Assembly: GCA_016860685.1 (NCBI GenBank)
Contig: BOJX01000001.1
Span: forward strand, 29,776 to 93,775
DNA: 64,000 bases
DNA from: Planctomycetota bacterium
GTDB lineage: Bacteria > Planctomycetota > Phycisphaerae > UBA1845
Reading direction: 5' to 3'
Part shown: positions 1 through 64,000 of the stretch, piece after piece
How the letters are laid out: every line of letters starts with the position of its first letter
Numbering within the stretch: the stretch's first letter is position 1
Notes under the pieces: generated by a model
The model's input: the letters and a program-made list of their open reading frames with translations, nothing else
What the model was told of the DNA's origin: nothing
Databases searched by the model: none
Made by a program: the position numbers and the translations under genes

Positions 1-1053
1 GCCGGCGCGCATCGGCGTGCCGTTGCTGGTGTGATGGGCGAGCATCTGAAGGAGGTTCCAGTACATCGTGCGGAAGTTCACCGCGCTGATTCGGACCGGT
101 TCGCGCATCGTCGCGGTTTGCAGGTGCACTTCGAGATGAATGTCCAACCCCCAGTTTCCCGGCGAGCGCAGATGCGGCAGCGGCGCGGGCTCCTGCGCCG
201 GACCGGGAACGCGGAACGGCGCGAGAGCATCCAGCGTCACCACCCACGGACTGATCGACGTGGCGAAGGACTTCCCGAGAAAGGGACCGAGCGGAACGTA
301 CTCCCAGCGCTGAATGTCCCGCGCGCTCCAGTCATTCAGCAGTACCAGCCCGAAGAGGTGATCCGCGGCGTGCTCGATCGGGATCGGCTGACCCGGCGCG
401 TTCCCTGTGCCGAGAAAGACGCCCACCTCAAGTTCGTAATCCAACGCGCGGCTGGGTCCGAACGTCGGCACGGATGCGTCATCCGCCTTCGTCTGCCCCG
501 AGGGGCGATGCACGTCCACGCCAGAGACGAAGATCGAGCTGCTGCGTCCGTGATAGCCGATCGGCATGTGCAGCCAGTTGGGCGTCAGCGGGTTCGCCGG
601 ATCGCGGAACATGCTGCCGACGTTGGAGGCGTGGTCCTTTGAGGCGTAAAAGTCGGTGAAGTCGCCGATCTCGACCGGGAGGCGCATGCGCACATCCGCC
701 CGCGGGATGAACACGCGCGCCCGCGTTCTCGCATCGTCGCGGAGCGTCGGACTGTCCGCCGAGAGCAGCGTCGTCACCCAGTGCCGCACCTCCGTCCAGA
801 CCGCCCGTCCGCGGCGCAGGAAGTCATTGAGCGTCGGTCGGGCGAAGACGTTGTCCGCGGCGAGCGACGTGGCGTCGAAAAGACCGGCCTGGTGCGCGGC
901 GGAAAGGTCGAACACCAGGTCGCCGATCGCCACCCCGACGCGCGGCCCGCCAGCGTCCTCGAACACGCCGTAAGGAAGGTTCTGGATCGGAAAGTCATGA
1001 TCCGCGGGGACATCGATCCACGAGCGCAAGACTGGATTCGCAGGCGTTTTCAT
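1..1053 (-). CDS. fahA: fumarylacetoacetase, first 351 codons (3' end lies beyond the window start)
   Basis: Absent from the ORF track because it is open at the window edge. Hand translation of the minus strand from ATG 1053-1051 gives MKTPANPVLRSWIDVPADHDFPIQNLPYGVFEDAGGPRVGVAIGDLVFDLS...EIGDFTDFYASKDHASNVGSMFRD. This is the typical fumarylacetoacetase N-terminus and catalytic-domain motif. The frame stays open to base 1. Confidence 0.85.
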   Translation of the reverse strand, partial: MKTPANPVLRSWIDVPADHDFPIQNLPYGVFEDAGGPRVGVAIGDLVFDLSAAHQAGLFDATSLAADNVFARPTLNDFLRRGRAVWTEVRHWVTTLLSADSPTLRDDARTRARVFIPRADVRMRLPVEIGDFTDFYASKDHASNVGSMFRDPANPLTPNWLHMPIGYHGRSSSIFVSGVDVHRPSGQTKADDASVPTFGPSRALDYELEVGVFLGTGNAPGQPIPIEHAADHLFGLVLLNDWSARDIQRWEYVPLGPFLGKSFATSISPWVVTLDALAPFRVPGPAQEPAPLPHLRSPGNWGLDIHLEVHLQTATMREPVRISAVNFRTMYWNLLQMLAHHTSNGTPMRAG

Positions 1054-1101
1054 GGCGCGGCGCTTATACGCCGGGGTCACGCCGGATTCAACCTCGTCGC
1101 G

Positions 1102-2079
1102 TCACCACCACCCCAGGGCGCGCAGGTCATCCACCGGTTCGGTCAGGCTGCAACTGCCGAACGACAGCGCCAGCGCCCCGCGACAGACGCGAATCCGCTC
1201 AAGCGTCAGCCGGTGTCCGCGCCACGCGATCGCGTCGTCGCTGATCGAGAAGACGGCTGGGGCTTCCTCCACCAGCACGGACTCGATGTCGCGGACGGGC
1301 AAGCGCTCCGCGTGCGCGAATGCGGCGGCGACGAAAACGTTGAGGAACCCGTGCATCTTCGTCCCGACCTCCCGGGATTCGTGGCGCAGGGGATGATGCA
1401 GTCCGGCGGTGGCCTTGAAGGGAACGTCCGCAGCGGCGCATTCCGCGATGAAGGCGGCGACCTGCGCCACGGGCGGGATCTGGTGCGCTTCAACGCCGCC
1501 GGTGCGGAGTTTCAGACCGAGTGCGCGGTGACGATCGCGCACCGTCCGCACTCCTTCCACGGCGTGCGAGAACGCCCTCGTCCAGTCCTCACCGGGCGCG
1601 ATCTCCAGAAAAAGCGACGGGCTTGAGGCGTCGCCCGGCGACACCGCGTCGCCCCACGCCTCGGCCGCGGCGGCTGCGACGCGAGCGACGTCTCCTGCTC
1701 CGGCTTGGACAACCGAAGCAGGCAGGCGCGTCTCAAGCGCATCCACCAGAACGCTTCCCTCCAGGCGCTGGCGGATGCCGGAGACGTCCGCCAGATCGGC
1801 CCGCAGTCCTGTCAGGAACGACGCCTCATCCTCCCCGCCGCGTCCCAGTCCGGAAAAGCGCCACGGCGCGTCGCCCGGCTGCGCCAGCCGGGTCCGCAGC
1901 GCATCCACCGCGCCGAGCGTCGCACAAGGACAGACGAACCGCGCCAGCATCCACGCCGCCTCGCCTTGAAGATACGCCGCGTAATTCCGCAGCGCGTCCG
2001 GCAGCGCCAGCTTCGCCGGCGGGAAAAGGCCGGCGTAGTCGAGGATTCCGCTCAAAAGCGTGCGAAGACTCTGCTTCAT
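1102..2079 (-). CDS. conserved hypothetical protein (function unknown)
   Basis: ORF 1102..2211. Start preferred at the internal ATG 2079 (MKQSLRTLLSGILDYAGLFPPAKL...). Composition looks protein-like and includes a KATAGLHHPLRHE motif. The gene lies 48 nt upstream of fahA on the same strand. Confidence 0.6.
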   Translation of the reverse strand: MKQSLRTLLSGILDYAGLFPPAKLALPDALRNYAAYLQGEAAWMLARFVCPCATLGAVDALRTRLAQPGDAPWRFSGLGRGGEDEASFLTGLRADLADVSGIRQRLEGSVLVDALETRLPASVVQAGAGDVARVAAAAAEAWGDAVSPGDASSPSLFLEIAPGEDWTRAFSHAVEGVRTVRDRHRALGLKLRTGGVEAHQIPPVAQVAAFIAECAAADVPFKATAGLHHPLRHESREVGTKMHGFLNVFVAAAFAHAERLPVRDIESVLVEEAPAVFSISDDAIAWRGHRLTLERIRVCRGALALSFGSCSLTEPVDDLRALGWW

Positions 2080-2256
2080 GTTGACGGTCCGAAACCCGGT
2101 CGCCGGACCCGTGCTCGGCGCGTGGCCCGACCGAGTGTGCCGCGAGACTTCCGCGGTCCGACGGTCGCTCACCGGGAAGTCACTTCCTGATTCCTGACAT
2201 CGCTGCGCCACGTAAAGGGCAGACGAAGGCAGATCGGAAACCGACGCGCCCCCCTG

Positions 2257-3423
2257 TCAAGGTCCGGTGATGTTCCCTCTGAAGACGCGGTAATCCGGCA
2301 AGTCCACGTCGTTGTCGCCGTTGTTGTCGAAGACGCCGCAGCCGGAGTCCGCATCGCCGCCGGCGCCGGTGAAGCAATTCATAAAGGCGGCGATGTCACG
2401 CAAGTCCACGTCGCCGTCGCGGTCTGCGTCGCCGAATTCCGCTCCCGAGGCGGGCAGCGTCAGGTCCGTGAACACGATGAAGTGGTCTGCCGCCGCCGCG
2501 CTCGTGCCGGACGACAGCGCCGAGCCGCACTTCGCCAGCCCGCCGCCCAGCCCCTCGTCGCGCGAGTCGTACACTTCCGACGGCGGGTCATACCCGGAAA
2601 GCAATGCGCTGACGAGGATGTAATCCAGCCGGCGACCCGAACTGTCTCGCGTCGCGTCGCGCCCGTCCTTCTGACGCGCCTCCAGCGCGGTCACCTCCGG
2701 TCCGGAGGCCGAAGTCAGATAGATGAAAGGGTCGTTGCGGATGCCCTGCGCGTTCAGAATTGTTCGCAGATCATTGCCGAGACGCCAGTTCGTCGGCATT
2801 CCGCCGGGAACCTGCGTAAAAGGGTCCGGCGAGCGCGGCACGCTGTCGATCTCCTCGTTCATGTCCCCGAGGATCACGAAAGCGTCCACGTCCGTGTCCA
2901 GATCGCCGACGGCCTGAGCGGCGCGCAGCGACTCGACCGCGCGCCGAAACTCGTCCGCGTCGGCGGTTCCCGACTTCCAGTGCTCCGTCACAAGCGTCAG
3001 CGGCGCCGCGCCGGGAACGTCCAGCACGACCTCGACGATCAGGCGGGTGATGTCGTTGGCGTTGGAGTCGCCGGAAAGGTTCGCCGACGTGTTGATCGTC
3101 GTGCGCATAAAGGGATGCCGGCTCAGAAAGCCGTTGCGCAACGAGCCGAAAGGATTGCTCGTCGGGACGATCGTGTACGCGAAACCGGCGTCTTCGGCGA
3201 GGTCGGCGAAGTCATCCAGTTCGTCGCCCTCGATCTCCTGGATCGCCACCACGTCGGGACAGATGCGCCCGAGAATCGCCAGCGCCGCATTGTATTCGCT
3301 GCTGCCGCGTACGCCGATCGTCTCGAGGTTCCACGTCGCCACCCGCACGATCGTGTCCGCTGACACCCCCGCGGCGCCGCCTGCCAGGATGAGCACTGCA
3401 ATGATCCCGTCTTGCCTTCGCAC
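2257..3423 (-). CDS. secreted endonuclease/exonuclease/phosphatase (EEP) family protein with C-terminal dockerin-like module
   Basis: N-terminal signal-like segment, then VATWNLE...PDVVAIQEI...LGDMNE, which are EEP-type motifs. The C-terminus is GDADRDGDVDLRDIAAFMNCFTG...NNGDNDVDLPDY, two DxDxDG Ca-loop repeats. Confidence 0.75.
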   Translation of the reverse strand: MRRQDGIIAVLILAGGAAGVSADTIVRVATWNLETIGVRGSSEYNAALAILGRICPDVVAIQEIEGDELDDFADLAEDAGFAYTIVPTSNPFGSLRNGFLSRHPFMRTTINTSANLSGDSNANDITRLIVEVVLDVPGAAPLTLVTEHWKSGTADADEFRRAVESLRAAQAVGDLDTDVDAFVILGDMNEEIDSVPRSPDPFTQVPGGMPTNWRLGNDLRTILNAQGIRNDPFIYLTSASGPEVTALEARQKDGRDATRDSSGRRLDYILVSALLSGYDPPSEVYDSRDEGLGGGLAKCGSALSSGTSAAAADHFIVFTDLTLPASGAEFGDADRDGDVDLRDIAAFMNCFTGAGGDADSGCGVFDNNGDNDVDLPDYRVFRGNITGP

Positions 3424-3525
3424 GATGCTCCCTTCCCCCCGTCGTCCACACTGCTCCCGGTCTCCCGGCGGGCGGGGTCGGCGACGTCGCGCCTTCGGCG
3501 CGGAAGACGCCGAGACCGCGAGGCA

Positions 3526-3555
3526 TTGTAATAAAATCGACGCTGCGGGTAAAAT
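3526..3555 (+). promoter_or_regulatory. candidate sigma70-type promoter (TTGTAA-N18-TAAAAT) for the 3680 gene
   Basis: AT-rich patch in a GC-rich divergent intergenic region. -35-like hexamer at 3526-3531 and -10-like hexamer at 3550-3555. Confidence 0.3.
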
Positions 3556-3679
3556 CCGGCCGACAACACGGCGTCCGTAAAGCCGGGAGGCCGCTCCGAC
3601 TCCGAGTCCTGCGATCTGACGCCCTCATATGCGGCGTTCCGGTTTGACCGGCCGCGCCGACGTTGCATATTCTCCCGAC

Positions 3680-4318
3680 ATGGCGATCCGATTCTTATGC
3701 CCGTCGTGCCGACAGCCGATCGAGACCGACGATGAGTGGGCCGAGAAGCTCGTCGCGTGCCCGTTTTGCCGGGCGACCGTCTGCGCGCCGACGCTGTCCA
3801 CGCTCGGTCCGATCGAAGCGGCGACGGACGTTCCGGGGGCGCGTCCCGCGTGGTCGCCCGACGTCCCGTGGGCGGATGCGGAGGCGACCTTTTCAGGACC
3901 ACCCCGGATCGCGTTCGGTGAGGATCCCGCTCGGAAAGACGCCAACGCGCGTCGGTTGGCGACGATCGCGATCGTTCTGGCCGCACTCAGCATCGCCACG
4001 TTCACGGCGATGTCGCTGATCCTCGCGCCGCATCGCGAGGAGTTGTTCGCATTCACCAAGGAGTTTCAGGACGGCGGCTCGGTCATGCAGGCACAGAAGC
4101 GGATGATGGACGACCTGATGAGCCGCCCCGGCGGTATCCCGAGCTGGTACGTGGCGTCAAGCGTGGCGATGTGGCTGGGGATGTTGTTGTGGTTGCCGGC
4201 GCTGATACTGACGATCCTCGGGATGCGCCGCGCCGCGGCCCGGGGACGCGCCGTCACCGCGATGCTCTTGTCGGTGATCGCTCCGATGATCTGCTGTTGC
4301 ACCTTCATACCGTGGTGA
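3680..4318 (+). CDS. membrane protein with N-terminal zinc-ribbon
   Basis: ORF 3629..4318; ATG at 3680 gives MAIRFLCPSCRQPIETDDEWAEKLVACPFCRATV (CxxC...CxxC). Three hydrophobic helices follow in the C-terminal half. Confidence 0.6.
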   Translation: MAIRFLCPSCRQPIETDDEWAEKLVACPFCRATVCAPTLSTLGPIEAATDVPGARPAWSPDVPWADAEATFSGPPRIAFGEDPARKDANARRLATIAIVLAALSIATFTAMSLILAPHREELFAFTKEFQDGGSVMQAQKRMMDDLMSRPGGIPSWYVASSVAMWLGMLLWLPALILTILGMRRAAARGRAVTAMLLSVIAPMICCCTFIPW

Positions 4319-4371
4319 CGAAGCCGCCCGACCCCCAGGAGGGTCGGGTCGGCGATCTGGCGGGGGCTTTG

Positions 4372-5145
4372 ATGACAGAGGCGATCCTTCGAGATCTTCT
4401 GGACGCTGTGCGCCGCGGCGCGACTCCCGTCGAGGACGCGATGGCGCGCCTGGCGATCCTCCCCTTCGAAGAACTGCCCTTTGCCCGGGTCGATCATCAT
4501 CGCGCGATCCGTTGCGGGTTCCCGGAGGTCATCTTCTGCCCCGGGAAGACGCCGGATGACACCGCCACGATCTTCGAAGCCCGGGCCCGCGCGGGCGGAA
4601 ACGTCCTCGCGACCCGTGCCGCACCCGAGCAGGCCGACGCGATCCGGCGCCGCACGCCCGACGCACAACATCATGTACGCGCCCGCGCCGTCACCCTGCG
4701 TCAGGAGCCTGCCGCCGCTCCGCTCGGAACCGTCGCAATCCTCGCCGCCGGAACCAGCGACGCCCCGGTCGTCGAGGAGGCGAAGGTCTCGTGCGACATG
4801 ATGAACCTCTCGGCGCACACCGTGTACGACGTCGGCGTCGCTGGACTGCACCGTCTCGTCGCGGCGTGGACGGACCTGCGCGACGCGGACGTCCTCATCG
4901 TCGTCGCCGGGATGGAAGGGGCGCTCCCCAGCGTCGTCGGCGGATTGACCGACAAACCGGTGATCGCCGTCCCGACCAGCGCCGGATACGGCGTGAACTT
5001 CGGCGGGCTGACCGCGCTGCTGGCGATGCTCAACACCTGCGCCTCCGGCGTCACGGTCGTCAACATCGACAACGGGTTCGGCGCCGCCTGCGCCGCGGGA
5101 CGGATGCTGCGCGCCCTGCGGCGGCGAGACGACGCCCCCCCCTGA
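4372..5145 (+). CDS. larB: nickel-pincer cofactor biosynthesis protein LarB (PurE-like carboxylase/hydrolase)
   Basis: Internal ATG 4372 (MTEAILRDLLDAV...). Motifs AAGTSDAPVVEEA, DVGVAGLHRL, VVAGMEGALPSVVGGL, AVPTSAGYG and NIDNGFGAA are typical of LarB / NCAIR-mutase-like proteins. Confidence 0.8.
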   Translation: MTEAILRDLLDAVRRGATPVEDAMARLAILPFEELPFARVDHHRAIRCGFPEVIFCPGKTPDDTATIFEARARAGGNVLATRAAPEQADAIRRRTPDAQHHVRARAVTLRQEPAAAPLGTVAILAAGTSDAPVVEEAKVSCDMMNLSAHTVYDVGVAGLHRLVAAWTDLRDADVLIVVAGMEGALPSVVGGLTDKPVIAVPTSAGYGVNFGGLTALLAMLNTCASGVTVVNIDNGFGAACAAGRMLRALRRRDDAPP

Positions 5146-5224
5146 GACCGCCTCGCCCGCGCTGGTCAGACGTTCCGCCGGCGACTATCCTCCGCCCGGA
5201 CGCCCCGAAATCGAAGGAGTCGTC

Positions 5225-6727
5225 ATGTCTGATGTTCCGCTTCGCGTCCGTTTCGCGCCGTCGCCGACGGGATATCTTCACGTCGGCGGCGCGCGGACCG
5301 TCCTTTTCAATTTCCTCCTGGCGCGCCGCCACGGCGGAACCTTCATCCTGCGCATCGAAGACACGGACCAGGACCGCCACGTCGAGGACTCGGTGGCGAA
5401 GATTCTCGACGACCTGCGCTGGCTCGGCATGAACTGGGACGAAGGACCGGAGAAGGGCGGCGACTTCGGGCCGTATTTTCAGAGCGCGTGCCTCGACGAG
5501 TACCGGGCCTGTGCCGCGCGCCTGCTCCAGTCCGGACAGGCGTATTACGCACTGGAGACCCCGGAGGAGCTGGACGCGATGCGCGAGCGCGCCCGCGCCG
5601 AGAAGCGGTCGTTCAAGTACCTGCGCCCGGACCCGCCACCGACCGTGGCGCAGGGCGAGGCCGCGAAGGCGGCGGGGCGCCCCGTCGTCATCCGCCTCAA
5701 GATGACCGGTGAGCCGATCACCGTGCATGACGAGGTGCTCGGCGATGTGACGATGCCCGCTGAGGAACTCGAGGACTTCGTCATCGTCAAGAGCGACGGC
5801 TGGCCGACGTACCACTTCGCCTGCGTCGTGGACGACGAACGCATGCGCGTCTCGCACGTCATCCGCGCGCAGGAGCATCTGATGAACACGCCGAAGCACA
5901 TCGCCCTCCAGCGGGCGCTGGGCTTCCGCACCCCGCGCTACGCCCACCTGCCGATCATCTTCAACCTCGACGGCACGAAGATGAGCAAACGCGACAAGGA
6001 GAGGGCGATCCGTGAAGGCCGCAAACCGCCGGAGATCGAGGTGCATGATTTCCGCGTGTCCGGGTATCTCCCCGAGGCGCTGATCAATTTCCTGGCGCTG
6101 CTCGGCTGGTCCAGCGGCGACGATCAGGAGCGGTTCACGCTCGACGAACTCGTGCAGCGGTTTTCGCTGGAGCGCGTCGGAAGGACTAACGCCCGCTTCG
6201 ACCGGGAGAAACTCGTCGCGTTTAACACGGAGTGGTGCGCGCGGGTCGGCCCGGCGCGCCTGCTGGAGGCGTTTAAGGACTTCCTCGCCGTCAATCAATC
6301 GCCGCTGTTGAAGTTCGACGAGGCGACGCTCACCCGCCTGCTTGCCGCGAAAAAGGGGCTGCGCACGTTCCGCGACGTCGAGGACTCCGCTCGGTTCCTG
6401 ATCATCAAGGACGACGAGGTCATATATGCCCCCGACGCCGTGCGGAAGGTGCTTGAGAAAAACGAGGGGGCGGGGTACGCGACGCTCGCCGCAATCCTGA
6501 CGGACCTGGATGCACAGACGGACTGGCGGCCCGAGGCTTTGCACGCCCTTCTTGAACGCACATGCGCCGCGCGAGGCCTGAAGATGGGCGACGTCGCCCA
6601 GCCGCTGCGCGTCGCAATCACCGGCACGACCGTCAGCCCGCCGATCCAGGACAGCCTCTCGCTGCTGGGGAAAGCCGCGACCTGCGCCCGCGTCCGGCGC
6701 TGCCTGTCCCAGCGAGCGCCGGGGTAA
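5225..6727 (+). CDS. gltX: glutamate--tRNA ligase
   Basis: RFAPSPTGYLHVGGARTVLFN (HIGH region), ILRIEDTD, and KMSKRD (KMSKS region). 500 aa. Confidence 0.93.
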   Translation: MSDVPLRVRFAPSPTGYLHVGGARTVLFNFLLARRHGGTFILRIEDTDQDRHVEDSVAKILDDLRWLGMNWDEGPEKGGDFGPYFQSACLDEYRACAARLLQSGQAYYALETPEELDAMRERARAEKRSFKYLRPDPPPTVAQGEAAKAAGRPVVIRLKMTGEPITVHDEVLGDVTMPAEELEDFVIVKSDGWPTYHFACVVDDERMRVSHVIRAQEHLMNTPKHIALQRALGFRTPRYAHLPIIFNLDGTKMSKRDKERAIREGRKPPEIEVHDFRVSGYLPEALINFLALLGWSSGDDQERFTLDELVQRFSLERVGRTNARFDREKLVAFNTEWCARVGPARLLEAFKDFLAVNQSPLLKFDEATLTRLLAAKKGLRTFRDVEDSARFLIIKDDEVIYAPDAVRKVLEKNEGAGYATLAAILTDLDAQTDWRPEALHALLERTCAARGLKMGDVAQPLRVAITGTTVSPPIQDSLSLLGKAATCARVRRCLSQRAPG

Positions 6728-6772
6728 CCCCCCCGCGTGCCGCCGCGTCCCCGCGAGCCGCCTCGGTCGCCG

Positions 6773-7567
6773 TCATGCGCTCGCCGCGCGGACCGTGTTG
6801 CGCAGCACGCCGATGCCGTCGATCTCGACCTCGATCGTATCTCCCGGTTTCAGAAACACGGGAGGTTTCCTGGCGAACCCGACCCCCTCAGGCGTGCCGC
6901 TCAGGATCAACGTGCCCGGCAGCAGCGTGAACTGGTGAGACACGTAGCTGACCAGCTTTGCACAACCGTGAATCATGTCGCGCGTGTTCGAGTCCTGCAT
7001 GACCGCGCCGTTAAGCCGGCTGCGGATCGGGCACACCGCCGCGTCCAACTCGTCCCGCGTGACGATCCAGGGTCCGAGGGGGCAGAACGTGTCGAAGCCC
7101 TTCGCGCGGGCCCACTGCTTGTCGTTGCGCTGGCAGTCGCGGGCGGACACGTCGTTGGCGCAGGTGTAACCGAAAACGCAGTTCAGCGCCTCCGCTTCAG
7201 AAACGTCCTTCGCTCGTCGCCCGATAACGATCGCCAGCTCCGCCTCGAAATCCACCTCGCTCGGCGCTGGCGCGGGCAGAACAATCTCGCCGCCCGGATC
7301 GAGCACCGACGTCGTCGCCTTCATGAAGATCAGCGGCGCCTCGGGAACCTGCGAGCCCGTCTCCTTCGCATGTGCGGCGTAGTTGCGCCCGATCGCGAAG
7401 ATGTTCGGCGGGACGACCGGCGCGAGCCACCGCGCAACGTTCACACGGCGCGGTACGATCGTAGGCGCGCCGAAGACATCGCCGTCGATCGGTTCGGCGG
7501 CGCCTTCGTCAATGACGCGCCCTGAAAGCACGCGCCCATCCCGCGTCAGAAACCGTGCAATGCGCAT
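6773..7567 (-). CDS. fumarylacetoacetate hydrolase (FAH) family protein
   Basis: ATG 7567 gives MRIARFLTRDGRVLSG... FAH-fold motifs: IFAIGRNYAAHAKE, EAELAIVIG, GYTCANDVSARD, GTPEGVG. Confidence 0.85.
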   Translation of the reverse strand: MRIARFLTRDGRVLSGRVIDEGAAEPIDGDVFGAPTIVPRRVNVARWLAPVVPPNIFAIGRNYAAHAKETGSQVPEAPLIFMKATTSVLDPGGEIVLPAPAPSEVDFEAELAIVIGRRAKDVSEAEALNCVFGYTCANDVSARDCQRNDKQWARAKGFDTFCPLGPWIVTRDELDAAVCPIRSRLNGAVMQDSNTRDMIHGCAKLVSYVSHQFTLLPGTLILSGTPEGVGFARKPPVFLKPGDTIEVEIDGIGVLRNTVRAASA

Positions 7568-7667
7568 CTGCGCATGATAGACCCTGCCCCCGTCGCCGTC
7601 ACGCGGTATCCCGATGCACATACTTAACCGCGTGCCTCGCGGGGGTGCGCGTTCAGTGCGATCGCCG

Positions 7668-8693
7668 CTACATCCGCGCCACGCGGGCTGCGAGATCCAC
7701 CGTGCGTGAGGAGTAGCCCCACTCATTGTCGTACCAGCCGACGACTTTGATGAGCGTGCCTCCTTTGCCGGGCATCGTCATCGTGCTTTCCGCATCGATG
7801 ATGCAGCTCGCCGGGTTGCCGATGATGTCGCTGCTGACGACCGGGTCCGTGCAATACTCGAGGATGCCCTTCATCTTACCCTCGGACGCAGCCTTCAGCG
7901 CCGCGTTGATCGCCTCCTTCGTCGCACTTTTCTGAAGCGTGGCGACAAGATCCACGATCGACCCGTCCGGCACCGGCACGCGCAGGGAGAAGCCGTTGAG
8001 CTTCCCGTCGAGGGCGGGGAGCACCTTCCCGACCGCTTTCGCGGCGCCGGTCGTCGTCGGAATGATGTTCTGCGCGGCGGCGCGGGCGCGGCGCAGATCC
8101 TTATGCACGAGGTCGGAGACGCGCTGGTCGTTCGTGTAAGCGTGGACGGTCGTCATCAGCCCCTCGACCAGACCGAACGTCTCGTGAATCACTTTCGCCA
8201 TCGGCGCGAGGCAGTTCGTCGTGCAACTCGCGTTCGAGATGCACAGGTGGCTGCCCTTGAGCTGGTCATCGTTGACCCCGAGGACGACGGTGATGTCCGG
8301 GTCGTCGCTGGCGGGCGCGGAGAGGATCACCTTTTTCGCCCCGGCCTTGAGGTGATCGCCGTAACCGCCCTTTTCCGACGAACGCTTTGTGAAAACGCCG
8401 GTGGATTCGATGCAGACGTCTATGCCGAGTTCCTTCCAGGGAAGTTTCGACGGATCCTTCTCCGCCAGCACCCGGACCGGTTTGCCCTCCACGACGATCG
8501 CTCCGTCCCTCGCCTCGACGTGCTTTTCGAAGCGGCCGTGGACGGAGTCGTACTTCAGCAGGTGTGCGAGGGAGGGCACGTCGGTCAGATCGTTGACGGC
8601 GACAACCTCGAAATCGGACGCCCGCTGCGACATGATACGAAACACGATCTTGCCGATCCTGCCGAGCCCGTTGATCGCCACCCGAACCGCCAT
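7668..8693 (-). CDS. gap: type I glyceraldehyde-3-phosphate dehydrogenase
   Basis: ATG 8693 preceded by AAGGAG. Motifs [15 protein letters not shown] and [12 protein letters not shown] (active-site Cys), with WYDNEWGYS near the C-terminus. Confidence 0.95.
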
Positions 8694-9274
8694 GACAGTT
8701 GCTCCTTTGCTCTGCTCGCGTCCGCCCAGCCGTCCCCGTGCGGGGCGCGCCTTGCCCTGAAACCAGCGAATCCGCAGAAGACGCAGAGGGACGCAGATGT
8801 GCGAAGGCAACGATGCTCGTCTCTGCGAACCGAAGCGCGTCGGTGCGGGGTGTTCCGGATCTCTCAATGCGGAACGCGGATGAAAGTGTAAGAGGGCGGC
8901 TCGCGCCGTCAAGAAACCCGTCGCGGAGCCGACGACGCCGCTCGCCCGGCGCCTCCCGCTCGCAATCGGGTAGGAGGGGGCCTCGCGGCCCCCGTCCTCT
9001 CACTCCACCGGACGTACTCAGCATATCCGGCGGGTTCCTTCAGTGTTGCAATGCGGCATGTCGCGCGGTGAGGTTGAGAAGGCCTTGCCGCGCGAAACAC
9101 TCCTCGGACAGCGCTTCTTTCGCCGCCGGCCTGGCATCCGGTTTCTGTGCGTCGAGTCCGAGTTTTGGCCGTCAGCTTCCTTCAGATTCCGCCTCACGGC
9201 GGACACCCTTGCTCGGCCTGGCGGCTCCGGTCATCACGGCCCGCAGAGGACTTGCACCCCCCAACAGTCACGAC

Positions 9275-9369
9275 ATGCCTGACAAACAAAGGGGGTGCGC
9301 CTCCCTCCGGGAGGCGAATATCATCAGAAAAACCGGCATCACAAAGACCGATAGTTCTTCAACGAGCTG
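9275..9369 (-). repeat. structured ~95-bp repeat, copy A (31 nt downstream of the metallophosphoesterase stop)
   Basis: Aligns with 37675-37772 and 13236-13321. Contains a GC hairpin at 9298-9316, then GAAAAACCGGCATCACAAAGACCGAT and TTCAACGAGCTG. Confidence 0.7.
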
Positions 9370-9400
9370 TTAGGATCCGCGCAGGCAAATCTCGCCGAGA

Positions 9401-11020
9401 TTACTCCACTCGGATGATCCGCCGCCCGGTGTGCGTCAGGCCGAACATGTCCGTCGCCCGAACCTCGATGACGTGCGTTCCTTTTGAAGGAGCGCTCGGC
9501 AACGTCGCCGTCCACAGATGCGGCGTGCGCGTCGGCTTCGGCAGCTTGTTCTCCGGCGGCGGCTGCACCTTTGCTTCGGCCGCGACCGCTTCAACGAACG
9601 TCGGGTCCATCGCGGTCGTCGGCGTCATGTCCACCCAGGCCCCGTCGCCGACGCGCATCTGCACGCGCGTTTTCTCATTGCCCGCGAAAACGTTGGCCGT
9701 CACGAGCGTCTTGCCCGCGTCCGCGGCGGCCACGACCTCGGGGGCGTGGATGCTCATCTGATGATCGGCTGGACGGCGCGCCGCGCGGAACTCGATCGTG
9801 TATTGCGCGGCGTCAAACGTGATGAGGTTGTGCCCGTTGGGCGCGCCGTCGGACATCGTCGCGTGCGGGATACCGTTCTCATCCTTCAACCCTCCCCACC
9901 AGCTTCCGCAGACCGTCGCGCAGATGACGTGATGATGCGGCTCGGGGCGCGTCCACCCCTCCTTGTCGGTGAAGAACACGTGCTCCTGAAAATGCGCATG
10001 CGCCGAGAGCGACAGGGTGTAAGGAAAGCGCGCCAGCTCCGCGAAGATCGCCGCGGTCTCCTTCGTCTCCCGCAGCGGAATGTGCATCATCAGCACGACC
10101 AGATGCTCCGGCGTCACCAGCTTCAGGTCGTTCACCAACCACTGCATCTGGCGTTCGCCCAGCCCGCTGACGTAGTGCGCGTCCTGGTCCGCCGTCTTCG
10201 CAATCCAGACCACGTTGTCCAGTACGACGAAGTGAACCCTGCCCACGTCGAACGAGTAATACGGCGGTCCGTAAACGCGCTCGAACGTCTCATCCGAGTG
10301 CCGGTCGTCCGCCGCGTCGAAGTTCATGTCGTGATTGCCCAGCACGTTGTACCACGGGATGCCGATCTTCCCGACCGTGGCGTTCAGACTTCCGAAAAGC
10401 GAAAGATCATCGAAGACAACATCCCCCAGCGTGACCCCCAGCAGCGCCGGCGATCCGATCAGCGGTTCGATCACGTCGTGCGCCATGTAATCTATCTCGC
10501 GCTGATTGCGCGGCTGGGTGTCGCCGAAGATCAACACCTGAAACTTCGACGCTTCCGGGCGACGGTAGAGTGGAAAATCCACGGATGCCGGCAGAGGCCC
10601 CGTCGGCGCCACGCCCGCGTATTTCAGCGGCGGAGAACCGGCGGGCTTGTGAATGTAGTGGAACTTCGGCAGCTTGTGCTCGTCCACCGGGGTCATCCAG
10701 TCCGCCGGCTTCACGACAAAAAGGATCGTGTCGTCCCCGACCGGAAGTTCGTACGCTCCGTCCGACCGCGTGTACACGAGGTCCAGCCCGTTGCTGACGC
10801 GCACTGCGGGAATTCCCGGCTCGCCCTCGTCGCGCTTGCCGTTCCGGTTGAGGTCTTCGAACACGAACCCCCGCACCTGCCCGGTAGGCGCCGCTGCGGC
10901 TTGTGCCGGGCGTGGCTCATCGTGCCCCTCATGTCCTGCGGCAGCGCCGACGCCTCCCCAGATCGCCAGCGCCGCCGCCGCTCGCCCGCCCCACGCCCGC
11001 CCGATCCTCCTGCTCAACAT
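9401..11020 (-). CDS. secreted calcineurin-like metallophosphoesterase
   Basis: Signal-like N-terminus. Motifs FGDTQ, LGDVVFDD, GNHD and a later HHH region, with additional N- and C-terminal domains. 539 aa. Confidence 0.8.
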   Translation of the reverse strand: MLSRRIGRAWGGRAAAALAIWGGVGAAAGHEGHDEPRPAQAAAAPTGQVRGFVFEDLNRNGKRDEGEPGIPAVRVSNGLDLVYTRSDGAYELPVGDDTILFVVKPADWMTPVDEHKLPKFHYIHKPAGSPPLKYAGVAPTGPLPASVDFPLYRRPEASKFQVLIFGDTQPRNQREIDYMAHDVIEPLIGSPALLGVTLGDVVFDDLSLFGSLNATVGKIGIPWYNVLGNHDMNFDAADDRHSDETFERVYGPPYYSFDVGRVHFVVLDNVVWIAKTADQDAHYVSGLGERQMQWLVNDLKLVTPEHLVVLMMHIPLRETKETAAIFAELARFPYTLSLSAHAHFQEHVFFTDKEGWTRPEPHHHVICATVCGSWWGGLKDENGIPHATMSDGAPNGHNLITFDAAQYTIEFRAARRPADHQMSIHAPEVVAAADAGKTLVTANVFAGNEKTRVQMRVGDGAWVDMTPTTAMDPTFVEAVAAEAKVQPPPENKLPKPTRTPHLWTATLPSAPSKGTHVIEVRATDMFGLTHTGRRIIRVE

Positions 11021-11299
11021 TGCGATCCTCCGCTGATGATGGCCCGCTCCCCGTCTCCCCAGCGACTGAGATTCCGCCGGCCCGGGGCTTCACCTCCGCG
11101 CAGTCTAATTCACCAGCAGCCGCGTGTCTTGCGATCGTATTAAGAAAGCCTCGTGAATTCGCGCAACCTGAGCGCCGCGGAAGCGCTCCTCGCGCAGACG
11201 CTTCCCGGCAACGTGGCGTCGGCGTAATCTAACGTCGCGGTCCGGGAGCGCATCGGCGTCTTCCGGCGTCGCTTATGCCGGGTTCTGAGGGCAGGTCAC

Positions 11300-12997
11300 A
11301 TGAAGACGATGAGGACAATCCTTGCGGTGGCGATTCTGACGAGTTCTTTTCACGGCGCGGCGGCGCAGACGGAGACGCCCGCAATGCCCCCGGAGCAGGA
11401 GGCCAAGGTTTTGATCAAAGCGTACACAACTCGGTATCAGCCGGTGCTGATCGAGGCCAACCGCGCCTGGTGGGAGGCCAGCACCACCGGCTCCAACGAA
11501 GCCTTCGACCGCAAAAAAAAGGCCGACAAGGCGCTCGTCGCCCTGCACAGCGACACGTACCTCGCGGATCGGGTCAACGCGATCCTCAAGAGCGGCGCCG
11601 TGACCGACCCCGTGGAACGCCGGCAGCTTGAAGTCATGCGCCTTCACCTCCTGGCCGCCCACGCCGATCCGGACCTGCAAAACCGCATCGTCGATCTTCA
11701 GTCGGACATCGAGCAAACCTTCAATACCCACCGCAGCGACGTCGGCGGCAAGCTCCTCACCGAGAACGAAGTCCGCGCGATCCTCGCCGAAACGACGGAC
11801 TCGAAGCAGGCGGAGGCGGCGTGGAAGGGATACATGCAGGTCGGGCGCAAAGCCGACGGAAAGCTGCGCGAACTGGTCGCCCTGCGCAACGAACTGGCCC
11901 GCCAGCTCGGCTATCCGGACTTTCACGCGTACAAACTCGCCTCGCAGGAGATCGAGGCCGAGCCTTTCTTCGCCCTTTTTGACGAACTGGACCGCTTGAC
12001 CGCCGCGCCTTTCGCCGAAATCAAGGCCCGCATCGACGCGGCGCGGGCGAAAAAATTCGGCGTCGCGGAATCGGACCTCAGACCGTGGCACTTCGGCGAC
12101 CTCTTCTTTCAGGAGGCGCCGGAAGTCGAAGGCGTGGATCTCGACGCCGTCTACCGCGACGTGGACCTCGTCGCCCTCACCAAGCATTACTATCAGAGCC
12201 TCGGGTTCGACTGCGAGGACATCTTCGCCCGCAGCGACCTCCTCGAAAAAGAGGGCAAAAGCCCGCACGCTTTCGCCACCGATATCGACCGTGAAGGCGA
12301 CATCCGCGTCCTCTGCAACATCAAGCCCAACCTGTACTGGGCCGACACCACGATGCACGAGATCGGACACGCCGTCTACGACAAGTACATTGACCGCACT
12401 CTGCCCTTCACCCTGCGCGAGGCCTCGCACAGCATCACCACCGAAGGCGTCGCGATGATGTTCGGCGCGATCGTCAAGAACGCGGATTTCCTCGCCCGCG
12501 TCCGCAAGCTCAAAGCGGACGAAGCGGCGGCTGCGGGCAAGGCGGCGGCCGACGCCCTTCGGATGGAGAAACTCATGTTCGCCCGCTGGACCCAGGTGAT
12601 GGTGCGGTTCGAACACGGATTGTACACCCAGCCGGATCAGGATCTCGGCAAACTCTGGTGGGATCTCAAGAGGCGCTACCAGCTTCTGAACCCGCCCGAA
12701 TCCACCGACCGCCCGGACTACGCCGCGAAGGTGCATATCCTCACCGAGCCGGTGTATTACCACAGCTACCTGATGGGCGACCTCTTCGCCGCCCAGGTCC
12801 GCAACACGATCGCTCGTCGCGTCCTCGGGCAGGCGTCGCCGGGCGAAACAAGTTTTTTCGGTGAGACGAAAGCCGGCGACTACCTCCGGCGGGAGGTCTT
12901 CGGCCCCGGCAACCTTTACTCGTGGAACGAACTGACGAAACGCGCCACCGGCGAACCGCTCACCGCGAAGTATTTTGCTGAGCAGTTCGTACGTTGA
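11300..12997 (+). CDS. secreted M2-family (angiotensin-converting-enzyme-like) zinc metallopeptidase
   Basis: Signal peptide MKTMRTILAVAILTSSFHGAAA. TMHEIGHAVY...LPFTLREASHSITTEG is an HEXXH motif plus a downstream Glu, spaced as in ACE (HEMGH...LPVALREGANPGFHEA). The N-terminal ANRAWWEASTTG resembles the ACE ASWxYNTN region. Confidence 0.72.
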   Translation: MKTMRTILAVAILTSSFHGAAAQTETPAMPPEQEAKVLIKAYTTRYQPVLIEANRAWWEASTTGSNEAFDRKKKADKALVALHSDTYLADRVNAILKSGAVTDPVERRQLEVMRLHLLAAHADPDLQNRIVDLQSDIEQTFNTHRSDVGGKLLTENEVRAILAETTDSKQAEAAWKGYMQVGRKADGKLRELVALRNELARQLGYPDFHAYKLASQEIEAEPFFALFDELDRLTAAPFAEIKARIDAARAKKFGVAESDLRPWHFGDLFFQEAPEVEGVDLDAVYRDVDLVALTKHYYQSLGFDCEDIFARSDLLEKEGKSPHAFATDIDREGDIRVLCNIKPNLYWADTTMHEIGHAVYDKYIDRTLPFTLREASHSITTEGVAMMFGAIVKNADFLARVRKLKADEAAAAGKAAADALRMEKLMFARWTQVMVRFEHGLYTQPDQDLGKLWWDLKRRYQLLNPPESTDRPDYAAKVHILTEPVYYHSYLMGDLFAAQVRNTIARRVLGQASPGETSFFGETKAGDYLRREVFGPGNLYSWNELTKRATGEPLTAKYFAEQFVR

Positions 12998-13235
12998 ACG
13001 CTGTGACGCGGTTTCGTAACCAAGCCGCACCCGTGAGAGGGCGTGTTTTTCGTGCGTCCTGATTCTTCATCCGACTCCGGCGTGCAGCGTCCTGAGGGTC
13101 TTGAAGATACGGCGCAGCGCGCCCCGACGCCCCGGAGAGGCCTCCGAGGGTGTCTCGCGGAGAGGCGCCCGAGAGGGGCGGGACATCGGATAACGGAAGC
13201 CCCGAAGAACCTGCTGAGCGGCGGACTTGCGTCTT

Positions 13236-13321
13236 TGCAGGGCTTCCTCCGTCCCTCCGAGACGCAAAATTCACCAGGAAAAACCGGCATCACCAGCGCC
13301 GATCATGAGTTCTCAATCTGG
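13236..13321 (-). repeat. structured ~95-bp repeat, copy B (diverged; 120 nt downstream of the serS stop)
   Basis: Shares CGTCCCTCCGAGACG (hairpin), GGAAAAACCGGCATCAC, CCGAT and GTTCTCAATCTGG with copies A and C. Confidence 0.55.
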
Positions 13322-13441
13322 TAAGATCATTCCACGGATCTTTTTGTGGGGCGAGGCGCGAGCGCCTGTCATTCAAAAGGCTACAATCGACAATTTGTGC
13401 ACCGACCGCCCGATCAGGCTCGGTTATAAAGGGCCGGCGAC

Positions 13442-14776
13442 TCAGCCGGATCGCTCGATCCGCTCCCGGCCGCCGAGGTACGGGCGCAGAGCTTCCGGGA
13501 TCGTCACCGTTCCGTCCGCGTTCTGATAAAGCTCCAGGACGGGGATCAGGATGCGCGGCGAGGCGATGACCGTGTTGTTGAGCGTATGACAGTAGTGGTT
13601 CTTCTTCGCGCCGTCACGATAGCGCAGCTTCAGGCGGCGCGCCTGGAACTCGTAGAAGCGCGAGGCTGAGTGCGTCTCGCCGTAACCGCCGCGCGAGGGC
13701 ATCCACGTTTCGATGTCGAACTTCTGCGCCTGTCCCTGTCCGAGGTCGCCGGCGCAGACGTTCACCACGCGGTAGGGCAGTTTCAGCGCCGCCAGCACGT
13801 CTTCGGCGTTCTTCAGAATCTCGTGGTGCCAGCGCTTGGACTCTTCGACATCGTTGCGGCAGATCACCACCTGCTCGACCTTTTCAAACAAGTGAATGCG
13901 GTACAGGCCGTGCGTGTCCTTGCCCGCGGCGCCGGCTTCGCGCCGGAAGCACGTGGACTGCGCGACGTACTTTTTCGGCAGGTCGCCCTCGGCGAGGATT
14001 TCTTCGGAGTGATAGGCGGTGACCGGGACTTCCGCGGTTCCGACGAGCGACATCGCGTCGCGTTCGCAGAGGTACGCCTGATCGCGCCCGGCGGGGAAGT
14101 ATCCCGTTCCGACCATTACATCCTCGCGCACCAGGACAGGGACCGTCATCGGAACAAACCCGCGGGCGATCATCATGTCCTGAGCGAGGCGCAGCACCGC
14201 CTGATGCAGCAGCGAACCGTCACCCTTGAGGATGTAATTCCGGCTGCCGGCGAGCTTGACGCCGCGCTCGATGTCGAGAATGCCCAGCTCCGTGCCGAGC
14301 GTGACGTGGTCCTTCGGCTCGAAGTCGAAGCGTCGCACCTCGCCGACGCGCCTGATCTCGACGTTCTCGGTGTCGTCCCTGCCCGGCGGAACCTCGGGGT
14401 CCGCCGGTTGCGGCACGGTGAGCATGAGGCGGTCGAACTCCGCCGCGACGGTCTGCTCCTCGTCTTCGAGCGCCTTGATAAGCGGCTTCAGCCCGGCGAG
14501 TTCCGCCTGCGTCTCGTCGGCGAACGCCTTGATGTCGGCCTCGGTCTTCCCCGCGGATAGCGCCTGCTTGTAGGCGGGAGATTTGGGGTTGCGCAGCAGG
14601 CCCATCAATTCGCCGCCCTCGCGGACCTTGCCGCGCAGACCGTCGAGTTCGACCTGGATTTCGCGGCGGCGGGCGTCCACGGCGATCAGGCGATCCACGT
14701 CGCAGGCGACGCGCTTCGCCGCCGCGGCCTGGCGGATCAGCTCCGGGTTCTCTCGTATGAATTTCGGATCCAGCAT
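13442..14776 (-). CDS. serS: serine--tRNA ligase
   Basis: MLDPKFIRENPE..., an N-terminal coiled-coil arm, and class II core motifs (FRREAG, GLYRIHLFEKVE, TLNNTVIASPR). Confidence 0.93.
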   Translation of the reverse strand: MLDPKFIRENPELIRQAAAAKRVACDVDRLIAVDARRREIQVELDGLRGKVREGGELMGLLRNPKSPAYKQALSAGKTEADIKAFADETQAELAGLKPLIKALEDEEQTVAAEFDRLMLTVPQPADPEVPPGRDDTENVEIRRVGEVRRFDFEPKDHVTLGTELGILDIERGVKLAGSRNYILKGDGSLLHQAVLRLAQDMMIARGFVPMTVPVLVREDVMVGTGYFPAGRDQAYLCERDAMSLVGTAEVPVTAYHSEEILAEGDLPKKYVAQSTCFRREAGAAGKDTHGLYRIHLFEKVEQVVICRNDVEESKRWHHEILKNAEDVLAALKLPYRVVNVCAGDLGQGQAQKFDIETWMPSRGGYGETHSASRFYEFQARRLKLRYRDGAKKNHYCHTLNNTVIASPRILIPVLELYQNADGTVTIPEALRPYLGGRERIERSG

Positions 14777-15039
14777 AGCCCTGAAGGGATTACCGGATCA
14801 CCCGGATCGACGCAAACGGGACGGTTTCCGCCTCCTGCGGGGCCGTAACGGGCATCCCCGCCGCATACGCCTTGAATAAAAACCGATGGCTCCGGGGACG
14901 ATCGCCACGTGCGGCGCGGTATCATAAGCGGCGCGTACCCTGCACCCCCGCCGAGCGTAGGGATATCGAGGCCGCCGGTTTCCGGAGTCGAACGGACAAC
15001 CGACCGCAAAACGGCGTCACCGCCAGAAGGCCACGAACG

Positions 15040-15594
15040 ATGAAAGCACCGTACCGAGTTCACTTGCCGGACCAGGATCGCAGGGGGAGGATGCCGGCGC
15101 TCGCCGTCCTGACCGTCGCCGCGCTCGGGACCGTCGTCCGCGCCGACGAATGCCTCGTGTGATCAGCGCGAGCGGTGTTCACGCGCGAGGACCACGCGAT
15201 GGCGTATGACGAAGCCCGCGATACGCTTCAGTATTTTGGCGGAAAAGGGTACAATTTCCACACCGATCGACTCTCATGGTGGGAGCGCCGGGTGGACACC
15301 GATTGCGATGGGTACGTCGACGGCGACGATCCGTGTGAGGGGATCGGCGAGGTGCGCACGACTTGTCGGAACGGGGGCGGCCGCGGCGTGATCAAGGCGT
15401 CGGCCGTCGTCCACCTCGCCGCGGGAACCCCCGTCACTTTCGCGATGGATGAGGACGACCTGCGCATGATCCTGGTGGAGGGGCCCGGTCGGCGCCTTCG
15501 CGCGAAGTGGCGCAACGTGGACGCGGGTCCGCACGAGGTCTGCATCCTCCAATGCCGCGGTTTGCAGCGCTGCTCGGCGACGGATTGCGAGTGA
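15040..15594 (+). pseudogene. secreted Cys-rich protein interrupted by an in-frame TGA (15163-15165)
   Basis: ORFs 14872..15162 and 15175..15594 are in the same frame. Read-through gives a signal peptide MPALAVLTVAALGTVVRADECLV, then the stop, then SARAVFTREDHAMAYDEARDTLQYFGG... TGA is one substitution away from TGG (Trp). Confidence 0.55.
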
Positions 15595-15724
15595 GACGCC
15601 CGGAATCCGACCAGAAGGATTCGGATCCGAACAGGGTTCATGCTCGTTCAACGCGCGTCAGGGGCGAAGCCCCGTTCAACCTCCGCCGGGTTCAGAGGGT
15701 TCGCATTCCTCGAGTTTGAAAAGC

Positions 15725-15764
15725 CGCGCGGGCCTGCGATCCGTCATGATCGCAGGCCCGCGCG
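15725..15764. terminator. bidirectional hairpin terminator between convergent genes
   Basis: Perfect 17-bp stem, CGCGCGGGCCTGCGATC (15725-15741) with GATCGCAGGCCCGCGCG (15748-15764), and a 6-nt loop. Flanked by GAAAAG on the left and TTTCGG on the right. Confidence 0.6.
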
Positions 15765-15823
15765 TTTCGGATTCTCAGCCGATCACCCGGTCAGGGGCGA
15801 ACCGAGTTTGCCCGGTTGTCGCG

Positions 15824-17905
15824 TCAGGGCTGCGGACCGCAGGTGATGCTCGCCTCCACGCCGCACTCGACGAGATCGACGAAGTGCCGCCCGTTCGGAA
15901 TGCGGAAGAACTTCACCTTCGCCCGGCCGTTGTCCTTCACGACGCGCGGGAAGTCCGTCATCGGGTTGTCGTCGAGACGGAACGTGACCGTTGTCCCCGG
16001 ACGCCCGTTGAACAGCTTCGACACCACGGTGATTGAGTTGTCCAGGTGCAGCTTGCAGCCCATCTGGAGGAACTCCAGACCGGTGCAGTCGCCGCCGCTT
16101 TCGCAGGCATCGCCCACGCCGTTCTCGTCTGAGTCCTCCTGACCGGGGTTCGGGACGTCCGGACAATTGTCCACACAATCCGCGACGCCGTCGCCGTCCG
16201 TGTCATCGTCGCTGACGCCGCAGCCGCACGCGCCTTCCTCGGTCTTGTTCGGATCGTCCGGACAGCCGTCGTTGCAGTCGGGCGTCCCGTCGCCGTCCGT
16301 GTCATCATCGCTGACGCCGCAGCCGCACGCGCCTTCCTCGGTCTTGTTCGGATCGTCCGGACAGCCGTCGTTGCAGTCCGGCGTCCCGTCGCCGTCCGTG
16401 TCATCGTCGCTGACGCCGCAGCCGCACGCGCCTTCCTCGGTCTTGTTCGGATCGTCCGGACAGCCGTCGTTGCAGTCGGGCGTGCCGTCGCCGTCCGTGT
16501 CATCATCGCTGACGCCGCAGCCGCACGCGCCTTCCTCGGTCTTGTTCGGATCGTCCGGGCAGCCGTCGTTGCAGTCCGGCGTCCCGTCGCCGTCCGTGTC
16601 CTCATCGCTGACGCCGCAGCCGCACGCGCCTTCCTCGGTCTTGTTCGGATCGTCCGGGCAGCCGTCGTTGCAGTCCGGCGTCCCGTCGCCGTCCGTGTCA
16701 TCATCGCTGACGCCGCAGCCGCACGCGCCTTCCTCGGTCTTGTTCGGATCGTCCGGGCAGCCGTCGTTGCAGTCGGGCGTGCCGTCGCCGTCCGTGTCAT
16801 CATCGCTGACGCCGCAGCCGCACGCGCCTTCCTCGGTCTTGTTCGGATCGTCCGGACAGCCGTCGTTGCAGTCCGGCGTCCCGTCGCCGTCCGTGTCATC
16901 GTCGCTGACGCCGCAGCCGCACGCGCCTTCCTCGGTCTTGTTCGGATCGTCCGGGCAGCCGTCGCAGGCGTCGCCCGCGCCGTCGCCGTCCCGGTCCGAC
17001 TGATCCTTATTGCTCACGTCCGGGCAATTGTCGACGTCGCCGCAGACGCCGTCGCCATCCGCGTCGTTATCCGGATCGTCGGGGCATGCGTCGCAGTCAT
17101 CGATGATCCCGTCGTCATCCCGGTCGCCTTCGATGAAGTCCGACACGCAGTCGCCGTCGCAATCCACGATCGAGTAGTTGAGGTTGCCGGGATTCAGCGT
17201 CGGTGGCGAATTCACGCCGATCGTCTGCCAACCGAACATCTGGAGCGTGTCCCAGTTGTAGGGACCGGGCGACGTGCCCGTAACGACGCCGCCGGCCCAG
17301 AGCAGGGCGTTGGACCCGCAGCGGATGCGGTGCAAGGCGTCCGGCGTGTACGACTCGAAGCGCCCCAGCGCCGTGCCGCCGAGATCGTCGGCGTACTCAT
17401 GTTCGTCGTCCGGAGTCCCGTCGAACTCCTTGTAGCTGACGGCGTCCACCGTGGTGAAATCCGGGAGCGGTCCGTCCAACGTGCCGTCGTTCCCGGCGTC
17501 AAGATCCTGTCCGACGGTGAACGTACCGCCGAAACCGAGCACATACGTGTTCGTGCCGTTTTCGATGTCGGGGTTGAAGTCGAAGATGACGACGTTCGTG
17601 TCCGGGTCCGGCGGCGGCTGGAGCACTGTGCCCGAGTCGCGGATGAGCAGGAGGCCGTTGGCGCCCGTCGAGTACGAGCTGAGATTGAGCGCGACATCGA
17701 TGACGCCGCCGCCGGTCCCGTCGCCCTCAATGACCAGGAACCACCAGCCGCTGAAATTGAAGTTCGGCGCCGCCTGAATCTCGACGAACTCCTGTCCGTT
17801 GTCGGTTGAGGGCGGATCCAGGAGCAACTCGCTTAGGAATCCCTGCCCCAACGCCTGACCCGCCAGCGCGCAAAGCGCCAGTGCTACCCACGCACGTTTC
17901 CGCAT
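15824..17905 (-). CDS. secreted surface protein: lamin-tail-like domain + thrombospondin type-3-like Ca-binding repeats + Cys-framed C-terminal domain
   Basis: ATG 17905 gives the signal peptide MRKRAWVALALCALAGQALG. FLSELLLDPPSTDNGQEFVEI... is LTD-like. Eight copies of the 33-aa unit DGCPDDPNKTEEGACGCGVSDDDTDGDGTPDCN follow, rich in DxDxDG motifs. Confidence 0.8.
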   Translation of the reverse strand: MRKRAWVALALCALAGQALGQGFLSELLLDPPSTDNGQEFVEIQAAPNFNFSGWWFLVIEGDGTGGGVIDVALNLSSYSTGANGLLLIRDSGTVLQPPPDPDTNVVIFDFNPDIENGTNTYVLGFGGTFTVGQDLDAGNDGTLDGPLPDFTTVDAVSYKEFDGTPDDEHEYADDLGGTALGRFESYTPDALHRIRCGSNALLWAGGVVTGTSPGPYNWDTLQMFGWQTIGVNSPPTLNPGNLNYSIVDCDGDCVSDFIEGDRDDDGIIDDCDACPDDPDNDADGDGVCGDVDNCPDVSNKDQSDRDGDGAGDACDGCPDDPNKTEEGACGCGVSDDDTDGDGTPDCNDGCPDDPNKTEEGACGCGVSDDDTDGDGTPDCNDGCPDDPNKTEEGACGCGVSDDDTDGDGTPDCNDGCPDDPNKTEEGACGCGVSDEDTDGDGTPDCNDGCPDDPNKTEEGACGCGVSDDDTDGDGTPDCNDGCPDDPNKTEEGACGCGVSDDDTDGDGTPDCNDGCPDDPNKTEEGACGCGVSDDDTDGDGTPDCNDGCPDDPNKTEEGACGCGVSDDDTDGDGVADCVDNCPDVPNPGQEDSDENGVGDACESGGDCTGLEFLQMGCKLHLDNSITVVSKLFNGRPGTTVTFRLDDNPMTDFPRVVKDNGRAKVKFFRIPNGRHFVDLVECGVEASITCGPQP
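16202..16993. repeat. 8 tandem copies of a 99-bp in-frame repeat
   Basis: Units start at 16202, 16301, 16400, 16499, 16598, 16697, 16796 and 16895. They are near-identical with a few mostly synonymous differences, and the last unit diverges in its final third. Confidence 0.95.
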
Positions 17906-18195
17906 TGATAACCCCCTCGATTGAACTGCCGCGCGCCCCGGAGCGTGACGATCACGCGCCCGCCTGAGTTTGTCCCCTTGCTGTCGTTGGGGCGTAAACC
18001 TCAGGCGCGAAAGCTGACGGAAGATTAACGGTTGACGAAAGCGGCGCAAAGATCGACCGCGTTTCCCCTCCGCCGGCGGCATACGGAATCAAATTAATGT
18101 TTTTTCATGCTCGCAGCGGCTACCCTTCCTTCGAGTTTATCAAGGGGGCGCCGTGGGGTAGCCTCTTTGCAAGCATCGTTGCGAGAGCAGGTTGG

Positions 18196-18609
18196 ATGAA
18201 AGGGATTTCGCAATTCTGGATTCGAACCGCCGCGATCAACGGCCTGCTGGCGGTCGCCGCGGGAGCCTTCGGCGCACACGCCTTGAAGACACGCCTTGCC
18301 GCCGATCGCCTCGAGGTTTTCGAGACCGCCGCGCGATACCAGATGTATCACGCCCTGGCGCTGCTCGGCGTGGCGCGGGTCGCGGCGCGAGCGCCGTCGC
18401 ATTGGGCGACGGCCAGCGGGACGGCGTTCCTCGTCGGCACGGCGATCTTCAGCGGGAGTCTTTACGTATATGCGCTGGGCGGCGGGCGAGTGTTTGCGAT
18501 GGTGACGCCGGTCGGCGGTGCGGCGTTGCTGGCGGGGTGGGCGTTGCTCTGGCCCGCCGCGAGGAAACCGGATCGCGCCGGACTTACCCCAGGCGACTCC
18601 GACGACTGA
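18196..18609 (+). CDS. DUF423-family small membrane protein
   Basis: ATG 18196 gives MKGISQFWIRTAAINGLLAVAAGAFGAHAL...YQMYHALALL...GSLY, four predicted TM helices with the pattern typical of DUF423 (YgdD-like) proteins. Confidence 0.7.
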   Translation: MKGISQFWIRTAAINGLLAVAAGAFGAHALKTRLAADRLEVFETAARYQMYHALALLGVARVAARAPSHWATASGTAFLVGTAIFSGSLYVYALGGGRVFAMVTPVGGAALLAGWALLWPAARKPDRAGLTPGDSDD

Positions 18610-18658
18610 CGCGGCTCGTCGCGGAAGTTCACGCCGTGCAGTACGCTGCGCCGACGAC

Positions 18659-20311
18659 ATGAGTACCACATCAGAGGGATACGACGCCTCATCACCCGCG
18701 ACGTCTTCGATCCACAAGGCCGGGGACGGCGGAACCGACGACGCGCGGATATCGACCGCTTCTTCTGACGCTCCCGTCGCAGAGAGCGCCGCCGCTCCGG
18801 GGACGGCGCGCCGGTCGAGCTTCCTCATCCTCCTCTTAAGCCCGCTGACGCTGCTGGCGGCGCCGCGCTGGACCGCCTCCCGTCTTGCGGGGGAGCGGCT
18901 GGGGCGGATGTATGCGTGGCACGTCGTCATGTCGGGCCTGATCCTTCTGGCGAGCTTTTTTTTTACGAGCACCTTTGACGGAAACTGGAATCGTGGGACG
19001 GGGCCGTGGCAGACGTTCAACCAGGAGCTTGAGGATCTGATCCCGGTCCGGGGTCTGTCCGCCGGGGAGATCGGATTCATCACGCTGGTCCTGGGGGAGT
19101 GGGAACTCGGACTGATCGTCGCCGCCCTGATCATCATGCCGTGGGGGGCGGTTCAAGAACGACTTACGTCGAGCTTCCGTCACGCCCTTCGCACGATCTA
19201 CCTGTTCCTGCCGGCGCCTGTCGTATTGCTCGTCCTGCTGGGGCTGCTCGGGTACTGGATCGATGCGGCCGTCGCCGCGCGCCTGTTCGAGTTCAAGCGT
19301 GTCCCACCGGAAGCGCCGCCGATGCCGGCGAGCATCCTGGGCACGCCCGGCACGGAAGCGGAGTGGGCGGAATTCAAGACGAAGGCCGATGTCTACCAAC
19401 GTGAGATGCAGGCGCACTACGCCGAGCACCAGGCCGCGTGGGAGGCGCACTACGCATCGCTTCCTCTGCCGGTGCGGTATCCCGATGAAGCCCGGGCGAC
19501 GCTGGTGTTTCTGGCGATTGCGTTCGGCGTCCGAGCGTTGCTCGCTTGCGCCGGAGTCGCTCGCCCGCCGTCCGCGCCGCCGCGCGCCCCGACCTGCGAG
19601 TTCTGCGGGTACAACCTGACGCACCTGGTCGAGCCGCGCTGCCCGGAATGCGGCGAATCCGCGGAGCGGGCCTTGGGGCGCTGTTTTCACGCCGGGTCGC
19701 CGTGGGAGCGACGACAAACCCTGGGCCGCATCGCGGCGTACCTCGACACGGCGATTCTGGCGCTGACGGCCCCGCGCGAGCTGGGACGTCAGGTGCGAGG
19801 CGCGTCGCCTTCGCCGCAGTGGCGGTCCTTCGTCGGCGTGAGCTTGCTGCTGACTTTTGCGGTGACCGTGCTGGGATTCATCTTCGCGATCCTCGTGGGC
19901 GCCGACGGCGATCCGTTCCGGGAGGACCGTCCGGAGATGGTCGCGGTCCTGATCTGCTTCGGCATCGGCTGCACCCTTGTCGGTCTTGCGGAATTGCTGA
20001 TCGCGGCGCTGCTGATCGGCTTGCTCGCGGGGTGGCAGACGCGACGCAACCTGCTTCCCGCGGCGATGCAGATGGCTGGGTATCAGTCGGGCTACCTGGT
20101 GTTGTGGGCGGCGGCGGGGGCGTTGTGGTCCACGGCGATCGTCAGGGATCTGGACCGCGGCTCGTTCTTTCAGACCGCAAGTCATTCTCTGGGTCAGGGC
20201 CGCTTCGTTCTCGGCATGTTGACCTGGTGGTTCCTGAATCTCCTCGTCGTCCTCGCTCAATTGACGCTGCTGTGGCGCGGCACGCGCGTCGCGCAGCATG
20301 CGAACCGGTAG
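18659..20311 (+). CDS. polytopic membrane protein with internal zinc-ribbon
   Basis: ATG 18659 (MSTTSEGYD...). Multiple hydrophobic helices and CEFCGYNLTHLVEPRCPECG. The antisense ORF 18836..20587 is Arg-rich junk. Confidence 0.65.
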   Translation: MSTTSEGYDASSPATSSIHKAGDGGTDDARISTASSDAPVAESAAAPGTARRSSFLILLLSPLTLLAAPRWTASRLAGERLGRMYAWHVVMSGLILLASFFFTSTFDGNWNRGTGPWQTFNQELEDLIPVRGLSAGEIGFITLVLGEWELGLIVAALIIMPWGAVQERLTSSFRHALRTIYLFLPAPVVLLVLLGLLGYWIDAAVAARLFEFKRVPPEAPPMPASILGTPGTEAEWAEFKTKADVYQREMQAHYAEHQAAWEAHYASLPLPVRYPDEARATLVFLAIAFGVRALLACAGVARPPSAPPRAPTCEFCGYNLTHLVEPRCPECGESAERALGRCFHAGSPWERRQTLGRIAAYLDTAILALTAPRELGRQVRGASPSPQWRSFVGVSLLLTFAVTVLGFIFAILVGADGDPFREDRPEMVAVLICFGIGCTLVGLAELLIAALLIGLLAGWQTRRNLLPAAMQMAGYQSGYLVLWAAAGALWSTAIVRDLDRGSFFQTASHSLGQGRFVLGMLTWWFLNLLVVLAQLTLLWRGTRVAQHANR

Positions 20312-20345
20312 CGGCGATGTCGCGCCACACAATGATCCACGCGGT

Positions 20346-20377
20346 TTCAGCCCGCGCGACAGATCGCGCGGGCTGAA
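20346..20377. terminator. GC hairpin between convergent genes (REP-like)
   Basis: 14-bp perfect stem, TTCAGCCCGCGCGA (20346-20359) with TCGCGCGGGCTGAA (20364-20377), and a 4-nt loop. CCACGCGG occurs on both flanks. Confidence 0.5.
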
Positions 20378-20437
20378 GCCACGCGGCTCGGGCAACCCCT
20401 TCTGCGGTTCTTCTGAGCGGTCGGGGCGCATGAAAAT

Positions 20438-20462
20438 GCCGGGGGCGGCGCTCCGCCCCCGG
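20438..20462. terminator. second GC hairpin between convergent genes
   Basis: CCGGGGG(G)CGG CGCT CCGCCCCCGG, a stem of about 10 bp, lying between the stops at 20311 and 20497. Confidence 0.45.
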
Positions 20463-20496
20463 CAGGGTCTGATGCAAAAGCTCTGGTTCGCCCGCG

Positions 20497-22443
20497 CTAC
20501 GGTTTGCCCGAGCTGGAGGCGCCGGAATCCGCGGCGGGGGCCGACGCCTTCGGATCCTTGTAGGTGATCACGCTCTTCGTCTTCCACGTCGTCCCGTCGA
20601 ACGTGGTCATCGACGCCTCAGAGCTGAAGAAGTCCAGCTTCGCCATGACGGGTCCGAGTTTCGTCAGGATCGTGAGCATGTCGCGGGCGGGCTTGCCCTC
20701 CGGACCGGGCGGGATCGCCATGCTCATCATGCCCATCATGCCGAAGGCCATCCCCAGCTCCTGACCCATGTTGCTCATGTCGGTGAAGTTCACGCTGGTC
20801 ACCGGACCCGTCGGGGTCAGGCCCTCTTTCTGGAAGCGCTCGTTGGTCTTGATGCTCGGCGCGTCGCCGGTGGCGGTCGCCAGACATTTGTTGATCGCCG
20901 CGGCCGAGGAGGCGACACACAGCCAGTCTCCGGCCACGCCGAAGACGGGAACCAGTCCGGGCATCATCATCGCAAGCTGCATGATCTTGACTTCGTGGAA
21001 GCCCTCGGCGCTGACGCCGGTGGCGGCGTTGATCGCCACCTGCTGCTGCGCCTCGGGAGGCATGTTCGCCTTGGCCTTTTCAACGAACGTGTTGAGCCGC
21101 TCCTTCGCCTTCGCGGTGTCGGAGACCCGCAGCATGAGGGCGAACTCACCGCCGCCCATCCCCATCGGGCTTGCCGGACCCGCCGACGGCAGTTCAATCG
21201 TCACGTATTCCCCGCTGAGCCAACTGAAGATGTCCTTCTCGGGGTCGAACCCGATCTCGGCGAGCTTCGCCCGGTACTGGGCGATCGCCGCCGCGCCTTC
21301 GGGAACGTCCTTCTCAATAAAGTTGACAAGCGTCGTGTAAAGCAGGCCGAAGTTGATGCCCGTCCCCATCGAAAACCCGGTGGCGTCCGCGGGGATATAC
21401 TTGTCAAAGGCGTCGAACGCCTTGCGGTCCGTCAGCGCCTTGCAGATGGGCGAGTCTTTCTTCTCCGCCTGAATGCGGCACACCGACGTGCCGATGTCGC
21501 GGACGCCTTCCGTCTCGTGCGTCACCAGGACGTAGTCGACGAAGTCGATCATTCCGCGCACCTTGCCGATCAGGGCGCGGATCTTCTCGATCTCCTCGCC
21601 CGGACCGCCCTGCGACAGCGCCATCTGCGCGATGCCGTTGATGTTCTCGAACATCATCTTGACGTCGAAGAACTCCATCCCGTTCTCGGGGCTGGGAACC
21701 TGGCTGAGCGCCTCGCGGAAACGGGCGTTGTCCACGATCGACGGGACGGCGCCCTTGCCGGACATCAGCCCGCGGACCTCGCCGCTGACCGACGCGCCGA
21801 GGAAGATGCCGATGACGTCGCCGTCGCGGACCAGGTCGAGCGAATACGGCATCGGGATCGGAAACGCGAGCGTCCACTGATTGTCGTTGCCGTCGATCTG
21901 CTTGAACTCAAGACGGGGTATCGGCGGCGCGCCTTCGCCCTGGGGCATGTTCTGCTTCATCGCCTCGGTGGCGAAGCCCACGATCGAGTGAACGATGTCG
22001 CGCAGTCCTTTGAAATTCTTCTCGCCGCTGCCTTCGGCGCCGCGGAACAGGAAGACGTACTCGGGCATCGGCGCCTGCATGCGGTGCGCGTAGACGAACT
22101 CCTTCTCGGTCATCCGGCCCCACTCGACGCTCTCCAGCAGCTTGACCGCCGTGCTCAGCGCCTCGTTGGCCTTCGCCTTGTCCTCCTCCGACGGAATGTT
22201 GGACATCACCAGGCTCTTGACGTCGTTGATGATGCCGGATTTGTGGAACGCCTCGAAGACCTCGGCGTACTCCTTCTCGATGAAGGCGCGCTCGGGGTTA
22301 TGCACTTCGTGCATGTACAACCAGACGTTGCCGGGCACGTAGCGCCCGAGCGTGAACTGCTCGGGAACTGACCCCGCCGACGCCGGCAGGGTCATGAACA
22401 TCAGACCCAGCACACACAAGCCCCCACACCCGATTCGTTTCAT
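20497..22443 (-). CDS. secreted hypothetical protein (648 aa)
   Basis: Signal peptide MKRIGCGGLCVLGLMFMTLPASAG. Protein-like composition throughout. No motif I can name. Confidence 0.65.
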   Translation of the reverse strand: MKRIGCGGLCVLGLMFMTLPASAGSVPEQFTLGRYVPGNVWLYMHEVHNPERAFIEKEYAEVFEAFHKSGIINDVKSLVMSNIPSEEDKAKANEALSTAVKLLESVEWGRMTEKEFVYAHRMQAPMPEYVFLFRGAEGSGEKNFKGLRDIVHSIVGFATEAMKQNMPQGEGAPPIPRLEFKQIDGNDNQWTLAFPIPMPYSLDLVRDGDVIGIFLGASVSGEVRGLMSGKGAVPSIVDNARFREALSQVPSPENGMEFFDVKMMFENINGIAQMALSQGGPGEEIEKIRALIGKVRGMIDFVDYVLVTHETEGVRDIGTSVCRIQAEKKDSPICKALTDRKAFDAFDKYIPADATGFSMGTGINFGLLYTTLVNFIEKDVPEGAAAIAQYRAKLAEIGFDPEKDIFSWLSGEYVTIELPSAGPASPMGMGGGEFALMLRVSDTAKAKERLNTFVEKAKANMPPEAQQQVAINAATGVSAEGFHEVKIMQLAMMMPGLVPVFGVAGDWLCVASSAAAINKCLATATGDAPSIKTNERFQKEGLTPTGPVTSVNFTDMSNMGQELGMAFGMMGMMSMAIPPGPEGKPARDMLTILTKLGPVMAKLDFFSSEASMTTFDGTTWKTKSVITYKDPKASAPAADSGASSSGKP

Positions 22444-22774
22444 GTGTCAATCCTCCGTCCTGCCGAGCCGCCGCACGTGCGGGGTCCGGCGACCTTCGCC
22501 GATATTGTTGACGTCATCGCGCCGGAAGGGACTCCCTCCTGGCACGACGACGTTTCTCCGGTCGCGCACACCCCACGCGCCGGCCGCTCGCCGCCCAGGC
22601 GCCCACGCGGCGCCTGCATCTTCTTCGGCAATTTAAGCTTACAACGCCCGCCTGGAGCAGGCCAGTACAGCCTCGTGACAAGTTGTGACTTCTTGTCGCA
22701 CGCTGCAACCGCTCGGCGACGGACGGCGACATCCGCGCGTCGGCGTGACGCGGCGCGGGACGCACCCCCTTGCG

Positions 22775-25700
22775 TTACGGCGTCCGGGTGAGATTCTTCG
22801 GACCGCGCAACGTCGGCGCAGGCGGCAGCGACGGCGCAGGACGACGCGAAAACCGCTCGACGTTTTCGCTGTGCATGTTCGCCAGATCCACCGGAGCACC
22901 GCGGATGAACATGTGCGTGATCCGCGTCGCCGCCTGAATCGGCGAACCCGTCGTCACGATCAGGTCCGCCTGCTTCCCCGGTTCGATCGAACCCAGCCGG
23001 TCGGCGATCCCGAGGATTTCCGCCGCGCCCAGCGTCAACGCGCGCTCCGCCCGCTCCGCCGTCCAGCCGTGCGCGACGGAAAGCGCGACGTCCATCGGCA
23101 TCGTGAACGCGACATCCGCCGCGCCGGACCCGAAGGCGACCGGAACCCCGGCGCGATCCAGCTCCCCGGCGCACCGGTATACCGAGTCCCACGGGTCAAA
23201 TTCGCCAGGCATGCCCGTCGGTCCGCTGTGAATCACGGCGACGCCGTGCTTCGCCAGGTCTGCGGCGCTCTTCCACGCCTCCTGTCCGCCGAAGATGACG
23301 CACTTCAGTTCGTGCTTCCGCGCGAACTCAACGCTCTCAACGATAGGTGCGTGTGCGTTGGCGTGGAAAACGACGGGGCGTTCACCGCGCACAAAGGGCC
23401 GCATCGCCTCGAGCCGCGCGTCATACGCGCGCTTCGCTCCGGCGGCGGCGCCCGCGTCCTTCACCGCGGCGTAATGCTTCGCCCGGGCGAGGAAGTCCTC
23501 CAGCGCCTTGATCTGCTTCTTGTGTTCCTCCTCCCGCTTCGAGCGATCCTCCCGCGGCAGATGCAGCGGCAACGTCGGCAGCGTCACGTGCAGCGCGAAG
23601 GACTCGGAAAGGAACATTTCCTTCGCGGTCCAGCCGTCGAGCTGCGCGATCGCGCTTTGACCGGCGATCTGCGGCCCGCGCGGCACGGCGAGCACCGTCG
23701 TAAACCCCGACGCCCGCGTCGTGAACACATGCACATTGAAGGGGTACACGGCCGCCGCCGCCCGGACATCCGGCTGAAACGTCCCGATCTCGCCGCTCAT
23801 GTTCGTCGCCCGCAGCGACTCGACCTCGTCGAGCGTTACCGTCGTTCCCGCATCGATGAGTCCGGGATAGACGTGCAGCCCCTCGGCGTCCAGCACCCCC
23901 GCGCCCGGCGGCGCTTCGACGCCCGGTCCCACCGCATGAATCCGGTCGTCCAGAATGATGACGTTCGCGCGCTCGATCGGCGGACCGCTGATCGGATGCA
24001 CGGTCGCGTTGAGGATCGCGTACGCGCGATGCTCGGCCGGGGAAATCGCCCGCTGAACGTCCCGGACGGACGGCGCCTCCGCCGCACCCGGAGACGCTTC
24101 CGGACGGTCATCCTCGAAGTAGACCTCACCCTCGATCAGCGTCATGACGCATTTGCTGAAGGAGTTAAGCGGGTGTCCGTTGAAAATCGCCAGGTCCGCG
24201 TCCTTGCCGACCTCAAGGCTCCCGAGACGGTGATCCACATGAAGCTGACGAGCCGCGTCCAGCGTCACCAGGCGCAGCGTCTCGATCTCGCCAAGCCCGC
24301 CCCAGCGCATCGACTTCGCCGCTTCCGACGCCAAGTAGCGGATGTAATCCGCCGAGTCCGAATTGATCGACGCGCACACGCCGTGACGGGCGAGCATCGC
24401 CGCGTTGTGCGGAACGGCCTGCTCCGCCTCGATCTTGTACGCCCACGACGACGCGAAGCTCGACGCGCCGCACCCGTGACGGGCGATCTCAGGCGCGATC
24501 CGGTAACCGTCCCAGACATGCTGAAGCACCGCCACGCGCACGCCGTATTCCTCCATCAGATCCAGATACCGGAGGATTTCGTCCGAGCGGTAACAGTGAC
24601 AGTGTACGAAAAGGTTCCCGGACAGAACCTCGCTCAGCGCTTCAAGGCGCAAGTCACGCCGCGGCGGCGGCACGTCCTCCCCGGCCTCCCGGCGGCGGGC
24701 GAACTCGGCGCGCTCCTGTGCGTAGTCCAGAGCTTCCTCGAACGCCCGGCGGTAAGTCGTCTCCACGCCCGTCCGAGACGCCGGAAACCGCCGCGCGGGG
24801 CCCGCCGTGGGCCGGTTGGACTGGATCACGTTCTCGCCCAGCGCGAACTTGATCGTCCGCGGTGCATCAGGCACGACCGCCTCCGCAGCCGGGCGCAGAT
24901 ACTTATGCTTGATGACGTCGCACTGCCCGCCGATCGGGTTGGCGGAACCGTGCATCACATGTGCCGTCGTCACGCCGCCCGCCAGCGCCCGGTACACGCC
25001 GGTCATCGACGGATTGATTACATCCTCGATCCGCACCTCAGCGCTGATCGAAAGCGCGGACTCGTTGACGCCGTCGATTCCGAGGTGCGAGTGCGCGTCG
25101 ACGATCCCGGGCATGACGAAGCGCCCTGAGGCGTCTATCACCGTCACTCCGTCGGGGACGGTGACGTCCTCGCCGATCTGCACGATCTTTCCGTTCTGCA
25201 CAAGAATCGAGGCCCGGGGGAGCGTCGGTCCCGAGACCGGGATCACCGTCGCGTCGCGGATCAGCACGTTGCCGCCCGTACGCGTCTTCGGAATCCGGTC
25301 AGCCTTGATTTCCGACTCGAACGTCGGACCGCGCTCTTCCTGCGGCTCGGAAGCCGCCGTGGGTGCGGCCCCTTCCGTCGCCGCGCCGTCCGGAACGGAG
25401 GGTTTTTCGTCTTGCGCAGCGGCGCTGCGAGTCGGCTCCGTCTTGTCATCGCCGGGTTTCTTGTCCGACCCTTTTTCCTTCTCCGAGGGATCGAACTCGA
25501 ACTTCCGGCCGTCAATAAAGACGTAGCGGACTTTCGCCTTTTCCTCCGTCAGCGGCGCCGACATCAGCGTCACATTCGCAAGGCGCTCGGGCGCGAGCGA
25601 CCCCACTTGGTGGCGCAGGTCCGCCCCCGCCGACGCCGCCCTCCCGGCGAGAATCTGTGCAGGCGAACTGGTCAGCACGCGCACCGCAGCCTCCTCCGTC

Positions 25701-27076
25701 AGGCCGCGCTCAATGACCTTGCGAAGGTTCTTCCAAAACTCTTCCGCATTCTTCAGGTCGCTCGTTCGGATCGCCACCGGCACCTGCGCCTCGATGAGTT
25801 TCGTGAGGTTGCCGACCTGCTCCTCCCAGAGCCGGCGGCGCTCCTGTCGGACCTTCACCGGTTCGAACCGCGCTTCACGATCCTCAGGTTTTTCCTCGGA
25901 TTTCGCCTCCGCCGGCTGGGACGGGGACTTATCCGGATTGGACGCCTTGCTCGTCTGATCCGCGGCGCCAGGGGGCCCCACCGACTCGGGCGGATTGCCC
26001 GCCGCAGGCGCCAGGTCCGGCTTGCGGGGCGCCTCCAGTTTCTTCTTTCCGAATTCGGGCTCCTCGTCGAAACGCAGACTGACGATCACCGGAATGCCGC
26101 GATCCCGAAGCAGGTCAGCCATCTTGTGCGCCTCGCGAGCGCCGCTGAGGATCGGATCAAGCCCGAACTCGTCCGCCAGGGTCAGCGCCCGCCGAATCTC
26201 GACCTCGGAGTTTGCTTCGAAGACGACGGGCTGCCGCCGCGCGAGCACGGCCTGAAGCGCATCGAGATCCGCATCATGCGCCACGCGAGGCGCCGTCCGG
26301 GGGTGACGGGCGGCGTATTCTCTCATCTGCGCCCACCACCGGGCATCCAGCAGCGTCTGCCTCAGCAGCGCAATCTCGCCGAGGAGCGTCCCCGGGTAGT
26401 CGCCCGGCTCGCCCGTCTCGAAGGCGGCGTGCATTGCGATGTCGCCGCGAACGAGGGACCGCCGGATCGGCGCATCTGACAGATTCATCAGGTCGCTGCG
26501 GCCCGCAAAAATGCCCGCCCGCGGCACGATCAGCGCCGACGTGAACCCTGCTTTGCGGTGCGCAGTCAGCGCTTCCTCCTTCGGCGCGTAAACATCGTAG
26601 GCGCGAAGATGTGCCCGGATGCCCCGGCGGGCGGCCTCGTTCGACTCCGGCGCCGGCCCTTCACGGGCGTCGAAAAGCTCATCCTCGAGACGCTGCCGGG
26701 CCTCCTCGGTGCGCGGAGTGTCCGGAACGCCCAGCAGAGACATAGCGTCAATAAACCCCGGATAAGCCGTCAGACCTGTCGCGTCGATCCGCTCCGCGTC
26801 CGGCGGAATGACGATCGTTCCGCTTTTGCCCAGCGCAAGAATCCGCCCTTCCGCGAGGATGAGAGTTCCCGGTTCGATGATCTCGCCGGTCCCGGTGACG
26901 ATGCGGGCGTCGATGATCGCCGTCGGCGCGACAAACTCCGCCCGGACCGCCGTCGCGCTCAGCGCCAGCGCCGCGCAAAGAAGCTCCGCGGCCGAACGTA
27001 AACGTGAGAAGCTCACCGCCCTGGCGCTACGATGACAACGACTGCGGACAAACGCCGATTGATTCGTCTTGCACAT
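22775..27076 (-). CDS. giant secreted amidohydrolase-family protein with three amidohydrolase-like modules
   Basis: Three N-terminal-lobe signatures: AYPGFIDAMS, MPGIVDAHSHLG and VYPGLIDAGT. Only the middle one keeps HxH. The start is uncertain (ATG 27076 or GTG 27016, the latter giving VSFSRLRSAAELLCAALALSATAVRA). Confidence 0.75.
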   Translation of the reverse strand: MCKTNQSAFVRSRCHRSARAVSFSRLRSAAELLCAALALSATAVRAEFVAPTAIIDARIVTGTGEIIEPGTLILAEGRILALGKSGTIVIPPDAERIDATGLTAYPGFIDAMSLLGVPDTPRTEEARQRLEDELFDAREGPAPESNEAARRGIRAHLRAYDVYAPKEEALTAHRKAGFTSALIVPRAGIFAGRSDLMNLSDAPIRRSLVRGDIAMHAAFETGEPGDYPGTLLGEIALLRQTLLDARWWAQMREYAARHPRTAPRVAHDADLDALQAVLARRQPVVFEANSEVEIRRALTLADEFGLDPILSGAREAHKMADLLRDRGIPVIVSLRFDEEPEFGKKKLEAPRKPDLAPAAGNPPESVGPPGAADQTSKASNPDKSPSQPAEAKSEEKPEDREARFEPVKVRQERRRLWEEQVGNLTKLIEAQVPVAIRTSDLKNAEEFWKNLRKVIERGLTEEAAVRVLTSSPAQILAGRAASAGADLRHQVGSLAPERLANVTLMSAPLTEEKAKVRYVFIDGRKFEFDPSEKEKGSDKKPGDDKTEPTRSAAAQDEKPSVPDGAATEGAAPTAASEPQEERGPTFESEIKADRIPKTRTGGNVLIRDATVIPVSGPTLPRASILVQNGKIVQIGEDVTVPDGVTVIDASGRFVMPGIVDAHSHLGIDGVNESALSISAEVRIEDVINPSMTGVYRALAGGVTTAHVMHGSANPIGGQCDVIKHKYLRPAAEAVVPDAPRTIKFALGENVIQSNRPTAGPARRFPASRTGVETTYRRAFEEALDYAQERAEFARRREAGEDVPPPRRDLRLEALSEVLSGNLFVHCHCYRSDEILRYLDLMEEYGVRVAVLQHVWDGYRIAPEIARHGCGASSFASSWAYKIEAEQAVPHNAAMLARHGVCASINSDSADYIRYLASEAAKSMRWGGLGEIETLRLVTLDAARQLHVDHRLGSLEVGKDADLAIFNGHPLNSFSKCVMTLIEGEVYFEDDRPEASPGAAEAPSVRDVQRAISPAEHRAYAILNATVHPISGPPIERANVIILDDRIHAVGPGVEAPPGAGVLDAEGLHVYPGLIDAGTTVTLDEVESLRATNMSGEIGTFQPDVRAAAAVYPFNVHVFTTRASGFTTVLAVPRGPQIAGQSAIAQLDGWTAKEMFLSESFALHVTLPTLPLHLPREDRSKREEEHKKQIKALEDFLARAKHYAAVKDAGAAAGAKRAYDARLEAMRPFVRGERPVVFHANAHAPIVESVEFARKHELKCVIFGGQEAWKSAADLAKHGVAVIHSGPTGMPGEFDPWDSVYRCAGELDRAGVPVAFGSGAADVAFTMPMDVALSVAHGWTAERAERALTLGAAEILGIADRLGSIEPGKQADLIVTTGSPIQAATRITHMFIRGAPVDLANMHSENVERFSRRPAPSLPPAPTLRGPKNLTRTP

Positions 27077-27137
27077 GTCTGTCCTTGGAAAAATCTGACC
27101 CTTTCCCTGCTTGCCGCGCTGCGTTACCCTGTCGCGG

Positions 27138-27488
27138 ATGTCCTGGACCCGCATCATCGAGTGCGACCGCTGCCCGACCGGCAGAGGCGTCTTCGTCATC
27201 CGTCAAGGCCGCGAACTGGCCGTCTACCGCTTCGATGATCCGCCGCGCTGCTACGTCCTCGACAACCACTGTCCGCACGCAGGCGGAAACCTGGCCGGCG
27301 GCGAGGTCGCGGACGGCACGGTAGCGTGCCCCTGGCATCACTGGAAGTTCGACCTCGAAACCGGGGTCTGCACGCATTCCGCGCTCGCTCGTGTTCCCGT
27401 CTACGCCACGCGCGTCGAGGACGGCGTGATCTTCGCTGATCTGTCCAGCCCTTCCCCCGCAGAGTCCTCGCGCGGCGGGGCGCCTTGA
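27138..27488 (+). CDS. Rieske [2Fe-2S] domain protein (NirD-like)
   Basis: MSWTRIIECDR...; the Rieske ligands are CPHAGGNL...CPWHHWKFD. Confidence 0.8.
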   Translation: MSWTRIIECDRCPTGRGVFVIRQGRELAVYRFDDPPRCYVLDNHCPHAGGNLAGGEVADGTVACPWHHWKFDLETGVCTHSALARVPVYATRVEDGVIFADLSSPSPAESSRGGAP

Positions 27489-27509
27489 TCGCACTGCGGA
27501 GACGGATTC

Positions 27510-27983
27510 CTACCGACCGGCGACGGCTTGCAGGATAAGGTCCGTCTTGGCGTCGTTTGCGCGAAACTCGAACCGCCGCCCCCCCTCCGAGACCTGAGGC
27601 GTGATCGTGATCCACAACGTCTCGACCGGCATCGCATCCGAAAACCGATCCGCCCACTCCACAACAACCGCGCTTCCCGATTCCCGCATTTCCTCGAAGC
27701 CCAGTGCGAAAAGCTCGCGGCTCGACCGCACCCGGTAAAGATCAAGATGCCGCAACCGCAGCCGTCCTTCGTATTCGTTGACCAGCACGAAAGTCGGACT
27801 CGTCACCGCGGCGGGGTCGGGAAGGCCGTTGCCGGTCGCAATCCCCTTGACCAGGTGCGTCTTTCCCGCGCCGAGCGGACCGACCAGGGCGATGACGACA
27901 TTTCCGACGAGGGACTCCCCGATCCGTCGCCCGAGCGCCGCCGTCTCCTCAACGCTTGATGTCTCGCAGCGCCACATCGTCAT
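27510..27983 (-). CDS. tsaE: tRNA t6A37 biosynthesis ATPase TsaE
   Basis: P-loop GPLGAGKTHLVKGI, SPTFVLVNEY and HLDLYR. The start at 27983 lies just after the thiL stop (27989). Confidence 0.85.
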   Translation of the reverse strand: MTMWRCETSSVEETAALGRRIGESLVGNVVIALVGPLGAGKTHLVKGIATGNGLPDPAAVTSPTFVLVNEYEGRLRLRHLDLYRVRSSRELFALGFEEMRESGSAVVVEWADRFSDAMPVETLWITITPQVSEGGRRFEFRANDAKTDLILQAVAGR

Positions 27984-27988
27984 CAGCT

Positions 27989-28912
27989 TCACCGGTGTAC
28001 GTACCCCGCCGGCCTCAGTTGCCGCATCTGCCCGGACGCCAGCCGCATCACGAATCCGCTCTTGCGGATCCACCCGATCGGAATCAGCGGGACGCCGAGT
28101 CGGCGTATCTCGGAATCATCGACCGCAGCCGCAATCAATAACTCGAAATCCTCGCCGTCCGAAAGCGCATGATCGAGGGCGCTCCGTCCATCCCGGACCG
28201 CGGCACGCCGTGCCGCAGCGCTGACCGCCTCCTGCACCTCCTCCTCGACGAGACACGCCCCGACCCTCGACGCCGCGCACATCCGATCCAGGTCCAGCAG
28301 CAACCCGTCGCTGATGTCCATCATCGCGTGAAGCCTCGCGCCAAGCCTCAGCGCCAGGCGCCGCGCTTCGCCGACGCGCGGCGTGAACGTCATGTGCTTG
28401 CCCAGCAGGCTCCCCCCCAGCGGGCCCGTCACAAGAATCCGGTCGCCCGCACGCGCTCCGTCGCGCTGCACGGGTTGAACCCTTGCATAAGGCTCGGCGA
28501 CGATCGCCACGTCGATCGCCAGCGGGTGATCCCAGACCGTCGTGTCTCCGCCCGCGATCTCCGCGTCAAACTCCTTCGCAGCCGCCGCGGCGCCGCGCAT
28601 AAGGTCGTTCGCCTGCCGCATCGTCATGCCGCGTCGAAGCGCGAGCGAAATTGTCACCGCCGCGGGGCGCACCGCCATCGCCGCGCAGTCGCTGAGGTTG
28701 CAGGCGACCGCTTTCCGCCCGATCGCCCTCATGGTGTGCCGGCGGGAGTCGAAGTGAACGCCGTCCAGCAGCATGTCGGCCCCGAGGAGGAACCCCCGGT
28801 CGCCGCTCCCCCGAACCCACGCCAGATCGTCTCCCACCCCGATCCGGAGGCGTCCGCGTCGCGAGGCGCGGCCCAGCGCGGTGACGAAGCGAACTTCATC
28901 AAAACGCATCAT
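27989..28912 (-). CDS. thiL: thiamine-monophosphate kinase
   Basis: GDDLAWV...DMLLDGVHF, NLSDCAAMAVRP, GGDTT and DISDGLLLDL, the pattern of the ThiL/PurM-like superfamily. Confidence 0.88.
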   Translation of the reverse strand: MMRFDEVRFVTALGRASRRGRLRIGVGDDLAWVRGSGDRGFLLGADMLLDGVHFDSRRHTMRAIGRKAVACNLSDCAAMAVRPAAVTISLALRRGMTMRQANDLMRGAAAAAKEFDAEIAGGDTTVWDHPLAIDVAIVAEPYARVQPVQRDGARAGDRILVTGPLGGSLLGKHMTFTPRVGEARRLALRLGARLHAMMDISDGLLLDLDRMCAASRVGACLVEEEVQEAVSAAARRAAVRDGRSALDHALSDGEDFELLIAAAVDDSEIRRLGVPLIPIGWIRKSGFVMRLASGQMRQLRPAGYVHR

Positions 28913-29149
28913 GTTGTCGCCTCGGCCCGGACTTCGGCAGCACTCGGTCTTCGGATCCGGATTCTTGCAAACCTAAGTGACCGACAGGGCGCTGAGCGCT
29001 TGTCGTTTGACGCCTTTCTCGTCTATCTTGGTGCATATCCGACGTCTCCGGGCGTCACCGTGACGATGCGGACGGGGACGCGGAACGGAAAGGATAAGAA
29101 GTCCGGGTTTCGAACGCCACGGGGTGTAACCCCAACTTAACGGGAGTCC

Positions 29150-30511
29150 GTGATCATGCTTGCCTTGCTGCTAGTCTTGGTTTCCGGGTTGCCTCAGACG
29201 CCGACGACGACGACGCCCGCGGAGCAGACCGCCGATCTCGTGCCCGACATCAAAGCGTTGCTGGCCCGGATGTCCAAGGCCGTCGAGGGCATCCGGTTCG
29301 GCGAGTACGATGTCCAACGCTACGGAGTCGGCAAACCGCTGGACGAGCGCGTCCCGCGCCTGAAGGGCCACGTCGTCTTTCAGCCGCTGACCCCGGACGA
29401 CCCGGTCGGGGCGAAGCTCAACATCCGCGGCGGGTACGAAGACGGATCGTCCAACCCGTTTCACCTGGTCTACGACGGCGAAACCTTCGCGATCCGCTTC
29501 GAGAAAGATGACGTCGTCTTCAAGGGCAAGCCCGCCGAGGACCGCTCCATCATCCGCCGCGAGGAGATCAAACTCGCTCTCGATGAGCTTTTTAACGTCG
29601 CGCGCATGCCTTATCTGCTCCAGCCGACGACGTTTGAATTTGAAGGCCGTCAGACCGTCGGCGGCGTCCCCTGCATCGTCGTCATGCTTTTCTCCGAATC
29701 CGAGGAAAGCCGGCTGCTGCCTCCGGACAGCCTTCAACGCAAGGTCTTCCGCTACCGCTGCTTCATCGCCGAGTCCGATGCGATCCCCCGCCGCATCGAA
29801 TACAAACTCGTTAAGATTCCCGACATCACCGGTGAGCAGGCGGAAACCGGAGTCGTGATGGAGATCACGAACCTCCGCCTGAATCACGATCCCCCGGCCG
29901 ACGCCTTTGCAATGCCGCCGGAACCAAAGAAGGACGTCGCGACGACGCCCGCGCCCGCCGTCCCGGCGCAACCCGCCGCTCCCGAATCCGCGGGGCAGAT
30001 TAAGGACCAGTCCGGACGGAAAAAGCGAGACCGTCTCAGCGTCGGCGACCCGGCCCCGGCGTGGGAACTCGAGGATCTTTCGGGAGCAAAACGCTCGCTC
30101 GCGGAATTCAAGGGTAAGGTCGTGCTGCTGGATTTCTGGGCGACGTGGTGCAAACCCTGCCTGATGGCGGCGCCGGACCTGGAGAAGATTCACGCGAAGT
30201 ACAAGGATAAGGCCTTCGTTCTGCTCGGCGTCAACGTTGAAAATGATCCCGCGCCGGCGAAACGCATGCTTGCGGAGAAAGCAACCGGGTATGCTCATGT
30301 CCTCAAAGCCGCGGAACTGATGCGCGAGTACCGCGTATCCAGCCTGCCGGGGTTCGTCATCATCTCTCCCGACGGCAGGATCGCTCACCGTCAGACCGGG
30401 TTCGGTCCGGGACTGGCCGACCAGTTGGGCAGGATCATCGACGCCGAGTTGGCGAAAACCGCCGCACCGAAGCCTGCGTCGGACGCCGCCGGAAAAACGC
30501 CGACACCCTGA
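29150..30511 (+). CDS. secreted TlpA-like thiol:disulfide oxidoreductase with an uncharacterised N-terminal domain
   Basis: Signal-like N-terminus. The C-terminal thioredoxin fold is GKVVLLDFWATWCKPCLMAAPDL...LPGFVIISPDG. Confidence 0.78.
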   Translation: MIMLALLLVLVSGLPQTPTTTTPAEQTADLVPDIKALLARMSKAVEGIRFGEYDVQRYGVGKPLDERVPRLKGHVVFQPLTPDDPVGAKLNIRGGYEDGSSNPFHLVYDGETFAIRFEKDDVVFKGKPAEDRSIIRREEIKLALDELFNVARMPYLLQPTTFEFEGRQTVGGVPCIVVMLFSESEESRLLPPDSLQRKVFRYRCFIAESDAIPRRIEYKLVKIPDITGEQAETGVVMEITNLRLNHDPPADAFAMPPEPKKDVATTPAPAVPAQPAAPESAGQIKDQSGRKKRDRLSVGDPAPAWELEDLSGAKRSLAEFKGKVVLLDFWATWCKPCLMAAPDLEKIHAKYKDKAFVLLGVNVENDPAPAKRMLAEKATGYAHVLKAAELMREYRVSSLPGFVIISPDGRIAHRQTGFGPGLADQLGRIIDAELAKTAAPKPASDAAGKTPTP

Positions 30512-30614
30512 AGCATCCTCGGCGCCGAGAGGCCGGAGGAAGCGGCCGATCAACTGGAACATGGCGCGGACAATGACGGCAACGTTAAACCACGATCCTC
30601 AAGGAGCACACAGA

Positions 30615-31112
30615 ATGAACACGATCAGAAACGTCACCGGAATCTTTGCTCTTCTGCTGCTTGGCGCCGGGTGCGCTTCGTCGCAGACGTTCGCGGAGTT
30701 CGGAGACCCGCTTCAGGACGCCGACGAGAAGCCCGTCGCGGCGACCGAGATCCTCGCCCACCCCGACGCTTACGCCGACCGCACCGTTCTCGTCAGCGGC
30801 CGCGTCGAAAACGTCTGCCGCATGAAAGGCTGCTGGATGACCCTCGCCGGACGCAACGCCGACGAGAAGCTGATGATCCGCTTCACCTGTCCGATCGAAG
30901 GCCGGCTGATCCCCGTCGAAGCCGTCGGCCGGAAAGCGGTCGTTCGCGGGCAGATCCTCGTCGAGGAGATTTCACAGCCGCAGGCGAGGCACATCGCCGA
31001 GGACGCGGGAAAGTCGGCGGAGGAAGTCGAGAAAATCGTCGGTCCGCAGAAGCAGATCCGCGTCGCGTCCCCCAGCGCCCGCATCTTCGGACTCGATCCG
31101 ACAAAAAACTGA
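30615..31112 (+). CDS. DUF4920-like lipoprotein
   Basis: ATG 30615: MNTIRNVTGIFALLLLGAGC is a lipobox. The VCRMKGCWMTL motif is the one I associate with DUF4920. Confidence 0.6.
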   Translation: MNTIRNVTGIFALLLLGAGCASSQTFAEFGDPLQDADEKPVAATEILAHPDAYADRTVLVSGRVENVCRMKGCWMTLAGRNADEKLMIRFTCPIEGRLIPVEAVGRKAVVRGQILVEEISQPQARHIAEDAGKSAEEVEKIVGPQKQIRVASPSARIFGLDPTKN

Positions 31113-31196
31113 CGGCGGACGTCGGCGCGCCTGCGAACGCCCACGCTGGAGGGAGAAAGGTCCGCCGCCGCGTCTACCCGCGGGAGCATCAGCGCG

Positions 31197-32042
31197 ATGG
31201 GCTTCCTGCTGAACCGCCTGACCGTCCTGCGGGCTTATGCCGAGGAACTCGTCCGCCACGGTTGTCCGCGCGACGAGGACACGGACGCGCCTGTGACGTT
31301 GTTCCTGCTCGACGGAGTCGGGGGTTGGCAGTTCGCGCCGCTGATGATCCGTCGCGTGTTGCGCCAGGCGGGCGCCCGCGCTCACACCGTGCTCTTTGAC
31401 TGGCACGCAGGGTTGCGCGGCGACCTGCTCACCGACCTGATGTGGCGGCGCAAGAACGAAGTTGCGGCCTGCCGTCTTGCACGTGACATCCGCGCCCTGC
31501 AGCGCCGGACCCCCGACCGATCGATCCACCTCGCCGCTTACAGCGGCGGGTGCGGCGTCGCCGTCTTCGCCGCCGAGCGCCTCCGGGAAGATCGTCCGAT
31601 CGCGTCGATGCTCCTGCTTGCGCCCGCGATTTCACCAACGTACGATCTGACCGCGGCCCTCAGCCGCGTGCAACGCTGCGTCGTCGGCGTCAGCCGTCGG
31701 GATCGCTTTCTCCTCGGCCTCGGAACACGCCTCTTCGGGACGATCGACCGCGTTCGCACCGTCTCAGCCGGACAATCCGGTTTTGTCATTCCCAGGCCGT
31801 CCGATCCTGATTGCGCGGACGCCTACCGCCGGCTTCAACAAGTACACTGGGAGCCCGGCTGGTCGGCGCGCCATCATCACGGCGGCCACACCGGCTGGAT
31901 CAATCCGCGATTCCTCGCCGCGCAGCTTCCGCACCTGATGCCCCTCAACGCCTCACAGACCCTGCACCCCACCGAGCCGCGCCCGCCTGTCCTTCACGCC
32001 GACCCGCGATGTCAAGAAAGCGACTTCTTCCGAGCGCCCTGA
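31197..32042 (+). CDS. hypothetical protein, possibly alpha/beta-hydrolase-like
   Basis: 281-aa ORF with reasonable composition. HLAAYSGGCGVAVF resembles a nucleophile elbow (xSxG). Confidence 0.45.
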   Translation: MGFLLNRLTVLRAYAEELVRHGCPRDEDTDAPVTLFLLDGVGGWQFAPLMIRRVLRQAGARAHTVLFDWHAGLRGDLLTDLMWRRKNEVAACRLARDIRALQRRTPDRSIHLAAYSGGCGVAVFAAERLREDRPIASMLLLAPAISPTYDLTAALSRVQRCVVGVSRRDRFLLGLGTRLFGTIDRVRTVSAGQSGFVIPRPSDPDCADAYRRLQQVHWEPGWSARHHHGGHTGWINPRFLAAQLPHLMPLNASQTLHPTEPRPPVLHADPRCQESDFFRAP

Positions 32043-32081
32043 ACCCGGACGACCGAAACACGTCGCCTCCCCGGCACACTC

Positions 32082-33707
32082 TCACGAGTTGTGAACAAGA
32101 CGCCCGCTTTCCTCGATCCGCTCGCGCAACCGCCGCGCCGACGACTCCGACAACTGCCGCGCCGACAGTCGCCACCGCCAGTTGCCCCGCGCCACGCCCG
32201 GACGGTTCATCCGCGCCTCGCCGCCCAGCCGCAGCACGTCCTGCATCGGCAGCATCACAAGGTCCGCCTCCGACTCCAGCAGTCGGCGAATCAGCGCCTC
32301 ATGAACGCCCGAGCGACCGACTCCCGCATAATGCCTCACGCGCTCGAACGTCGCCTCCGGAAGCGACTCCAGCCAGCCCTTCAACGTGTCGTTGTCGTGC
32401 GTTCCGGTGAACCCCACGCACTTCCGCGGATACCCCTCGGGCCGGTGATACCGCGACCCCGCGCTTTCGTCCCCGAACCCGAATTGAAGCACGCGCATCC
32501 CCGGAAACCCGAAAGCATCCCGCAATTCCGCCGCCCGGCGCGTCAGCACACCCAGATCCTCCGCGACAACCGGAAGCTCTCCGAGCCGGTTGCGCAACGC
32601 GGAAAGCAGTCCCTCTCCCGGCGTCCGGATCCAGCGCCCGCGCCGCGCGTCCCGATCCGCCGCCGGAATCGACCACAGCCGGTGCAGCCCGATGAAATGA
32701 TCGAGGCGCACCGCGTCGAACATCTCCAGCGCTCGCCTGAATCGCGCGACCCACCACGCGAAACCTGTCTCAACGTGCGCCCGCCACCGGTATTGCGGAT
32801 GCCCCCAGCGCTGTCCGCGGCGGTTGAACAAGTCCGCCGGAACCCCCGAGACCGTCCGTGGCAGCCCCTTCCGATCCAGCTCGAACAACTCCGGCGACGC
32901 CCAGGCGTCCGCGCTGTCATGCGCCACGAAAAACGGAATATCCCCGAGCAGCGCCACCCCGCGCCGTGACGCCTCGTCGCGCAACCGCCCCCACTGCTCA
33001 TCCAGAATGAACTGACAGAACCGGGAAAACTCGAACGCCTCCTCCGACTCCGTCAGGCGATCCCGGTCCGCCGGCGTCATTCTTCGCGCAGCCCTCGGCC
33101 ACGACGTCCACACCCGCCCGCCGTGGGCGCGCTTCAGGGCGGCGAACGCCGCGAAGTCGTCCACCCACGGCTGCGACGTGACAAAGTGAACGTAATCCAG
33201 CCGGTCGCACAGCCCGGACGCCCGGAACTCTCGGAACGCTTCCCGCAGGAGCGGCATGCGCATCGCCGCCGCCGCCGCGTAGTCCGACCGATCGGACGAG
33301 TCGCCCCTCGCCGCACTTGCCCCCCAACCCTTCACCGCACCCGCCCGCCGAGCCCGCGCCGCCGCCCGACGCACCGTCGCCGCCCGACGCACCGTCGCCG
33401 CCCGACGCACCGTCGCACGATCCAGCAGACCCTGCTCGACCAGATCGTCCAGGTCGATCATCAGCGGACTGGCGGCGAACACAGAGGATGTCTTGTACGG
33501 ACAACCGCTGCGATCCACCGGATGCACCGGCAGCATCATCCACCAGCGAACCCCCGCGGTATGCAGGTAATCAAGAAACCGCCGCGCGCCGCCCAGATCA
33601 CCGCACCCGAACCCGCCCGGAAGCGACGTCACGTGCAGCAGAACCCCGCAGGCACGCTCAGCCGGCGACGGCGACGGCTTCAGGTATTGGCGCAACATCG
33701 GATTCAT
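32082..33707 (-). CDS. malQ: 4-alpha-glucanotransferase (amylomaltase, GH77)
   Basis: ATG 33707 gives MNPMLRQYL...GVLLHVTSLPGGFGCGDLG... Also DHFIGLHRLW, VVAEDLG and GTHDNDT. Confidence 0.9.
   Translation of the reverse strand: MNPMLRQYLKPSPSPAERACGVLLHVTSLPGGFGCGDLGGARRFLDYLHTAGVRWWMMLPVHPVDRSGCPYKTSSVFAASPLMIDLDDLVEQGLLDRATVRRAATVRRAATVRRAAARARRAGAVKGWGASAARGDSSDRSDYAAAAAMRMPLLREAFREFRASGLCDRLDYVHFVTSQPWVDDFAAFAALKRAHGGRVWTSWPRAARRMTPADRDRLTESEEAFEFSRFCQFILDEQWGRLRDEASRRGVALLGDIPFFVAHDSADAWASPELFELDRKGLPRTVSGVPADLFNRRGQRWGHPQYRWRAHVETGFAWWVARFRRALEMFDAVRLDHFIGLHRLWSIPAADRDARRGRWIRTPGEGLLSALRNRLGELPVVAEDLGVLTRRAAELRDAFGFPGMRVLQFGFGDESAGSRYHRPEGYPRKCVGFTGTHDNDTLKGWLESLPEATFERVRHYAGVGRSGVHEALIRRLLESEADLVMLPMQDVLRLGGEARMNRPGVARGNWRWRLSARQLSESSARRLRERIEESGRLVHNS
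33373..33426. repeat. 3 exact tandem copies of an 18-bp unit inside malQ
   Basis: CGCCCGACGCACCGTCGC x3 on the plus strand, encoding (ATVRRA)3 in malQ. Confidence 0.95.
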
Positions 33708-34103
33708 GCCCGCTACCTTACCGCAAACGACCCGCAAGGGAGCGGGCGCCCCCTACCGAGCCGCGACCGTGAGGGAGCTCGCCGCGCGAGCGCGAATGCG
33801 GGATCGACTCCGCCAGGGAGGATCGGAAGGTTCGCTTGCTGACGCGCGCGGCGCCGATCCGCGACCGTGAGGGAGTGCGAGATTCCGGGCTTTCATGCGG
33901 ATTTGAGACCACGTGTGAGGGTTCGGGACTCGGGTGCTCGGGGATCGTGCGGCGGGCGGCGTGAAAAATCAGGCGCGCCTCAAAAAAATCTCTTGACATC
34001 GGGGGGAGGGGGGCTTGGTAAGCTGGTTCGTTGACGCGTACCGGGCAGGTCTGAGGGGGTCGGCTCGACACGGGTGCGGGGCCGCGGGCTTCTGAACGGA
34101 AGG

Positions 34104-34131
34104 GGCTTCAGGCTTCAGGCTTCAGGCTTCG
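34104..34131. repeat. heptamer microsatellite GGCTTCA x3 + GGCTTCG
   Basis: Read directly, within the 800-bp non-coding region upstream of 34540. Confidence 0.95.
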
Positions 34132-34539
34132 GCGCTGAGGGAACTTTCGGCTTCAGTGCTGAGAGGTTTTGCGTCTCCGCATCAGGGAGGCTTCAAGCCT
34201 CCGAAGGGAGGGTCCGCATGAAGCGGGCCTGGCGGTCGATCCCCGTCGCGGACGCGTCCGTCCGGATCTTGATCCGGAACGGCTTGCGGCCGCGTTCTTC
34301 TGGCGGCGCGATTGTTTCTCGCCCCAACGGGGGCATCGTCCGCGCGCCCCGCCGTCCCCCCGATCCTCCCGAACCCGCGGCGCCAACCGTCCAGGATCGT
34401 CATTCCCGATGCCTTGGCGCGCCGCGGGACGGGGGTTCGCGCGGGCTTCAAGCCCGCTCAGAGGGCGATCCAGGGACGTGCATCGTGATGCCGGAACGTT
34501 TCCGGAACTTTTTCCGCATTTTTTCGTGGAGTTGCGAAC

Positions 34540-35070
34540 ATGTTTCATCATAAGATCGTAACGAAGAATGGCGCTTGGACGGCGATCGCGGGGATCGTCG
34601 TCGTGAGCGCGGGGATGGGGGTTTCCCGCGCGACCGGACCGGAGCCGACGCCGACGATGGTGATGGCGACGGAGGTGACGAGGATGATGACGCCGATGAC
34701 GGGGGCGACGGGGGCCGAGCCGATGCCGATGACGATGCCGATGGCGATGCTCGCGCCGTTCACGTGGACGGGCGGCGGCAGCGACCCGGATTACTGGAAC
34801 GAGACGGCGAACTGGTCCGGGGCGGGCGTGGGCTATCCGGATGACAGCTCGGACGACGCGACGTTTTCCGGCAGTTTTGGCTTCGCCGACTTGGACGCCA
34901 GCCGCACGATTGACGACCTCACCGTGGATGACGGCAGCGGGTCGTACTTCCAATCCGACGGTGAGAACAGCCGGACGCTGACCTGCGACACCGTGGTCAT
35001 CAGCGAAGACACAAGCGGCGATTTCGGCGGCGTTCACGTTACCGGACTGGCCGGCATTGAAACCAACTGA
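34540..35070 (+). CDS. secreted hypothetical protein with Met-rich segment
   Basis: N-terminal hydrophobic segment AWTAIAGIVVVSAGMG. 11 Met in residues 40-70 (TMVMATEVTRMMTPMTGATGAEPMPMTMPMAM). Then FTWTGGGSDPDYWNETANWSG. Confidence 0.65.
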   Translation: MFHHKIVTKNGAWTAIAGIVVVSAGMGVSRATGPEPTPTMVMATEVTRMMTPMTGATGAEPMPMTMPMAMLAPFTWTGGGSDPDYWNETANWSGAGVGYPDDSSDDATFSGSFGFADLDASRTIDDLTVDDGSGSYFQSDGENSRTLTCDTVVISEDTSGDFGGVHVTGLAGIETN

Positions 35071-35158
35071 CGCACAGATTTCCGCTCCGGACGGGTCCGG
35101 TCATCGCTTGAACCGGACGCTTTGACGGTCGGGCAGGTCTGGAATTAAGGAACGAGTC

Positions 35159-36358
35159 ATGAGATGCAGGTCGCGGCACGTGGTGTGCTGGGTCGTGTGC
35201 GTGGCGGGGCTGGCTTGCCACGCTCAGGCGCAGGTCAACCTGCCGCCAGGATTCGAGATCGTCGAGTTCGCGGAGAACGACTACGGCATAGCCAACGTGG
35301 ATCTCAACGACTGTGGGCAGGTTGCTTATTCGCAATGGCAGGCATCCAACGGTCACAGCGAGATCTTCGTCTATGACAATGGACGCCTCTTCAGAATCAC
35401 CCAGGGAGACGATCGTAATGTCCATCCTGAAATGAACAACGCAGGGCAGATTATCTGGGGAAGAGGCATTGATCGTAGTTCGGTTACGCAACTTGTGTTA
35501 TACAGTCACGGCCAGGAAACCGTCATTGACGAGAACGTCGACAGCTTCAATGGCTGGTCTATCAACAATGTTGGAAACATTGTGTGGTCGAGAAGCATAA
35601 GTTTGCGCTGCCCTCGGCAGGAGAATCTATTCCAATGGGACGGATCAACGGTGACCCAACTCACGTTCGACGCCGACCGCAGCAATGTGCAACCCAGCCT
35701 CAACGACCATGGTGAATTTGCATGGCCTTATTCGAATTTCTGCGACAATCCGTGGAGTGCGGAGGTTCTCGTTAGATATGCAGATCGGCAGATCACGCTG
35801 CCCTCTCCATACACCCAGAATCAAGCAACGGAGATTACCAACTCCGGTTTCGTGACCTGGCTCTCCACATCCCGGTTAATGCTTTGGACAGGGTCTGAAA
35901 GCAGGCTATTGCTGGAAAGAAGCGGGCGGGCGGCCTTAAACGAGTGGCTTCGGCTGTACGTGACCATTTTCGACTTCGAGAAGACCAGTTGGAACCCGTG
36001 GGTGCTCGATGTAACGGACGAGGGCATGAACATGTTCATGCTCAGGGACAGTGATTACTGGTTTTCCGATGGCTCCGTCAATGAGTGGGGAGAAATCGCG
36101 ACCTCCTGGTCCGAGGATCCTCCAAACAGTCGAAACCGCGGCGCCGTGATGTATCTGCGACGCATCCGCACCGGCGACAGCGAGTTTGACGGCGACATTG
36201 ATCTGCGCGACCACAAGCGGTTGGTTCGAGCGATGACCGGACCCGTCCGGACGGAAGGTCTGTGCGAAGATCGTTTTCTGGACATCAATCACGACGGCGA
36301 TCTGGACCTGGACGACTACGCCAGGCTCCAGAACGCCTTTACCGGGGCGACGCCGTAA
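35159..36358 (+). CDS. secreted repeat protein (six or more N-x-x-G-x-hydrophobic-x-W repeats, propeller-like) with C-terminal dockerin-like module
   Basis: Signal peptide ...VVCVAGLACHAQA. Repeats NDCGQVAYSQW, NNAGQIIWGRG, NNVGNIVWSRS, NDHGEFAWPYS, TNSGFVTWLST, NEWGEIATSWS. C-terminus GDSEFDGDIDLRDHKRLVRAMTGP...DINHDGDLDLDDYARLQNAFTG. GC is visibly lower; a 60-nt sample at 35401-35460 is 52%. Confidence 0.7.
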   Translation: MRCRSRHVVCWVVCVAGLACHAQAQVNLPPGFEIVEFAENDYGIANVDLNDCGQVAYSQWQASNGHSEIFVYDNGRLFRITQGDDRNVHPEMNNAGQIIWGRGIDRSSVTQLVLYSHGQETVIDENVDSFNGWSINNVGNIVWSRSISLRCPRQENLFQWDGSTVTQLTFDADRSNVQPSLNDHGEFAWPYSNFCDNPWSAEVLVRYADRQITLPSPYTQNQATEITNSGFVTWLSTSRLMLWTGSESRLLLERSGRAALNEWLRLYVTIFDFEKTSWNPWVLDVTDEGMNMFMLRDSDYWFSDGSVNEWGEIATSWSEDPPNSRNRGAVMYLRRIRTGDSEFDGDIDLRDHKRLVRAMTGPVRTEGLCEDRFLDINHDGDLDLDDYARLQNAFTGATP

Positions 36359-36382
36359 GTCGCTCCGAAGGAGCATTCAACC

Positions 36383-37393
36383 ATGAGGAACATTCTTGTG
36401 ATTCTGATCGCGGTGCTGACCTGCGCCGCGTGCGCCGGTGAACCGGCGTTCGCCCAACTGACGCAAACCACGTGGCAGGGTGATGTGAATACGAATTGGT
36501 TTGAAGACGACAACTGGTCGGGCAGCGTCGTGCCCGACGACACATTCGAGGTGGTCATTCCCCACAACCCCACAGGCGGGAGTGTTTGGCCTGTCATCGA
36601 CAACAGCGAGGTGGATGCCGAGGCCGGCAAGCTCACGATGACGGTGAGCGGCGGCACGCGGGCGAAGCTGACGATCCAGTCGGGGTCGGTGCTCATTCTC
36701 GGCAACGGCGGAACCTTGACCTCCACCGTGGACGGCGACCTCGTCCTCGGCGACGGCTCGCTGCCTTACGGTAGTCTGAAGATCAACGGCACGCACACCA
36801 TCACCGGGAAGGGCGGGACGATCGAGCTGAAGGAGAAATCCTCGATCATTCCGCTCAACGACACCGACGACCTACTGATCCTCACGGGCGACAGCGGATG
36901 CACCGGGTATCCCGACGACCGCGCGTGCAGCCTGACGGTCTTCGGCATCGGCTACATCGCGGTGCGCCTGGACAACCGGGCGTTCGTCGTCGGGAAGGAC
37001 GCCGGAGGAACGCCGCTGAAGCTCGACGGTTACGACATGACCGGAACCAGCGTGGGCTGGTGGATCGCGGAGAACGGCGGGTCGATCGCCATCGGGACGG
37101 ACATCACCGGCGCCTGCACCTGGCTGACCAAGGCGAACGCCCCCGGCTCCTTTCTGCTGGGTCATACGGACGTGGGCGACGGGTGCGTGGCCGCGACCGG
37201 CGAGGTGATCCTCAAGTCCGGGTTGCTGAGCGTGCTCGACGGTTCGCGGTTCTGCACGTCGGGCAAGCTGACGTGGAAGTCGGTGGACGTGAACGGCACG
37301 CCGTCACAGGCGCAGATCGTCACCACCGGCGCCGCCACGGCGACCTTCGGCCTGGGCAGCGCGAGCTCCTGCACGGCGTGCAACGTCGAGTGA
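36383..37393 (+). CDS. secreted hypothetical protein, beta-helix-like
   Basis: Signal peptide MRNILVILIAVLTCAACAGEPAFA. TTWQGDVNTNWFEDDNWSG parallels the motif in the 34540 protein. The rest of the sequence is rich in Gly, Thr and Ser. Confidence 0.7.
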   Translation: MRNILVILIAVLTCAACAGEPAFAQLTQTTWQGDVNTNWFEDDNWSGSVVPDDTFEVVIPHNPTGGSVWPVIDNSEVDAEAGKLTMTVSGGTRAKLTIQSGSVLILGNGGTLTSTVDGDLVLGDGSLPYGSLKINGTHTITGKGGTIELKEKSSIIPLNDTDDLLILTGDSGCTGYPDDRACSLTVFGIGYIAVRLDNRAFVVGKDAGGTPLKLDGYDMTGTSVGWWIAENGGSIAIGTDITGACTWLTKANAPGSFLLGHTDVGDGCVAATGEVILKSGLLSVLDGSRFCTSGKLTWKSVDVNGTPSQAQIVTTGAATATFGLGSASSCTACNVE

Positions 37394-37537
37394 GGGCGGG
37401 GGTCGAGGGGGGTCAGGACAAGGACAAGGCGCAGACGGAGCGAGGCTCCTGCGCGCTGGCCTCGGCGGGGCAAGCACCTGCTCCTGCTCGACGGACTGCC
37501 CGTAAGGCGGAGCGATGGACCTCCCGAGACTGAACTT

Positions 37538-37573
37538 CCGGGACCACGGAAGGACCGCCTTTCGTGGTCCCGG
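37538..37573 (+). terminator. hairpin downstream of the 36383 gene
   Basis: Perfect 11-bp stem CCGGGACCACG / CGTGGTCCCGG with a 14-nt loop. It is followed by a moderately T-rich stretch, not a clean U-tract. Confidence 0.35.
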
Positions 37574-37674
37574 GATGGTCTTCTGGTTTCCGCCGACCGA
37601 CCGCACGCAACCGCGCCCCTCCCCCGGACGCCGATGACGGCGGGCAATGCCCGCCCCACGCGCTCCAGGCATAG

Positions 37675-37772
37675 CAGCCCGTTGAAAAAGGGGTGCGCGT
37701 CCCTTCGGGACGCGAATTTCATCGGGAAAAACCGGCGTCACAAAGACCGATCCCGGGTTCTTCAACGGGCTG
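37675..37772 (-). mobile_element. structured repeat copy C, MITE-like (12-bp terminal inverted repeats, ATAG on both flanks); 63 nt downstream of the tyrA stop
   Basis: CAGCCCGTTGAA (37675-37686) is the exact reverse complement of TTCAACGGGCTG (37761-37772). ATAG occurs at 37671-37674 and 37773-37776. Internal hairpin at 37696-37714. Confidence 0.55.
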
Positions 37773-37835
37773 ATAGGCAAAGGACTCGAAGATGAGCGAT
37801 CCGGGGCAAGCTGCCGCGGAGCAACGAAGCAGGCG

Positions 37836-38987
37836 TTACGACCGCTCCACGACCCGGTCGATGAGGAAGCTCGACTGCACCAGCGCCTCGTCCGTGAAGT
37901 CCCCGAAGAAGCGCCGCACCTCGGCGAACATCGCCTCAAAGGCCGGCTGGTCGCCGCGACGGAGAATCCCGGACAGTTCCTGCGCCGCGGCGATGAAGGC
38001 GCCGGTGACGTTGTCGCGGATCGGGTTGAGCATCTCGATCGGTCCGTAAAGTTGCGGCGACTGGGCGAAGTGCCGCGCGGCCACGTACAACTCCATCAGA
38101 TAGGCCGGCGAGGTAAAGCGCAGCGTCTCGCGCAGATCCACGCCCAGCCGCGACAGGGCGAGACCGAGCACCTGCGTCTGAAAGTGCGTCAGAACCTGCA
38201 CCAGGCCCATCGCGCGGTCATGCTCCTGCGGGTCGGCCTCCGTCAGCACCAGTCCGCGCGCAGAGAGCATCTTCGTCAGCCAGTCATGCCACGCCTCCCC
38301 GCGTCCGCGGCAGAGCACGACGCGCTGCCCCTGAAGCGAGTGAACACCGGGGCCGAACATCGGGTGTGTGCCGACCACCGAGGCGCCGGTGGACGCCGTC
38401 GCATCCATCATCGCCCGCAGCGGCGCCTCCTTGATCGACGTGACGTCCATGAGGAGCGCCTCGGCGCGGACGTGCGGACCGAGCCGGCGGATCACCTCCT
38501 CCGTCACCCCGATCGGCACGCTGATGACGACCACGTCCGCGCTGCGCACCGCCTCCTCGGGCGTCAGCGGCGTGTCCACGTCGGCGATGAGCACCGCGTG
38601 CCCCAAGTCGCCGAAAAGACGCCCCAGCAGCGACCCCATCCCTCCTTTTCCGCCGACCACGGCCACGCTCTTCGGTTCAATCTGCATCGGTAGCTCCGCG
38701 CGGAGGGCGGCCTGATGATCGCGGCTGGTCAGCAGCACGAGTCGGTAGATCGCCTCGATCTCCTCGCGCGGCAGCCCCAGCTTCTCCGCCCGTCCGCAAC
38801 GATCAGCGATGACCTCACGCTCGCGGGAGCGGTCGCGGATCGGAACCTGGTTCTCCCGCTTGTACGCGGCGATCTCCCCCACGATCGCCATCCGCCGCGC
38901 CATGAGTTGCAGCATGTCGCGGTCGATCGCGTCGATCATCGCCCGCAGCACGGGCAAAGGCCGGTTTGTTACCCGAGGTTCTTCCAT
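37836..38987 (-). CDS. tyrA: bifunctional chorismate mutase / prephenate dehydrogenase
   Basis: ATG 38987. The N-terminal CM type II region is LRAMIDAIDRDMLQLMARRMAIVGEIAAYK. It is followed by the Rossmann motif VAVVGGKGGMGSLLG and a prephenate dehydrogenase core. Confidence 0.85.
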   Translation of the reverse strand: MEEPRVTNRPLPVLRAMIDAIDRDMLQLMARRMAIVGEIAAYKRENQVPIRDRSREREVIADRCGRAEKLGLPREEIEAIYRLVLLTSRDHQAALRAELPMQIEPKSVAVVGGKGGMGSLLGRLFGDLGHAVLIADVDTPLTPEEAVRSADVVVISVPIGVTEEVIRRLGPHVRAEALLMDVTSIKEAPLRAMMDATASTGASVVGTHPMFGPGVHSLQGQRVVLCRGRGEAWHDWLTKMLSARGLVLTEADPQEHDRAMGLVQVLTHFQTQVLGLALSRLGVDLRETLRFTSPAYLMELYVAARHFAQSPQLYGPIEMLNPIRDNVTGAFIAAAQELSGILRRGDQPAFEAMFAEVRRFFGDFTDEALVQSSFLIDRVVERS

Positions 38988-39527
38988 CTTAAAACTCGAA
39001 GGCCGCAATCGTGGCGCCCACGACGGAGATCGGATCATCCCTTATTCCGGCCTCGTCGTCACGCGCGATCCCGCACTCCGGAGCTGTGTCAGCGGCGTGT
39101 TACGTGCGGCGGGGAGATTGAAGCGTGCCGCTTGCGGCGTGAATCGGGCGAGGCGGAGATACCGTCCCGGGTTTGTCGGCAGGCTGAGTTACAGGGCGAT
39201 CTCGGCGGCGACCGTGCCCACCCTGCCGAAGCCGGATGGACACAGTCGTCCGCTTGGAGAAGAGGAGGCTCAAGGGATTCCCGCCGCGCGGGATCGCGCC
39301 GGTGCGATTCCCCCCTTCCACATCGGCGCGTCCGTCCGCCTCGACGCAGGCGGGGATCCCATCAAGATCGTCATCTTGCCGGATCCGGTCGCGGCGGTCC
39401 CTCGCCGCCGTGCCTCGGTCCGGTTTGTTGTTTTTCTAGTCGCTCCGGTCAGTCGCCCCGACGCTCGCCCCCCCCGGTCGTTATCACGCCTGAGCAGGGC
39501 GAAGGGTTCTAGGAACCGCAGTCCGCG

Positions 39528-39536
39528 TGGTATAAT
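39528..39536 (+). promoter_or_regulatory. extended -10 promoter element TGgTATAAT upstream of the ECF sigma gene
   Basis: Exact TGnTATAAT at 39528-39536, 21 nt upstream of ATG 39558, in an otherwise GC-rich region. Confidence 0.5.
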
Positions 39537-39557
39537 TGGACGAATACCTGATTTATC

Positions 39558-40142
39558 ATGTTGACGACCCGATCCACCCTGATTGAGCGCGTGCGCCGCC
39601 TCGACGACGTCGGCGGCTGGGCGGAATTCGACCGTCTTTACCGCCCCCTGCTGACACAGTACGCCCGGCAGCGCGGTCTGAGCGTTCCCGATGCCGAGGA
39701 CGTGGCACAGGAATCGCTCGAGGTCGTTCTGCGGCGCATCCAGGATTTCAAGAAGCGGAAGAGCTTTCGCGGCTGGCTGCGGCGGATTGTCGAGAACAAG
39801 GTCATGCACCAGATGGCCCGGCAGCGACGAGCCGCCCACGGCGGGAGCGACGCCGCGATCGACCTGGCGTGTTCGAACGACGGCACGCCGGCCGAGATCT
39901 GGGAGCGCCACTGGAACCAGACCCACCTGCTTTATTGCCTGTCCACGCTGCGCGAGGAGTTCGCCGAGCACACGCTGCGGTCGTTTGAGATGTATGTGCT
40001 TCAGCAGCGACCGGTGGACGAAATCTGCCGGACCCTGGGCATGACCCGCAACCACGTTTACGTCGCCAAGAACCGCATCATGCGCCGCCTGCGCGAGCGC
40101 TTCGAGGCGCTGATGTCCTCCCTTTACGGAGGCGAGGCGTGA
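39558..40142 (+). CDS. ECF-type RNA polymerase sigma factor
   Basis: Region 2 (DAEDVAQESLEVVLRRIQDF...FRGWLRRIV) and region 4 (ICRTLGMTRNHVYVAKNRIMRRLRE). 194 aa. Confidence 0.85.
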   Translation: MLTTRSTLIERVRRLDDVGGWAEFDRLYRPLLTQYARQRGLSVPDAEDVAQESLEVVLRRIQDFKKRKSFRGWLRRIVENKVMHQMARQRRAAHGGSDAAIDLACSNDGTPAEIWERHWNQTHLLYCLSTLREEFAEHTLRSFEMYVLQQRPVDEICRTLGMTRNHVYVAKNRIMRRLRERFEALMSSLYGGEA

Positions 40143-41470
40143 CCGTCTGCCCATCGCGCTCCCGGTTGCTGTCCTTCGAGCGTGGCGACCTCAGTGATCA
40201 CGAGGCCGCTCCGATCGAGGCTCACCTCCAGCATTGCGATCCCTGTCGCACGTGCGTGGACCAGCTCCGCGGGACGGACGCGGACGCGGCGTTCCTTCGT
40301 GAGGCGCTGCGCGATGCGCCCACCGGGTGGTCCGCGAGGACGGGCGCCCCGGCGGCGGAGCCTGGCGACCTTGTCGTGTCACCCGGAACGAAGGACCGAT
40401 CCGCCACAGCATCCGGGTCGATCGAGGCGGAGTGGCCGATCCCGGATTACGCCCGCGTGCAACTGTGCGGCGAAGGCGCTTACGGTAGCGTCTGGGCGGT
40501 GCGCGACCGCGTCGGCGTCTTCCGGGCGCTGAAGATTCTCGACATGGCGCGGATGAGTCGGGCGAAACTCAGTTGCCGCGAGAGCACGGCGCTGGAGACG
40601 TACTGCCGTAGGGTCGGACGCCACCCGTATCTGATCGGCGTCTATCACGTCGGCGTGGTCGGCGACCGACTGTATTACACGATGGATCTTGCGGATAACG
40701 ACGTCGATAAGGCGCCGGTCGGCGCGGCGTTCTCGACGCCTTACCGCCCGCTGACGCTCCACTCCGTCATCCGCCGCCGACGCATCACCCCCGGAACCGC
40801 GATCGAGATCGCTCGGCGCCTCCTCCGCGGTCTGGCGAAGCTGCACGGACTGGACCTGGTCCACCGCGACATCAAGCCGTCGAACATCGTCTTCGTGGAC
40901 CGGCGTCCGAAGCTGGCGGACATCGGCATGGTCACGCCGCGCGAGCACTCGAACGTCGTCGCCGGAACGCCGCGCTACATGCCGCCCGACCGCGTCATCG
41001 ACAAGACCGCCGACACATACGCCCTCGGCAAAGTCCTCCACGAAATGATCGCCGGTCCGGACGCCCGATCCTTCCCCGATCTGCCGCTCGATGAACTCGA
41101 CCCCAGCCTCAAGTGGGATCTGGAACGCGTCGCGGAGGTCATCCGCCGGGCCTGCGCCCCCGCCGCCGCGGATCGCTACGCCTCGGCCGCCGAGATGCTC
41201 GACGATCTCGAAGCCTGCGGCGATTTCCCCTTCGGCGCGCTCTTCGACGAGTCCGCCGATCCCGCCGTCTCCGAAATGTCGCCGAGCAAGGGCCCGGCGT
41301 CGTCCACCAACGGAACGTCGGCAGGTCGATCTCCCTCCGCCGGTGCAAGGTCGCGCCTCGCCGGCCCGCGGACCGCCCGCCTGCTGCATGTCGCGCTCCG
41401 CGCCGTCCCCTGGATCACCGCCGTCGCAGCGCTGAAGCTCATCCTGGACGCGCTTCGCAACGACGGTTGA
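40139..41470 (+). CDS. Ser/Thr protein kinase with N-terminal zinc anti-sigma-like (HxxxCxxC) motif
   Basis: GTG start overlaps the sigma-factor stop (GTGA). HLQHCDPC near the N-terminus. Kinase catalytic loop HRDIKPSNIVF, plus DIGMV and a C-terminal hydrophobic segment. Confidence 0.85.
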   Translation: MTVCPSRSRLLSFERGDLSDHEAAPIEAHLQHCDPCRTCVDQLRGTDADAAFLREALRDAPTGWSARTGAPAAEPGDLVVSPGTKDRSATASGSIEAEWPIPDYARVQLCGEGAYGSVWAVRDRVGVFRALKILDMARMSRAKLSCRESTALETYCRRVGRHPYLIGVYHVGVVGDRLYYTMDLADNDVDKAPVGAAFSTPYRPLTLHSVIRRRRITPGTAIEIARRLLRGLAKLHGLDLVHRDIKPSNIVFVDRRPKLADIGMVTPREHSNVVAGTPRYMPPDRVIDKTADTYALGKVLHEMIAGPDARSFPDLPLDELDPSLKWDLERVAEVIRRACAPAAADRYASAAEMLDDLEACGDFPFGALFDESADPAVSEMSPSKGPASSTNGTSAGRSPSAGARSRLAGPRTARLLHVALRAVPWITAVAALKLILDALRNDG

Positions 41471-41751
41471 GGCTGTGCTCGATGGCATCGACCGTCCCGC
41501 CGCAGTGTCTCCACACCCGGACGGATGGACGATCGGATGCGGCGAGATCAGGCGTTGAACACGCTCCAGTCCCTCGACGAGTCCGCGCGGACTGAAGTCC
41601 GCGGTTCGCCGGACGGACGGCCAGGGGGCCTTTGTGCAGCAATGACCTTGGGATCGGATCGCGAAGCTCTGCACGGCGCGAGCGGACCGGAGGTCCGCGA
41701 TCCGGATTCGAGGGGCGAGGGGCGAACCTGCAACGTGGGAGAGGGACCGTG

Positions 41752-42822
41752 CTAATGTCCGAACCTGAAGGCGATGCAGCGCGGGCCCGTGCCGACCTTC
41801 GCCTTGGCGCCGAGGATGAGCTTCCCGTCGGCGCCGATCTCGACGCGCTGAACCGTGTGATCGCCGGTGGAAATCAGCAACGCCGACCGGCCTGGCGTCG
41901 GCGGACCGACCGGACTGACGACGCGCTCGACCCACGCAGGCCGGATCAGCGACGCCACGCGGTCCCGCGGTTTCCCGGTCGCCACGTCGACGACGTCCAC
42001 GAGCGACCGCTCCTCCGACGCGGCGACGACCAGCCCCCCGTCAAGGACCGTCAGGCTGGAATACGCCGCCTCGACGGGCGACGCTTTCTCCGGCGGCGGC
42101 GGCAGCGGAATCAGCCGGGTGATCCTGGCCCATCCCGCGTCGAGATCGAGGATCCCGTCCACCCAGGGCGAGGTCAGGTAGACCCGCGATTCATCCGGGG
42201 CGCAGGCGACGGCGATCGGACAGACGTTCAGCGGAATCCGCCGCAGGAGCTTCTGCGCCACGGGATCGACCACGGCGATGCCGGGGGAAGGACGGGTGGT
42301 CACGTAGACGCTCGCCTTCGACGGCCCGCAACGCACAAATCCCGCCGCGCCCACCTCCCTGATCCGGAACGCCTCCTTCCGCGTCTCGACGGCGATGCCG
42401 ATCAGATCGCCGCTGGGAGGGTGCGCGATCAGCACGTGCTTCTCATCCGGCGTCAGCACGACGCCGCACTGCGCCATCCCGTCCACGGAAACCGCGCCCA
42501 TCAATTCAAACGAGGTGGAATTGAAGAACTTGAGCTTGTTCTCGCCCTCGACGCCGACCACGATCGTTCCGGTCTCAGCGGACACGACAATCCCGTAAGG
42601 CCGCTTCCCCACCGAAAACCGCCGTGTTTCCTGCATGTCTTGCGGATTCACGACCGACACGGACCCGTCCAGAGTGTTGACGACGTAGGCGTCGAGGACG
42701 TGCCTCGCCTGAACCGCGCGCCCAACGCAAAACAACGCCGCAACGGAAAACCACGCATGCATGAGACGGGTATACCGACGCACAGACCGTCTTCGTAACC
42801 AGGGTTGCACGTACTGATTCAT
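41752..42822 (-). CDS. secreted YVTN/YncE-like beta-propeller repeat protein
   Basis: The start must lie below the trpS stop (42975). ATG 42822 gives MNQYVQPWLRRRSVRRYTRLMHAWFSVAALFCVGRAVQA. Repeated segments resemble VNTLDGSVSVVN...PYGIVVS. Confidence 0.65.
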   Translation of the reverse strand: MNQYVQPWLRRRSVRRYTRLMHAWFSVAALFCVGRAVQARHVLDAYVVNTLDGSVSVVNPQDMQETRRFSVGKRPYGIVVSAETGTIVVGVEGENKLKFFNSTSFELMGAVSVDGMAQCGVVLTPDEKHVLIAHPPSGDLIGIAVETRKEAFRIREVGAAGFVRCGPSKASVYVTTRPSPGIAVVDPVAQKLLRRIPLNVCPIAVACAPDESRVYLTSPWVDGILDLDAGWARITRLIPLPPPPEKASPVEAAYSSLTVLDGGLVVAASEERSLVDVVDVATGKPRDRVASLIRPAWVERVVSPVGPPTPGRSALLISTGDHTVQRVEIGADGKLILGAKAKVGTGPRCIAFRFGH

Positions 42823-42974
42823 GCTCGTCATAAAGGGTCCGTCCGCCTGCTCCCTGGCGTTTACCCCGCGGCAAATGTCTGCCGCACGAGGCCGGGAACA
42901 CCACATGAGGTCTCCACGCACCCTTCGTTCCGTAACTTTTTGTGAAGCGACGGGAATCAGCCCCTGCGCCTGCA

Positions 42975-43952
42975 TCACGAGCGCCTCGCCGTCACGATGC
43001 CGCAGGCGTCGCGCACGTCCGACATCACCGCCGCCGCGACCTCCCGTGCCTTGCGTCCACCGGTCGTCAACACGTCCTCGACGTAATCCGCATCCGCCGC
43101 AAGCGCCGCGCGCCGCTCTCGCGCAGGGGCGAGCAACCGCTCGACCGCCTCCGCCAGATGCCCCTTCGCCTCGCCGTAGCCCATCCCGCCGGCGCGATAC
43201 CGCTCGGCCAGCGCGTCCCGCTCCGCCGGCGCGGCGATCAGGCGGTACAGCGAGAACACGTTGCACGTCTGCGGATCCTTCGGCGCCTCGACCGGCGTGC
43301 TGTCCGTCTTGATGCTCATGATCAGCTTGCGCACCGCCTTGGGCGGGTCGAAGAGCGGGATCGTGTTGTTGTAGCTCTTCGACATCTTCTGCCCGTCCAG
43401 GCCCGGAACCACCGGCGCTTCGTTCAGCTTCGGCTCCGGACGCTTCAGCACGGGCCGGCCGAAGGTGTTGTTGAAGTACTCGGCCATGTCCTGCGTCATC
43501 TCGATGTGCTGGACTTGATCCTTGCCCACCGGCACGAGGTCGCTTCGGTAAATGAGGATGTCCGCCGCCATCAACACCGGGTAGCAGAACAGACCCATCG
43601 ACGGCTGGATTCCCTTGGCGGTCTTATCCTTGTACGAGTGCGCCCGCTCCAGCAGCCCCTTGCCCGTCACCGTCGAAAGAATCCACGCCAGCTCCGTCAC
43701 CTCGGGCACGTCCGACTGGCGGAAGAGACACGCCCGGGCGGGGTCCAGACCAAGCGCCAGGTAATCCAGCGCCACGTCGCGGGTCAGCTCCCGCAGTCGC
43801 GCGGCGTCCTGGATCGTGGTCAGCGAGTGATAGTTCGCGATGAAGAAGAAGCACTCGTGGACCTGCTGGTCCTCCAGGTGCTGTTTGATCGCGCCTAAGT
43901 AGTTGCCCAGGTGCAACTTGCCGCTGGGCTGGGTGCCGGAAAGTACGCGCAT
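42975..43952 (-). CDS. trpS: tryptophan--tRNA ligase
   Basis: SGTQPSGKLHLGNYLGA (HIGH-like) and KMSKS. 325 aa. Confidence 0.93.
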   Translation of the reverse strand: MRVLSGTQPSGKLHLGNYLGAIKQHLEDQQVHECFFFIANYHSLTTIQDAARLRELTRDVALDYLALGLDPARACLFRQSDVPEVTELAWILSTVTGKGLLERAHSYKDKTAKGIQPSMGLFCYPVLMAADILIYRSDLVPVGKDQVQHIEMTQDMAEYFNNTFGRPVLKRPEPKLNEAPVVPGLDGQKMSKSYNNTIPLFDPPKAVRKLIMSIKTDSTPVEAPKDPQTCNVFSLYRLIAAPAERDALAERYRAGGMGYGEAKGHLAEAVERLLAPARERRAALAADADYVEDVLTTGGRKAREVAAAVMSDVRDACGIVTARRS

Positions 43953-44216
43953 GACGGTGATGGACTCCTTACGACGTTGAGCGCGGCAGCGTCCCGAGGC
44001 GAAGCGGATCTGTCAAGCGCGAGCGCAAACGCGCCGCAAAAAAACAACGAGGCAACACGGCGCCAAGGCACCAAAGTACAGAGTCGCCGCGGAGCCGTGA
44101 ACGACCCGATTCACGCGGCACGCTTCACGCCCTACCCGCACGATCCCCGATTCCCGATGCACGATGCACGACGTGCGATGCCCCCTCCCCGAATCTCCGC
44201 TTCCCGGCGAGCACGG

Positions 44217-44246
44217 TTTACCTCGCCTCGCCCCGTGCGGTATATT
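44217..44246 (+). promoter_or_regulatory. candidate promoter TTTACC-N18-TATATT for pheS
   Basis: Hexamers at 44217-44222 and 44241-44246. Its position argues for a pheS start downstream of it. Confidence 0.35.
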
Positions 44247-44289
44247 CCGCGCCAAGGTCAAACATCGTGGTCCCAGCAGGCAGGAACCC

Positions 44290-45357
44290 TTGAATACGAA
44301 TTCGCATCATGAGGAGCTTCAACGCCTCGAACAGGAAGCCTCGTCACGCGCAGGCGCGGTCCAGTCCGCGGAGGAATTGCGGCGCGTCGAGTCGTCGTTG
44401 CTGGGGAAGGACAGTCCCTTCGGCGGACTGCTGAAGCACCTCAAGTCGCTCCCCCCCGAGCAGCGCGGCGCCTTCGGACAGGCCGTCAACGGCGCCAAGG
44501 CCCGGATCAAGGCGCTGCTGGAGGAGCGGCTCGCCGCCCTCGAATCCGCCGCCGCCCGCACCGAGGACGACGCGGCGCGGGCCTTCGACCCCACCCTCCC
44601 GGGGGCGCAGCGCCCGCTGGGCAGCGTTCACCCGGTCACCGCCGTGCAGTGGGAGATCGAGCGCATCTTCGTGCGCCTCGGGTTCACGATCGAGGCCGGT
44701 CCGGAGATGGAGTCGGAACATTACAACTTCGAAGCGCTGAACATCCCCGCGGATCACCCGGCGCGCGACATGCAGGACACCTTCTGGCTGAAAAACGGGA
44801 AGGTGCTGCGCACGCACACGTCGCCGGTGCAGGTGCGGGCGATGCACAAGTTCGGAGCGCCGCTGCGGACGCTCGTGCCGGGACGCTGCTTCCGCTACGA
44901 GACGATCGACGCCTCCCACGAGAATACGTTTCACCAGGTCGAAGGCCTGATGATCGACCGCGACATCAGCATCGCCAACCTCATCGCGCTGGCGAAGCTG
45001 CTCCTGTCGGAAGTCATGCACCGCGAGGTCGAGTTGCGCATCCGCCCGGGGTACTTCCCCTTCGTCGAGCCGGGCATCGAGATCGACATGAACTGCCAGA
45101 TCTGCGGCGGAAAGGGCTGCCCGACCTGCAAGCACTCGGGGTGGGTGGAGATCCTGCCTTGCGGGATGGTGCATCCGAACGTGCTTCGCGCCGGGCGGAT
45201 CGACCCGGAGGCGTGGACGGGTTTCGCGTTCGGACTGGGGCTGACGCGCCTGGCGATGATGAAGTACGGCATCCGCGACATCCGCGTTCTCAACGCCGGT
45301 GACCTGCGCCCCCTGGTCGGCGCAAGACGCCTGACCGGTCCGATCATCAAAGGCTGA
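44290..45357 (+). CDS. pheS: phenylalanine--tRNA ligase alpha subunit
   Basis: Motifs HPVTAVQWEIERIF, NIPADHPARDMQDTFW, FRYETIDASHENTFHQVEG and FGLGLTRLAMM. The start is uncertain; the in-frame TTG at 44290 is preferred over the track start 44164. Confidence 0.88.
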   Translation: MNTNSHHEELQRLEQEASSRAGAVQSAEELRRVESSLLGKDSPFGGLLKHLKSLPPEQRGAFGQAVNGAKARIKALLEERLAALESAAARTEDDAARAFDPTLPGAQRPLGSVHPVTAVQWEIERIFVRLGFTIEAGPEMESEHYNFEALNIPADHPARDMQDTFWLKNGKVLRTHTSPVQVRAMHKFGAPLRTLVPGRCFRYETIDASHENTFHQVEGLMIDRDISIANLIALAKLLLSEVMHREVELRIRPGYFPFVEPGIEIDMNCQICGGKGCPTCKHSGWVEILPCGMVHPNVLRAGRIDPEAWTGFAFGLGLTRLAMMKYGIRDIRVLNAGDLRPLVGARRLTGPIIKG

Positions 45358-45369
45358 CCCTCGCCGAAG

Positions 45370-45403
45370 GCGATTCCCGAGCGGGAGCGATTCCCGAGCG
45401 GGA
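45370..45403. repeat. 2 exact tandem copies of a 17-bp unit directly after the pheS stop
   Basis: GCGATTCCCGAGCGGGA x2. Confidence 0.9.
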
Positions 45404-45477
45404 GCTCATCCTGCCCTGCCGCGCCCGCAGAGCCGCGACGTCGCGCCGCGATCTCAAGAGGCAGGTAGTGCGCTTCC

Positions 45478-45500
45478 CCCGCCCCCGGTCGGGATTTTTT
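45478..45500 (+). terminator. weak hairpin + T6 run downstream of pheS
   Basis: CCCG...CGGG (3-4 bp only) followed by TTTTTT at 45495-45500. Confidence 0.3.
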
Positions 45501-45554
45501 GCAACAGCGCCCGGAAATCCGGAAATCGACCGGGATTCTCGCGCCTGGCGCTGA

Positions 45555-46769
45555 TCATCGCCCGATCGGCATCACCCGCAGCGGCACGCTCCCATCCCCT
45601 CTCGGCAGCGGGTCCGGCGGTTTGATGTCCACGCTCGCGTTCTTCAGAGTGGCCTCGCCACGGGCGACTTTTTCGGCGAAATCGCGGCACTCGCGGATCA
45701 GCGCGTCGAGCATCGCATCGGTCGTCACGATCGCCTTCTGCTCGCCCTGCACGTAGATGATCCCCTTGCCGCGGCCCGCAAAGATCGCCACGTCCGCCCC
45801 TTCACACTCGCCCGGGCCGTTGACCACGCAGCCCATCACCGCCAGCTTCAGCGGCGGCAGCTTTTCCTCCGCAAGCTTGTGCCGCACATCCGTCACCAGC
45901 TTGTACAGGTCCACCTCGATCCGCCCGCACGCGGGGCACGCGATCAGCTCCGGCTCGGTGCGACTCCGCAGGCCGAGGCAGCAGAGCAGCTCCTTGCCGT
46001 CCTCCACTTCGTACACCGGGTCAGCCGCATAGGAGATGCGGATGGTATCGCCGATACCGTTGGCCAGGAGCGTGCCCAGGGCGGTGATGCTGCGGATGCG
46101 GCCGGTCTCCGGCGGACCGGCGTGGGTGACGCCCAGGTGCAGCGGAAAGTCGAAGCGCTGCGACAGCGCGGTGTAGGCGTCGATGACGATGCGCGGGTTG
46201 ATCGACTTGGCGGAGATCACGATGTCGTGGTAATCGGCCTCGTCGAAGATGCGCAGGTATTCCTCGGTTTTTTCGATCATGAGGCGGATGAGGCCGCCGG
46301 CGTAATCCTGCGTGAGGGTGGCCTTCTCCTCGGCGCGGGTGTCCTTGTCGCGGCGCTCGACGATGCCGCCCTCGTTGACGCCGACGCGGATCGGGATGCG
46401 CCGCTCCTTGCACGCGGCGATGACGCGGAGCACCTGCTTGCGGTCCTGAATGTTGCCGGGGTTGAGGCGGATTTTGTGTACGCCCGCTTCGATCGCTTCC
46501 AGCGCCCGCTGAAAATGAAAGTGGACATCCGCGACGATGGGAACGGGCGACGCGGGGAGAATGTGCTTGAGCGCCTCGGTGTCGGCTTTTTCCGGCACAG
46601 CCACGCGCACGATGTCCGCCCCCGCGCGGGCGAGCTTCTGAACCTCGGCGATGCAGGCGTCCACGTCATGCGTGTACCCGGCGGTCATGGTCTGGAGCAC
46701 GACGGGCGCCTCGCCGCCGAGCGGCACGGCGCCGACGAAGACTTGACGGGTTGGGCGACGGGGAGTCAT
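45555..46769 (-). CDS. ispG: 4-hydroxy-3-methylbut-2-en-1-yl diphosphate synthase
   Basis: MTPRRPTRQVFVGAVPLGGEAPVVLQTMT..., RLNPGNI, and the C-terminal CPACGR...GCVVNGPGE cluster ligands. Confidence 0.93.
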   Translation of the reverse strand: MTPRRPTRQVFVGAVPLGGEAPVVLQTMTAGYTHDVDACIAEVQKLARAGADIVRVAVPEKADTEALKHILPASPVPIVADVHFHFQRALEAIEAGVHKIRLNPGNIQDRKQVLRVIAACKERRIPIRVGVNEGGIVERRDKDTRAEEKATLTQDYAGGLIRLMIEKTEEYLRIFDEADYHDIVISAKSINPRIVIDAYTALSQRFDFPLHLGVTHAGPPETGRIRSITALGTLLANGIGDTIRISYAADPVYEVEDGKELLCCLGLRSRTEPELIACPACGRIEVDLYKLVTDVRHKLAEEKLPPLKLAVMGCVVNGPGECEGADVAIFAGRGKGIIYVQGEQKAIVTTDAMLDALIRECRDFAEKVARGEATLKNASVDIKPPDPLPRGDGSVPLRVMPIGR

Positions 46770-46790
46770 GCTTTAGCCTTTACCTTAACT

Positions 46791-47371
46791 ATGCGGATCA
46801 GAATCTTCCAGGCGCTGTTCGCCGGAACGTCGAGCCTCTCGCTCATGGGGTTGGGCGGCTGCTGCTCGTCGATGAACCGCCATGACCCGCCTGTCGCGCT
46901 GGTGCGGTCGGCCGAAACCTGCATCGAGCGGATGTATGCGGTTCTCGAGCCTGCGCCTCCTGAGAGGCGCTGGCGGTCTTGTACGGGCTCCTCGAGCCGG
47001 ACGTGACGCTGTACTACCTGTTCGATCCCCAGACCGATCACCCCGCACACATCCGAGGTGAGTACCGGGTGAATCTGTGCATCCCTCGATGGCATGCGAC
47101 GGTAAGTCCCGTCCGGAGGGCTGTGACCCCCGAGGGCGTTATTGAACTCTGGACATGTCACTACGGTGGATCGAGTCGATGGTACGACAAGCTCGACAGG
47201 CATCACTACCTTTACACCGTAACGTCGCCCGGTATTCATGGCGTCCGAACGATCCTCAGTCGCTCGGAGCGCATGGACGAAACCGATGGTCGCCCGAGCC
47301 TGCCCGATGTGGCCGTGCTCCCAGACGGACGGGAAGTGGAATTGCCGATTGACCTCGAACCCCCTCGATGA
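46791..47371 (+). pseudogene. lipoprotein gene split by a frameshift near 46950-46980
   Basis: The frame starting at ATG 46791 encodes the lipobox signal MRIRIFQALFAGTSSLSLMGLGGC and stops at 47006. Wobble GC (69% by my count) and protein-like sequence continue in the -1 frame, open from 46886, as ...LYGLLEPDVTLYYLFDPQTDHP... to 47371. Confidence 0.5.
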
Positions 47372-47418
47372 ATCGGACAGCGGGCACACGCTATCCAACG
47401 CGGAACCTCAGATCGGTC

Positions 47419-48054
47419 TCACTCATCGCCGCGATCTGGTTGTGTCAGGACCGCGTCCGCCACCTCCACATACCGCGATCGGACGAAAGGATTCAACCGA
47501 TCGGCAAACTCCTTCGGCAGCTTCAGCACGCGTATCAACTCCTGCACATCCGCCAGATCGCGCAACCGGCCGGGGTTGGTCATGCCTGACGCGAGCTTCA
47601 ACTCGACGAGCGTCGGCAAGTTGACATAGTTCACCCCGTCGATCGTTTCGACCACGGACGCGGACGCAGGATCGGGAAATGCGATCGGTTTCGGTTTGCC
47701 GTCCCCCGGAAACTGCCCAGTCACGATGAACTCAATTCGCACTCCGGTCTTCGTGTCACGCAGATTCTTGCTGCCTGCAAACAGAGGCAGGTATTCCGTA
47801 CCCTCGAGCTTCTCGTGAATCGCCTTCAGGCCGTCCGCCGTCACCAGCACGTCAACATCCACCGTGGTTCTCAAGTACCCATGCGCCACCAGCGCCATGC
47901 CCCCGACCACGGCATAAGGAATCCCCAGATCGGCCAGTCGCCGGGTGATTTCTGTAAGCGTCTGATGCACGGGATCGTCGCGCATGAAGAACCTTCCCGC
48001 TGCGTGTAGCGCAGATTCACCTCCTCGCCGGGCCTGCACGTCGAAGTCAATCAC
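47419..48054 (-). CDS. minimal nucleotidyltransferase-fold protein (pol-beta superfamily-like)
   Basis: GGMALVAHGYLRTTVDVDVLV fits the hG[GS]-x(9-13)-DxD signature. The GTG start overlaps the stop of the upstream small ORF (GTGA). GC is lower than in the surroundings. Confidence 0.6.
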   Translation of the reverse strand: MIDFDVQARRGGESALHAAGRFFMRDDPVHQTLTEITRRLADLGIPYAVVGGMALVAHGYLRTTVDVDVLVTADGLKAIHEKLEGTEYLPLFAGSKNLRDTKTGVRIEFIVTGQFPGDGKPKPIAFPDPASASVVETIDGVNYVNLPTLVELKLASGMTNPGRLRDLADVQELIRVLKLPKEFADRLNPFVRSRYVEVADAVLTQPDRGDE

Positions 48055-48251
48055 GAGCTTCTTGCATCCGTTTTGAGTTCAGCAAACTCAAAAACTCTCT
48101 GAAGTCGGCCGGTCATCGCGGCGTCGCCATAATTGATCTGCCGAAGAAGCTCCGCCGCTTCAAGCCGTTCCTCCGGCGTTCGGCTCAGCCAGTATTCGCG
48201 CTCGCCGTCGTCGTCGTCCAGCGTGCCGAACTCAAAGACGGCGCGATCCAT
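48051..48251 (-). CDS. small acidic protein, partner of the nucleotidyltransferase-fold protein
   Basis: ORF 48051..48299; the likely start is MDRAVFEFGTLDDDDGEREYWLSRTPEERLEAAELLRQINYG...RLQRVFEF. The 4-nt overlap with the downstream gene implies translational coupling. Confidence 0.5.
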   Translation of the reverse strand: MDRAVFEFGTLDDDDGEREYWLSRTPEERLEAAELLRQINYGDAAMTGRLQRVFEFAELKTDARSS

Positions 48252-48359
48252 CCGGGCCGCGGCGACCCGGTTCCCCGGTTGATGTTCGCACCCGTTCATC
48301 GATGCTGATTATATCGCGCGGCAAGCGGGCGGGCAGTCATGACTGCGGCGGTGCCGCGC

Positions 48360-49916
48360 TTACATGAGCTTGAAGCTGCCGACCTCGACCGCCGGCTCGG
48401 AGGGCGCCTCGAAGGATTCCGCCGGGCGGGCGCGGTATTGCTCGAGGATGCCGCGGATCCACATCCGCGCCCGGTCGTTTAAGTCGAAGTCGTCGGTCAT
48501 CAGGCGGCCGGGCGTAACGAGGATGCCCAGGTCGCTGCCGTGATAGCGGTAGTCGCCTTCGCGGGCGATGCGCAGGAAAAACGCGAGCGACTCGTCCTCG
48601 ACCGTGCGGCGATGGGTCTGCATGCGCACGTAGTCCAGGCGCCCGTCGGGACGCATGCGCCAGACGCCGCTTTTCGGGGCGGACGTGATCAGCTCCACCG
48701 TGTCGGGCACATGCTTGATGACGAGCTGGCCCCAACTGTCGATGTTCGCGGGGTCGGACCAGCGGTCGTTGATCGCCGCGACGTCAAGGTCGAAATCCAC
48801 GCCGGACCACTCCAGCAGGTGAAAAAGGAACAGCGGCGCATCCGCGTGGGCGAACGTGGCGAGGTTGGTCATGCTGCTGGCGCCGGTGATGCGCGGGTTG
48901 ACTTCGCCGAGATAAAGCTTGCCGCTGTCGAGGTCGGTGAGGTAGTCGATCTCGAAGTATCCCCGATATCCGAGGCGGCGCAGCGCCTGTCCGAACTGGA
49001 AGGTGTACTTGCGCGCCTGGTTGCGGATGCGCCGCGTGAAGGCGTCGGCGTAGACCTCGTTCCCGCACCAGCCGCCGCGGTAGGGCGTCAATTCCTTGAA
49101 TCCGATCAGCTCGGTCATCAGCGGTCCGACGATCGTGCCGTGGCGTGTGACGCAGGCCTCCTGCGCCGACCCGCGGCAGCGGATGCGCTTCATGATCTTG
49201 ACCTTCGGCTCGCGGATGATCTCGTCCGCGTGGCGCTCCCAGTCCGCCTCGGTGCTGATGAAGAACGTCGTGTGTCCTGAGTCGCCGAACGAGGTCTGCA
49301 CGACGAGATCCTCGCCCAACCGGCGCGAGAGCTTGCGGAGCTTCGCGTAACTGTCCACTTTCGCCAGCACGTTCGGCACGCTGGGGACGCCCGCCCGCTT
49401 CGCAATGCGCGTCGCCTCGACCTTGTCATCTACCTTCCGCCGCAGCGCCGCGGAGGGGAAGCAGACTTCCAGCCCCAGGTCGGCGCACAACTGCTCCGTA
49501 TGTTCATCGAAAAAGAGGAAGACCGCCTTTCCGCCCGGACCACGGCGTTCAATGAAGTCGATGACCTCCTTGTGCTCCAGCAGGTAGTTGTTGATGTCCT
49601 CGATGCCGGCGAAGGGACGATGCGGCATCTCCGACGGCACGAACACCGCCGGGTGCTGATGATCGAAGCAGTCGATGTAATTGATGAACCGGAAGTTGCG
49701 GACCCACTCATCAATGCCGAGAAGGTTGAAATTCGTGGCGGAGATGAAGTAGATCGGCGTCTCATTGCGGTGGAAGAAGCGGCGAACGTCACTGAGACCG
49801 TGGAGCACTCGGCGATTCCGCGCAGAGCTTCGCGCCGCGGGGCGGCGGGTCCGTCGCGGCGTCGTCCGTCGGCTCTTCCTCAGGGTTCTGCGTTCGCTCA
49901 TGTCGTCGTTTCCCAT
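48360..49916 (-). CDS. ATP-grasp domain protein (carboxylate-amine ligase-like), Arg-rich N-terminus
   Basis: Start at ATG 49916 or 49901. The central region runs VVQTSFGDSGHTTFFI...CVTRHGTIVGP...GYRGYFEIDYL...LYLGEVNPRITGAS, which is ATP-grasp-like. Confidence 0.65.
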   Translation of the reverse strand: MGNDDMSERRTLRKSRRTTPRRTRRPAARSSARNRRVLHGLSDVRRFFHRNETPIYFISATNFNLLGIDEWVRNFRFINYIDCFDHQHPAVFVPSEMPHRPFAGIEDINNYLLEHKEVIDFIERRGPGGKAVFLFFDEHTEQLCADLGLEVCFPSAALRRKVDDKVEATRIAKRAGVPSVPNVLAKVDSYAKLRKLSRRLGEDLVVQTSFGDSGHTTFFISTEADWERHADEIIREPKVKIMKRIRCRGSAQEACVTRHGTIVGPLMTELIGFKELTPYRGGWCGNEVYADAFTRRIRNQARKYTFQFGQALRRLGYRGYFEIDYLTDLDSGKLYLGEVNPRITGASSMTNLATFAHADAPLFLFHLLEWSGVDFDLDVAAINDRWSDPANIDSWGQLVIKHVPDTVELITSAPKSGVWRMRPDGRLDYVRMQTHRRTVEDESLAFFLRIAREGDYRYHGSDLGILVTPGRLMTDDFDLNDRARMWIRGILEQYRARPAESFEAPSEPAVEVGSFKLM

Positions 49917-50574
49917 CGTGACCGGCCGAAGACGCGGTTCCGCCTTGCGGCGTCGAGACACCGACCGGGTGTGCCTCATCCCAGCCCGGAGAACGTTAAC
50001 CCAAGCCGAACGCCCGCGGAAGCATCCGCGGATGTCGGCCGCCCAGAAGATTGCACGGACTTGCGCCGGGGTACACAACAAGAGGCGTTTCGCCGCCCTG
50101 GCCCGCGGGATACGGGTACTCCGAGGAACTCAGATTCAACACGGGAAGGTAGGTCGCTCGTGATCGACGGGAATGCGCGTCTCCTGACGGCTTTCGGCTC
50201 CGGACCCGACTCTGCCCCTCGTGGATTTCACCACAAACCGCTGACCGGCTTCGGAGGTTCAGACGCGGGTCGATCTCCGGCAGCCTCGGATTCACTTTGC
50301 CGCGGGGCAAGTCCTGGACGGGCATCAAGCGTGGTGGCGGCGGATTCAGGAACCGAAGAAAGAAACAACCGCGCTGAGCGTCTCAACGACGCCCGGCGCG
50401 GCTGATGCTCAGCGGGACGACCCCCTCGCTTTGGCGTCGTGTCGCGGCGCCCGATCGGAACCCCGCAACTCCCGCTTTCAGAATCCCTTGCGACCCCCCG
50501 CTCAAGATTCCTGACGTACCGGCCTTGAGCATACCCCGTCCCGGCGGGCTTCCGGCGAAAGCGACCCAAAAAGG

Positions 50575-50640
50575 TCGAGTCTTCTTTTTCGTGAAAAACG
50601 GGGCGGACCACCCCTCGAAAAAGAACGGGCTGAACCCCGG
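50575..50640 (-). repeat. possible fourth, strongly diverged copy of the structured repeat (74 nt downstream of the sppA stop)
   Basis: Shares GAAAAAC(C)GG and AACGGGCTGA blocks in the same order and orientation as copies A-C. Confidence 0.3.
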
Positions 50641-50651
50641 CGGCCCAGCCC
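50582..50651 (-). terminator. compound hairpin / U-tract region downstream of sppA
   Basis: In the minus sense: GGGCTG...CAGCCC followed by GTTCTTTTT, then GGGGTGGTCCGCCCC followed by GTTTTT. A 10-bp stem TTCTTTTTCG / CGAAAAAGAA (50582-50591 with 50615-50624) is also present. Confidence 0.55.
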
Positions 50652-50714
50652 ATCTTTATTCATAACATCATGTAAAATATTGACTTAATGAACCACCCCT
50701 CCCAAGTTCCTCCA

Positions 50715-52559
50715 TCAGCGGATCACCCACTCCTGGGGCATCATCGTGACCACGCCCTCCGCCTGGATGAGCTGGAGCTTCTTGACCGCCCGGATCAGCG
50801 CCGCCGCCCGGACGGGGTCGAGGGTCTGCGCCAAAGCGTGAACCTCGCGGACCAGCGGGGAATCGGCCGTGAAGAGCGACGCACCGGCGCGGGACTCCGC
50901 GTATTCCTCATCGTCGCCGCCCCCGAACATCATCTTGAACATGTTCGGCGCCTCGGGGTAGGTGCGCAGGTCGAAGTCCTCAAGGTTCGCTTTGTCGGCG
51001 GCATACGTGACGGCGTCGGACATCCCGCCGATCTGATCCACGAGCCCCAGCTTCAGCGCCTGCTCTCCGGTGAAGACGCGCCCGCCGGCAAGCTCGTCGA
51101 TCGGTTTCGTCAGCTTCGAGCCGCGGTACTTCGTGACGTGTCCCTTGAAGATGTCGTAGATGTCGTGCATGTACTTCGTCATGCGGGCGCGTTCCTCGTC
51201 GTTCCAGACCGAGGCGCTGCTCATCATGCCCGCCATCTTCCCGCGCTGGTAGCCGTGCCAGTGAATGCCGAGCTTGCTCCAGCCGCCGGTGGTGGCGAGC
51301 TTGCCGCCGATGACGCCGATCGACGCGGTGATGGTGGTGGCGTCGGCGAAGATGGCGTCCCCGGAACAGGAGACGTAGTACCCCCCGCTGCCGGCGACGT
51401 TGCCCATCGAGACGATGACGGGTTTGCCCTTCGCCTGCACGCGTTTGACCGCGTCGAGGATGATCTCGCTGGCCAGCGCCGACCCGCCGGGCGAATCCAC
51501 GCGGAGCACGACGGCCTTGACCGCCTCGTTATCGGCGACCTTGTCGAGGGCTTTGCGGATCGTGGTGCTGTAAGCGCCGTCGGAGCCGCCGAAGGGGCTG
51601 TACTCGGCCTCGCCGGGCTGGATCGCGCCTTCCACGTACACGATGGCGACGACCGGTTTGTTGGATTCCTCCGGTTCCTCGAGCATCATCTGAAAGATCT
51701 TGCTCAGAAGGGTGAAAGGATCGGTGGGGATGTCGCCCAGCGCGTCCTTTTCCCCGTAATTTCTGCGGATTTCGACGCTCCCCCCGTACTTGCTCTTGAG
51801 GCGGGCGATAAAGTCCTGGCGGTGCTCGACGGCATCGATGACGCCGGCCTTGAGGGCGTCCTCGGCCGTGTAAGGGCCTCCGTCGATGAGCGCCTTGACC
51901 TTGTCCGGCGTACTGCCGCGTCCCTGGGCGATCATACCGACGAGGCTGTCGTAGATGCTGTCGAAGAGCCAGTTCTCCATCTTCTCGGCCGACTCGGACG
52001 GTCCGGTGCGCATGAAGATCTCGCCGGCGCTCTTGAAGTCGCCGCATTGCAGGAAATCCGGGACGACGCCCATCTTGTCCAGCATTCCGCGCAGGTACGG
52101 CGACTCGCCGTAAATGCCGGTAAGCCAGACGTCTCCCGTCGGCGTGATCGAGATGTCGGACGCGCAGCTTGCGAGGGCGTACTCGCCCGTCGCGATGCTG
52201 TCGGCGTGAACGTACACCGGTTTGCCCGCGGCTTTGATTTTCTCGACGGACTTGCGGACCTCCTCCATCTGCGCCAGCCCGAGGGCGGCGTTCTCGACGT
52301 TGAGAATGACGGCGACGACGTTCTTGTCCTCTCGCGCGTCACGCAGGCGCACGAGGAGATCCTTGAACGACGAGGGCATCTCGGACGCGAAAAGCGGAGG
52401 CATCTCCTGCGGGACTTCCGTGACCGGCCTCGAAAGATCGATGTGGGCGATCACCGACTGCCGCGCGTGCGCGTCGGGCGCGGCGCCGCTTATGACCCCG
52501 CAAACAGCGCAAACCCCGAGAAACAACCTTGCTGATCTCGACTTGCTCCACCGATTCAT
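50715..52559 (-). CDS. sppA: signal peptide peptidase SppA, 67K type
   Basis: ATG 52559 (MNRWSKSRSARLFLGVCAVC...). Two ClpP/crotonase-like halves, with VVLRVDSPGGSALASE and MGNVAGSGGYYV. Confidence 0.85.
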   Translation of the reverse strand: MNRWSKSRSARLFLGVCAVCGVISGAAPDAHARQSVIAHIDLSRPVTEVPQEMPPLFASEMPSSFKDLLVRLRDAREDKNVVAVILNVENAALGLAQMEEVRKSVEKIKAAGKPVYVHADSIATGEYALASCASDISITPTGDVWLTGIYGESPYLRGMLDKMGVVPDFLQCGDFKSAGEIFMRTGPSESAEKMENWLFDSIYDSLVGMIAQGRGSTPDKVKALIDGGPYTAEDALKAGVIDAVEHRQDFIARLKSKYGGSVEIRRNYGEKDALGDIPTDPFTLLSKIFQMMLEEPEESNKPVVAIVYVEGAIQPGEAEYSPFGGSDGAYSTTIRKALDKVADNEAVKAVVLRVDSPGGSALASEIILDAVKRVQAKGKPVIVSMGNVAGSGGYYVSCSGDAIFADATTITASIGVIGGKLATTGGWSKLGIHWHGYQRGKMAGMMSSASVWNDEERARMTKYMHDIYDIFKGHVTKYRGSKLTKPIDELAGGRVFTGEQALKLGLVDQIGGMSDAVTYAADKANLEDFDLRTYPEAPNMFKMMFGGGDDEEYAESRAGASLFTADSPLVREVHALAQTLDPVRAAALIRAVKKLQLIQAEGVVTMMPQEWVIR

Positions 52560-52752
52560 ACGTAGACCTCCAGCGTTCAGGACCCTTTCACACACCCGGT
52601 TGACGATGAGTTCTTCACCGCCCGCCCAGGAATATTATCGTGCGGCATCAAGCGCTGGTACGGCGACGGTCAAGTCACACAACTCCCGACAGGCGCGCAC
52701 AATTGAGGCGGAAGAGGCATCGTCGATATCGGTCCACGTCGGGTCAGAAAGG

Positions 52753-53268
52753 CTACTTCTTGCCAAGTGAACGCTGTCGGTTGAAGAACGCGCGTAGAAC
52801 GGCAGCGCAGTCGTCGCGCAGGACGCCGCTGACCGTCTCGACCCGGTGATTCAGCCGCAGGTCGGTCGGGATCGAGTAAAGCGAGCCGCAGGCGCCGCCC
52901 TTCGGGTCCGCCGTGCCGAACACCAGGCGCGCCACGCGGGCGAGGACGATCGCCCCGGCACACATCGGGCAAGGCTCCAGCGTGACGTAAAGGGTGCAGC
53001 GCTCGAGCCTCCAGTCCCCGACGGCTTCGGCGGCGGCGGTCAGCGCGATCATCTCGGCGTGGGCGGTCGGATCCTTGAGAGTCTGACGCTGGTTGAACCC
53101 GCGCCCGATGATGCGGCCGCCGTGGACGACAACCGCGCCCACCGGGACTTCGTCGGCCTCGAACGCCAGGTGCGCCAGGTCCAGCGCGACGCGCATGAAA
53201 CGATTGTCCGCGCCCGGGTCGGGCGCGTCATCGCGCAGACTGACGGAGATGTCCGGTATTTCACTCAT
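52753..53268 (-). CDS. tadA: tRNA adenosine(34) deaminase
   Basis: ATG 53268. HAEMIAL and [11 protein letters not shown] are the CDA zinc motifs. Confidence 0.9.
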
Positions 53269-53435
53269 GTTGCCAGACCGCCGCTTCCGGCGTCTTCCAA
53301 GGCGGGACGGAATCATACAGGAATATGCGAGATGCCGCAGCGAAGCGCACGTCAATCTCGAAAAAAGGACGGGGGGGCGGTTCAACGACGGTCCGGCGCG
53401 GCTTGTGTTTGACGGCGGGGCCGGTGTAATGAGTG

Positions 53436-54134
53436 ATGCGGCGGATGAAACCGGCGGGCCGCGCGCGGAGGGCGGACGGCGTGAGTCACACACTCGGGTT
53501 CGTCAGGCAGTTCATTTCAAATCCTCACTCGGTCGGCGCGATCGTCCCGAGCAGCCGCTTGCTCGCCCGGGCGCTATGCGAGCCGTATCAGGCTTCGCAG
53601 CCGCCGGCCTCGGTGCTCGAAGTCGGCGCGGGAACCGGGGCGGTGACGAAGTACATCGGGAGCGTGCTTCGCACTGGCGACACCCTCGACATCTGCGAGA
53701 TCTCGCCGGCGTTCACGGATCTGCTGCGTCGCAACGTGCTGACGACCCCCCTTTTCTCAGGTCCGGCGGCGGCAGGCCGCGTGCGATTGCTGGAGGGTCC
53801 GGTCCAGGACGTCATCGGCGACCGCAAGTATCACTTCATCATCTCCGGGCTGCCGCTGACAATCTTCACCGTCGAGCAGGTCAGCCGGATTCTTGACGCG
53901 TTGCGCCGCAGCCTGCACCCGGGCGGCGTCTTCAGTTACTTCGAGTACATCGGGCTGCGGAAACTGTCCGGCGCCTTGATGACCGGGCGGGAGCGCCGCC
54001 GCGCCCGGGAAGTCTCGAAGTTCCTGACGACGAACATTGCCGCGTATCAGTTCCAGCGCCGGACGGTGCTCATCAATCTTCCGCCGGCCTACGCGCGGCA
54101 TTGGCGCTTTGACGACGGCGCGACCGCAGCGTAA
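53436..54134 (+). CDS. class I SAM-dependent methyltransferase
   Basis: [15 protein letters not shown] (motif I), followed by a DICEISP acidic loop. About 230 aa. Confidence 0.7.
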
Positions 54135-54183
54135 GCACAGACGCTTGCGCCGGCGACGGTAAAGGCGCACCGCGATCGCCCGC

Positions 54184-54723
54184 TCAGTCTGACTGGGGCG
54201 GAAGCGGGTCCGGGTTCTCCGCACGCGCGCGATGCCCGCGAATCTCGACCACCCAGTCTTCAGACGTACCGAGTTCGCCCCCGGCGTGGTCCGCAAGTTC
54301 GACTTTCGTTAACTGCTCCGTGATCACGAGGGTGTCCTTCGCCTTCAGATACTTGTCGTACCAGAGGAACATCGGGGTGGATTCAAACCCTTTTTTCCAG
54401 AGCTTGATCGAAAACGTCTCGACGTAGTAATCATGCTCCTCAGTGATGCTGAAGCTCATGCGGACCTTGCCGTCCGGGAGCGGTTCGAAGCTGAGGTCAC
54501 AATGCAGGACCGGAGGGACGGCAGGCTCCTCGCCGGGCAGGTCGCGGACGGCGAGGATGCTCTTCGTCTTCTCGATTTCGGGATCGACCGGCTCAATGAC
54601 GTCGTCTTCCTCGACGACGGCGCCGTTGTCGCCGACGTCGCCGGAGGGTTTCTTCTGCGTCAAGGCGTAGATCGCCACGCCGGCGAGAATCACAAGAAGC
54701 ACATAAAGCAGCGGCCGTCCCAT
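54184..54723 (-). CDS. membrane-anchored hypothetical protein
   Basis: ATG 54723 gives MGRPLLYVLLVILAGVAIYAL (a single TM helix), followed by a soluble domain. Confidence 0.55.
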   Translation of the reverse strand: MGRPLLYVLLVILAGVAIYALTQKKPSGDVGDNGAVVEEDDVIEPVDPEIEKTKSILAVRDLPGEEPAVPPVLHCDLSFEPLPDGKVRMSFSITEEHDYYVETFSIKLWKKGFESTPMFLWYDKYLKAKDTLVITEQLTKVELADHAGGELGTSEDWVVEIRGHRARAENPDPLPPQSD

Positions 54724-54814
54724 CGATGCTCTCCTGTCCGCGGCGCCGACCCGGTTCTGCTCCGGGGTCCGCACTTCCGCAGGAGCACATTGTAATGCCC
54801 CCGCATCGAAAGCT

Positions 54815-56215
54815 CTACTTCCCGCGCGGACCTTCGGCGGGTGCCTCAGTGCGGCGCGCCACGCGTCGCCCGACGATCGTGAGCACAGCCCGTCCGGTCA
54901 ACCACCAGCCCAGAAAAGGGGTGTTGAAGCTTCGTGAGTGCAGGGCGGTCGGCTCCACTTTCCACGTCGCCGCGGGGTCAAGCAGCGTGAGATTCGCCGG
55001 TTGCCGAGGCGCCACGGCGTGAAGGCGGCGACCGAGAACACGCATCGGCCCTTCCGTAAACCACCGGATCAGCGCAGTCCAGTCCGCCAGGCCCGTCTCG
55101 ATCATCGCCCGCGCAACCAGCGGCACGGCCGTCTCAAGCCCGATCAGACCCGGCGGCGCCTGCAACATGCCTCGGGCCTTCTCCTCCGCCGTGTGCGGCG
55201 CGTGATCCGTGGCGACGCAGTCGATCGTCCCGTCGAGTAGTCCGCGGCGGCAGGCCTCCACGTCGGCGGCGGTGCGCAGCGGCGGATGCATCTTCGCGTT
55301 CGTGTCACCGGTGTCGCAGGCTTCGTCGGTCAGGAGGAGATGATGCGGCGTCACTTCTGCGGTGACGGGAAGACCGTCCTCCTTCGCGCGCCGCACCAGT
55401 TCCACGCCGGTCGCCGTCGAGAGATGCGCGACGTGATACCGGGCGCGAATCCCGCGGCACAGGCGAAGATCCCGCTCGATCATTGCATCCTCGGACCGCA
55501 GATCAAGCCCCGGCCAGCCGCGACGCGCTGCTACGGCGCCCTTGTGCAGCACGCCGCCGGCGGACAGCGCCCGGTACTCGCAATGCTGGATCAACACCGC
55601 GCCGACGTCGCGCGCCCGGCGGAAGGCGTCCGCCATCACCGCGTCGTCCTCGACGCCGACGCCGTCGTCGGAGAACGCCACCGCGCCCGCGGTCAGCAGC
55701 GAGGCGAAATCAGCGGGAACGCGGCCCTCCCGGCCGACCGTGATGGCGGCGATCGGACCGACTTCGCAAGCGTCTTCCTGTGCGGCGCGGTCGAGCGCGT
55801 AGCGCACGCCTTCGATCGAGTCCACTGCGGGCTTCGTATTCGGCATCGGAGCGACGAAGGTGAACCCGCCGGCGGCCGCCGCGCGGCATCCCGTGCCGAT
55901 CGTCTCTTTATGCTCGAAACCCGGTTCGCGGAGGTGAACGTGGATGTCCGCAAGTCCGGGGCAGAGGATCAGACCGCGAGCGTTGATCTTAAGGCATGAC
56001 GATCGGGCTTCAGCTTCACCACCGGAATCTGAGACTTCAGAATTCAACTCTTCCTGCGCCGACCGGCGGTGTACTTCCGCGGTATGCACGGGAGTGACCG
56101 TCTCGATGACCCCGCGGCGCACGACGACATCGGCGACGGCGTCAAGGCGCATGAGCGGGTCGATCACACGCACCCCGAGGAGTGAGATTTCGTCGAAGCG
56201 CTCGATCCTGATCAT
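54815..56215 (-). CDS. pyrC: dihydroorotase
   Basis: ATG 56215. PGLADIHVHLREPG, then ...VTPHHLLL...ATDHAPH. Carries an extra low-complexity insert near the N-terminus. Confidence 0.85.
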   Translation of the reverse strand: MIRIERFDEISLLGVRVIDPLMRLDAVADVVVRRGVIETVTPVHTAEVHRRSAQEELNSEVSDSGGEAEARSSCLKINARGLILCPGLADIHVHLREPGFEHKETIGTGCRAAAAGGFTFVAPMPNTKPAVDSIEGVRYALDRAAQEDACEVGPIAAITVGREGRVPADFASLLTAGAVAFSDDGVGVEDDAVMADAFRRARDVGAVLIQHCEYRALSAGGVLHKGAVAARRGWPGLDLRSEDAMIERDLRLCRGIRARYHVAHLSTATGVELVRRAKEDGLPVTAEVTPHHLLLTDEACDTGDTNAKMHPPLRTAADVEACRRGLLDGTIDCVATDHAPHTAEEKARGMLQAPPGLIGLETAVPLVARAMIETGLADWTALIRWFTEGPMRVLGRRLHAVAPRQPANLTLLDPAATWKVEPTALHSRSFNTPFLGWWLTGRAVLTIVGRRVARRTEAPAEGPRGK

Positions 56216-56463
56216 GACGACGGTCCGCAGTGCTGCGCGCCAGGGACACGCGCAGGATCGCCGGCGCTTGCGACGCCGCGCCGATCCTGGGGCAGGAAGT
56301 TGTCCTCGCAGCTTTCCACGTAGCCGCACCGATCGCACAAGGACTTGCACTGGCGGCGCGACAGGACGCCTTCGCCGCACAGGGGGCAGGTCACGGGCGG
56401 AAGGACGCCGCATTCGCTCCGGCCTCCTCCGGTCTCCGCCTTTCCTTTGTTCGTCCCGGACAT
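56212..56463 (-). CDS. small Cys-rich (zinc-ribbon-like) protein coupled to pyrC
   Basis: 83 aa containing CPLCGEG...CKSLCDRCGYVESC. Its stop overlaps the pyrC start (ATGA). Confidence 0.5.
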   Translation of the reverse strand: MSGTNKGKAETGGGRSECGVLPPVTCPLCGEGVLSRRQCKSLCDRCGYVESCEDNFLPQDRRGVASAGDPARVPGAQHCGPSS

Positions 56464-56624
56464 GCGTCTAACCTAGGTTCGGGATCGGATCGTCGCAAGA
56501 CCGCATCGCGCCGTCATCATCCCCCGGAGAACCCGAAGCTCGTGAACAAAAAAACCGCGCCGGACAAGCGGCGCGGCCGATGCGTCAGAGAATCCCCCGG
56601 TGTTCACCGTCGGCGGCTGGGCGA

Positions 56625-57773
56625 TCAATCCTTTTTCTTGCGTTTGCCGCCGCCCGACTTGGCTTCGCCCTCCAGTTTCTCCGGAGTGGCGCCGCCGGAT
56701 GAGGCTTCGGGCGGGACCGGCTTGGCCGCAGGCGCCGGCTTTGCGGCGGACGCATCTCCCGGCTTCGCAGTCTGAGGCGTCGGGCGGTTCTTCCCGAGGG
56801 TTGCCTCGTAGGCCGGTCGCTGCTCCGCCCGAAGCTGCGCCTCAAGCCGCAACACCAGTTCCTCGTACAACTGCTCGATCGGCTCAATCAGGGCGCGCTC
56901 CTGCTCCTCGAGAGCCTTCTGCTTCGCGGCGTCGCCTTCGATCAAGGCCTTGCGGATCTCCGCGGCGAGCTTCTGGCGCTCCCCTTTCTGCTGGTTCGTA
57001 TACGCTTCAAACTTGGCCAGAATTTCAGTGAGCACGGATCGCGCCGCGGCCGTTTGACCCTCGTCCAACTGGCAAACCTTGATGAACTCGTCCGTGAACG
57101 CCGTGAAGCGGTCCTTGTTAGCCGCATCCTGCTGAAGCGGCGAGGTGGACGGCGACGGACGCGGCGGCTTCGGCGGTTCGTTCGGATCCTTCGCCTGCGG
57201 CGCCGGCGGGAAGAGGCTGCCGCTTTCGGCCTTGCCCTCCTTCCACTCCTTGAAACGCCCGTCCACGAAGGGAAACTGGCTTTCCACCATCATTTTGTAG
57301 TCGTAGTCATGCTTGACCTTCTGCTCGTCGGTGAGAATCCCGCGCCACGCGTTGTTCCCGTCGATGATCGCCTGCTTCGCCTTCTCGAAGAGAGGCACAG
57401 CCGCCTCGGCGATCCGCTTCGCCGCCGCGGCATCGGGGGTCTCGCCGTTCATCTGGTAATGCATCAGCTCGCGCAGGATCGGCCACGCTTCGCGCTGATG
57501 CTCCTGAAGAAACTTCCGCACGCGCGTCCCGAGCAGATCGCGCGTGAAGACGGCCTGATCCTCCGACAGATTGTACCGGACGGTCAGGTTCTTCGTGATC
57601 GTGTCGAGAATCTTCTCCAGCCCGAGCATGTCGTCGCCGGACGCGGGAGCCGCCTTGTCCTTCGACGCGGCGTCGCTTTGAGCAACCGCCGTCGGCGACA
57701 CGGAGAACCCCGACGCCGCGACCAGAATCATGACCCACAGCTTGCTTGATCGAAACATCATTACGTGCCTCAT
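56625..57773 (-). CDS. secreted hypothetical protein with LTxxQ-like motifs and Lys/Pro-rich tail
   Basis: Signal peptide MFRSSKLWVMILVAASGFSVSPTAVA. Motifs LSEDQAVF, LTDEQKVK and LDEGQTAA resemble the Spy/CpxP-type LTxxQ motif, though only weakly. Confidence 0.6.
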   Translation of the reverse strand: MRHVMMFRSSKLWVMILVAASGFSVSPTAVAQSDAASKDKAAPASGDDMLGLEKILDTITKNLTVRYNLSEDQAVFTRDLLGTRVRKFLQEHQREAWPILRELMHYQMNGETPDAAAAKRIAEAAVPLFEKAKQAIIDGNNAWRGILTDEQKVKHDYDYKMMVESQFPFVDGRFKEWKEGKAESGSLFPPAPQAKDPNEPPKPPRPSPSTSPLQQDAANKDRFTAFTDEFIKVCQLDEGQTAAARSVLTEILAKFEAYTNQQKGERQKLAAEIRKALIEGDAAKQKALEEQERALIEPIEQLYEELVLRLEAQLRAEQRPAYEATLGKNRPTPQTAKPGDASAAKPAPAAKPVPPEASSGGATPEKLEGEAKSGGGKRKKKD

Positions 57774-58096
57774 GCCCATCAGGGGAGTGTCCGACCCCTC
57801 GGTATGCGGGAAGTCGGGGTTGCCATCATTCCGGCGCCAGCTGACGAACAACCGCCCAGCCGGGACGTTCCGGCGGCGTCCTTTCGGCCTGCCGTGCCTT
57901 ACTTCAAGAATTATACATCGCACCGCCTGTCCGGGTTGCAACCCGGGCTTAGCCCGCGAACCGCATGACACGCCGGCGGGAGACATGACTCGAAAAGAAC
58001 CGCTTTGCGAGTCTGAAAAAGAGAAAAGCGAGAAAAGGGCACGAAATGACCGCAGACTGCCAACCCGATCTTTATTGATGAACTAAAGCCAGGCTT

Positions 58097-59431
58097 TCAA
58101 GATTGTTTGCGAAACGGGTGGGTCGCCCGGCGCAAAAACGATCGAAGCGGATACCAGATCAGTTTGCGCCGAAGCCGTCGGATGCCCGGATCCTCGGGCG
58201 CCAACTCCGCAGCCTTCCGCAGCGCCTGCCGCGCGCTGCGCCAATGACCGAGCTGCATGTGCCCAAGAGCGACAAAACGCAGCGCGTCCGCACATTTGTC
58301 GTCAAGCTCGGACGCGCGCAGGCAGTGCTTCAGCCCGGCGTCATGCATGCCCAGACGGTACTGACAGATTCCCAGGTTGATGTGCGCGGCGACGAGCTTT
58401 CCGTCAATCGACAGAAGCTTCTGATACGTGGTCGCGGCGAGGTCGAAGCGGTTCAGGTTGAAGTAACAACTCGCCAGGCACGCCAGCAGAACCTTATCCT
58501 CCGGCGCCTCGCGCTGCGCCACGCGAAGGTGGCGCAGGGCGGGCTTGAGTTTTCCAAGCTGCGCCAAGGTGCGGCCGATGTGGTTGTGAATCCCGGGCAA
58601 GCGGTCGTCAAGCGCGAGTGCCCGCTGAAAGCAGCGCAGCGCCCGCGAGTATTTCTGCGTCTCGAAGCAGATGCCGCCCAGCAGAAGATGCGCCCGGGGT
58701 TCATCCGGCTCAAGCTCGATCGCCTGAGTCAATTTCGTGATCGCCGCGTCGGGGTCGCCCGCCTCGTATGCCGCCTCCGCCATCTCGACGAGGAGCTCGA
58801 CGTTGCCCGCGTCATTGCGGTATTCCGCAAGGTACTCGCGGCGGGCGGCGTCATGTTGACCTTGCGCACGCAACGCCCGCGCAATGCGCGTCCGCACCTC
58901 GGGATACTCCGGATGCAGCGCGAGCGTCTGACGCCAGCAGCGGATCGCCTGCTCGTATTGAGCGCGCATCGCCAGCGAGGCGCCAAGGTGAAAGAAGCAG
59001 TGCGGACATCGCTCGTCCAACTGCTGCGCAAGATAAAACATCTCCTCAGCCTGCTCATGCCGACCGAGTTCGGCGTAGACCGCGATGCGGTGGCAGTACG
59101 CCGGCTCGAAGTCGCGGTCGATCTGCCCGACGCGGTCGAACACCTGCAACGCCGCCGCGAAACGCCCCAGCGCCATCCGCGCCGTGCCCAGCGCCATCAG
59201 CAGATCCTTGTCCGAAGGATCCAGCTCCACCGCGCGCTCGAACGCCGACGCCGCCTGATCCGACCGGTCCATCTGCTGGAGCACGAACCCCCGGTGCGCG
59301 TGCCAAGGTGCATTGTTGGGATTGATGGCGATCGCCGCGTCCAGCTCCGCCAGCGCTTCGTCCCACTGCTGGGATTCCGCAAGCTGCTGGGCCCGCTCAA
59401 CGCGCTGTTCGGCCTCGAGCCAGTCGTTCAT
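58097..59431 (-). CDS. tetratricopeptide repeat protein
   Basis: Successive 34-aa TPR-like units (..A...F.RA..LDP....A....G.....G....A). 444 aa. Confidence 0.8.
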   Translation of the reverse strand: MNDWLEAEQRVERAQQLAESQQWDEALAELDAAIAINPNNAPWHAHRGFVLQQMDRSDQAASAFERAVELDPSDKDLLMALGTARMALGRFAAALQVFDRVGQIDRDFEPAYCHRIAVYAELGRHEQAEEMFYLAQQLDERCPHCFFHLGASLAMRAQYEQAIRCWRQTLALHPEYPEVRTRIARALRAQGQHDAARREYLAEYRNDAGNVELLVEMAEAAYEAGDPDAAITKLTQAIELEPDEPRAHLLLGGICFETQKYSRALRCFQRALALDDRLPGIHNHIGRTLAQLGKLKPALRHLRVAQREAPEDKVLLACLASCYFNLNRFDLAATTYQKLLSIDGKLVAAHINLGICQYRLGMHDAGLKHCLRASELDDKCADALRFVALGHMQLGHWRSARQALRKAAELAPEDPGIRRLRRKLIWYPLRSFLRRATHPFRKQS

Positions 59432-59593
59432 GGACGAACCTTCCCGCCCGACGCCGGGCGACGCGCTTTTCTCAAGCCGCCTGTTATTGTATTCCTTCGG
59501 GGGACGCCGGGCAACTCGCCGGCGCCCGTCAGGTCTCGACCGGCGAACCGGCGGGGGAAAGTTCCCGACCGGCGGATCGCCCGGACCCGACGC

Positions 59594-60079
59594 ATGAGAA
59601 TCGGCATCCTCTCAGACAGCCACGGACGGACGGCGAAGGTGCGGGACGCGGTCGCGCGGCTGGACGCCAGGGGCGTCGATCTCTTCGTTCATTGCGGCGA
59701 CGTGGGTGACGCCGATGTTTTCGAGGTCTTTGCGGGCCGTCCCCTCCGGTTTGTCTGGGGAAACTGCGACCTGCCTTCCGCCCCCCTGCTGGCCTTCCTG
59801 CACGCAACCGGGTTGACGGCGCCCGCTCATCCGCCGCTGCGCTTCGACGCAAACGGCGCATCGATCGTCGTCTTCCACGGACACGAACCCGAGTTCGCCG
59901 GGGCGCTGGCTCGACCTGACGCGGATTACCTCCTGCACGGTCACACCCACGTCCGCCGCGACGAGCGACGCGGGACGTGCCGTGTCATCAACCCGGGCGC
60001 AATCCACCGCGCCTCGCCGCCGTCGGCGGCGTGGCTGGACACCGGAACGGATGAGCTGATTTTCATTGATCTCGCATAA
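59594..60079 (+). CDS. YfcE/MJ0936-family metallophosphoesterase
   Basis: ATG 59594 gives MRIGILSDSHG, then VHCGDV...GNCD...FHGH...LLHGHTH...NPGA. Confidence 0.85.
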   Translation: MRIGILSDSHGRTAKVRDAVARLDARGVDLFVHCGDVGDADVFEVFAGRPLRFVWGNCDLPSAPLLAFLHATGLTAPAHPPLRFDANGASIVVFHGHEPEFAGALARPDADYLLHGHTHVRRDERRGTCRVINPGAIHRASPPSAAWLDTGTDELIFIDLA

Positions 60080-60122
60080 GACCCGAAGACGCCGCACGAC
60101 CCGCCCTCTGAATCCACGCCGT

Positions 60123-61436
60123 TCACCCGGGGGATGTCCCCTTGTCAGGCGGTTGTTCGCCGCACACGACCGCTTCGTAGATCTCCCAGGTTCGTTGAGC
60201 CATCCGGACGTGAGTCCACCCGCGAACGACCGCCGCACGACCCTGATCCGCGAGACGCCGGCGAAGTTCCACATCCCGGATCAGGCGGCGAAACGTGGCC
60301 GCCAGCGCCTCGACGTCACCGGGGGGAAACGTCAGCCCCCCGCCGGACTCCTCGACCAGTTCAAGATAAGAACCGTGCGCCGGCTGGACGACCGGCACGC
60401 CGCACGACATCGCCTCCAGCACCGGCAATCCCTTCGTCTCCACGTAACGCGAAGGCACGCTGAACACGTGCGACGACTGAAGCAGACGCACCTTCTCCTC
60501 GAGACGGATCTCGCCCAGCCAGTCCACCCGCGACGACAGCCCGATCGATCGCACCCGCTCCTGCAAGTTCCGCGCATACACGCGATCGCCCGGACCGCAG
60601 TACCCGGCGATCCTCAACCGGACGTCCGGCTCACTCCCGGCAAGCCGCTCAAAGGCGTCAACCAGAAGATCCAGACCCTTCTCACGACACTGCCGGGACA
60701 GGTAACTGATAACCTTCGGCGACGCCGGCGGCGGAGGTCCCGGCGCGAACACCTCCGTATCCACGCCCAGCGGGGCGACGTGAACCCGGTCCGCGGGAAG
60801 CGCGAAATGCCCGATGAAATGCGTGGCGCAATACCGGGTGACGGCGATGAAAGCGTCCACCTCAGCCGCGGCTTCCCGGATCCGCGCCAGCGCTTCCGTG
60901 CGCCACGGTTGCGGCAACGCGTCCACGAAGACGTCTTCGCCGCTGAGCGTACATACCACCGGAACGCCCAGCGCGCGCTTCAGCGTCCCGGCGACGCCCA
61001 GCAGCATCAGGTCCGGCAGGTTCACGAGGTCCGGCCTCTCGTGCTTCAGCGCCTCGACGAGCGGCTCGACCTCCGCGCGCTGCGGACCGTGCTCGCCCTT
61101 GAGCATCGAGACCGTCAGCGCCCCGAGATCCTCTGCTCGGGTGGACCCCGCGAACCGGCTCAGCCAGCTCAAAAGCCGCGGCGACGCCAGCGGTCGCGTC
61201 ATCCACCCCGGAAGCGACGCCAGCGGACGCACCTTCTCACGAAGATAAGCCCCGATCCCCCCCCAGTAGACGCGGCGACGGCTGACGTCGACTTCATCCG
61301 TGCGGATCGGCGTGTACAAAGGCCACAACGAGATGTCGCGGCCCTGCGCGCGGAGCGTCGCCGCGAGGCGATTGTCGCGAAGACAACTGCCGCAGATCAT
61401 GCCCGCGGCGCCCGCGGCGAGGTAGACGACTTTCAT
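60123..61436 (-). CDS. glycosyltransferase family 4-like (GT-B)
   Basis: C-terminal VFSVPSRYVETKGLPVLEAMSCGVPVV is the GT4 EX7E region. An unusual N-terminal MICGSCLRDN Cys motif is present. Confidence 0.75.
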   Translation of the reverse strand: MKVVYLAAGAAGMICGSCLRDNRLAATLRAQGRDISLWPLYTPIRTDEVDVSRRRVYWGGIGAYLREKVRPLASLPGWMTRPLASPRLLSWLSRFAGSTRAEDLGALTVSMLKGEHGPQRAEVEPLVEALKHERPDLVNLPDLMLLGVAGTLKRALGVPVVCTLSGEDVFVDALPQPWRTEALARIREAAAEVDAFIAVTRYCATHFIGHFALPADRVHVAPLGVDTEVFAPGPPPPASPKVISYLSRQCREKGLDLLVDAFERLAGSEPDVRLRIAGYCGPGDRVYARNLQERVRSIGLSSRVDWLGEIRLEEKVRLLQSSHVFSVPSRYVETKGLPVLEAMSCGVPVVQPAHGSYLELVEESGGGLTFPPGDVEALAATFRRLIRDVELRRRLADQGRAAVVRGWTHVRMAQRTWEIYEAVVCGEQPPDKGTSPG

Positions 61437-62524
61437 GCCGTTGCGAAGCGGACCGAATGAACCGGCGGAAGGCTCGACCCCAGGCTCCGCCAGGAATCCC
61501 CACGATCATGCGAAACGTACGCGTTCCCCGTCGTCGAGCCGAACGCCAGCACGTCCCCCGCAAGATCCAGCCCGTGACGGAACACGATGTCGAAGCATTG
61601 CTCCTGCGGCAGTCCTTTGCGCAACGCCGTCCAGTTCCTGCCCCCGTCCGTCGTCCGGCATACGCACAACGCCTCATTCACCGCCACCCGGCACTCATCC
61701 TTCACGCCCGGGACGACCCACGCCGTCTGCGGGTCGCGCGCGTCGACCGACACCGCAAACCCGAAGTACGCCGGTCCGCCCGGCTGCGACACATCCTGCC
61801 AGTTCCGCCCGCCGTCCGTCGTGCGGAAGATGCCGCAGTGATTCTGCTGCCACATGCAGTCCGGCGCGGCCGGACAGGCGACCAGCAGGTGCGGATCATG
61901 TCCGACCTCGACGTTCGAATCCGGAAGGTAGTCCGCCTTCAGCCCCCGATTCCGCGGCGCCCAGGTCGCGCCGCCGTCGGTGGACTCGAACACGCCCGCG
62001 CAACTGACCCCCACGAAGACGTGCCTCGAATCCCGCGGATCTATCACGACCGAGTGAATGCCCGCCTCGTCGCGCCCTCCGCCGAACCAGCCCGGACGCG
62101 ACGGATGATTCCACAGCGACTCAACCAGCGCGAACGTCTCCCCGCCGTCACAGCTGACGAAAAGTCCCCCCGGCTCCGTGCCGATGTAGATCGTCTTCGG
62201 CTGATCGGCGGGCCCGGGCTGCAACACCCACAGATAACGCATCGTCGCCGGAACGCCCTCGCGGATCGTGCTGCCCTCGGGATACGCCGGGCAGGGAACT
62301 TCCTCCCACGTCGCCCCCAGATCGCGCGAACGCTGGAGCTTCCGCCCCCAGTGTCCGTGATCGAGGCAGGCCCAGAGCACGCCCGTCCGCGGATCGAGCG
62401 CCGCGTACGAAACATTGTTCCCCAGGTGGCTGACCGAGCGGTACTTCCAGTCAGACCCCTTGCGGTCAAAAAGGATCATCCCTTTGCGCGTCCCGAGAAT
62501 CAGCAGGTTCGCCGCATCCGACAT
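61433..62524 (-). CDS. BNR/Asp-box repeat (sialidase-fold-like) protein
   Basis: ATG 62524. Asp-boxes SRDLGATW, SCDGGETF, STDGGATW, TTDGGRNW (twice) and SHDRGDSW. The stop overlaps the GT4 start by 4 nt. Confidence 0.75.
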   Translation of the reverse strand: MSDAANLLILGTRKGMILFDRKGSDWKYRSVSHLGNNVSYAALDPRTGVLWACLDHGHWGRKLQRSRDLGATWEEVPCPAYPEGSTIREGVPATMRYLWVLQPGPADQPKTIYIGTEPGGLFVSCDGGETFALVESLWNHPSRPGWFGGGRDEAGIHSVVIDPRDSRHVFVGVSCAGVFESTDGGATWAPRNRGLKADYLPDSNVEVGHDPHLLVACPAAPDCMWQQNHCGIFRTTDGGRNWQDVSQPGGPAYFGFAVSVDARDPQTAWVVPGVKDECRVAVNEALCVCRTTDGGRNWTALRKGLPQEQCFDIVFRHGLDLAGDVLAFGSTTGNAYVSHDRGDSWRSLGSSLPPVHSVRFATA

Positions 62525-62610
62525 GAAGGTTCTCCCTTGTGGCTGGGTTGGCCGCCCGCGCAGACAGTCTACCCGCGTCCCGCACAGCCCCCAAGCGATC
62601 CCCCTCGGCG

Positions 62611-63414
62611 TCAGGCGCCCCCGCCCACGCGGAGTACGCGGATCCGAAGCGTCTCGAGGTCGCCGAAGCAAGCCGCCGCGCTGCCTCGGTTCACCGCGAT
62701 CTCCAGGAAACCGCTGCTGCCGATCAGGGCAAGCATCTCTCCGGGCGGGACGTCGGCGTACGTCGCGCGGAGCGGACCGATCGAGGCGTCGTTGACCCGC
62801 ACCTTCGCCTGCTGAGGACGGTGAAGCAGCGGACCGAGGTCTTTCGCGTGAATGTTGGTGATCAGGCTCCCGAAACGGTCCACGCGGATCACGCGACCCG
62901 CGACCCCCTCGCGCGTCAGAACGACGTTCCACTCCTCCGGCAGCAACTCAAGCCGGTCGGTCGCGCGCCCGAAGCTCTCCGGCTTCGCCCCGGATGCCAG
63001 CCGCGCCGCCACCGGGGCGAAGATGTCCCGTCCGTGAAACGTACTGGATACCGCGGGAAGAAAGTGCTGGCGGTTCTCCACGACGTGCAACGCTTCGATC
63101 GGAGCGTCGCGATGCACGAACGTGATAACGCCGTTGTCGGGCACAAGAAAGAAACTGCCAGCGCAGCGCGCCAGAAGAATCCGCCGGTCCGTCCCCACAC
63201 CCGGGTCCACCACGCACACGTGGACCGTCCCCGCCGGGTACCACGGGCGAAGGCAGCGCAGCACATGCGCGGCGTCACGGATGCCGTAAGGCGGAACCTC
63301 ATGCGTGACGTCGATGACACGCACCTTCGGAGCGACCCCGGCGATGACGCCCTTCATGATCGCCACGTAGGCGTCGGCCGTCCCGAAGTCGGTCGTCAGC
63401 GTGATCAGGTTCAC
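62611..63414 (-). CDS. SAM hydrolase / SAM-dependent halogenase family protein (DUF62, S-adenosyl-L-methionine hydroxide adenosyltransferase-like)
   Basis: MNLITLTTDFGTADAYVAIMKGVI..., VVDPGVG, FHGRDIFAP. Confidence 0.8.
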   Translation of the reverse strand: MNLITLTTDFGTADAYVAIMKGVIAGVAPKVRVIDVTHEVPPYGIRDAAHVLRCLRPWYPAGTVHVCVVDPGVGTDRRILLARCAGSFFLVPDNGVITFVHRDAPIEALHVVENRQHFLPAVSSTFHGRDIFAPVAARLASGAKPESFGRATDRLELLPEEWNVVLTREGVAGRVIRVDRFGSLITNIHAKDLGPLLHRPQQAKVRVNDASIGPLRATYADVPPGEMLALIGSSGFLEIAVNRGSAAACFGDLETLRIRVLRVGGGA

Positions 63415-63466
63415 AGCGTATGTTCGCGCCCGGACGCGCGACGTCCGCCCGGGCTTGGATCGCGCG

Positions 63467-64000
63467 TTAGAATCCGCTCGGCGCCGTCCAGTCGGCGATG
63501 AACACCTGCGCCTCCGACTGCCCGGCGCGCTTCGACGTCCACATCAGCTTCTTTCCGTCCGGCGAGAACACCGGCAACCCGTCGAACTCCGCGTCGAACG
63601 TGATCCGCGTCCGGTTCTTCCCGCCGACGTCCATCACGAAAAGATCGTAGTTCGGCCGCGATTGCTTCGCGTACGCGGCATGATCCACTTCGACATAGAT
63701 GAAGTACTTCCCCGACGGGTGATAATAAGGGGCCCAGTTGAAAAGCTCGTTGTCCGTCAGCGCCCGGTCGTTCTTCCCGTCCACGTCGATCATCCGGATT
63801 TGAAGGAGCATCTCCGGCGTGTTCCTCCGGTCCCCGCGATACAGGATCGTACGCCCATCCGGCGAGAAAAACGGACCGCCGTCGTAACCCTCGCCGTAAG
63901 TGAGCCGCCGCTGGTTCTTCCCGTCGGCGTCCATGATGTACAGCTCAAGGTCGCCGTCGCGCTGCGAGCAGAACACGATCGACTTCCCGTCCGGCGAGTA
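63467..64000 (-). CDS. TolB-like WD40/PD40 beta-propeller repeat protein, C-terminal part (5' end beyond the window)
   Basis: Repeated SPDGK/SPDGR...Y...D motifs. The frame stays open to base 64000 ([16 protein letters not shown]). Confidence 0.75.

Follow-up and report, generated by a model that had tools for sequence, protein, structure and literature searches.

Within the window, the stretch of 64,000 nucleotides analysed here, a structured repeat of about 98 bp recurs, each time a short distance beyond the stop codon of a minus-strand gene. The locus therefore raises the question of whether such a repeat stands at gene ends because it serves the genes there, as a portable terminator, a 3′-UTR module or a small RNA, or because it is a mobile element for which the ends of genes are a favourable target. 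An earlier note on this DNA left these readings side by side. We have addressed the question by defining the members of the family, their ends and flanks, their relatives and the structure of their interior.

Members and distribution of the family

Copies A, B and C of the window belong to one repeat family according to an nhmmer search with a profile built from copies in other genomes together with copy C. Copy C is matched over its full length (37669–37779, plus strand, profile positions 4–114, E = 3.7e-35), copy A at 9288–9376 (plus strand, positions 21–114, E = 1.8e-23) and copy B at 13250–13320 (plus strand, positions 33–103, E = 2.6e-13), and the ordered blocks and A-run indels that they were said to share are present on reading of the sequences. 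The 16-mer GAAAAACCGGCRTCAC occurs exactly at 9327, 13278 and 37726, on the plus strand each time; with up to three mismatches it has five matches in the window against 1.2 expected, a number reached in none of 100 shuffles. A repeat search of the window also picked out the B/C and A/B/C cores, as families D15 and D17. No reading frame is kept in common across the 98 bp, owing to indels in the A-run and elsewhere, so the family is non-coding, as the earlier note had argued. Its fourth candidate, D (50575–50640), had been offered as a diverged copy and is rejected, since the profile is silent at this position even when the search is confined to a 310-nt stretch and relaxed to E ≤ 1000.

In a scan of one genome per species (185,579 species) with a 24-nt core pattern, true elements came to light in just two genomes, the Phycisphaerae MAGs MAG_25 (JABWBH01) and Bin_14R (JAJVHU01); the pattern also gave many chance matches within genes of unrelated bacteria. 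The profile finds 34 copies in 28 loci of these two MAGs, including six overlooked by the pattern, and the copy count in relatives that had been proposed as a check thus stands at 37 for the window and the two related MAGs together. About ten further copies of the family were found in WBZY01 contigs when metagenomes were scanned with the left end of the element. The copies are scattered among at least 28 unrelated loci, stop at the same sharp boundaries and share no flanks from locus to locus save in true orthologues. A right flank common to three loci of Bin_14R was considered as part of a longer repeat or insertion sequence (IS) and rejected, as the shared stretch stops at contig ends; it is probably an assembly overlap, with a next ORF that is not a transposase.

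Over 8 kb the window shares 92.5% identity with MAG_25, and over 2.1 kb it shares 89% with Bin_14R, which places the family in a group of genus rank within the uncultured Phycisphaerae. Logan contigs L094–L096, which encode GIK15063.1, a protein of the 'BroJett003' Planctomycetota MAG, match the window at 100% identity. These contigs, from the window's own genome, begin at window position 9284, inside copy A, as is expected because repeats break assemblies. A literature search with the terminal sequence gave no description of the repeat family, the matches being unrelated primers only. The ~98-bp family seems not to have been described before, and is an ordinary kind of element.

Ends, target site and related elements

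Copy C is the sole intact copy in the window and spans 98 bp at 37675..37772 on the plus strand, in the orientation of the family profile (the 'gene sense' used previously is the minus strand). It begins CAGCCCGTTGAA and finishes TTCAACGGGCTG, which form a 12-bp inverted repeat (37675–37686 with 37761–37772), or one of 15 pairs on the minus strand with a single G-U pair admitted. The left terminal inverted repeat, CAGCCCGTTGAAAAAGGG, lies at 37675..37692 (plus strand) and pairs with 37761–37772, extended to 37758–37772; the right one, GGGTTCTTCAACGGGCTG, lies at 37755..37772 (plus strand). Identical ATAG tetramers flank the element at 37671..37674 and 37773..37776. The earlier note had missed both the inverted repeat and these direct repeats. 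The interior holds a GC hairpin of 8 bp at 37696..37714 (CGCGTCCC, loop TTC, GGGACGCG) and a second small stem-loop. In the family as a whole, full elements end in terminal inverted repeats of 12–18 bp, CAGCCCGTTGAAAAAGGG...TTCTTCAACGGGCTG, and the terminal helix is 88.4% paired over 33 copies.

The other two copies are less complete. Copy A (9277..9369, plus strand) retains its right end, its left inverted repeat having decayed or been lost; its GC hairpin lies at 9298..9316 (CGCCTCCC, loop TCC, GGGAGGCG), and its right end abuts a TTAG target at 9370..9373, the same TTAG being found in the sister genomes (L090/L091/L097). Copy B (13250..13320, plus strand) is decayed at both ends and lies between convergent genes, identified from Pfam as those of an M2/M3-type peptidase (11300–12997, plus strand) and of seryl-tRNA synthetase, serS (13442–14776, minus strand).

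The tetramers before CAG... and after ...CTG are mostly of the form NTAR (ATAG, TTAG, CTAA, GTAG, CTAG, TTAA), and mostly YTAG or YTAA. Duplication of the target was tested on 29 independent full-length copies by permuting the right flanks among copies 20,000 times. Left and right tetramers agree at 79 of 116 positions against 58.3 ± 3.7 in the permutations, none of which reached 79. Agreement at the two variable positions of the tetramer is found in 20/29 copies (0 of 20,000 permutations) and 19/29 copies (p = 0.0002). No duplication signal is seen in registers of 2, 3, 5 or 6 nt, and 8 nt is borderline (p = 0.05); these lengths were rejected, none being significant in the permutation test, and the absence of a 2-bp signal speaks against an IS630-type duplication of TA. 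The duplications are perfect in only 3 of the 29 copies, with at least three of the four positions matching in 19. Such imperfection fits old insertions, yet it weakens each single case.

The site of copy A bears on the same point from one side. The sister genomes become alignable (95.5% identity) at 9370, the base directly after copy A, and they have a single bare TTAG where the copy ends. The left side of the site is rearranged, so that the junction is one-sided and does not give a clean filled/empty pair. Copy C is occupied at the orthologous site in MAG_25 (L065) and in L100, and no empty site for B or C was found, both being occupied in every relative examined. Two loci reached through tyrA homologues, L098 and L099, were considered as empty C sites and set aside, because, although they lack C, their homology is lost before the site. 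The ends that go with a DDE transposase fused to tyrA in L098 are unrelated. Some 75 nt from copy A there is a fragment of a group II intron; no such intron was found next to other copies in the 32 related loci searched with Rfam.

The same ends are found on a second element of ~100 bp, with ten copies in Ga0209018 contigs, which reads CAGCCCGTTGAAAAAGGG...TTTTCTTCAACGGGCTG and has an unrelated interior. Its duplications are perfect in 7 of the 10 copies (CTAG four times, TTAG twice, GTAG once). The metagenome scan also gave elements of other lengths, some shorter and some longer, that share this left end. As this sister family retains the ends and exchanges the whole interior, the ends are the conserved functional part. 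From reading of the sequences, the interior of the Ga0209018 element is also rich in hairpins.

One pattern match, in locus L142, is the end of a 1.69-kb IS. Its transposase ORF of 512 aa starts 60 nt inside the IS end and has the domains DUF772 and DDE_Tnp_1_6; it scores 340.8 bits against the IS1182-family model NF033551 of NCBIfam (cutoff 270). The ends of this IS are CAGCCCGTTGAAAAAGGG and, just past the ORF, an inverted end that is CAGGGTGTTGAAAAAGGC reverse-complemented. Transposases homologous to this one are very common in metagenomes. We inspected related ISs at six loci (L158–L163), comprising five distinct copies, and all five have ends of the form CAG(C/G)C(T/C)GTTGAAAAAGGG ... CCCTTTTTCAAC(A/G)GGCTG. 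The first 18 nt of the ~98-bp repeat match 18/18 at the left end of the L142 element and at the right end (reverse-complemented) in L161/L162, and 16–17/18 at the other ends of these elements and in L158. The boundary of the IS is fixed by L161 and L162, which encode an identical protein and differ immediately outside the ends. The 4-bp flanks of the related ISs are GTTC/GTTC and GAGC/GAGC, with two others agreeing at three of four positions. They sit at non-TA tetramers within palindromes (loops), not at NTAR, so the choice of target differs from that of the repeats studied here.

The L142 and L158–L163 elements come from metagenomic organisms other than the Phycisphaerae lineage. A search for solo ends in ~290 kb of Phycisphaerae-group DNA found no full-length element with these ends, neither solo ends nor ends paired at 0.8–4 kb turned up in the Phycisphaerae loci or in most metagenome matches, and in a tblastn search with the IS1182 transposase against all loci gathered, only the IS loci themselves matched. 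As the matching ISs were found only in other organisms, we infer the transposase partner in the Phycisphaerae lineage.

MITEs are non-coding, non-autonomous DNA transposons. The repeats are below ~300 bp and without coding capacity, and they have inverted repeats, a target duplication and dispersed copies, as expected of such elements; ends like those of transposase-encoding IS1182 elements, together with the 4-bp duplication, are what marks an IS1182 derivative. Since the second family and the IS1182-family ISs with 4-bp duplications share the ends, we can assign the repeats with considerable confidence to an IS1182-type MITE of ~98 bp with a 4-bp NTAR duplication, resident in uncultured Phycisphaerae (Planctomycetota). 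The MITE was one of the readings proposed at the outset, and the terminal inverted repeats, the duplication, the sister family and the ISs bear it out.

Gene context, interior structure and alternatives

The position of the copies with respect to genes was the starting point of the question. Pfam agrees with the neighbouring genes as first described (metallophosphoesterase, serS, chorismate mutase/prephenate dehydrogenase and S49 peptidase), and the distances from the stop codons, 31, about 120 and 63 nt for A, B and C, are correct. A position after a minus-strand gene holds but is half the picture, since B and C lie between convergent genes and are thus also downstream of a plus-strand gene. 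For the family, context was taken from a simple codon-bias gene caller, the Pfam check covering the window genes only, and on this basis the 28 classifiable copies lie in 13 convergent, 9 tandem and 6 divergent intergenic regions. Convergent regions are enriched about 2-fold (13 against 6–7 expected; p = 0.003 by region number, 0.04 by length). In tandem regions both orientations occur (7 vs 3, p = 0.34); the single orientation described before is true of the window, where all copies are on the plus strand, but not of the family.

Stop codons are found within the target itself. Of the 37 copies, 6 adjoin a long, high-scoring ORF whose stop codon makes up the final 3 nt of the duplication, and site A is a seventh case of a stop within the target, the TTAG of the sister genomes holding the TAG stop of a convergent 374-aa gene (L090 gene 2919–4043). 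At 65.6% G+C, the window contains just 44 YTAR sites in its 64 kb. The preference for gene ends therefore stands as far as the convergent excess and the stops in the target go, with the qualification that tandem and divergent regions are also occupied. The association with gene ends reflects NTAR target choice and tolerance of insertion, and not a fixed rule of orientation or a 3′-UTR function.

The way in which such a distribution may have arisen can be outlined as follows. An IS1182-family DDE transposase, supplied in trans, would bind both ends, cut out or copy the element and insert it at staggered cuts 4 bp apart, the repair of which would produce the 4-bp duplication. Tetramers containing TA would be rare in a genome of 66% G+C, and TAA and TAG stops with the DNA just past them may be among the few tolerated targets, so that copies would accumulate near gene ends and above all between convergent genes. 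An insertion that falls in a stop codon would duplicate it and so leave the gene with a stop. The three window copies are presumably old and decaying in a roughly neutral manner, one being common to relatives (92% identity) and two truncated, with the internal GC hairpin as a likely cargo of the MITE lineage. An unlikely extension of this scheme is that the lineage has been co-opted as a portable 3′-end module, which would land on stops, regenerate them and, through its hairpin, pause or end transcription or protect the 3′ end of the mRNA; the hairpin might then also attract terminator-seeking (class C) group II introns. The terminators of Planctomycetota are poorly known.

Somewhat less probable again, and in our judgement quite improbable, is that the copies are first of all a functional RNA module, a portable terminator or 3′-UTR stabiliser or a multi-copy sRNA, kept by selection and with mobility secondary or absent. 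Part of its support is structural. Copy C folds at −47 to −51 kcal/mol on either strand (z = −4.1 to −4.5) into a three-way junction. Over the 34-copy alignment this structure is 90.7% paired, but 89.0% with shuffled partners, so that most of the pairing comes from plain conservation; pairs changed on both sides number 4 against 3.9 in shuffles, and double-change cells 17 against 9.5 ± 2.2; as the copies are related, the shuffle control is a lenient one. The sole solid compensatory swap is in the GC hairpin, which is 95.8% paired over 33 copies. It was noticed originally between copy A (CGCCTCCC/GGGAGGCG) and copy C (CGCGTCCC/GGGACGCG) and is present there; in the family 22 copies have C:G at this pair and 8 have G:C. 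The covariation that had been sought is thus one good swap on a background that is weak overall. The minus-strand fold uses fixed G-U pairs that are A-C mismatches on the plus strand (three fixed positions), as would suit an RNA read from that strand, but without the fixed positions the asymmetry is 48 vs 34 and not significant, in a count that is biased because the structure was chosen from the minus-strand fold.

The case for a terminator in particular starts from the hairpin being followed, in all three window copies, by CACCCC(C)TTT when read in the direction of the closest upstream gene. With a GC-rich stem and a T-run within 0–2 nt as the criterion, neither strand of A or C yielded an intrinsic terminator call at the GC hairpin, because the T-run starts 6–7 nt after the stem; in copy B only a weak 6-pair inner stem was called. 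No Rfam family covers the element, whether in the window at gathering thresholds, in the copies at E ≤ 10 or in 32 related loci, and the only likeness found with Rfam 15 at E ≤ 10 is that of a 14-nt hairpin to Acido-Lenti-1 (14 bits against a cutoff of 37). The convergent enrichment is what a 3′-end module would show, but the six copies in divergent regions are on the promoter side, and the mixed orientations in tandem regions also count against it.

Comparison of orthologous copies is a further argument against selection on an RNA. Between copy C and its MAG_25 orthologue 10 of 98 positions differ, compared with 10 of 176 in the surrounding intergenic DNA. The orthologue of copy B in L090/L091/L097 has an intact right inverted repeat, a different left truncation and a 237-bp indel, and copy B has diverged from its orthologues more than its flanks have. 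The divergence of orthologous copies thus equals or exceeds that of their flanks, with no sign of constraint; A and B, moreover, lack intact ends (the left in A, both in B), and in the sister family it is the interior that is wholly replaced and the ends that are kept. The terminator and sRNA readings of the earlier note consequently find no positive support in T-run, Rfam, covariation or divergence. The interior is not a plain palindrome, as it consists of two separate hairpins, one with the compensatory swap, and this leaves room for some added role, which may be at the level of RNA or of DNA.

A different kind of mobile repeat, a REP/BIME palindrome spread by a RAYT (IS200/IS605-like, single-strand) transposase, would explain an element that is palindromic, extragenic, multi-copy and often flanked by NTAG, the tetramer then being a fixed recognition tag; NTAG is similar to the GTAG tag attributed to many REPs (PMC3733652). 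We regard this as very unlikely, since the tetramers vary among copies and change together on the two sides of any one copy, as duplicated targets do and a fixed tag would not, and since the length of the element is ~98 bp rather than 20–40 bp and its ends match those of DDE-type IS1182 elements. Finally, an immobile, decaying repeat (from local duplication or recombination) or chance similarity would suit the truncation of A and B, the imperfection of most duplications and the lack of a transposase found in the lineage, but is scarcely credible in the face of profile E-values of 1e-13 to 1e-35, copies in 28 or more unrelated loci that agree sharply in their boundaries and share no flanks, statistically supported 4-bp duplications, and a sister family and ISs with identical ends.

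Comparison with known systems

The IS1182-type MITE has a close counterpart in MITEPye1 of Paracoccus yeei, whose inverted repeats of 18 bp are IS1182-like and whose direct repeats measure 4 bp (PMC11578231). Each of the two is a small intergenic element without coding capacity, with ~18-bp IS1182-like ends and 4-bp repeats, and each is presumed to be mobilised in trans (PMC11578231). They differ in host, Alphaproteobacteria for MITEPye1 and Planctomycetota/Phycisphaerae here, the two systems being compared by description. They differ also in number, with 1–3 copies of MITEPye1 per P. yeei chromosome against at least 25 of the Phycisphaerae MITE in one MAG, and a clear NTAR target preference is a feature of the latter. 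The IS1182-family ISs themselves (NF033551) share ends CAG(C/G)C(C/T)GTTGAAAAAGGG, as in L142 and L158–L163, and 4-bp duplications with the MITE, but are ~1.7 kb long with a transposase gene, whereas the MITE has 98 bp and no transposase.

A 4-bp duplication at a YTAR target is the hallmark of IS5 of E. coli (PMC5009759), and the (C/T)TA(A/G) duplication is thus common to IS5 and the Phycisphaerae MITE. In contrast, the transposase tied to MITE-type ends, that of L142, scores as IS1182 (340.8) and is sub-threshold for the IS5 model (78.5 bits, below the cutoff of 140). The IS1182 and IS5 transposases are related. The Correia (NEMIS) repeats of Neisseria, ERIC of enterobacteria and RUP of Streptococcus pneumoniae are intergenic, MITE-like repeats of 100–150 bp with long hairpins, as here; they are often co-transcribed with their neighbours, and termination or mRNA processing is affected by some of them. 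In Correia and RUP the duplication is TA (2 bp) and the link is to IS630-type elements, unlike in the Phycisphaerae MITE, to which none of the three is known to have sequence similarity.

A conspicuous structured repeat of bioreactor and environmental Phycisphaerae is thereby explained without a new class of RNA, which averts a false annotation as ncRNA. The family is also of practical consequence for these genomes, because it breaks assemblies, contigs of the window's genome and of a related MAG stopping inside copies, and because its copies mark points of rearrangement such as the synteny break at copy A. In a GC-rich genome, the choice of NTAR targets can place repeats beside stop codons without any function there, and so mimic a 3′-UTR element. 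The occurrence of one pair of IS1182-type ends on several unrelated interiors provides a handle for cataloguing the MITEs that are mobilised by IS1182 elements.

Sequence surrounding the three copies of the element in the window

The interval between the GAPDH gene (8693-7669) and copy A of the miniature inverted-repeat transposon (MITE; 9277-9369) holds a group II intron fragment on the minus strand, at 8988-9203 within a surrounding region of 8694-9276. It scores 52.5 bits with the Rfam model group-II-D1D4-3 (RF02001), whose cutoff is 32. As there is neither a reverse-transcriptase ORF nor a match to domain 5/6, and the upstream sequence is too short for a full domain 1, the fragment is a remnant. 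The same region, 8694-9276, marks a break in synteny between the window and its sister genomes.

Copy B (13250-13320) is adjoined by a 237-bp stretch (13020-13256) that is missing in the three sister genomes L090, L091 and L097, in which the stop codon of the peptidase gene directly abuts what remains of the copy B element. Near copy C (37675-37772), a 3.7-kb segment of three genes (33880-37595), whose right edge is 80 nt from the element, is common to the window and the MAG_25 locus (L065) and absent from the related contig L100.

Two ORFs of the window contain tandem repeats. A 99-bp unit (33 codons) is repeated ~9-11 times at 16049-17140, with 92-94% identity between units in the middle of the array, inside a minus-strand ORF of 752 residues (15824-18082); this ORF appears to encode a repeat-domain protein. 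In the ORF 32082-33737, 18-bp units (CGCCGCCCGACGCACCGT) form a short tandem array at 33342-33413, which gives a 6-residue protein repeat.

RNA motifs and assembly features at related loci

The Acido-Lenti-1 RNA motif (RF01687) recurs across related Phycisphaerae MAGs at 38-48 bits, where the cutoff is 37 (L001 3234-3280, L020 2781-2827, L040 6789-6835, L043 6506-6552 and L098 1474-1520), and in L040 it starts 3 nt beyond a MITE copy. The window has none.

In a single related metagenome contig, L098, the tyrA orthologue is called as fused to a DDE_Tnp_1 transposase (2161-3720), with an IS110-type transposase fragment immediately upstream. Either an IS has disrupted the gene or the contig is chimeric through misassembly. 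Three loci of a second Phycisphaerae MAG, Bin_14R (L022 1-179, L029 5547-5678 and L020 3325-3500), are identical for 30-90 nt past the right end of the element. Since two of the three lie at contig ends, the common flank probably arose where the assembly overlaps at a repeat, and does not belong to a larger element.

A second MITE family and the insertion sites of IS1182-family elements

A second MITE family of ~100 bp, found on Ga0209018 contigs (L104, L120, L122, L126, L135, L136, L141, L144, L153 and L154), has the same ends as the window element and an unrelated, hairpin-rich interior. Most copies are flanked by perfect CTAG, TTAG or GTAG target-site duplications, and the family therefore looks younger and recently active.

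The IS1182-family insertion sequences with ends matching the MITE (L142, L158, L161, L162 and L163) occupy the loops of palindromic motifs that resemble one another, for example GTCTCACAAAC...TTTGTGAGAC and GGTTCCTRTAAC...TTACAGGAACC. Their position in palindrome loops suggests a preference of these insertion sequences for hairpin or REP-like targets.

Follow-up and report, generated by a model that had tools for sequence, protein, structure and literature searches.

Within a stretch of 64,000 nucleotides of DNA from a Planctomycetota bacterium (hereafter the window), one gene contains eight 99-bp units that follow each other in tandem and in frame. The reading that we favor, with a probability of about 0.6, is that this array codes for eight modules of 33 residues that resemble thrombospondin type 3 (TSP3) repeats, that these modules sit between a β-sandwich head and an Ig-like C-terminal domain in a predicted Sec-secreted protein, that they evolve in concert, and that they serve as a spacer of adjustable length. 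Comparison of related genomes showed that the array does evolve in concert: the units are uniform within a genome and differ between genomes.

Host Gene and Protein Architecture

The repeat protein is encoded on the minus strand (15824..17905) by 693 codons plus a stop, with a start (MRKRAW) taken from the list of open reading frames. The open frame extends upstream to 18082; annotated orthologues use the same start methionine. The earlier note on this DNA did not mention the minus-strand orientation of the gene. The same amino-acid sequence is on record as GIK15066.1 ("BroJett003_00300"), a protein from a Planctomycetota MAG, and exact look-up of the 693-aa and 752-aa forms retrieved no contig encoding either. 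We rejected the plus-strand ORF at 16167–17003 as a gene: this ORF is the mirror frame of the repeat and has no homology, whereas the minus frame links a conserved domain at the N terminus to one at the C terminus.

The protein begins with a predicted Sec signal peptide, MRKRAWVALALCALAGQALG (17846..17905, minus strand), read by eye from a basic n-region, a hydrophobic core and an ALG/QG junction. This segment is kept in orthologues, and AF2 places a helix at residues 2–18. Next comes a β-rich head (approximately residues 21–247; 17165..17845, minus strand), assigned by homologues, AF2 (pLDDT >90) and Foldseek. The head is the most conserved, family-defining part of the protein. Its 72 homologues are found in Planctomycetota and other phyla and end in assorted C-terminal sorting or anchor tags (PEP-CTERM, T9SS, dockerin or GC-dockerin). 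The label "lamin tail", previously given to this domain, survives as a weak likeness of fold: the top four Foldseek matches in the PDB are Ig-folds of lamin B1 and lamin A/C (probability 0.84–0.99, with 0.97–0.99 for the best, E ~1e-2, TM ~0.5, rmsd ~5.5 Å, over ~110 of ~230 residues). As a family assignment the label did not hold, because a Pfam search with the head alone at E ≤ 10 matched no family, the Lamin tail domain (PF00932) included. A profile search of the PDB with the head-family alignment gave chance matches only, with no lamin among them.

The head is connected to the array by an Asp/Cys-rich linker with canonical type 3 repeats (residues 248–314; 16964..17164, minus strand), identified by Pfam TSP_3 and by alignment to the type 3 repeats of COMP and TSP-2. 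One more canonical TSP3 repeat, DNCPDVPNPGQEDSDENGVGDAC, follows the array (16103..16171, minus strand); this segment aligns to COMP and TSP-2 and is the best Pfam TSP_3 stretch of the protein.

The protein closes with a 92-residue domain (15827..16102, minus strand) that homologues, AF2 and Foldseek describe as an Ig-like β-sandwich with four invariant cysteines. A Cys-framed C-terminal domain had been noticed before, and our alignment agrees with that description (C6, C16, C80 and C88 are invariant). The domain recurs in 63 representative clusters (E ≤ 1e-3), nearly all of which align at the C-terminal end. AF2 models a 7-strand sandwich with pLDDT ~85–93; Foldseek returns generic Ig-like folds, and Pfam gives only weak matches to Big_3_5 and Big_1. 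Other proteins that end in this domain carry heads such as an EEP nuclease/phosphatase, β-helix/PMP repeats or BNR/FG-GAP repeats. A cluster look-up of ten proteins of the family returned no names. This undescribed family, apparently common to many secreted proteins of these bacteria, is a new lead.

The repeat protein has no lipobox, no LPXTG and no other known anchor or sorting signal. By analogy with the lineage-specific tags on the head homologues, the C-terminal domain may act as the sorting or attachment end. A further idea, which we consider improbable, is that Phycisphaerae exchange the 99-bp units and the four-Cys domain as one cassette made of an adjustable stalk and its attachment. 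The domain would then be a new lineage-specific sorting or anchoring module in the position that PEP-CTERM, T9SS-CTD or dockerin tails take in head homologues, and conversion both inside a gene and from gene to gene would hold the units identical, so that stalk length could be quickly retuned.

Downstream of the gene, a perfect 16-bp hairpin followed by GGCTTTTC on the minus strand (15726..15763) lies between two convergent genes and is, from its sequence, the probable terminator of the repeat gene. A promoter and terminator scan of 15500–18400 reported nothing, the hairpin being under the T-run threshold of the scan. Two other candidates in the window were rejected. Selenocysteine read-through of an in-frame TGA (15160–15162) upstream of the neighboring ORF was discarded as the RNA downstream of it shows no folding advantage over shuffled sequences (z = 0.25), and a second TSP3-like match (34647–34799) turned out to be a low-complexity ORF, not a related gene.

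Register and Make-up of the Array

Tandem-repeat detection and translation place the eight 33-residue units at 16172..16963 on the minus strand. Tandem Repeats Finder reports a single array (16188–16964) with a period of 99, 7.8 copies, 97% matches, 0 indels and a score of 1463. The expected per-base match from composition is 0.28, so an identity of 97% over 8 × 99 nt is far above chance. In the coding register the unit reads DGCPDDPNKTEEGACGCGVSDDDTDGDGTPDCN, and each copy contains one DxDxDGDGxxDC acidic loop and four cysteines (C-x11-CGC-x14-C). Units 1–7 match each other at 32–33 of 33 residues and vary at just five nucleotide positions (9, 63, 66, 84 and 90), four of them synonymous and one causing an Asp to Glu change in unit 4. 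The last unit (16172–16270) has 11 mismatches to the consensus, with the divergence in its final 15 nt.

These data confirm the eight-unit array that the earlier note had placed at 16202–16993, and shift its coding register by 30 nt. In the earlier register, seven units have 1–3 mismatches to the consensus and the eighth (16895–16993) has 12, because this stretch overlaps the preceding canonical TSP3 repeat. The variant strings quoted in that note are present in the array, and its statement that the units differ at few, mostly synonymous positions plus one Asp-to-Glu change is accurate.

The units also deserve the name TSP3 that they had been given. The whole protein matches Pfam PF02412 (TSP_3) with 56.3 bits in nine stretches (cut-off 25), and the loop that defines this family (DxDxDGxxDxxD then CP, framed by Cys) occurs in every unit (...SDDDTDGDGTPDCNDGCPDD...). 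With only three units as the query the score is 17.4 bits (E = 0.0035), under the cut-off; the CGCG half of the unit lies outside the canonical model. Sequence matches in the PDB include COMP (3fby, E = 4.6e-30), TSP-2 (2rhp and 1yo8), TSP-1 (1ux6) and the TT3R of a bacterial OmpA (5wtl). An AF2 model of the repeats and the C-terminal domain, based on a 136-row alignment, shows the units with pLDDT 93–98 and without helices or strands, like the "wire" of thrombospondins (pTM 0.59); in a full-length model built with the head-family alignment only, the repeats have pLDDT <50. The units are a four-cysteine, 33-residue variant of the TSP3 calcium-binding repeat, with Ca2+ binding predicted from homology to solved Ca2+-bound structures. 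More than 2000 proteins, whose other domains are very diverse, contain the same unit type, usually just ahead of a C-terminal sorting signal or domain such as MYXO-CTERM, IPTL-CTERM or the four-Cys domain described above.

Concerted Evolution of the Units

Within a genome the units differ by 0.8–3.1% (0.023 in the window, 0.031 in L005 and 0.008 in L006). Between these three related genomes they differ by 5.5–10%, which is similar to the divergence of the flanks; unit distances between genomes are 0.056–0.070, compared with 0.066–0.122 for the flanking N-terminal part. Every unit tested (26/26) has its nearest neighbor in its own genome. Lineage-specific residues occupy unit position 24 (T, A or S) and position 14 (A or V). 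The suggestion that homogenization is recent or ongoing is thus supported by low divergence within genomes, higher divergence between them and fixed differences between lineages. A comparison with relatives had been proposed, in which equal numbers of diverged units would point to a stable, old array; no relative carries equal-numbered, diverged units, so this outcome was not observed. Since three lineages that are 6–12% diverged each have their own homogenized unit type, turnover within the arrays after the lineages split is certain.

A different account of this pattern is that conversion plays no ongoing role, and that each lineage has lately and separately amplified one ancestral unit, so that the arrays are simply young. 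The very low divergence within arrays (0.8–3%) is compatible with this account, as is the L005 array, where position 24 is Ala in the inner units but still Thr, the residue seen in the window, in the terminal one, as if one inner unit had been amplified. In L006, on the other hand, the lineage-specific changes reach the terminal unit too. Arrays are present in all four lineages examined (4/4), which argues that the array state is old. These lineages include the 66%-identical orthologue L026, at a distance of ~0.25, whose array is internally similar with units 13% diverged. In the window, the five biallelic sites combine into 7 mosaic haplotypes that fail the four-gamete test: all four allele combinations occur at site pairs 9/63 and 9/84, which requires exchange or recurrent mutation. 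Separate young amplification therefore seems very unlikely to us, and we retain concerted evolution, of which this array is a clean case in uncultured environmental Phycisphaerae.

Variation in Unit Number among Assemblies

A locus of this kind had been expected to be prone to copy-number change and to assembly collapse. Both expectations fit what we found, as assemblies of near-identical strains carry 2, 3, 4, 5 or 8 units, and contigs break or contain N-gaps at the array. One 90%-identity cluster contains complete proteins of 495, 528, 561, 594 and 693 residues, corresponding to 2, 3, 4, 5 and 8 units in steps of 33 residues. Six MAG assemblies are 100% identical over the 1500 bp on either side and have 2–5 units in the array, counts that collapse of short reads could give as well. 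The non-repeat parts of the gene are identical among these six assemblies except for two substitutions in L031, and their chimeric units are located at in-register joints. Other contigs end, or have N-gaps, exactly at the array. The strain is present in the sequencing runs DRR335824, DRR258782, DRR258783 and SRR30047705. In the window itself the longest exact repeats among the units measure 173 bp. Exact repeats of this length exceed 150-nt reads, and the count of eight is therefore open to doubt. A phase-variable on/off contingency locus was considered and rejected, since the period of 99 equals 3 × 33 and all length variants seen are in frame.

These observations give some weight to the possibility of a stable array in vivo. 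The counts of units (2–5 within one strain, eight in the window, with gaps in L006) would then be artefacts of short-read metagenome assembly by graph collapse or mis-traversal, and homogeneity would result from slow, rare conversion. Unit number is all that distinguishes the six assemblies that share their flanks, with much length change and no point change. Up to k = 61–82, the 5-unit version already contains every k-mer of the shorter ones, so that collapse of a de Bruijn graph could yield every version with 2–5 units. Two "3-unit" assemblies have unlike middle units, as expected of alternative paths through a graph, and the contig ends and N runs at the array point the same way. One partial protein contains three units of the H type, against two in the 5-unit version, which suggests that five is perhaps an undercount. 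Unequal recombination, however, predicts identical products. The 5-unit version was recovered in two assemblies, once on a 720-kb contig, and one 3-unit version lies on a 1.2-Mb contig. The separately homogenized unit types of the three lineages also speak for turnover. We consider the artefact explanation quite possible, though we lean against it and prefer arrays that change in length.

Whatever the cause, the locus is a documented assembly hazard: MAGs of seemingly one strain give 2, 3, 4 or 5 modules. Because module counts differ and contigs break here, long reads are needed before this gene can be relied on for protein length, for orthologue clustering or for typing strains.

Possible Function of the Array

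How could such an array change and what might it do? Unequal recombination in register, or replication slippage, may add or remove whole modules, a proposal that follows from a period of 3 × 33 and from exact identity of up to 173 bp between units. Short-tract gene conversion could spread variants from unit to unit. By these routes the array would lengthen or shorten while staying in frame and keeping its cysteines even in number and its Ca2+ sites intact. The chain of modules may form a spacer that is loaded with Ca2+, stapled by disulfides and free of regular secondary structure, and whose length would set the distance between head and C-terminal domain. Such an adjustable Ca2+/disulfide spacer appears to be the most likely function of the array, and the "stalk" role proposed earlier seems reasonable. 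In eukaryotic thrombospondins (PDB 1ux6, 1yo8) the type 3 repeats wrap the C-terminal lectin-like domain and form no free rod; a spacer role is for that reason not guaranteed.

Instead, the protein could do its work through the repeats, as a multivalent polymer that binds Ca2+ or other cations or matrix, with a capacity or avidity set by the unit number, as would suit aggregation in biofilms or granules. The acidic DxDxDGDG loop in every unit, the homology to Ca2+-binding repeats of TSP, COMP and OmpA TT3R, and the highly varied partner domains of the more than 2000 proteins with this unit type are consistent with such a role. So is the hint, from the MAG names AMXMBFR and BroJett alone, that the source biomass was probably an anammox bioreactor. 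The head, however, is the part by which the family is conserved and defined, and the unit usually sits just upstream of C-terminal sorting signals or domains, as a linker or stalk would. We regard a binding polymer as unlikely and the adjustable spacer as the better description.

Comparison with Known Systems

With the type 3 repeats of thrombospondins and COMP (PF02412; 3fby, 1yo8, 2rhp, 1ux6) the array shares Cys-framed DxDxDGxxDxxDxCP acidic loops, significant sequence matches and a model without regular secondary structure. In contrast to these proteins, the unit carries an inserted PNKTEEGACGCG segment and four cysteines, and no lectin-like C-terminal domain follows the repeats. The units are also near-identical in DNA, whereas the aligned COMP and TSP-2 repeats are unlike one another in sequence. 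The best solved match to the units (E = 1.2e-7) is 5wtl, from the OmpA family, which likewise has tandem bacterial DTDGDGxPDxxDxCP units. Those units have 27 residues and two cysteines (C...GC), compared with 33 residues and four cysteines (DC.D.C...CGCG) here. The partner domain there is OmpA; here we find an LTD-like head and an Ig-like C-terminal domain, and no OmpA domain was found.

Myxobacterial proteins with TSP3 or Cys-rich repeats (MtsC NF047638, TraA, CglD) also place a CGCG-type unit upstream of a C-terminal sorting element, and MYXO-CTERM proteins are present among the matches to our unit. The NCBIfam match to MtsC is weak (69.7 bits, cut-off 350) and falls short of membership. Furthermore, the planctomycete protein ends in the Ig-like domain instead of MYXO-CTERM, has another head and belongs to another phylum. 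A literature search for bacterial TT3R or TSP3 returned only unrelated papers on a thyroid index, and a search for MtsC only context papers.

The closest parallel in behavior is offered by Periscope Proteins (SasG, Rib/alpha C, Sgo_0707 and CdrA; Whelan et al. 2021), in which intragenic recombination is proposed to alter repeat number and hence the reach of the terminal domain (PMC8201768). Like these proteins, the one described here is secreted or on the surface, and its tandem repeats show high identity in DNA (97%, with units 1–7 at 32–33/33 residues), as Periscope repeats do. Its unit number differs between closely related assemblies, a difference that assembly collapse could also produce. 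The Periscope screen was set to repeats of >50 residues, typically a folded globular domain, and TSP3 is not mentioned in that paper (PMC8201768). The present unit, a predicted Ca2+/disulfide "wire" of 33 residues without regular secondary structure in its model, is below this length. The protein differs further in having no LPXTG or other known anchor, although a putative signal peptide and a conserved head family are present, and its host is an uncultured member of the Phycisphaerae with no long-read strain panels. If the cassette proposed above did exist, it would give this phylum, from which no Periscope Proteins have been described, a counterpart to them that is non-globular and depends on Ca2+. 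The array is real but fairly ordinary and does not overturn current understanding. The repeat protein belongs with known variable-number repeat or "Periscope-like" surface proteins, and extends the idea of a surface protein of variable length to a small disulfide/Ca2+ module.

A 99-bp in-frame array of TSP3-type modules

The repeat gene lies on the minus strand, where the sole long open reading frame joining conserved domains across the array spans 15824–18082. Its start is likely the methionine of MRKRAWVALALCALAGQALG at 17905, which gives a secreted protein of 693 residues that is identical to GIK15066.1 (BroJett003_00300). Tandem Repeats Finder reports one array at 16188–16964 (period 99, 7.8 copies, 97% matches, no indels). 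This result confirms the in-frame array that an earlier note, made from the sequence alone, had placed at 16202–16993; in the coding register, shifted by 30 nt, the eight units (DGCPDDPNKTEEGACGCGVSDDDTDGDGTPDCN) occupy 16172–16963 on the minus strand. In the note's register, seven units carry 1–3 mismatches to the consensus and the eighth carries 12, because it overlaps the preceding canonical repeat. The description of near-identical units with mostly synonymous changes and one Asp-to-Glu exchange also holds: units 1–7 vary only at positions 9, 63, 66, 84 and 90, four of these sites being synonymous and the fifth changing Asp to Glu. Since composition alone predicts a per-base identity of 0.28, the array is not a product of chance.

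The array encodes modules of the thrombospondin type 3 (TSP3) type, as the note had proposed. The Asp/Cys-rich half of the protein matches Pfam TSP_3 with 56.3 bits (cut-off 25), and COMP (3fby, E = 4.6e-30), TSP-2 and TSP-1 also give matches to it through their type 3 repeats. Three array units alone score 17.4 bits and do not reach the Pfam cut-off of 25; the units themselves match 5wtl, a bacterial TT3R structure of the OmpA family. AF2, run with an alignment covering the repeats, models the units at pLDDT 93–98 without helices or strands, as would be expected of a Ca2+-organised TSP3 "wire". Queries with three units or with the full protein return hundreds to thousands of proteins with this CGCG-type unit, from Phycisphaerae, Myxococcota, Bdellovibrionota, Bacteroidota and even diatoms, in which a C-terminal sorting signal (MYXO-CTERM or IPTL-CTERM, for example) often follows it directly.

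Flanking domains and gene neighborhood

The N-terminal head (~230 residues) belongs to a family of 72 homologues with identities of up to 51%. Its AF2 model exceeds pLDDT 90, and the top PDB fold matches are the Ig-folds of lamin B1 and lamin A/C. These matches are weak (E ~1e-2, TM ~0.5) and no Pfam model matches the head, so that of the note's lamin-tail (LTD) assignment a plausible fold label stands, but not established membership. The C-termini of head homologues vary among PEP-CTERM, T9SS, dockerin and GC-dockerin.

The Cys-framed C-terminal domain proved real: the final 92 residues define a family with four invariant cysteines, found at the extreme C-terminus in more than 50 representative clusters behind heads that include EEP nuclease/phosphatase, beta-helix/PMP repeats and BNR/FG-GAP repeats. 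AF2 confidently predicts a 7-strand sandwich with generic Ig-like fold matches; Big_3_5 and Big_1 match weakly, and the family is without a Pfam or NCBIfam model. Its members (15827–16102 in the window; proteins P0193–P0255) share an Ig-like domain of ~85 residues with the motif TFRLD...GKAKxKF...G.H.V...EC. In homologues of the head, sorting or anchoring tags take this C-terminal position. The domain may serve sorting or anchoring in a lineage-specific way.

The convergent neighbor at 15199–15594 (+, 131 aa) also ends in this family (hhalign probability 97.3%, E = 1.7e-11). Upstream and in the same frame, an ORF at 14872–15162 (+) encodes the signal-peptide-like MPALAVLTVAALGTVVRADECLV and ends in a TGA stop (15160–15162), so that the neighbor may be a split gene or a pseudogene. 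Selenocysteine at this TGA, which has a CxxU-like context, was considered and rejected, as the RNA downstream is without SECIS-like stability (z = 0.25). Between the convergent genes lies a perfect 16-bp GC-rich hairpin (15726–15763), followed on the minus strand by GGCTTTTC. It is likely the terminator of the repeat gene and possibly acts in both directions, and a consensus terminator scan did not pick it up. Upstream, a divergent gene encodes a DUF423 membrane protein (18097–18609, +), an arrangement kept in the L005-type genomes described below; it adjoins an ORF at 18518–20311 (+, 597 aa) with no Pfam match. Downstream, the small C-terminal-domain ORF is followed by seryl-tRNA synthetase, unlike in L005-type genomes, which have a 383–399-aa gene instead.

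Array length differs between assemblies

Complete proteins in the 90%-identity cluster measure 495, 528, 561, 594 and 693 residues, corresponding to 2, 3, 4, 5 and 8 units. Among six partial proteins, five are truncated inside the array, and the sixth, a Logan contig product, carries unrelated sequence from just before it. At the DNA level we compared six L005-type assemblies, with five units in JABWBH01 (L005), four in BTUH01 and JAPKGZ01, three in JAKLKN01 and JABTTX01, and two in RHKN01 (L031). The six share 100% identity over 1500 bp of flank on each side, and the non-repeat parts of the gene (942 + 348 bp) match as well, with two substitutions in L031 as the sole exception. Assemblies of near-identical genomes thus fail to reproduce a single array length.

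Each shorter array reads as the five-unit array (a-b-c-d-t) with a deletion in register, giving a-b-c-t, a-b/d-t, a-c-t and a/N-t, and the joints fall in chimeric units. Up to k = 61–82, every shorter version consists of k-mers that the five-unit version also contains, as collapse of a de Bruijn graph would produce; real unequal recombination gives identical products, and either may have made them. The proposed copy-number change is thus seen as a difference between assemblies (2–5 and 8 units), which may reflect either a change in the genomes or assembly collapse. H-type units number three in one partial protein versus two in the five-unit version.

That the locus is prone to collapse, as also anticipated, is evident from Logan contigs with an identical seryl-tRNA synthetase, which end at ~16177–16217, at most 46 nt from the array edge, from a JGI/WGS contig that ends 104 nt inside the array, and from N runs in the relative L006. 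Short-read contigs behave in this way at an unresolvable repeat. The window array contains exact repeats of up to 173 bp, with k-mers duplicated to k = 151 and not at k = 200, and the count of eight, which depends on reads or pairing information, is therefore provisional. These data document that the length of this gene in public MAGs is unreliable.

Concerted evolution of the units

One scan of species-representative genomes returned two close relatives: L005 (Phycisphaerae MAG_25; head 97% identical in amino acids, five units) and L006 (Bin_14R; 94% identical in amino acids, at least seven units, interrupted by two runs of N, 100 and 10 nt long). The unit type is genome-specific: ...EEGAC...DDDT...TPDCN in the window, DDDA in the inner units of L005, and EEGVC...DDDS...TADCN in every unit of L006, the terminal one included. 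Nucleotide distances within the arrays are 0.023 (window), 0.031 (L005) and 0.008 (L006), versus 0.056–0.070 between genomes (first 84 nt, all units) or 0.055–0.099 (full 99 nt, terminal unit excluded); the flanking N-terminal coding part differs by 0.066–0.122. About 2.4 kb upstream of the Bin_14R orthologue, L006 also carries a 42-bp tandem repeat (3445–3587, 3.4 copies, 97% identity).

A more distant orthologue, P0194 from L026 (66% identical, also 693 aa), has an array of 6.6 copies with 89% DNA identity, its units being ~25% apart from the window units and 13% from one another. All 26 units examined find their nearest neighbor in their own genome, the signature of concerted evolution. The array state is old and the unit sequence is repeatedly homogenised. 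The relatives thus differ in unit number and have uniform units per genome, rather than the same number of diverged units, and the recent expansion or ongoing gene conversion suggested earlier is supported. The five variable sites of the array in the window combine into seven mosaic haplotypes, with all four allele combinations at site pairs 9/63 and 9/84, a pattern that requires inter-unit exchange or recurrent mutation. The signal of concerted evolution is unusually clear, and it comes from an uncultured member of the Phycisphaerae.

In L026 (CAZGJA010000014.1), two genes 1.2 kb apart (6001–8082 and 9338–12985; 693 and 1215 aa) carry different heads on one common end, made up of the 99-bp unit type and the C-terminal domain. 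Their units differ by 0.107 between the genes versus 0.135 within one gene, which suggests that the stalk-plus-C-terminal-domain cassette was exchanged or duplicated between them.

Proposed mechanism and comparison with known systems

Going by what is established for tandem direct repeats, the array would gain or lose whole 99-bp units where RecA-dependent unequal exchange, or slippage during replication, joins units that share identity over tens to more than 100 bp, and variants would spread by short conversion tracts. Because each unit holds four cysteines and one acidic loop, all length variants would keep an even cysteine count and complete predicted Ca2+ sites. We infer that the repeats form a putative Ca2+- and disulfide-stabilised spacer, the length of which would set the distance from head to C-terminal domain. 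A frameshift-type phase-variation locus is ruled out, as all length variants are in frame.

The protein matches MtsC (NCBIfam) weakly, below threshold. The closest concept is the class of Periscope Proteins, variable-length surface proteins with repeats that are highly identical in DNA (Whelan et al. 2021, PMC8201768). The array shares this DNA identity, but its 33-residue unit is shorter than that paper's threshold of >50 residues, and TSP3 is absent from the paper. In repeat chemistry the array resembles the type 3 repeats of thrombospondin and COMP and the TT3R of 5wtl. The 5wtl unit has 27 residues and two cysteines, whereas the array is built from a distinct 33-residue, four-cysteine unit with an additional cysteine in ...PDC.D... 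and the CGCG motif.

What the first reader, a model, noticed from the sequence alone, without database searches (positions are those of the whole stretch)
33738..34539. 800-bp non-coding region packed with short repeats and matching hairpins between malQ and the secreted-protein cluster
I find no convincing ORF on either strand in this region. It contains the following elements:
1. The 17-mer CCGCGACCGTGAGGGAG occurs twice (33761-33777 and 33859-33875), with a variant CGACCCGCAAGGGAGCGGG at 33728-33746.
2. A TTGACA hexamer lies at 33993-33998 next to an A-run.
3. The heptamer array GGCTTCA x3 + GGCTTCG lies at 34104-34131.
4. Two hairpins share the same loop and differ by compensatory stem changes. 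GGAGGC-TTCAA-GCCTCC is at 34186-34202 and GCGGGC-TTCAA-GCCCGC is at 34441-34457. Their 5' half plus loop is the same GGCTTCA word as the microsatellite.

This could be a long structured 5' leader, an sRNA locus, or an array of protein-binding sites controlling the downstream cluster.
Basis: seen in the sequence. Interest (0 to 1): 0.55.

Follow-up and report, generated by a model that had tools for sequence, protein, structure and literature searches.

The report
Repeat-laden promoter and long leader
The 830-base gap is two things joined together. Next to malQ is a patch of a widespread "REP-like" palindromic repeat; the rest is the conserved promoter and roughly 515-base untranslated leader of a strain-variable secreted-protein gene cassette. 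The leader's slippery simple repeats differ in length between strains and may tune or switch the cassette, but this is not proven.

Summary
All four motifs are real and sit at the stated coordinates. The gap (33708-34539) is non-coding and has no Rfam match, but it is not one element.

**Part A (33708-~33977).** This is a strain-variable array of a dispersed REP/REPIN-like repeat. The same 20-mer occurs 107 times in 71 IMG/VR stretches, as palindromic doublets and tandem arrays. It also occurs at unrelated loci in a sister genome.

**Part B (33978-34539).** This part travels with the downstream three-gene secreted-protein cassette even where the upstream gene differs. It runs A-tract, TTGACA, a G6AG6 spacer (G13-14 in relatives), TAAGCT, then a ~515-nt leader. 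The leader is better conserved than cassette genes 2 and 3.
- The GGCTTCA array has 4 units here and 2 in relatives.
- The two hairpins are separate conserved stems with variable loops, not compensatory copies of each other.
- Leaders of paralogous cassettes carry other simple repeats: (AGACCCG)5/6/9, T8-11, (CT)8 and (GCTTCAA)~5. Two of these are the only difference between otherwise identical sequences.

**Best reading.** A promoter plus long 5' leader acts as a contingency-type control module. Switching itself is inferred, not shown. No covariation supports a specific RNA fold.

The parts
32082..33707 (-). malQ (4-alpha-glucanotransferase, GH77), the left boundary of the gap. It contains a perfect in-frame 18-bp x3.2 repeat at 33360-33416.
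   Evidence: Pfam PF02446, E = 1.2e-144. TRF. The ATG was read from the sequence.
33728..33746 (+). Degenerate REP-like core (CGACCCGCAAGGGAGCGGG) inside a 12-nt-arm hairpin (33708-33719 / 33736-47) that abuts the malQ start.
   Evidence: inverted repeat I11. Conserved in L005.
33756..33778 (+). REP-like core, copy 1 (CCGAGCCGCGACCGTGAGGGAGC).
   Evidence: An exact 23-mer is also present in L013, L005 and L086.
33810..33990 (+). 181-nt composite repeat unit. It holds a degenerate inverted REP doublet (left arm 33833-33857, right arm and core copy 2 at 33858-33877) and a G·U-rich 17-bp hairpin (about 33880-33932).
   Evidence: 81% identical to L006 6066-6243, at a different locus and in a different orientation. 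The copy number of sub-units differs between the window, L005 and L086. Fold.
33982..33998 (+). A7 tract followed by TTGACA (-35-like). This is the left edge of the sequence that is conserved together with the cassette.
   Evidence: Conserved in window, L005, L085, L086, L089, L091, L092 and L099. Homology with the AP_endonuc_2-context loci starts here.
34001..34013 (+). Interrupted poly-G tract (G6AG6) that forms most of the 20-nt spacer. Relatives have G13, G14 or G8AG5.
34019..34024 (+). TAAGCT, the -10-like hexamer (TAGGCT in relatives), preceded by TGG.
34025..34539 (+). Conserved ~515-nt putative 5' leader of the cassette.
   Evidence: Alignments. nhmmer profile hits. Identity profile. 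Minimum-free-energy z = -2.8.
34104..34131 (+). Heptamer microsatellite (GGCTTCA)x3 + GGCTTCG. Relatives carry 1+1 units. It is absent from L089/L099.
   Evidence: Logan contig L004 starts exactly at 34104.
34186..34202 (+). Hairpin 1, GGAGGC-TTCAA-GCCTCC. The stem is invariant and the loop varies.
   Evidence: z = -3.4 together with hairpin 2.
34210..34230 (+). Hairpin 2, GGGUCCGC-AUGAA-GCGGGCCU. Its loop carries an ATG that follows the Shine-Dalgarno-like GAAGGGAGGG. 34218-34248 is a 31-nt block that is invariant in all relatives.
34441..34457 (+). Hairpin 3, GCGGGC-TTCAA-GCCCGC. The stem is invariant and the loop varies.
34488..34539 (+). Invariant U-rich block. It holds overlapping TTCCGGAA-type palindromes and terminator-like hairpins, then a T6 run (34519-34524) and a GGAG Shine-Dalgarno sequence (34528-34531).
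34540..35070 (+). Cassette gene 1: 176 aa, signal peptide, no known family. Followed by gene 2 (35159-36358, 51% GC, hypervariable) and gene 3 (36383-37393).

Best explanation
The gap is a composite of two unrelated parts.

**(1) 33708-~33977: REP/REPIN-like repeats.** A short array of a dispersed, palindromic repeat (core GAGCCGCGACCGTNAGGGAGCG) sits in the divergent intergenic space next to malQ. It gains and loses units between strains. It probably has no specific role for the cassette.

**(2) 33978-34539: the cassette's expression-control module.**
- An A-tract and TTGACA (-35) are followed by a 20-nt spacer made mostly of a G-run, then TAAGCT (-10). This promoter drives a ~515-nt 5' leader.
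- The leader contains a slippage-prone heptamer array, three GC-rich hairpins, and an invariant U-rich block with a Shine-Dalgarno sequence just before the ATG at 34540.
- The module is kept nearly intact while the cassette body (genes 2 and 3) is swapped or diverges. It therefore also serves as the conserved 5' homology arm of a variable cassette.

**Proposed mechanism.** Length changes in simple repeats alter expression of the secreted proteins in a heritable but reversible, contingency-locus way. The G-run would act through -35/-10 spacing. The heptamer would act through leader geometry or an upstream reading frame.

**Shown:** the composite nature, the conservation, the linkage to the cassette, repeat-length differences between strains, and repeat-only polymorphism in paralogous leaders.

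**Inferred:** the transcription start, and any effect of repeat length on expression. In this strain the G-run is interrupted (G6AG6), so promoter switching is probably locked here.

**Sub-claim probabilities:**
- REP-like family: 0.85
- Leader belongs to the cassette: 0.85
- TTGACA is the promoter: 0.6
- Repeat-driven switching: 0.35
For: **REP part**
- The window unit 33810-33990 recurs at 81% identity at an unrelated locus in the sister metagenome-assembled genome L006, with partial copies at two further loci. An exact 23-mer is present in L013.
- Unit number differs between the window (2 cores) and L005 and L086 (3 cores each).
- The 20-mer core occurs 107 times in 71 IMG/VR stretches, in contigs of 50-68% GC. 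It appears as singletons, as perfect inverted doublets (L101) and as ~68-nt tandem arrays (L106, L145).

**Leader and promoter**
- Homology to L085, L091 and L092, which have AP_endonuc_2 rather than malQ upstream, starts at the A-tract at 33978 and runs to the ATG at 87% identity. L089 and L099 are 78-81% identical.
- Against L087, L089 and L091 the leader is 72-97% identical, while genes 2 and 3 fall to about 45%.
- L085 and L091 share chromosomal site and leader but have different cassette bodies.
- Paralogous leaders have TTGACT-N17-TACCAT, TTGACA-N18-TAGAAT, CTGACA-N18-TATGCT and TTGACG-N17-TAGGAT, 250-435 nt upstream of the gene-1 start where that distance was measured (c2 and P0007 types). 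Long leaders from sigma-70-like promoters are therefore a family trait, and the extra 2-4 nt in this type is accounted for by the longer G-run.

**Simple repeats**
- The G-run is G6AG6, G13, G14 or G8AG5 in different relatives. The heptamer has 4 units here against 2 in relatives.
- L091 and L093 have 0 substitutions over 900 nt and differ only by (AGACCCG)9 against 6.
- L095-L098 have 0 substitutions over 1030 nt and differ only by T10, T11, T10 and T8.
- The 5-copy AGACCCG allele fuses an upstream Shine-Dalgarno-ATG in frame with gene 1.
- L176 and L177/178 are ~99.6% identical. They differ by a 4-nt duplication in the promoter spacer (17 to 21 nt) and a frameshift in gene 1.
- Homopolymers of 10 or more, and multi-copy 7-8-mers, in the ~165 kb of Phycisphaerae loci scanned lie only in cassette leaders or flanks. 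Further period-7 and period-8 arrays lie in the two other leaders checked.
- Logan contig L004 starts exactly at the first base of the array. In a k = 31 graph whose 31-mers are unique, that is where a co-existing longer allele would force a break (PMC12424806).
Against: - The -35/-10 spacing of 20-21 nt is outside the usual 16-18 range. It is the same in all nine c1-type promoters examined, two of which have interrupted tracts of the same total length. That looks like a maintained length rather than free switching.
- The G-run does not differ among near-identical assemblies of this leader type. L085, L091 and L092 all have G14; L005 and L086 both have G13.
- Contigs that span this strain's leader are 100% identical to the window: L001, plus L002, which was found in 15 samples.
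- The heptamer array is missing from L089/L099, so it is dispensable.
- RNAalifold places it in the variable tip of a long predicted helix, where length changes could simply be tolerated.
- There are no transcription data.
- The L004 break is a single indirect clue.
- The L177 frameshift lies in a T2/T3 run and is shared by four assemblies. That looks like decay rather than phase variation.
Confidence: 0.6

Rival explanations
1. The leader is a structured cis-regulatory RNA: a riboswitch-like, attenuator or processive-antitermination leader. The hairpins and the U-rich terminator-like block before the ribosome-binding site decide whether transcription or translation proceeds. The simple repeats are incidental. 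This is compatible with the promoter-plus-leader anatomy above.
For: - The leader is ~515 nt long and better conserved than the genes it precedes.
- It contains invariant blocks, including a 31-mer and the last ~50 nt.
- Stems are conserved while loops vary.
- In L085/L091, 34255-34333 is replaced by a different hairpin-forming sequence.
- Minimum-free-energy z = -2.8 for the whole leader and -3.4 for hairpins 1 and 2.
- There are 5 terminator-like sites against 1.1 expected, two of them in the invariant block.
Against: - No Rfam family matches, even at E <= 10.
- The RNAalifold covariation term is +0.68. The few compensatory pairs sit in the poorly aligned replaced segment.
- The terminator-like block folds no better than shuffles (z = -0.9).
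- The T-run, Shine-Dalgarno sequence and ATG are also shared with distant cassettes that lack the rest of the leader. That fits a plain strong translation-initiation region.
- There are only about five independent lineages, so the test has little power.
Confidence: 0.25
2. The simple repeats and hairpins are mutational noise in a tolerant non-coding region. The promoter and the translation-initiation region are the only functional parts. Repeat-length differences have no effect on expression.
For: - The heptamer array is absent from L089/L099.
- The region between the conserved blocks also carries 25-nt and 36-nt duplications and a replaced segment.
- G-run length is stable within lineages.
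- GC-rich intergenic DNA forms hairpins readily. Hairpin 3 has z = -1.1.
Against: - Long repeat tracts were found only in cassette leaders or flanks in ~165 kb of related sequence.
- Five unrelated leader types each carry one.
- A GCTTCA-core period-7 array sits ~80-85 nt after the -10 hexamer in two leader types that no longer align.
- In the c2-type leader the array sits between a Shine-Dalgarno-ATG and the gene, where copy number sets the reading frame.
Confidence: 0.3
3. The repeated GCTTCA/GGCTTCAAGCC words are binding sites for a DNA- or RNA-binding regulator of the cassette.
For: - GGCTTCA is over-represented (15 against 7.3), with 6 copies in the leader.
- GCTTCAAGC is a near-palindrome.
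- A (GCTTCAA)x4.7 array and an inverted GCTTGAAGC occur at the equivalent position in the unrelated L176-type leader.
Against: - L089/L099 keep the leader but have only one or two such words.
- The central bases of the palindrome change in relatives: TTCGG and TTCTT in hairpin 1, TGAA in hairpin 3.
- No candidate regulator gene is linked to the cassette.
Confidence: 0.12
4. The gap hides a small gene. One candidate is the 111-codon ORF at 34218-34553, which has a strong Shine-Dalgarno sequence. The other is an sRNA within the 181-nt repeat unit.
For: - GAAGGGAGGG-N6-ATG is conserved, and the first ~13 codons are invariant.
- c2-type leaders have the same AGGGAGG-N7-ATG.
- The 33880-33932 hairpin relies on about six G·U pairs, which fits RNA from the + strand only.
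Against: - One-nucleotide indels change the reading frame after ~33 codons. The stop falls at -59, -52, +13 or +21 relative to the main ATG, or the ORF fuses with gene 1, depending on the relative.
- The 31-mer is invariant at synonymous positions too, which does not look like coding constraint.
- The ATG lies in a hairpin loop.
- No gene is called on public contigs and there is no Pfam hit.
- The repeat unit folds no better than shuffles on either strand (z = -0.9 and +0.9).
Confidence: 0.07

Closest known systems
REP / REPIN / BIME elements (repetitive extragenic palindromes and their inverted doublets and clusters, from my own knowledge of the Enterobacteria and Pseudomonas literature)
   Same: - Short GC-rich imperfect palindrome.
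- Extragenic location.
- Occurs as singletons, inverted doublets that form long hairpins, and tandem clusters.
- Copy number at a locus differs between close strains.
   Different: - The same 20-mer core is found in contigs of very different GC content (50-68%), whereas classical REPs are species-specific.
- No RAYT transposase was examined.
- The per-genome copy number is unknown: only one locus in this 64-kb window, and three in the 21 kb of L006.
Simple-repeat contingency loci of host-adapted bacteria. Examples from my own knowledge: poly-G/C tracts in the promoter spacers of Neisseria porA, opc and fetA; CTCTT repeats in opa; tetranucleotide repeats in Haemophilus lic and mod.
   Same: - Homopolymer in the -35/-10 spacer.
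- Non-triplet repeats between a start codon and the mature protein (c2-type leader).
- Targets are secreted or surface proteins that are hypervariable between strains.
- Repeat length is the only polymorphism between otherwise identical sequences.
   Different: - The organism is a free-living or bioreactor Phycisphaerae.
- The spacing is 20-21 nt in every allele seen.
- The tract is interrupted in this strain.
- The heptamer lies in an untranslated leader.
- No expression data exist.
- A search of the held literature found no paper that deals with phase variation in Planctomycetes: three papers contain the search terms, and none is about that, judged from titles and abstracts only.
Conserved long 5' leaders of variable surface-structure operons. 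Examples from my own knowledge: JUMPstart/ops leaders recognised by RfaH, and the EAR or LoaP antitermination leaders.
   Same: A long leader that is better conserved than the variable gene cluster it precedes. It can serve as the upstream homology arm for cluster exchange.
   Different: - No ops element was shown. GGCGGTCG at 34231-34238 resembles GGCGGTAG only by eye.
- No NusG paralogue was examined.
- The cargo is three secreted proteins, not a polysaccharide pathway.

Membership tests
REP/REPIN-like dispersed repeat | Short imperfect palindrome able to form a hairpin | tested here: met
   The core reads CCGCGACC-GTGA-GGGAGCGG. A perfect 25-nt-arm inverted doublet is present in L101. The window holds a degenerate doublet at 33833-33877.
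REP/REPIN-like dispersed repeat | Many copies dispersed at unrelated, mostly intergenic, loci | tested here: inconclusive
   There are three separate loci in the 21.5 kb of L006, one in L013, and 107 copies in 71 IMG/VR stretches. In this 64-kb window there is only one locus. No whole genome could be counted.
REP/REPIN-like dispersed repeat | Clusters whose unit number varies between strains | tested here: met
   The window has 2 cores; L005 and L086 have 3 each, with 60-nt and 28-nt unit indels.
REP/REPIN-like dispersed repeat | A cognate RAYT (Y1 transposase) in the genome | not testable with these tools
   Only 64 kb of the genome is available.
Simple-repeat phase-variable (contingency) locus | A simple repeat placed in a promoter spacer or in the 5' coding or leader region | tested here: met
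   G6AG6 lies between TTGACA and TAAGCT. The heptamer lies ~80 nt after the -10 hexamer. The paralogous leader has (AGACCCG)n between a Shine-Dalgarno-ATG and gene 1.
Simple-repeat phase-variable (contingency) locus | Tract length polymorphic among otherwise identical sequences or within a population | tested here: inconclusive
   Met for paralogous cassettes: 0 substitutions over 900 nt and over 1030 nt, with only the repeat differing. For this leader type, differences are seen only between lineages that are 7-20% diverged, plus the indirect contig break at 34104.
Simple-repeat phase-variable (contingency) locus | Tract length changes expression (ON/OFF or graded) | not testable with these tools
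   No transcriptome or reporter data are available.
Known cis-regulatory RNA or sRNA family (Rfam 15) | Match to a covariance model at or near the gathering score | tested here: not met
   Nothing in the gap reaches the gathering score. The best E-value-mode hits are miRNA and lncRNA noise.
Structured RNA in general | Base pairs supported by compensatory substitutions | tested here: inconclusive
   Of 147 predicted pairs, 7 have double changes. The covariation term is +0.68. Most pairs are invariant, and there are only about five lineages.
Sigma-70-type promoter | -35 and -10 hexamers 16-18 nt apart | tested here: not met
   The spacing is 20 nt here and 20-21 nt in relatives. The hexamers themselves are conserved. 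Paralogous leaders do have 17-18 nt.
Intrinsic terminator or attenuator | Stable GC-rich stem directly followed by a U-tract | tested here: inconclusive
   Consensus scan hits at 34491-34505 and 34503-34516. The stems are only 5-6 bp, and the block has z = -0.9.

The most novel reading that the evidence does not exclude
Phycisphaerae of the JABWBH01 group carry a family of exchangeable three-gene secreted-protein cassettes. Each cassette is driven by a long conserved control module that has recruited a different hypermutable simple repeat:
- a poly-G tract in the promoter spacer
- period-7 arrays in the leader or in an upstream reading frame
- a (CT)n repeat
- a poly-T tract before the Shine-Dalgarno sequence

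This would be a contingency-locus system, combining phase variation with cassette swapping, in a free-living or bioreactor planctomycete. Such systems are otherwise known mainly from host-adapted pathogens.
Probability: 0.3. Interest if true: 0.7.

Novelty: new member of a known kind. Interest (0 to 1): 0.45.

Why it matters
If repeat length really sets expression, stochastic switching of surface or secreted proteins would extend to environmental Planctomycetota. It would also give a concrete, testable locus: tract lengths can be counted in reads that already exist.

The conserved leader is a handle for finding and comparing these variable cassettes in metagenomes.

The REP-like core, shared across contigs of very different composition, is a useful flag for spurious ORFs and for assembly breaks. 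If none of this holds, the region is simply a promoter, a long untranslated leader and junk repeats.

Tried and rejected
- **Rfam.** Gathering mode on the whole window and E <= 10 mode on the gap found nothing relevant.
- **Coding.** The two longest ORFs have no Pfam hit. The ORF at 34218 with a Shine-Dalgarno sequence is not frame-conserved.
- **Sigma-54 promoter.** TGGTAAG-N4-TTCG lacks the -12 GC, by eye. Rejected.
- **ECF-type promoter.** GGAAC-N16-CGT at 34503-34527 is absent from distant cassettes that share the T-run, Shine-Dalgarno sequence and ATG. It would also remove the Shine-Dalgarno sequence from the transcript. Kept only as a minor possibility.
- **CRISPR.** The 67-69-nt periodic arrays of the 20-mer in IMG/VR contigs looked like CRISPR. 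The 'spacers' are identical, so these are tandem repeats.
- **Exact-protein look-ups.** malQ and P0002 are not on record.
- **Metagenome scan.** Searching with the invariant 30-mer gave one contig, a near-duplicate of L089.
- **Long-range pairing 34340-34358 / 34426-44.** A G-to-C change in relatives breaks a pair instead of compensating, by inspection.
- **Cassette proteins.** PADLOC, PHROGs, NCBIfam and PDB sequence searches found only a sub-threshold NxxGxxAF repeat and EF-hand/dockerin-like hints.
- **Literature.** A search for the core sequence gave 0 papers.
Full report
**Observation**

The window comes from a ~67% GC Phycisphaerae (Planctomycetota) genome. Its closest public relatives are metagenome-assembled genomes labelled Phycisphaerae and g_JABWBH01.

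malQ (GH77, E = 1.2e-144) is on the minus strand and starts at 33707. The next gene starts at 34540 on the plus strand. The true gap is therefore 33708-34539, or 832 bp.

All four motifs are present at the stated coordinates:
- The 17-mer is exact at two sites and sits inside a 22-nt repeat.
- TTGACA at 33993 follows an A7 run.
- The perfect period-7 array is at 34104-34130.
- The two GGCTTCAAGCC-centred hairpins are present.

GGCTTCA is enriched, at 15 hits against 7.3 expected, with 0 of 100 shuffles reaching that.

No ORF in the gap is credible:
- Nothing is called there on identical public contigs.
- There are no Pfam hits.
- There is no conserved reading frame.

Rfam gives nothing.

**The gap is two unrelated pieces**

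I compared the window with relatives obtained through malQ and through the downstream 176-aa protein.

Homology that follows malQ (L005, L006) ends about 28 nt upstream of the malQ ATG in L006. Homology that follows the downstream cassette starts at the A-tract at 33978 and runs to the ATG. This holds although L085, L091 and L092 have an AP-endonuclease gene upstream instead of malQ, and L089 and L099 have another context again.

**Part A (33708-33977): REP-like repeats**

- The stretch 33810-33990 recurs at 81% identity in L006, 3.7 kb from malQ and in the opposite orientation. L006 has two further partial copies, and L013 has an exact 23-mer.
- Close relatives differ by whole repeat units: two cores in the window, and three each in L005 and L086.
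- The core GCCGCGACCGTNAGGGAGCG occurs 107 times in 71 IMG/VR stretches of 50-68% GC. It appears singly, as perfect inverted doublets with 25-nt arms (L101), and as ~68-nt tandem arrays (L106, L145). Those arrays are not CRISPR, because their 'spacers' are identical.
- The window's copy at 33833-33877 is a degenerate doublet.

This is the behaviour of REP/REPIN/BIME-type elements, judged from my own knowledge of that literature. A G·U-rich hairpin at about 33880-33932 would form only in plus-strand RNA. The unit as a whole folds no better than shuffles.

**Part B (33978-34539): promoter**

The sequence A7-TC-TC-TTGACA-TC-G6AG6-CTTGG-TAAGCT is conserved in all nine c1-type promoter sequences examined, in three different upstream contexts. 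It is the only TTGACA...TANNNT in the window.

The spacer is 20 nt here and 20-21 nt in relatives, because of a G-run: G13 in L005 and L086, G14 in L085, L091 and L092, and G8AG5 in L089 and L099.

Leaders of paralogous cassettes have near-canonical promoters, 250-435 nt upstream of the start where I measured it (c2 and P0007 types):
- TTGACT-N17-TACCAT
- TTGACA-N18-TAGAAT
- CTGACA-N18-TATGCT
- TTGACG-N17-TAGGAT

I therefore take TTGACA as the -35 hexamer. The extra 2-4 nt of spacer in this leader type is accounted for by the longer G-run. Whether a 20-21-nt spacer is weak, off or normal in this organism is unknown. The constancy of 13-14 across lineages, including two interrupted tracts, argues for a maintained length.

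**Part B: leader**

The leader is better conserved than the genes it precedes. Against L087, L089 and L091 it is 72-97% identical, while genes 2 and 3 drop to about 45%.

L085 and L091 share chromosomal site and leader but carry different cassette bodies. L091 carries at least two cassettes in tandem.

Conserved features:
- A 31-nt invariant block at 34218-34248.
- Three hairpins with invariant stems and variable loops.
- An invariant final ~50 nt with overlapping TTCCGGAA palindromes, T-runs and a GGAG Shine-Dalgarno sequence.

In L085 and L086 the first has a TTCGG loop while the second keeps TTCAA.

The ATG at 34218 follows a strong Shine-Dalgarno sequence but lies in a hairpin loop. Its reading frame is broken by 1-nt indels in relatives.

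The whole leader folds better than shuffles (z = -2.8). RNAalifold finds essentially no covariation (term +0.68), and only about five independent lineages are available. A specific structure is therefore unproven.

**Simple repeats**

- The GGCTTCA array has 3+1 units here and 1+1 in L085, L086, L091 and L092. It is replaced in L089 and L099.
- Logan contig L004 begins exactly at 34104. Logan graphs use k = 31 and every 31-mer is unique within an accession (PMC12424806). A co-existing allele with more units would force a contig start at precisely that base. This is suggestive, but it is a single clue.
- L091 and L093 have no substitution over 900 nt and differ only by (AGACCCG)9 against 6. L095-L098 have no substitution over 1030 nt and differ only by T10, T11, T10 and T8.
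- The AGACCCG array lies between a Shine-Dalgarno-ATG and gene 1. Five copies fuse that ATG in frame, giving a 200-aa product, whereas 6 or 9 copies end a short upstream ORF on the gene's own Shine-Dalgarno sequence.
- Other leader types carry (CT)8 in an upstream ORF, (GCCTCAGT)x3 and three period-7 arrays. One of those, (GCTTCAA)x4.7, lies ~85 nt after the -10 hexamer. That is the same position and the same GCTTCA core as the window's array, although the two leaders no longer align.
- L176 and L177/178 are ~99.6% identical. They differ by a 4-nt duplication that lengthens the promoter spacer from 17 to 21 nt, and by a frameshift in gene 1.
- In the ~165 kb of related sequence scanned, homopolymers of 10 or more and multi-copy 7-8-mers occur only in cassette leaders or flanks.

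**Interpretation**

The best-supported anatomy has three parts:
1. A REP-like repeat patch.
2. A promoter with a G-run spacer.
3. A long conserved 5' leader belonging to a variable secreted-protein cassette.

The most likely function of the repeats is contingency-type modulation of expression, which I put at about 0.35. The main alternative is tolerated mutational noise. A structured or attenuating leader is compatible with the anatomy and remains open.

In this strain the G-run is interrupted. Every public contig from this strain that spans the leader is identical to the window, so any promoter switch is probably locked here.

**Known and new**

REP-like repeats, long leaders and simple-repeat switches are all known kinds of feature. 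The leader family has no Rfam match.

The cassette proteins are uncharacterised:
- The gene-3 family has only 20 clusters, all hypothetical.
- Gene 2 shows only sub-threshold NxxGxxAF and dockerin/EF-hand hints.

I found no paper on phase variation in Planctomycetes.

Noticed in passing
window 37677-37772: A ~96-nt element with 11-nt terminal inverted repeats (AGCCCGTTGAA...TTCAACGGGCT) encloses the hairpin GCGCGTCCCTTCGGGACGCG. Logan contig L001 is 99.98% identical to the window up to 37770, then continues into unrelated genes (adh_short, S21, sigma-70). Contig L002, found in 15 samples, ends at 37755. The synteny break falls exactly at the right arm, on the cassette's 3' side.
   Followed up: partly
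window 35159-36358: Cassette gene 2 has 51% GC in a 67% GC genome. It is the most divergent part of the cassette: 60-73% identity in 35325-35775 against relatives that are otherwise 97-99% identical, and it cannot be aligned with other cassettes.
   Followed up: partly
window 33360-33416: A perfect in-frame 18-bp x3.2 tandem repeat lies inside malQ. Logan contigs L001 and L002 both break here, at 33387.
   Followed up: no
L091 5001-10684; L092 and L086 (same assembly): Cassettes occur in tandem arrays (227/389/273 aa, then 177/390/274 aa, and so on). One genome holds two copies of the c1-type leader, with G14 and G13. That could drive cassette deletion or exchange by recombination.
   Followed up: partly
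L087 3901-3915; L088 3901-3920: A G15 tract lies 3' of a fourth cassette gene. The sister contig from another sample ends inside the tract, at G20.
   Followed up: no
L087 and L088, position 1 (equivalent to window 34218): Contigs from two independent samples both start at the first base of the 31-nt invariant block. In a k = 31 graph this implies that the 31-mer is shared by at least two leader copies or variants in those samples.
   Followed up: partly
L089 5411-5435 and ~5770-5841; L099: This leader variant carries a 25-nt duplication of the G-run/-10 region and a 36-nt tandem duplication further downstream. L099 also has a partial second leader copy ~2.2 kb upstream (7714-7851).
   Followed up: no
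window 34231-34238: GGCGGTCG inside the invariant 31-mer resembles the ops core GGCGGTAG recognised by RfaH. The comparison is from memory. An 8-mer like this is expected by chance several times in 64 kb.
   Followed up: no
L176 1939-1971, 2064-2097, 2139-2155; L091 8624-8686; window 34104-34130: Tandem repeats in cassette leaders are predominantly of period 7, across leader types that do not align. I have no explanation for that period.
   Followed up: partly
window 8988-9203 (-): Match to group II intron domains D1-D4 (RF02001, 52.5 bits).
   Followed up: no
window 16188-16964: A 99-bp x7.8 tandem repeat at 97% identity, probably a repeat within a coding region.
   Followed up: no
window 44138-44171: A degenerate period-7 array (GCACGAT x4.9) lies in another intergenic region, upstream of the ORF that starts near 44164-44310.
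   Followed up: no
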